NCBI RefSeq assembly: GCF_004010195.1 | Contig: NC_057754.1 | Span: 1,437,573-1,457,572, forward strand | Direction of reading: 5' to 3' | From: Chiloscyllium plagiosum | Lineage: Eukaryota | Length of the DNA stretch: 20,000 nt | Shown: positions 1 to 20,000 of the stretch, piece by piece | Layout of the letters: every line of letters begins with the position of its first letter | Numbering within the stretch: position 1 is the first letter of the stretch | Notes under the pieces: generated by a model | What the model was told of the DNA's origin: nothing | What the model saw: only the letters and a program-made list of their open reading frames with translations | Database searches by the model: none | Made by a program: the position numbers and the translations under genes

Positions 1-2501
1 CGGAGGGTCAGCGCTGAGGGAGCGGGCTCTGTCGGAGGGTCAGCGCTGAGGGAGCGGGCTCTGTCGGAGGGTCAGCGCTGAGGGAGCGGGCTCTGTCGGA
101 GGGTCAGCGCTGAGGGAGCGGGCTCTGTCGGAGGGTCAGCGCTGAGGGAGCGGGCTCTGTCGGAGGGTCAGCGCTGAGGGAGCGGGCTCTGTCGGAGGGT
201 CAGCGCTGAGGGAGCGGGCTCTGTCGGAGGGTCAGCGCTGAGGGAGCGGGCTCTGTCGGAGGGTCAGCGCTGAGGGAGCGGGCTCTGTCGGAGGGTCAGC
301 GCTGAGGGAGCGGGCTCTGTCGGAGGGTCAGCGCTGAGGGAGCGGGCTCTGTCGGAGGGTCAGCGCTGAGGGAGCGGGCTCTGTCGGAGGGTCAGCGCTG
401 AGGGAGCGGGCTCTGTCGGAGGGTCAGCGCTGAGGGAGCGGGCTCTGTCGGAGGGTCAGCGCTGAGGGAGCGGGCTCTGTCGGAGGGTCAGCGCTGAGGG
501 AGCGGGCTCTGTCGGAGGGTCAGCGCTGAGGGAGCGGGCTCTGTCGGAGGGTCAGCGCTGAGGGAGCGGGCTCTGTCGGAGGGTCAGCGCTGAGGGAGCG
601 GGCTCTGTCGGAGGGTCAGCGCTGAGGGAGCGGGCTCTGTCGGAGGGTCAGCGCTGAGGGAGCGGGCTCTGTCGGAGGGTCAGCGCTGAGGGAGCGGGCT
701 CTGTCGGAGGGTCAGCGCTGAGGGAGCGGGCTCTGTCGGAGGGTCAGCGCTGAGGGAGCGGGCTCTGTCGGAGGGTCAGCGCTGAGGGAGCGGGCTCTGT
801 CGGAGGGTCAGCGCTGAGGGAGCGGGCTCTGTCGGAGGGTCAGCGCTGAGGGAGCGGGCTCTGTCGGAGGGTCAGCGCTGAGGGAGCGGGCTCTGTCGGA
901 GGGTCAGCGCTGAGGGAGCGGGCTCTGTCGGAGGGTCAGCGCTGAGGGAGCGGGCTCTGTCGGAGGGTCAGCGCTGAGGGAGCGGGCTCTGTCGGAGGGT
1001 CAGCGCTGAGGGAGCGGGCTCTGTCGGAGGGTCAGCGCTGAGGGAGCGGGCTCTGTCGGAGGGTCAGCGCTGAGGGAGCGGGCTCTGTCGGAGGGTCAGC
1101 GCTGAGGGAGCGGGCTCTGTCGGAGGGTCAGCGCTGAGGGAGCGGGCTCTGTCGGAGGGTCAGCGCTGAGGGAGCGGGCTCTGTCGGAGGGTCAGCGCTG
1201 AGGGAGCGGGCTCTGTCGGAGGGTCAGCGCTGAGGGAGCGGGCTCTGTCGGAGGGTCAGCGCTGAGGGAGCGGGCTCTGTCGGAGGGTCAGCGCTGAGGG
1301 AGCGGGCTCTGTCGGAGGGTCAGCGCTGAGGGAGCGGGCTCTGTCGGAGGGTCAGCGCTGAGGGAGCGGGCTCTGTCGGAGGGTCAGCGCTGAGGGAGCG
1401 GGCTCTGTCGGAGGGTCAGCGCTGAGGGAGCGGGCTCTGTCGGAGGGTCAGCGCTGAGGGAGCGGGCTCTGTCGGAGGGTCAGCGCTGAGGGAGCGGGCT
1501 CTGTCGGAGGGTCAGCGCTGAGGGAGCGGGCTCTGTCGGAGGGTCAGCGCTGAGGGAGCGGGCTCTGTCGGAGGGTCAGCGCTGAGGGAGCGGGCTCTGT
1601 CGGAGGGTCAGCGCTGAGGGAGCGGGCTCTGTCGGAGGGTCAGCGCTGAGGGAGCGGGCTCTGTCGGAGGGTCAGCGCTGAGGGAGCGGGCTCTGTCGGA
1701 GGGTCAGCGCTGAGGGAGCGGGCTCTGTCGGAGGGTCAGCGCTGAGGGAGCGGGCTCTGTCGGAGGGTCAGCGCTGAGGGAGCGGGCTCTGTCGGAGGGT
1801 CAGCGCTGAGGGAGCGGGCTCTGTCGGAGGGTCAGCGCTGAGGGAGCGGGCTCTGTCGGAGGGTCAGCGCTGAGGGAGCGGGCTCTGTCGGAGGGTCAGC
1901 GCTGAGGGAGCGGGCTCTGTCGGAGGGTCAGCGCTGAGGGAGCGGGCTCTGTCGGAGGGTCAGCGCTGAGGGAGCGGGCTCTGTCGGAGGGTCAGCGCTG
2001 AGGGAGCGGGCTCTGTCGGAGGGTCAGCGCTGAGGGAGCGGGCTCTGTCGGAGGGTCAGCGCTGAGGGAGCGGGCTCTGTCGGAGGGTCAGCGCTGAGGG
2101 AGCGGGCTCTGTCGGAGGGTCAGCGCTGAGGGAGCGGGCTCTGTCGGAGGGTCAGCGCTGAGGGAGCGGGCTCTGTCGGAGGGTCAGCGCTGAGGGAGCG
2201 GGCGCTGTCGGAGGGTCAGCGCTGAGGGAGCGGGCTCTGTCGGAGGGTCAGCGCTGAGGGAGCGGGCTCTGTCGGAGGGTCAGCGCTGAGGGAGCGGGCT
2301 CTGTCGGAGGGTCAGCGCTGAGGGAGCGGGCTCTGTCGGAGGGTCAGCGCTGAGGGAGCGGGCTCTGTCGGAGGGTCAGCGCTGAGGGAGCGGGCACTGT
2401 CGGAGGGTCAGCGCTGAGGGAGCGGGCACTGTCGGAGGGTCAGCGCTGAGGGAGCGGGCACTGTCGGAGGGTCAGCGCTGAGGGAGCGGGCACTGTCGGA
2501 G
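1..2501 (+). repeat. 32-bp minisatellite (CGGAGGGTCAGCGCTGAGGGAGCGGGCTCTGT), about 78 copies, open at the window start
   Basis: Near-perfect 32-bp periodicity. One GGGCGCTGT variant near 2203 and GGGCACTGT variants in the last four units. TGA stops on both strands, so non-coding. Confidence 0.99.
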
Positions 2502-3184
2502 TTGCCATTATTTCAGATGAGACATTAAATGGAGAACCTATCTTTTCTTTTTATTCGTTCCTGGGATAAGGGTGTCACTGGCTGGGCCCAGCACATATTA
2601 CCCATCCTTTATTACCCAGAGGGCAATTCATAGTCAACCACATTGCTGTGGGTCTGGAGACATGAGTAGGCCGAGACCAGGTAAGTATGGCAGTTTCCAT
2701 TAGTCACCCAGATGGGCCTTTCCAACAGTTGGCAATGGATTCATGGCCACCATTAGACTCCGAATTCCAGATAGTTACTGAATTCAAATTGCACCATCTG
2801 CCATGGTGGGTTTCGAACCCGGGTCCCCAGAACATTACCCCAGTCCAGTGATAATACCACTAGGCCATCACATCCCCTTGTTAGCAGGGGGGGTGGGGGG
2901 AACATCCCACATTCACTGCTGCAAGAAGGTAGGGAGGGGGTCTGATGTTCTCCCCGGGGTCCCGAGGCTGATGTTGATCCCTCGACCAACGTTGCTAAAC
3001 ACAGACGATCCAGGTCAGTCCCACATTGCTGTGCGCGTGGGATCTTGCTGTGCAGCAACCGACTGCTGCAGTCTCTACCTTCCCAAATGAGCCCGCCGGT
3101 CAAAAAATAAAGTCCTTTACTGGCTGTTTCACACTTGGAGAGGGCCCGGCCTCCTGAAAGGCGCTCTTCAAATGCAGAGCTTTT
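2470..3184 (+). mobile_element. DeuSINE (SacSINE1/AmnSINE1-like) central and 3' region, interrupted by another SINE at about 2545-2871
   Basis: GCACTGTCGGAGTTGCCATTATTTCAGATGAGACATTAAA (about 2490-2530). Then TTCTCCCCGGGGTCC..ATCCCTCGACCAAC..CACATTGCTGTGCGCGTGGGATCTTGCTGTGC..GAAAGGCGCTCTTCAAATGCA (about 2945-3175). These match the recalled Deu-domain and tail motifs in colinear order. Confidence 0.7.
2545..2871 (-). mobile_element. tRNA-derived SINE (family 2, not HE1), near full length
   Basis: Minus-strand head with A-box TGGCCTAGTGG and B-box GGTTCGAAACC. Body CTCCAGACCCACAGCAATGTGGTTGACT. A-rich tail GAACGAATAAAAAGAAAA. Related copies at 17577-17723 and 18375-18877. Confidence 0.8.
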
Positions 3185-3614
3185 ACGGAGCAGCTCTTTG
3201 GCTAGTGATGGGGCCGGGAGGGGAGGGTTGCTGGATAAGGACAAAAATAAAACCCAGTGATGGGGAGAGGTGAGAGGCTCTCTCCTGATAACCACCAACC
3301 TCCCTCCTTCATCCTGACCCAGACTGGAGTTTATCCCAGGTCTCTGCTGGGGCCACAGAGAGACACACTCAGTATCTCTGGCTGTCCAGCCAGAGGCAGC
3401 TTGGGGAAGGAGGATACTGATAAGGTGGGGGTGGTGGTGGGGAAATGACAGCCACTGCCTGATAACAGGCATCTGCCGAGGAAAAGGGAAGGGGGAGGTC
3501 TCCCTCCAGGCTAACCACAGCTCTCCGATAGCCCAGCACTCAGAACCCACAATGACCTGTACTTCCAGCACCAGCAGCTCATAACACTGATAGTTACACA
3601 GCAAACAGGCCACT

Positions 3615-4508
3615 CCTTCCTCTGTCACCCGCTACCCCCTCCAGCCCCTACAACCCCTCCCTATCTCTGTATCCCCTCCAGCCCCTACACCCCCTCCCTA
3701 TCTCTGTANNNNNNNNNNNNNNNNNNNNNNNNNNNNNNNNNNNNNNNNNNNNNNNNNNNNNNNNNNNNNNNNNNNNNNNNNNNNNNNNNNNNNNNNNNNN
3801 NNNNNNNNNNNNNNNNNNNNNNNNNNNNNNNNNNNNNNNNNNNNNNNNNNNNNNNNNNNNNNNNNNNNNNNNNNNNNNNNNNNNNNNNNNNNNNNNNNNN
3901 NNNNNNNNNNNNNNNNNNNNNNNNNNNNNNNNNNNNNNNNNNNNNNNNNNNNNNNNNNNNNNNNNNNNNNNNNNNNNNNNNNNNNNNNNNNNNNNNNNNN
4001 NNNNNNNNNNNNNNNNNNNNNNNNNNNNNNNNNNNNNNNNNNNNNNNNNNNNNNNNNNNNNNNNNNNNNNNNNNNNNNNNNNNNNNNNNNNNNNNNNNNN
4101 NNNNNNNNNNNNNNNNNNNNNNNNNNNNNNNNNNNNNNNNNNNNNNNNNNNNNNNNNNNNNNNNNNNNNNNNNNNNNNNNNNNNNNNNNNNNNNNNNNNN
4201 NNNNNNNNNNNNNNNNNNNNNNNNNNNNNNNNNNNNNNNNNNNNNNNNNNNNNNNNNNNNNNNNNNNNNNNNNNNNNNNNNNNNNNNNNNNNNNNNNNNN
4301 NNNNNNNNNNNNNNNNNNNNNNNNNNNNNNNNNNNNNNNNNNNNNNNNNNNNNNNNNNNNNNNNNNNNNNNNNNNNNNNNNNNNNNNNNNNNNNNNNNNN
4401 NNNNNNNNNNNNNNNNNNNNNNNNNNNNNNNNNNNNNNNNNNNNNNNNNNNNNNNNNNNTCACTGTAACCCCCTCCAGCCCCTACCCCCTCCCTATCTCA
4501 GTCACCCT
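3615..4508 (+). repeat. About 37-39-bp minisatellite (CCCCTCCAGCCCCTACACCCCCTCCCTATCTCTGTA) spanning the N gap 3709-4459
   Basis: Units are visible on both sides of the gap. The reverse complement of the unit recurs at 19928-20000. Confidence 0.85.
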
Positions 4509-4509
4509 T

Positions 4510-4950
4510 CCATTCTGTTCCCTAATCCTTCACCATCATGGCTGACCATTCAACTCAACAGCCTCATCCTGCTTTCTTCTCACAACCTTCGATCCCATTC
4601 TCCCCAAGTGCTATATCGAGCAATCTCTTGGACACATTCAATGATTTGTCCTCAACTCCTTCCTGTGGTAAAGAATTCCACAGGCCCACCACTCTCTGGG
4701 TGAAGACATGTCTCCTCATCTGCGTCCTAAACGGATCACCCTGAATCCTCAGACTGTGACCCTTGGTTCTGGATGCACCCACCATCGGGAACACCCTGCC
4801 TGCCTCTACCCTGTCTCGTCCTGTTCGGATTTTATTAGTCTCCATGAGATCACCCCTCACTCCTCTGGGCCATCCTAACCTAGCCAAACTCTCTGTATAC
4901 GTCAGTCCCACCATCCCTGGAACCAGCCTGGGAAACCCTCACTGCACCCC
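4510..4950 (-). mobile_element. Degenerate CR1-clade LINE 3' fragment (ORF2 C-terminus plus 3' UTR)
   Basis: Translation RGDLMETNKI..SRTKGHSLRI..FTQRVVGLWNSLPQEGVE is the typical CR1 ORF2 C-terminal motif. Confidence 0.9.
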
Positions 4951-5477
4951 TAAAAAGCGAGACCATCCTTCCCCAGGATAGGGGGAGCTGGAGGAGCTGA
5001 TATGAAGGAGGATTTGAAGCCTAGGCCAGATCATCTATGACCTGAGGGCCAGCTGAGGGCTTGCCCTTTTCCTTAGCTATTGGGAATTGGGAGGGGCAGA
5101 GGGGTCAGGAGGGGGATAACAAGGCAGCACCAGATTGGGATGGGGGCAATGTTGCCCCACGTCCGGATTGGGCGGGGCAGGGTCCCGACACCAGTCACCA
5201 CAACTGGGAAATCCGGAAGCTACAAAATGCACAAAGTCATCAGATCTCAGCTCCCGGGGACTTACGCTGTCGAACTCTCACAGGAACCCAAAGCATCAGC
5301 CCTCACCACTTCCTCAATCCACTCTCGGAGTCACATCGACTGCCCCAGCTCAGCAGGGAGGCCGCTCAGCTCCTCGCAAACACACTGGTTCCCCAGAACG
5401 AGCAAGAGCACCCAATCCCTCTTCTCTGGCTTCTCTCTTTATCCCTGCACCTTCCTCCCTCGTAGACAGTGTCATAT

Positions 5478-5852
5478 TGGGGACTCTGGGTCTGTACTCG
5501 GTGGAGTTTAGCAGGATGGGGGGGGGGGAGGAAATCAGACTGAAACGTACAGAATACCGAGTGGCCTGGATGGAGTGGAGAAGCTGTTTCCACCGGGGTA
5601 GAACCAGGACCTCAGGGTGAAGGGACGGGGATGAGGAGGAATCGCTCCAGCCAGAGGGTGGGGGATCTGTGGAGCTCGTCCCTGCAGAGGGCTGTGGAGG
5701 CCAAGTCATTGCACGTACTTGAGACAGAGATGGATAGGGCCTTGACTGGTGAGGGGGTCAAGGGTTACAGGGAAGAGGCGGGAGAACGGGGTTGAGAGAC
5801 ACATCAGCCGCGATCGATGAGCTGAATGGTCCAACTCCGATCCTCTCCCACA
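5478..5852 (+). mobile_element. Old, frameshifted CR1-clade LINE 3' fragment
   Basis: LGLYSVEFSRM and ACCAGGACCTCAGGGTGAAGGG..GGCTGTGGAGGCCAAGTCATTG..GCTGAATGGTCCAACTCC motifs. Confidence 0.7.
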
Positions 5853-6087
5853 GGCAGTACACTCCCGAAACCTCGGGCCCCCTCCCGCGTCCATTTTCTC
5901 CATCCTAAGTCCGTGCTCCCCTCCCCCCGGGTTCTTCCTGCTTCGGCGACTGGGAGCAGTCTCCTCCCTGTCAACTCTGTCCCAGACCCTCTCCCCATCC
6001 ACCCACTCGCGAGGAGGATGGACCCACCCCCCACGGGTCCCCCAGGACTTCCTCACTATCGGTCCTGCCGACCCTTTCGAAGGCGGA

Positions 6088-6850
6088 TAGAATCCTCAAG
6101 ATGTGCAGCACGGAAACAGACCCTTCGGCCCAACCCGTCTGTGCTGACTAGATATCCCAACCTAATCCAGTCCCGTTTGCCAGCACTTAGAGTACTAACA
6201 GTGTGGAAACAGGCCCTTCGGCCCAACAAGTCCACACCGACCCTCCGAAGAGCAACCCACCCAGATCCATTCCCCTACATTTACCCCTTCACCCAACACT
6301 GCAGGCAATTTAGCATGGCCAATCCACCCTAACCTGCACATTTTTTTGGACTGTGGGAGGAAACTGGAGCACCCAGAGGAAACTCACGCAGACACGGGGA
6401 GAATGTGCAAACTCCACGCAGACATTTGCCCGAAGCGGGAATTGAACCCGGGCCCCTGGCGCTGAGGCATCAGTGCTAACCACTGTGCCACCCACTTGAT
6501 CCCATATCCCTCCAAACCCTTCCTATTCATATACCCATCCAGATGGCTTTTAAATGTTGTGATTGCACCAGCCTCCACCACTTCCTCTGGCAGCTCATTC
6601 CATACACGTACCACCCTCTGCATGAAAAAGTTGCCCCTTAGGTCTCTTTTATATCTTTCCCCTTTAAATCTTTCCCCTCTCATCCTAAACCTATGCCCTC
6701 TAGCTCTGGACTCCTCTTATCCCATTTATTTATCCTATCCATGCCCCTCATGATTTTATAAACCTCTTGTAAGATCACCCCTCAGCCTCTGACACTCCAG
6801 GGAAAACAGCCCCAGCCTATTCAGCCCCTCCCTATGGCTCAAATCCTCCG
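6088..6850 (-). mobile_element. HER1-like (CR1) LINE 3' fragment split by a nested HE1 SINE
   Basis: FFMQRVVRVWNELPEEVVEAGAITTFKSHLDGYMNRKGLEGYG. The 3' UTR continues on the other side of the SINE. Confidence 0.92.
6189..6492 (-). mobile_element. HE1-type V-SINE nested in a LINE
   Basis: tRNA head GTGGCACAGTGGTTAGCAC..GGTTCAATTCC, V-domain GTGGAGTTTGCACATTCTCCCCGTGTCTGCGTG, HER1-like tail. CACTT is duplicated at 6184-6188 and 6493-6497. Confidence 0.93.
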
Positions 6851-7579
6851 TGTGTGTGAAGCGGGTGAAAAATTGGACTTAGGACACAAAGTCGGTTGTG
6901 GGAGGGGGGGGGGGGGGGAGAGGAGGCGGCAGCATGGGGGAAGGAATACCAGAGTTGTAACCCGCATTGACACGTTTCCCAACTCTCCCTACCCCCTCCC
7001 CTTTCTCTCCCGGCCAAAGCTACAAACTGGCTGTAGGCCAGAGGTGGTGTCTCCTGGTCTGGAGATCTGCGACCCCAGTGCTTCCCCTGCCTCTTTTCAC
7101 TTTGGCTTCCGCCCACTCCCTCGCCACAGCCAGCCCTTTCCCTGCTGCACAGGCCCTCAGTCAGGGTTGCCCTCCCCCCCCACCCCACAACCTCCACCTC
7201 CACCACGTGACTCCCCAGGCTAGGCTGCCATTCCCCTTCTGCTCTGCGTTCCGCTGACAGCTCGGAACCACATCCTTCCGCTCAGGCACACAAGTTAAAA
7301 ACACAGTGAGCGGAGCAGAGCAACACGCGGAGGGTGGGGCTACACAGGGGCCACCAACTCAGGCTGCGGCCTAGTCCAAAAATAGACCCTCTGTGCGATT
7401 ATCCGCATCAGAGGGGCCGACATGTGACTCCAGACCCACCGTGAGGTGGGGCCAGGGGCGGGAATATTGTGGGATCAGGGAGAGGAATTAATACTAGGCC
7501 CGGCCAAACCAAACCTTTAAAGAGTGGTCATCTTCTAGGCTCTCCGTTCTTAGTAAAAACATGAAAGGGAGGATTCTCT

Positions 7580-7857
7580 CATTCATCATACAAACCTTAC
7601 TGTGTGGAAGCGGGCCATTCAGCCCATTGAGCCCACATTGACCCCCCCAAGAAGCAGCCCACCCTATCCCTCTATTTCCCATGGCCAATCCACCCTAAAC
7701 TGCACATCTTTGGTCTGTGGGAGGGAACCAGAGCACCTGGAGGAAACCCACACAGATACAGGGAGAATGTGCAAACTCCACACAGAGAGTCGCCTGAGGG
7801 TGGGATCAAACCCGGGTCCCCAACGCTACAAGGCAACAGTGCTAACTACTGAGCCAT
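7580..7857 (-). mobile_element. Older HE1-type V-SINE
   Basis: Diverged head, V-domain and LINE-derived tail in the same order as the other copies. Confidence 0.88.
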
Positions 7858-7864
7858 AGTGTTG

Positions 7865-8029
7865 GAGAGAGACAAGTGGTGTAGGTTTAACCAGAGGGTC
7901 ACCACATTTCAGGTGAGGGTGGGAGGACAGCCCTTCATGGTAACCTGAACCAGTGCAGGAATCGAACCTACACTATCAACATCGCTGCATCACCCCCAAC
8001 CAACCGTCCAGCCAACTGAGCTAACTGAC
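7865..8029 (-). mobile_element. Short tRNA-derived SINE (family 3)
   Basis: Minus-strand head GTCAGTTAGCTCAGTTGG (A-box) and GGTTCGATTCC (B-box), followed by a body unrelated to HE1. Confidence 0.7.
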
Positions 8030-8868
8030 TGTACAGGACATTGGTTAGGCTGCTTTTGTAATACTGCATTCAGTTCTGGTCTCCCTGCTATAAGAAGGAT
8101 GTTGTGGAACTTGAAAGGGTTCAGAAAAGATTTACAAGGATGTTGCCAGGGTTGGAGGGTTTGAGCTACAGGGAGAGGCTGAACAGGCTGGGGCTGTTTT
8201 CCCTGGAGCGTCAGAGACTGAGGGGTGACCTTATAGAGGTTTATAAAATCATGAGGGGCATGGATAGGGTAAATAGACAAAGTCTTTTCCCTGGGGTCGG
8301 GGAGTACAGAACTAGAGACCTGGGTTCAATTCCCTCCTCAGACGACTGACTGTGTGGAGTTTGCACATTCTCCCCGTGTCTGCGTGGGTTTCCTCCGGGT
8401 GCTCCGGTTTCCTCCCACAATCCAAAGATGTGCAGGTCAGGTGAATTGGCCATGCTAAATTGCCTGTAGTGTTAGGTAACGGGTAAATGTAGGGGTATGG
8501 GTGGGTTGCGCTTCGGCGGGTCGGTGTGGACTTGTTGGGCCGAAGGGCCTGTTTCCACACTGTAATGTAATCTAATCTAGAGGGCGCAGGTTTAGGGTGA
8601 GAGGGGAAAAATATAAAAAGAGACCCAAGGGGGCAACATTTTCACGCAGAGGGTGGTACGGATATGGAATGAGCTGCCAGAGGAAGTGGTGGAGGCTGGT
8701 ACAATGACAACATTTAAGAGGCATTTGGATGGGTATATGAATAGGAAGGGTTTGGAGGGATATGGGCCGGGTGCTGGCAAATGGGATTGGATTAGGTTGG
8801 GAATATCTGGTCGGCATGGATGGGTTGGGCTGAAGGGCCTGTTTCCGTACTGTACGTCTCGATGATTC
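8030..8868 (+). mobile_element. HER1-like (CR1) LINE 3' fragment split by a nested SINE
   Basis: ELERVQKRFTRMLPGLEGLSYRERLNRLGLFSLERQRLRGDLIEVYKIMRG, resuming as WNELPEEVVEAG. Confidence 0.95.
8318..8576 (+). mobile_element. 5'-truncated HE1 V-SINE with target-site duplication
   Basis: Starts just before the B-box. (TAATC)n tail. CTAGAG is duplicated at 8312-8317 and 8577-8582. Confidence 0.93.
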
Positions 8869-9479
8869 TGGAACCCCATTCTTTGGGAGTGTCCACTGCA
8901 CGATGGAGTTTGTTTTCCAAGTTAGCTGTAACTAACCAGGGGGTTATGAAGATTTCATTCTGTCTAATTATTGGTTACTGTGCAATAATGGCCAGTTGCA
9001 TTTCTGAGGGAGATTAACCCTGGAGGCCATATAGCACCCATACTCCTTCAATTAACCCCAGACCTAACACTGGGGGAAAGTACCCCTTCAGTTAAACCAA
9101 GGAAGGTTGAGTCTGATTGCTCCAGGCATTTTCTGAGGAACGTGTCAGAGTTTGATCTGTTTTTTTGACAAGTCCAAACAGATGTGATGTGCTTAAACGC
9201 TGTGTTTGCGAAAAGTCGGGAACCACGCATCAATATAAATAGCTTCCTGAATTTGCAACTGCGCCACTCTGCAAGACTGACTGACAGTCTTATAATAGGC
9301 CATCAGTGAAACGCTGGTTTAAATTTAAACAATGCTTGTTGGTTAGCTGTCAGTCATCATTTAAGTGGTGCATCCCTCCCCCCCACCCCCCCCCCCCCCC
9401 AGGGCCAGTCAGATCCCACTTCCCAGCCTTCAGCACTCTCCTCCCGCACAGTCTAACTTTTGCACACTCCCCTGCCCCC

Positions 9480-10020
9480 AGCAGCACAGAAACAGACCCT
9501 TCGGCCCAACCAGTCTGTGCTGACCCTAACCCCAAACTAAACTAGCCCCAGCTGCCCCATATCCCTCCAATCCCTTTCCTATCCAGGTCCTTATCCAAAT
9601 GTCTTTTAAATGTTGGAACTGTCCCCACACTCACCACTCCCTCAGCAGGTCTGTTCCACAAAGATGTCCAGCAGGGAAACAGACCCTTCAGCCCAACTCA
9701 CCCATGCCAACCAGATATCCTAACTTAAGCTAGTCCCATTTGTCAGCACTTGGTTCATATCCCACTAAACCCTTCCTATTCACATACCCATCCAGATGCC
9801 TTTTAAATGCTGTATCAGCCTCCACCACTTCCTCTGGCAGCTTGTTCCATACACGCACCACCCTCTGCGTGAAAAAGTTGCCCCTCAGGTCCCCTCTCAC
9901 CTTTAACCTATGCCCTCTAGTTTTGGACTCCCCACCCCAGGGGTAAAGCTATTTTCCCTATCCACCCCCACTACGAACCTTCATAAGGTCGCCCCTCAGC
10001 CCCAGCCTCTCTCTTATAGC
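9480..10020 (-). mobile_element. Two tandem HER1/CR1 LINE 3'-end fragments (about 9480-9660 and 9660-10020)
   Basis: GAAACAGACCCTTC terminal motif occurs twice, plus CCACCACTTCCTCTGGCAGC and AACCTATGCCCTCTAG consensus blocks. Confidence 0.88.
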
Positions 10021-10212
10021 TTTTTGCAAATTGCGCTGCAAGTCAAAAAAAAAATCCTCTGACAGAACATGTCTTTTATCCACTTGCCGTGCGCGGCCAA
10101 ATAACTATTTACCCCGAGAAACATAATACATTCTGTGGCATTGCATTCATACACAGAGGTCTTCTACCAAGCCTGGTCTTTCAGACCACTGACTGCAACT
10201 GTGGTTGACTTT

Positions 10213-10539
10213 TTTTTTAGATTAGATTAGATTAGATTACTTACGGTGTGGAAACAGGCCCTTTGGCCCAACAAGTCCACACCGACCCGCTGAAGCGCAA
10301 ACCACCCATTCCCCTACATTTACCCCTTTACCTAACACTACGGGCAATTTAGCATGGCCAATTCACTGACCCTGCACATCTTTGGACTGTGGGAGGAAAC
10401 CGGAGCACCCGGAGGAAACCCACGCAGACACGGGGAGAACGTGCAAACTCCACACAGTCAGTCGCCTGAGTCGGGAATTGAACCCGGGTCTCTGGCGCTG
10501 TGAGGCAGCAGTGCTAACCACTGTGCCACCGTGCCGCCC
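10213..10539 (-). mobile_element. Full-length, young-looking HE1 V-SINE
   Basis: Intact head GGGCGGCACGGTGGCACAGTGGTTAGCACTGCTGCCTCACAGCGCCAGAGACCCGGGTTCAATTCC, V-domain and (TAATC)n tail. Highly similar to the copies at 14251 and 18486. Confidence 0.96.
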
Positions 10540-10631
10540 ACTTTGGACAGGTGACTGGGTTTGAGTTGACAATCCCAGGCCCTTGTACCCCGGTCTCACT
10601 GACGCTGACCGTCAGATTCGTTGGCGCTTAC

Positions 10632-10797
10632 CGATTTTCTCCACAAGTTGAAGGATGACACCACCGATGTGCACATCGCCGTTCACTCTCAAGGTGATGG
10701 GATCCGCCTCAGGACCCAGTTCTTCCACAGTGATCTTCAGCTCCCATGATGCATCTATGTAGTCCCCGCTGGAAGTCTTGATGCCCCCCTGCGCCAT
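10632..10797 (-). CDS. FERMT3: Kindlin-3 (fermitin family homolog 3), first coding exon, F0 subdomain (55 codons + 1 nt)
   Basis: [55 protein letters not shown] matches the recalled human kindlin-3 N-terminus ([53 protein letters not shown]) better than kindlin-2 (MALDGIRMPDGCYADGTWEL). Strong Kozak context ACGATGG. Phase-1 donor G|GTAAGC at 10632/10631. Confidence 0.93.
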
Positions 10798-10840
10798 CGT
10801 TCAACATCCCTGGCAACAGCAAAAGGCAAGCGGGTCAGTC
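10798..10840 (-). promoter_or_regulatory. FERMT3: Splice acceptor and 12-nt 5' UTR portion of the FERMT3 start-codon exon (exon begins at 10809)
   Basis: Minus strand reads GACTGACCCGCTTGCCTTTTGCTGTTGCCAG|GGATGTTGAACGATG: branch-like CTGAC, pyrimidine tract, CAG. Confidence 0.85.
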
Positions 10841-10992
10841 AAACCCATGGCCAGCCCGCACCGAGACCGGTTCAATCCAGCTCACTGAGTGTGGTCAAGA
10901 AGGATCTCAGATTGTAAAGGGGCTATTGGGAGAAGGTGGGCATTGAGATTGGGATTGGACCCGATTCTACTGAACGCTGGAGCAGACTTGAA

Positions 10993-11500
10993 GGAATACC
11001 GTGTTCAAATCTGCTTCTCCCTGCTATCGGTAGGATGTGAAACTTGGAAGGTTTACAAGGATGCTGGAGGGTTTGAGCTACAGGGCTGTAGGCTGGGGCT
11101 ATTTTCCCTGGAGGCTGAGGGGTGACCTTATAAAGGTTTATAAAATCATGAGGGGCATGGGTAGGATAAATAGACAAGGTCTTTTCTCTGGGGTCGGGGA
11201 GTCCAGAACTAGAGGACATAGGTTTAGGGTGAGAGGGGAAAGATTTAAAAGGGACCACTTTTTCACACAGAGGGTGGTGTGTGTGTGTGTGTGTGTGTGT
11301 GTGGAATGAGCTGCCAGAGGAAGTGGTGGAGGCTGGTACAATGACAGCATTTAAAAGGCATCTGGATGGGTATATGAATAGAAAGGGTTTGGAGGGATAT
11401 GGGCCGGGTGCTGGCAAATGGGACGAGATTAGGTTGGGATATCTGGTCGGCACGGACGAGTTGGACCAAAGGGTCTGTTTCCGTGCTGTACATCTCTCTG
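10993..11500 (+). mobile_element. HER1-like LINE 3' fragment with small deletions and an internal (GT)13 at 11277-11302
   Basis: RLRGDLIKVYKIMRG..FFTQRVV(GT)nWNELPEEVVEAG..GRVLANG, then the 3' UTR. Confidence 0.93.
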
Positions 11501-11552
11501 ACCAAAGGGTGTACCCCTGCTGCTGGTTCCTATGGTTTCCGTGAGGTGACAC

Positions 11553-12385
11553 TTGAGAAGACTGGGCCTACATTCCTTGGAGTATAGAATTATAAAGAAA
11601 ATAACACTCTTACAGGGGGGGTCACAGGGAGGTGGTCACTCCCCCAATCTTGGGTGGGGAGGTCACAAGCAACTCAGGATAAGGGGCTGGCCATTTTGGA
11701 CTGAGAGGAGGGGGAGTGTTTTCACTCAGAGAGTGGGGAATCGTGGGAGGGTAGGGTTGGCTCAGTCACAGAGCGAGTTCAAGATGGAGGCCGAGAAGAT
11801 TCTTGATATTAGAGACACGGAGGGACGGTGAGGGGAAAATGGTGTTGAAGTAAGAGATCTGCTTGAACAAGGTTATGGGAGAAATAGCTCAGCTTCCTGC
11901 ACCTATGTTCACTGTAGCAGGAACCCAGAAAGAGGGAGAGAGGAAAGGATGAGGGGCAGAGGTTGGCTGCGGGGGTGGAAGGTTAGGTGGAGCAGGTTAA
12001 GCTGAGACCCACTGGAGTTTAGTAGTACGAGAGGTGATCTTATTGACGCCAATAATGGTCAGGGGGGTGGGAGGGTGGTTTAGCAGGGTCCTACCTGGGC
12101 AAAGCCTGGACAATAATGGAGCATCCCATTAAAGACGAAGATGAGGACGAATTTCTTCGCTCTGAGTGCGGAGAGTCTGTGGAATTCTCACTCCCCCAGA
12201 GGGGGTTTGGGTCTTGGGGATGGTGGGGGAGGGTGACTGATCATAGTCAATGCCGCTTTCAAGTGGTTTCTGATTGACGATGGTTTTGGAGGAGGTGGAG
12301 GGTCACCCCTATAGGTCTGCTACAATCTGATTGAATGGGGTAGCAGAGGCTGGAAGGGTTCAATGGCCTACTCCTGCTCTTTTTT
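11553..12385 (+). mobile_element. Two highly degenerate older CR1 3' fragments (about 11553-11900 and 11995-12385)
   Basis: LGLHSLEYR, FTQRVGN and CTGTGGAATTCTC motifs, with a CR1-like 3' end AATGGCCTACTCCTGCTCT. Confidence 0.6.
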
Positions 12386-13019
12386 TAAAAAGAAAGATTT
12401 TATTCATATGGACCTTGGGACATCCTCATGACATACGTGTACACACACACGCACACCCACAAATTAGTCCATACTACTCCACGGGATGCCCACCATATGT
12501 ATTTCTCTGCATGTTGGTTGGTTGGTTGCTATGGCCCACAGTAAGTGGACAACCTTTATTTGGGCCTGGGGTCAAAGGGCAGAGTTGACCAGATCGTGAA
12601 ACAACCTAAACTCTGCTGAAGATACTTCACGGTGAGTTCCCATCAGGACACACGTGCAAGAGATTCACATTTCAGGTGGTCACAACCACTTACCCGACGG
12701 GGAACCGGATTGGTAGTTGGATGGCGATTGGCTGAACTGTTGCCGTGGGGAGCGGCAAGGCTCCTGGGTTGGTTAGGGCTTGTCCCAATGGCTGTGAGAG
12801 ATGTTGGCTAACGGACCCCTATTTTCAGCGATAGGCTTCTCAGGAGGTCTCTCCGAACGGAGTCACTCCGATTAACAGGCAGTGTTCAGGAATGGGGGGA
12901 GAGAGGGATCAGAGCTGCTCCCACTGTCTGGTGTGAGTGGGCCATTCTCCTGCTATCCCCCAGCTGGTGAATGGAAGACCTTGGAGTTAGGCCTTCCCAG
13001 TTTAATGAGTCTGACTTAC

Positions 13020-13050
13020 ATCCGTTTCTCCTTCCAGCTGAAGGCCAAGG
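13020..13050 (-). other. Candidate 31-nt non-coding 5' UTR micro-exon of FERMT3
   Basis: Minus strand TTCCTTCTGTGTGTATTCCTTATCGTAG|CCTTGGCCTTCAGCTGGAAGGAGAAACGGAT|GTAAGT, in non-repeat DNA. Splice signals only. Confidence 0.35.
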
Positions 13051-13221
13051 CTACGATAAGGAATACACACAGAAGGAATTGTTTGCTGTGTTTTATTAAC
13101 TGGGTGTGACTGTGATTGCCAACAGAGTGGCACACAACAAACATAAAAACGGCAGAAATCTAGAGTCACACACCACACTGGAGGCATAATGGGCCATAGC
13201 ACATGTACCCAGCTCTCCCAC

Positions 13222-13393
13222 TGCTCTGTCAGCACTGACCCTCCCACAGTGCAGCACTCCCTCAGCACTGACCCTCCCACAGTGCAGCACTCCCTCAGCA
13301 CTGACCCTCCCACAGTGCCCGCTCCCTCAGCACTGACCCTCCGACAGTGCCCACTCCCTCAGCACTGACCCTCCGACAGCCCCCGCTCCCTCA
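13222..13393 (-). repeat. Second array of the 32-bp minisatellite family, reverse orientation, running into the gap 13394-13741
   Basis: Units such as CAGCACTGACCCTCCCACAGTGCAGCACTCCCT are reverse-complement variants of the unit at 1-2501. Confidence 0.93.
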
Positions 13394-13741
13394 NNNNNNN
13401 NNNNNNNNNNNNNNNNNNNNNNNNNNNNNNNNNNNNNNNNNNNNNNNNNNNNNNNNNNNNNNNNNNNNNNNNNNNNNNNNNNNNNNNNNNNNNNNNNNNN
13501 NNNNNNNNNNNNNNNNNNNNNNNNNNNNNNNNNNNNNNNNNNNNNNNNNNNNNNNNNNNNNNNNNNNNNNNNNNNNNNNNNNNNNNNNNNNNNNNNNNNN
13601 NNNNNNNNNNNNNNNNNNNNNNNNNNNNNNNNNNNNNNNNNNNNNNNNNNNNNNNNNNNNNNNNNNNNNNNNNNNNNNNNNNNNNNNNNNNNNNNNNNNN
13701 NNNNNNNNNNNNNNNNNNNNNNNNNNNNNNNNNNNNNNNNN

Positions 13742-13993
13742 CCTTAGGTCTCTTTTATATCTTTCCCCTCTCACCCTAAACCTATGCCCTCTAGTTCTGG
13801 ACTCCCTCACCCCAGGGAAAAGACCTTGTCTATTTACCCTATCCATGCCCCTCATGATTTTATAAACCTCTATATGGTCACCTCTCAGCCTCCGACGCAC
13901 CAGGGAAAACAGCCTCTCCCGATAGCTCAAACCCTCCAACCCTGGCAACATCCTTGTAAATCTTTTCTGAACCCTTTCGAGTTTCACAACATC
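13742..13993 (-). mobile_element. HER1-like LINE fragment
   Basis: KLERVQKRFTRMLPGLEGLSYRERL..RGDHIEVYKIMRGMDRV..RTRGHRFRVRG. Confidence 0.93.
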
Positions 13994-14063
13994 TTTTCGA
14001 CAGTAATTAGGAAGGCAAATGAAATTTCGGGTCTTTGTTCAAGTGGAGGCCTTGTTATAGCTG

Positions 14064-14582
14064 GGAGAAAGTGAGGCCTGCAGATGCTGGAGATCAGAGT
14101 CAAGAGCGTGGCGCTGGAAAAGCACAGCAGGTCAGGCAGCATCCGAGGAGCAGGAGAATCGACATTTTGCCCTTCATCAGGAATGTGCCAGTCATTATGC
14201 CCGAAACGTCGACTCTCCTGCTCCTCGGATGCTGCCTGACTGGCTGTGCTTAGATTAGATTACTTACAGTGTGGAAACAGGCCCTTCGGCCCAACAAGTC
14301 CACACCGACCCGCCGAAGCGTAACCCACCCATACCCCTACCCTTACATTTACCCCTTTAACTTAACACTACAGGCAATTTAGCATGGCCAATTCACCTGA
14401 CCTGCACATCTTTGGACAGTGGGAGGAAACCGGAGCACCCGGAGGAAACCCACACAGACACGGGGAGAATGTGCAAACTCCACACAGTCAGTCGCCTGAG
14501 TCGGGAATTGAACCCGGGTCTCTGGCGCTGTGAGGCAGCAGTGCTAACCACTGTGCCACCGTGCGTTCTCCAGCACCACACA
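14064..14582. mobile_element. Inverted pair of Penelope-like terminal-repeat fragments with degenerate hammerhead motifs; right arm interrupted by a SINE
   Basis: About 14107-14167 is the reverse complement of about 14204-14250 plus 14565-14582. CTGATGA lies on the minus strand (14180-14174) and GCCCGAAACGTC on the plus strand (14199-14210). Confidence 0.65.
14251..14564 (-). mobile_element. Near full-length HE1 V-SINE inserted into the inverted-repeat arm
   Basis: Head, V-domain and (TAATC)n tail present. The host arm GCTGTGCT..TTCTCCAGCACCACAC is split by it. Confidence 0.95.
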
Positions 14583-14739
14583 CTGCAGCCTTACTATACA
14601 ACCGTACAGGGTGAGACTGTACCCGACAGACTGTGTACAGTCCCGGCCTCCTTCCTCCAGGATGGAGATACTTCCATTGGACACAGTTCTAACCCCTGGG
14701 ACACAGGGGTTAATGCTGTGGACCTGTATCTATTGACGT

Positions 14740-15118
14740 TTCAAAGAGGGAGAGATGACCTTATTGAAAATGCTACGACCCCAGAGAGAGAGATTGAGGG
14801 GGTGGGTGCTGGGATAATGTTACCCAAACCCCCTCCTGGGGGATAACGAAGAAAGGGCAGGGGGACGGTTTCAGAAACCGGGATGTCCCAGAGGACCATA
14901 AGCGCTTGGAATCCTCTTCCCGAGAGGACAGTGGAAGTTGGTTCATTGAATGTATTCAGAGCTGGGTTCGGCAGATTTTTGATTGACAAAGGAATCAAGG
15001 ATTTTTGAGTTGGGGGAGGGTGGAGGGAGCAAACAGGAGTTGAGGCTACACCAATGATCAAATTGAATTATAGAACAGGCTCAAGGGACTGAATGGCCTC
15101 TTCCAGTTCTGACTAATT
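14740..15118 (+). mobile_element. Degenerate older CR1 3' fragment
   Basis: GCTTGGAATCCTCTTCC..GGTTCATTGAATGTATTC..GATTGACAAAGGAATCAAGG..AGGCTCAAGGGGACTGAATGGCCTCTTCC. Confidence 0.7.
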
Positions 15119-15124
15119 CTTAAC

Positions 15125-15662
15125 ATTCAATGGTATTCCCATGATCGAATCCCCCACCATCAACATCCTGGGGGTTACCGTTGACAAGAAACTCAACCAG
15201 ACTCACCACATCAACCCAGCGGCTCCAAGAGCAGGTCAGAGGCTGGGAATCCTGCAGCGAGTAACTCCCCTCCTGACTCCCCCCCAAAGCCTGTCCCACC
15301 ATCTACAAGGCACAAGGCAGGAGGGTGAGGGGATACTCCCCACTTGCCCCTGGATGGGGACAGCTCCAACAACACTCAAGAAGCTCGACACCATCCAGGG
15401 ACAAAGCAGCCCCCGCTGGATTGGCCCCACATTCCCCTCCGAGCCCCTCACCATCCCGACTTGGAAATATCTCGCCGTTCCCTCAGTGTGGCTGGGTCAG
15501 AATCCTGGGATTCCCTCCCTAAGGGACACTGTGGGTGCGGCTACACTATACTCTCTGCAGCGGTTCAAGAAGGCAGCTCAACCCCCCACCTCATCAAAGG
15601 GGCAATTAGCGATGGGGCAATGAATACTGGACACCCACGAAGCCATGAATGGTTAAACAAAG
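15125..15662 (+). mobile_element. 3' fragment of a second non-LTR retrotransposon family (post-RT region plus 3' UTR), frameshifted
   Basis: ILGVTVDKKLNQTHHI..AGQRLGILQRV, then YSPLA / WMGTAPTTLKKLDTIQ in shifted frames. Distinct from HER1; clade not assigned. Confidence 0.85.
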
Positions 15663-16190
15663 TGCAAACCAGATTGAATGAGGCTTGGCCTGGGAGAGTC
15701 AGGGATGGTCTGGGGAGGGAGGTGATGCTTTGGCTTTTTGACAGAGTTGTTCCAGAAATCTCGGAAGGAATTCGCAATTCCACACCCGACACAAGATGTG
15801 AGGGAGAGAGAGGAGAGAGAGAGAGAGTTGGAGATGACTCTCATGTTTTGCCCCTACACCCCTCTCGGCTTCCATCTTGTGAACACTGGCCTTGTCACTA
15901 AGATGTCCTCCATGCTGTCCCCCCAACCCCTGGTTAAAAGTCACGCGCTTCAAAAGCAGGCCACATGAACAAGGAACTCCCTGGGGTTGAGGGGGGAGGG
16001 GGGTTGTGGACGGGTGTGAGGTCAAGGAACATGAAGGGTGCCGTGGGGGCGGGGGTGGGGGACAGTGTTGAGTACGGAGGAGGTCGGGGGAGGGGAGTGG
16101 GGATGGTGGTGACGGAGAAAGGAGATTCCTTTACATACCGCTGGACCCAACCCCACCAAACCCCCACCCTGTCGGCGAGCCTCACCCCAG

Positions 16191-16600
16191 ACTCACAGAA
16201 GAAACGTTGCCCGTTGACCACGATCGGGCAGTTAGACTCGCCACAACATCCTGCCCGTGCCCCGGGATCAGAGCGTCTTTCACAACGACAGCAGCTGTAA
16301 TAGGAAGGAGCGAGTACGTGGCCTTCCCCCCACCCCCAGCCTCTGAGCGGTTGAGTTCCTCTGGCTATTTATATCGAACGAATGACGATGCGATTCCTCA
16401 ACTCGGTCGGATCGCGGCAGTCGCCCAGCTCCCGCCTCGGTGGAATGTAACGTTTCAGACTGGCTTCCCCCACCCTCTACCACCGAGTGAATTTAACAGA
16501 AACCGTGCCCCTCGAACACTCCAGCAGTGGCTTCCGTTCCGTTCCAAACCCCCGCCCACCATCTCCCTGCCTCCGGTTTTCCGCTTTCAATCCACTACGC
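16191..16600 (-). promoter_or_regulatory. FERMT3: Candidate FERMT3 core promoter and non-coding first exon (TSS about 16344; donor GTGAGT at 16196-16191)
   Basis: CpG-rich unique DNA. Minus-strand TATAAATA at 16373-16366, AGAGGAACT (PU.1-type) at 16362-16354, Inr-like CTCAG with its A at 16344, ETS CGGAAG at 16536-16531, GC box at 16557-16550. Orientation matches FERMT3. Confidence 0.6.
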
Positions 16601-16714
16601 CCTCTTGACCTTTCTGTTAGGCCTCGACAGCCCACCCACCCTCTCAGTGTGGGGGCTGTTTGGGCAAAGAGAAGGGATTGGGGGTGGGGGAAGGGTTCGG
16701 TGGGGAGATGGGCA

Positions 16715-17551
16715 GTCATAGACTCCGTACAGTGTGGAAACAGGCCCAACAAGTCCATACAGACTCTCCGAAGGGTAACCCAACCAGACCCATTCCCCAT
16801 TATTCTACATTTACCCCTGACGAATGCACCTAATCTACACATCCCTGAATACGATGGGGCACTTTAGCACGGCCCATCCACCCTAACCTGCACATCCCTG
16901 GGCTCTATGGGACAATTTCCCATGGCCAATCCAACCTAACCTACACATCCCTGGGCACTATGGGGCAATTTCCCATGGCCAATCCACCCTAACCTGCACA
17001 TCCCTGGGCACTATGGGGAAATTTCCCACGGCCAATCCACCCTAACCTGCACATCCCTGGGCACTATGCGGCAATTTAGCACGGCCAATGCACCCTAACC
17101 TGCACATCCCTGGGCACTATGGGGCAATTTCCCACGGCCAATCCACCCTAACCTGCACATCCCTGGGCACTATGGGACAATTTCCCATGGCCAATCCACC
17201 CTAACCTACACATCCCTGAATACTACGGGCAATTTAGCATGGCCAATCCACCCTAATCTACACATCCCTGAACACCATGGGGCAATTTAGCATGGCCAAT
17301 CCACCCTAACCTACACATCCCTGAACACTATGGGCAATTTAGCACGGCCAATCCACCCTAACCTGTACATCCCTGAACACTATGGGGTAATTTCCCATGG
17401 CCAATTCACTTGGTCTCCACACCTTTGGACTGTGGGAGGAAACCGGAGCACTCGGAGGAAACCCACACAGACACAGGGGAGGATGTGCGAACCCCACACA
17501 GACAGTCACCTGGATTGTGAGAGACAGCAGTACTAATCACTGAGCCACCAA
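16715..17551 (-). mobile_element. HE1-type SINE with an internal array of 11 x 53-bp units (about 16841-17420)
   Basis: ATCCCTG unit starts at 16841, 16894, 16947, 17000, 17053, 17106, 17159, 17212, 17264, 17317 and 17369, between the tail and the V-domain. Confidence 0.92.
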
Positions 17552-17576
17552 CGTCCCTCAACCAACATCACTACAC

Positions 17577-17723
17577 AGGGGAGACAGTGACACAGTGCAC
17601 ACGTCACTGTAGGCTAGCAATGCAGATGGCCCCTATCCACCCCTCCTCAGACCAATACTCTAGGGACACGGGTTCAAATCCGGGCACTGCAGTTGGTGCA
17701 AATTAAGTTCCATTAACAATAGA
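17577..17723 (+). mobile_element. Degenerate family-2 SINE head (host of the next HE1 insertion)
   Basis: B-box GGGTTCAAATCC followed by GCAGTTGGTGCAAATTAAGTTC, similar to the family-2 copies. Confidence 0.55.
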
Positions 17724-18268
17724 TGGGGTGGCACAGTGGTTAGCACTACTGCGTCATCGCACCAGGGATCCAGTGATCCCACCCTCGGGCGACTGTCTGG
17801 GTGGAGTTTGCACGTTCTCCCCGTGTCTGTGTGGGGTTTCCTCCTGGTGCTCCGGTTTCCTCCCACAGTCCAAAGACGTGCAGGTTAGGGTGGATTAGCC
17901 ATGGGAAATTGTCCCATAGTGCCCAGGGATGTGCAGGTTAGAGTGGATTGGCCGTGGGAACTTGTCCCATAGTGCCCAGGGATGTGCAGGTTAGAGTGGG
18001 TTGGCCGTGGGAAATTGTCCCAGGGATGTGCAGGTTAGGGTGGATTGGCCGTGGGAAATTGTCCCATAGTGCCCAGGGATGTGCAGGTTAGGGTGGATTG
18101 GCCATGGGAAATTTTCCCATAGGGCCCAGGGATGTGCAGGCTAGGGGCAGTAGTCAGGGTAAATGAAGGAGAATGGGTCTGGGTGGGTTACTCTTCGGAG
18201 GGTTAGTGTGAATGTGTTGGGCTGAATGGTCTGTTTTTACATTGTAGGGATTCTATGATGATTCTATG
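17724..18268 (+). mobile_element. HE1-type SINE with about 5 internal 53-bp units
   Basis: Head GGGGTGGCACAGTGGTTAGCAC, V-domain, repeated GTGCAGGTTAGGGTGGATTGGCC, (ATTCTATG)n tail. AATAGA is duplicated at 17718-17723 and 18269-18274. Confidence 0.92.
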
Positions 18269-18374
18269 AATAGACCTGTAACTGGTAGCTGGTCTCAGCG
18301 ACTGTGAAATCAGACATTTGGATAGGTACATTAAAAGGAAAGGTTTAGAGGGACATGGGCTCTAATGCACTATC

Positions 18375-18877
18375 AGGAGATGGTCTATTGTATTACCATG
18401 GACTGTTATTCCAGAAACCCAGGTTCGATTCCCGCCAAGGGAAGATGGGAGAATTGAAATTCAATAAAAAACTGGAATTAAGGATCGGTGGCCCAGTGGT
18501 TAGCACTGCTGCCTCACAGCGCCAGAGACCCGGGTTCAATTCCCGCCTCAGACGACTGACTGTGTGGAGTTTGCATGTTCTCCCCGTGTCTGCGTGGGTT
18601 TCCTCTGGGTGCTCCGGTCTCCTCCCACAATCCAAAGATGTGCAGATCAGGTGAATTGGCCATACTAAATTGCCCATAGTGTTAGGTAAGGGGTAAATGT
18701 AGTGGTATGGGTGGGTTGCGCTTCGGCGGGTCGGTGTGGACTTGTTGGGCCGAAGGGCCTGTTTCCACACTGTAATGTAAGGTAATGTAATGTAATCTAA
18801 TCTAATGGCGACCATTGCCGATTGTCAGAAAAAAATCCCTTCTAGTTCACGAATGTCCTTCAGGGAGGAACCTGCCA
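18375..18877 (+). mobile_element. Family-2 SINE interrupted by HE1 at 18486-18803
   Basis: GGTTCGATTCCC..GAAATTCAATAAAAACTGGAATTAAG | TCTAATGGCGACCATTG..GTTCACGAATGTCCTTCAGGGAGGA is colinear with the copy at 2545-2871. Confidence 0.75.
18486..18803 (+). mobile_element. Young-looking HE1 V-SINE
   Basis: Head, B-box, V-domain and (TAATG/TAATC)n tail. Confidence 0.95.
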
Positions 18878-19328
18878 CAGAATCATAGAATCCCTACAGT
18901 GTGGAAACAGGCCCTTCAGCCCAACAGGTCCATACTGACCCTCCACCAGACCTATTCCCCTACCCTATATTTACCTCTGACTAATGCACCTAAACTGCAC
19001 ATCCCTGGGCACTATGGGACAATTTCCCACAGCCAATCCACCCTAACCTACACATCCCTGAACACTATGGGACAATTTCCCATGGCCAATCCACCCTAAC
19101 CTGTACATCCCTGGGCACTACAGGATTATTTAGCACGGCCAATCCACCCTAACCTGCACAACTTTGAACTGTGGGAGGAAACTGGAGCATCTGTAGGAAA
19201 CTGGAGCATCTGTAGGAAACCCCTGCAGACACGGGGAGAACGTGCAAACTTCACATCGACAATTGCCTGTGGGTGGGATCAAACCAGGGTCCCTGGCACT
19301 GGGAGGCAGCAAATGCTAACCACTGAGG
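18878..19328 (-). mobile_element. HE1-type SINE with 3 internal 53-bp units and a 19-bp duplication in the V-domain
   Basis: ATCCCTG at 19001, 19054 and 19107. GGAAACTGGAGCATCTGTA occurs twice at about 19177-19214. Confidence 0.9.
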
Positions 19329-19459
19329 CTAATACATCCACCCATGGGGTCTGGATGAGTTCATTCAGATTAATGGCTGCACGTATGACAACAGGATCTC
19401 TCTTCCTCTCAGAGATATCTTGGGGATGGGAGATGGTGGTGGTGGTGTTCCATTGAGTC

Positions 19460-19710
19460 AATGTTTCCAGCATGGCAGGAGGGTGAGTCACTAGAGGGAC
19501 AGAATTGGGCAAAAAAATCCAAGAGGGGAGAGGAGGAGAATGATTGATTTGAGGCAGTGATTTGTTGTGACCTGGGACAGCTACCTGAAAGGGAGGGGAG
19601 GGGTGTAGCAGATTCAACCGAAACTTTCAAAACTGGGTAAATGCTTGAAAAAGAGCTGCCAATTTCCTTGATCAGCTCAATGGCCTGATCCTGTATCACA
19701 TGATGTTTCA
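19460..19710 (+). mobile_element. Degenerate CR1 3' fragment
   Basis: GTCACTAGAGGGACAGAATT..GGGACAGCTACCTGAAAGG..GCAGATTCAACCGAAACTTTCAAAA..AATGGCCTGATCCTGTATC. Confidence 0.55.
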
Positions 19711-19887
19711 TGTGTTTAACTTCTGGGTTTTATTTTTAAAACGTTGGTATCAATCTGACAGTTACAACATGACATAATCGTCCTTTCTCCTTCCCATTCA
19801 TCGGAAGTGTCTCATTTCAGTGAGTTAACCATTCAACTAAATATCCTGAGTGAAATAATACTCTCATCAACATTCAATGGCCCAGTT

Positions 19888-20000
19888 TACAGACACACAC
19901 ACAGACACACACACAGACACACAGGCGATGTAGGGGCTGGAGGGGGTGTGACAGAGATAGGGAGGGGGTGTAGGGGCTGGAGGGGGGTGTGACAAAGAAA
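19888..20000 (-). repeat. (ACAGACACACAC)n simple repeat followed by the start of a 38-39-bp minisatellite (reverse of 3615-4508)
   Basis: TGTAGGGGCTGGAGGGGGTGTGACAGAGATAGGGAGGGGG units from about 19928 to the window end. Confidence 0.85.

Follow-up and report, generated by a model that had tools for sequence, protein, structure and literature searches.

SVA and other VNTR-bearing retroposons carry a GC-rich VNTR within a non-autonomous retroposon. The closest described systems are the squamate SINE-derived satellites sSat1-3 (Vassetzky et al. 2023, PMC10702118), whose tandem unit is an internal portion of a SINE. Usually one sSat end continues to the SINE terminus, while in minor classes neither end or both ends do so; the arrays hold up to about 1000 units, and the units are 89% alike across loci versus 64% for the SINEs. 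The authors left open whether such satellites occur outside squamates. An origin from a transposable element (TE) is ordinary for a minisatellite, since at least 23% of human mini/satellites are TE-derived (PMC3389668).

In this study, we analysed a window of 20,000 nucleotides of shark DNA, meaning the whole stretch, which contains two arrays of a 32-33-bp repeat. Measured against the sSat features, the shark array has a unit that is an internal piece of a tRNA-SINE and contains at least four middle units. The terminal unit of the first array continues into SINE sequence, and the visible end of the second array, which lacks SINE sequence, corresponds to a minor sSat class. Homogenisation is seen within loci (73/78 units) and between them (29-30/32 letters), and, as in the shark arrays, sSat units from different loci resemble one another more closely than the SINEs do, and the long loci are the most uniform. 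The differences are the unit length (32-33 bp versus about 70-290 nt for sSats), the DeuSINE parent and the host, a shark-like fish instead of a squamate. TE-derived human minisatellites, as summarised in the source, reflect local expansion, whereas one derived form of the shark unit is apparently present at many loci. Unlike SVA, array 2 has no flank, and there was no sign here of array and flanks moving jointly. The repeat looks like a DeuSINE-derived minisatellite adjoining the conserved core, with one family common to several loci; the route of origin is known and seemingly undescribed in sharks. No earlier report of this shark repeat was found in the literature searched, which comprised openly accessible journals and not the repeat databases Repbase and Dfam.

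The left end of the window is occupied by the first array:

1-2501, plus strand: array 1, a GC-rich 32-bp minisatellite of 78 units, delimited by Tandem Repeats Finder and phased unit comparison; its left end lies beyond the window

Tandem Repeats Finder placed array 1 at 1-2501 with a period of 32, 78.2 copies and 99% matches. After the units had been cut in phase, 73/78 were identical, unit 69 had one change, and units 75-78, the 3'-most four, shared one change at which they carry the ancestral letter. These results showed that the 2.5-kb minisatellite recognised at the left of the window by the first-pass annotation is real. Relative to the family majority, array 1 has two T-to-C changes that create new CpGs, giving 3 CpG per unit. 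GC-biased conversion is a candidate process that fits these changes, the GC content of the window being near 52%. Array 1 had a CpG observed/expected ratio of 0.86, against 0.48 for the flank and tail. The window GC is compatible with, but no evidence for, a place at shark chromosome ends or on small chromosomes; PMC10620051 describes an enrichment of simple tandem repeats on the short chromosomes of sharks. Folding of array 1 was no better than that of shuffles (z -0.9 to -1.4), and array 2 units folded slightly better than shuffles into a small hairpin (z = -2.0). Each unit has three G-tracts, with a G4Hunter-style mean of 0.88-0.97 and a borderline best window of 1.2-1.3. The Rfam search returned 11 matches, every one under the gathering score, and ARAGORN found no tRNA genes. 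A third minisatellite, 37-bp and C-rich, is present at 3636-3708 and 4460-4500, on either side of an N run, and reversed at 19930-20000 (minus strand).

To the right of array 1, the following features were identified:

2473-2501, plus strand: last unit of array 1, in register with SINE2-2_CM 111-140 as printed (23/30 columns by hand, one gap)
2502-2543, plus strand: decayed start of the Deu (Nin) core, SINE2-2_CM 141-181 as printed (29/42 columns by hand; extra base at 2510)
about 2544-2875, ends approximate, minus strand: nested SINE with a tRNA-type head, from a different family of high copy number, recognised by its A and B boxes, its depth and a relative at 18379-18479
2876-2960, plus strand: degraded remainder of the Deu core, lining up by eye, unscored, with the printed SINE2-2_CM 182-258
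2961-3184, plus strand: probably the 3' body of this DeuSINE copy together with its tail, with a modest depth excess at 3020-3077

The comparison used elephant-shark SINE2-2_CM, which we infer to be SacSINE1-CM; positions 93-258 are printed in alignment with hagfish EbuSINE2 in the supplement of PMC5786205. The last unit and flank were colinear with the printed SINE2-2_CM at 52/72 columns, counted by hand with no computed score against a consensus from elephant shark and not from the host lineage itself. The unbroken passage of the last unit into the flank, described in the first-pass annotation, is borne out by the sequence, and the consensus alignment it had proposed was colinear, by hand, for the unit, the core start and the core end of the printed segment. 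A 17-nt motif across the printed unit/core border of SINE2-2_CM had a single match in the window, at 2490-2506 with 2 mismatches; the chance expectation at 3 mismatches or fewer is 0.07, and 14/200 shuffles contained such a match. All 5/5 CpGs of the printed SINE2-2_CM 141-181 are lost in the 2502-2543 flank, while the internal CpG of the last unit is retained. The extra base at 2510 is missing from one contig aligned at the locus. Positions 2960-3184 presumably comprise the Deu 3' part and an L2-type tail, the tail resemblance lying at 3100-3184. Contig depth was 85-174 at 3020-3077 versus 4.6-17 in unique flank.

The nested SINE has its A box at 2867-2857 and its B box at 2819-2809, a summed contig depth of 10^3 to 7 x 10^5, and a 70% alike relative at 18379-18479; no target-site duplication was found at its ends. 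Both the nested insertion and the return of SINE-like sequence beyond it are thus as first annotated, except that the SINE resumes at about 2876, slightly earlier than the claimed 2900. Since the unit and flank are colinear with SINE2-2_CM and the SINE resumes past the insertion, the reading of the array unit as a segment of a chondrichthyan DeuSINE (SacSINE1 / SINE2-2_CM type) is supported, and the 32-bp unit is a DeuSINE piece as had been proposed. Compared with SacSINE1 / SINE2-2_CM (PMC5499810, PMC5786205), the array 1 locus is colinear for the unit, core start and core end, with a body segment amplified 78-fold, a changed junction and a copy that is interrupted and decayed. From organism B, a 184-letter record aligned over 2473-2656 with 4 differences and a 539-letter record over 2890-3295 with 18, so the interrupted SINE locus is older than the split of organism A (the host) and organism B.

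The unit had been described as lying inside the conserved domain. A vertebrate Deu domain of 330 bp is said to go back to Nishihara's work of 2006. In the wide sense, the vertebrate Deu domain is likewise given as 330 bp in PMC4824008. PMC7245038 (Fig. S4) aligns the Deu core common to amniotes and hagfish, AmnSINE1 213-343 with EbuSINE2 128-268, and its alignment begins at the equivalent of SINE2-2_CM 141, whereas the unit spans 109-141. The printed SINE2-2_CM 109-140 agreed by hand with hagfish EbuSINE2 at 14/32 positions, and the 22 core positions that follow agreed at 19/22. Because the end of the unit coincides with the start of the core in that figure, the unit is, as judged from these alignments, next to the published Deu core and not within it, which does not support the first description as worded. 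PMC5499810 gives the start of the SacSINE1 matches as position 134 for lamprey, 124 for zebrafish and 7 for coelacanth, so the 3' third of the unit may overlap the zebrafish-shared part of SacSINE1 and thereby the wider 330-bp domain.

The second array lies farther to the right:

13228-13393, minus strand: array 2, five visible units (three of 32 bp, two of 33 bp) with the same derived junction as array 1; its 5' end is lost in an N run

At its visible 3' end, array 2 stops mid-unit and is followed by unrelated DNA. When the flank and tail of the array 1 locus were compared with the next kilobase, neither scored above shuffles (34/200 and 166/200 shuffles as good), so that no Deu flank was seen beside array 2. 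The 33-bp unit matched the printed SINE2-2_CM 111-141 at 26/31 positions, ungapped and by hand. The printed SINE2-2_CM contains the same three bases at 109-111 and at 142-144, a direct repeat with a spacing of 33 bp. After GGAGG, the junction reads GT in both arrays, whereas plain duplication of the printed SINE2-2_CM would give TG. GT is also the junction carried by the most frequent loose ends beyond 2501 in runs X10 and X21. The three 32-bp units of array 2 were 29-30/32 alike to array 1. At 2455, 2476 and 2487, most aligned letters were those of the second unit of array 2; at 2476 in run X1 this letter accounted for 2.44 of 2.82 million depth, and at 2487 it was a minority in contigs and a majority in raw reads. 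The common derived junction and the 29-30/32 likeness of the units, set against the loss of 5/5 CpGs in the flank, argue for a single origin. Among the two arrays seen, each at one end, this points to probable common descent of the units followed by spread and homogenisation between loci, and not to new seeding in each SINE. Coding-exon-like stretches with an open frame and splice-like edges occur at 10617-10812 (minus strand) and 12970-13040, so the window repeats may be intronic.

We estimated abundance from contig depth in three runs, two from organism A and one from organism B, taking records that were 80% or more alike. On the unit, depth summed to 1.0-2.6 million, versus 4.6-17 in unique flank; the 1.3-4.3 x 10^5-fold excess gives an order of magnitude and no copy number. 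This suggests, as a rough figure, about 10^5 units genome-wide. Depth at 2510 was 27, 9 and 53 across the three runs. Elephant-shark SacSINE1 copies have a mean divergence of 22% (PMC5499810), and because the 80% cut-off hides such old copies, flank depth has little power on the share of arrays with flanks. Among raw RNA reads, 96 showed a 64-base tandem return, indicating that the 32-bp period is real in the species; unit reads were on both strands and multi-locus, and gave no indication of a function. No RNA datasets were listed for 2466-3640.

The repeat was also searched for in other sources. With the plus-strand frame of array 2, the protein search gave 0/2028 candidates; the other frame gave 17 matches, of which 5 were the same repeat (P0003, P0008, P0009, P0012, P0018) and 12 were dropped as unrelated repeats. 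Two more were found beyond these five, giving 7 array-bearing ORFs in total. At the peptide level, which is a weak test, 0/3 informative exits among the 7 showed a Deu core-like 3' exit; array entry was visible in 2 ORFs, and the P0012 entry resembles the SINE 5' body with one indel, equally weak at the peptide level. A degenerate unit pattern found 0 stretches in viral sequences and 2 in prokaryotes, which were single matches in bacterial MAGs; 5 metagenome stretches were rejected, each being one chance match within DNA that is otherwise unrelated. Scanning viral sequences with P0008 turned up one match of 11 residues, which is not an array and was likewise set aside.

The window also contains V-SINE copies, which we take to be HE1-type. 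The bivalve V-SINE primer matched them at 19/20 letters by eye, supporting their V-domain. Three copies carry internal arrays:

16829-17409: 53-bp array of 11 units in an HE1-type copy, head and tail present
17878-18146: 53-bp array of 5.2 units in an HE1-type copy, head and tail present
18989-19160: 53-bp array of 3.2 units in an HE1-type copy, head and tail present

Six copies are without an array:

6187-6497, HE1-type copy
7585-7860, HE1-type copy
8306-8579, HE1-type copy
10227-10534, HE1-type copy
14250-14564, HE1-type copy
18486-18790, HE1-type copy

The 53-bp arrays terminate in a partial repeat of the start of the unit, which is a likely array seed. As all three lie between an HE1-type head and tail, in-place expansion inside SINEs occurs in this genome. 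Four of the six array-free copies are 91-94% alike, and at least three of the six interrupt older elements: a LINE-like piece encloses the copy at 8306, LINE-like pieces lie on either side of the copy at 6187, and the copy at 18486 interrupts a relative of the nested SINE. Fragments of one LINE-like 3' end, 75-90% alike, are found at 8060-8860, 6501-6849, 9482-10005, 10995-11496 and 13747-13996. A long inverted repeat at 14141-14230 had sub-threshold microRNA matches on both strands and is probably part of another short repeat.

The HE1-type tails contain a 14-nt motif resembling the array junction:

6235-6248, minus strand: HE1-type tail motif, 13/14 letters of the array junction
18195-18208, plus strand: HE1-type tail motif, 13/14 letters of the array junction
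6248 (minus strand), 8513, 14316 (minus strand), 18195 and 18723: all tail motif sites at 12-13/14

The junction 14-mer matched nine HE1-type tails at 13/14 in 2, at 12/14 in 3 and at a best of 11 in 4, and the 5 window sites with at least 12/14 matches beyond the arrays were all in these tails. A score of 13/14 was reached in 0/2000 shuffles for the junction 14-mer and in 4/2000 for any of the 32 phases, the best phase being the junction; the shuffles preserved base composition only, and the match was found post hoc.

On balance, we consider it probable, though far from assured, that the arrays belong to a neutral SINE-derived minisatellite family that arose by a single duplication, grew locally and was exchanged between loci via old SINE landing sites. 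By the alignment, the unit is the DeuSINE segment of about 33 bp that separates the tRNA head from the Deu core. A single duplication may have occurred, probably at the 3-base direct repeat 33 bp apart in the SINE; the junction would have gained a two-letter change not expected from plain duplication, and a 1-bp loss would then have produced the 32-bp deletion variant. Arrays would then have grown locally, with ectopic recombination or gene conversion passing them from one locus to another. Their landing sites would be old SINE copies, a role that would leave an array flush with a decayed Deu core (array 1) or without SINE flank (array 2). In array 1, turnover may have spread one variant to the 73/78 identical units while the ancestral letter survived at the array border, a pattern that is seen directly.

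Several other explanations bear on the same evidence. The array might mark a DeuSINE subfamily with a short internal VNTR that was retrotransposed in an SVA-like manner, with later in-place expansion, homogenisation and some flank loss; we rate this as unlikely, yet as the main rival. It would account at once for the common junction and the flush 3' flank, and it agrees with the SINE-like residues ahead of the array in P0012 (peptide level, one indel needed) and with the head, array and tail of the three 53-bp HE1-type arrays. However, array 2 terminates mid-unit against unrelated sequence, the array 1 flank is much more decayed than the units and holds a nested insertion, and single-copy equivalents at 2510 number just 2-6, the last being a weak test. 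On the original annotation, every array would have arisen independently from the Deu domain of the SINE copy at its own locus, which was to explain the second array. The array 1 unit is indeed in register with its flank, and the 3-base repeat 33 bp apart together with the small hairpin (z = -2.0, array 2 units) could be a hotspot. Independent duplications, however, would not have the two-letter junction change and the 1-bp deletion in common, and the units of independently decayed copies would not agree at 29-30/32; moreover, array 2 shows no Deu flank where its 3' end is visible while sharing the derived junction of array 1, and the unit ends where the core in the published figure starts. We therefore hold separate seeding to be very improbable, and the proposed explanation of the second array was not supported. 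The junction letters could instead have been copied from an HE1-type V-SINE tail bridging the end and start of the DeuSINE segment, so that the founding unit was a chimera; this would replace the duplication step above and is compatible both with recombinational spread and with a VNTR-bearing SINE subfamily. In its favour are the matches of 13/14 in 2/9 tails and 12/14 in 3/9, with 0/2000 shuffles at 13. Against it, 4/9 copies reached 11 at best, the shuffles kept composition only, and several repeat families might have supplied such a match. Because the match was noticed after the fact and the DeuSINE already accounts for 12/14 letters, we judge this chimera to be distinctly unlikely. The fuller version, in which a shark minisatellite of about 10^5 units came from one chimeric DeuSINE/HE1 joint, with the body looped on the HE1 tail motif, and spread by recombination onto old DeuSINE copies, seems to us more doubtful still. 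The derived changes add G-tracts, bringing them to three per unit, and could render the repeat G-quadruplex-prone and unstable.

The near-perfect 2.5-kb length could also be an assembly or polishing artefact over a far shorter array. No aligned record spans array 1, contig alignment reached two units at most, and N runs lie beside other tandem repeats in the window; but the array 1 variants are polar and not uniform, and the 64-base tandem return was seen in 96 raw reads, which makes an artefact a poor explanation in our judgement. A selected regulatory role of the array, inherited from the Deu domain, deserves next to no credence. AmnSINE1 copies are mammalian enhancers (PMC4824008, PMC3234267), and tandem units are present in raw RNA reads. 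On the other side, the unit lies beyond the core of the published figure and is poorly kept in hagfish (14/32), and the RNA reads are multi-locus and on both strands. In PMC3234267, the AmnSINE1 enhancer example uses the 3' half, 257-570, distant from the unit segment. No evidence was found here for the enhancer link via the Deu domain suggested in the first-pass annotation, the flank being decayed and interrupted.

The minisatellite has no bearing on Deu-domain enhancer exaptation. The window presents two SINE families with internal arrays, of which the HE1-type arrays have both ends in 3/3 cases and the DeuSINE arrays do not, and this would allow a direct test of in-place growth versus inter-locus spread. 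If the pattern holds genome-wide, a source would be identified for one abundant simple tandem repeat of shark genomes, and SINE-derived satellites would be extended past squamates.
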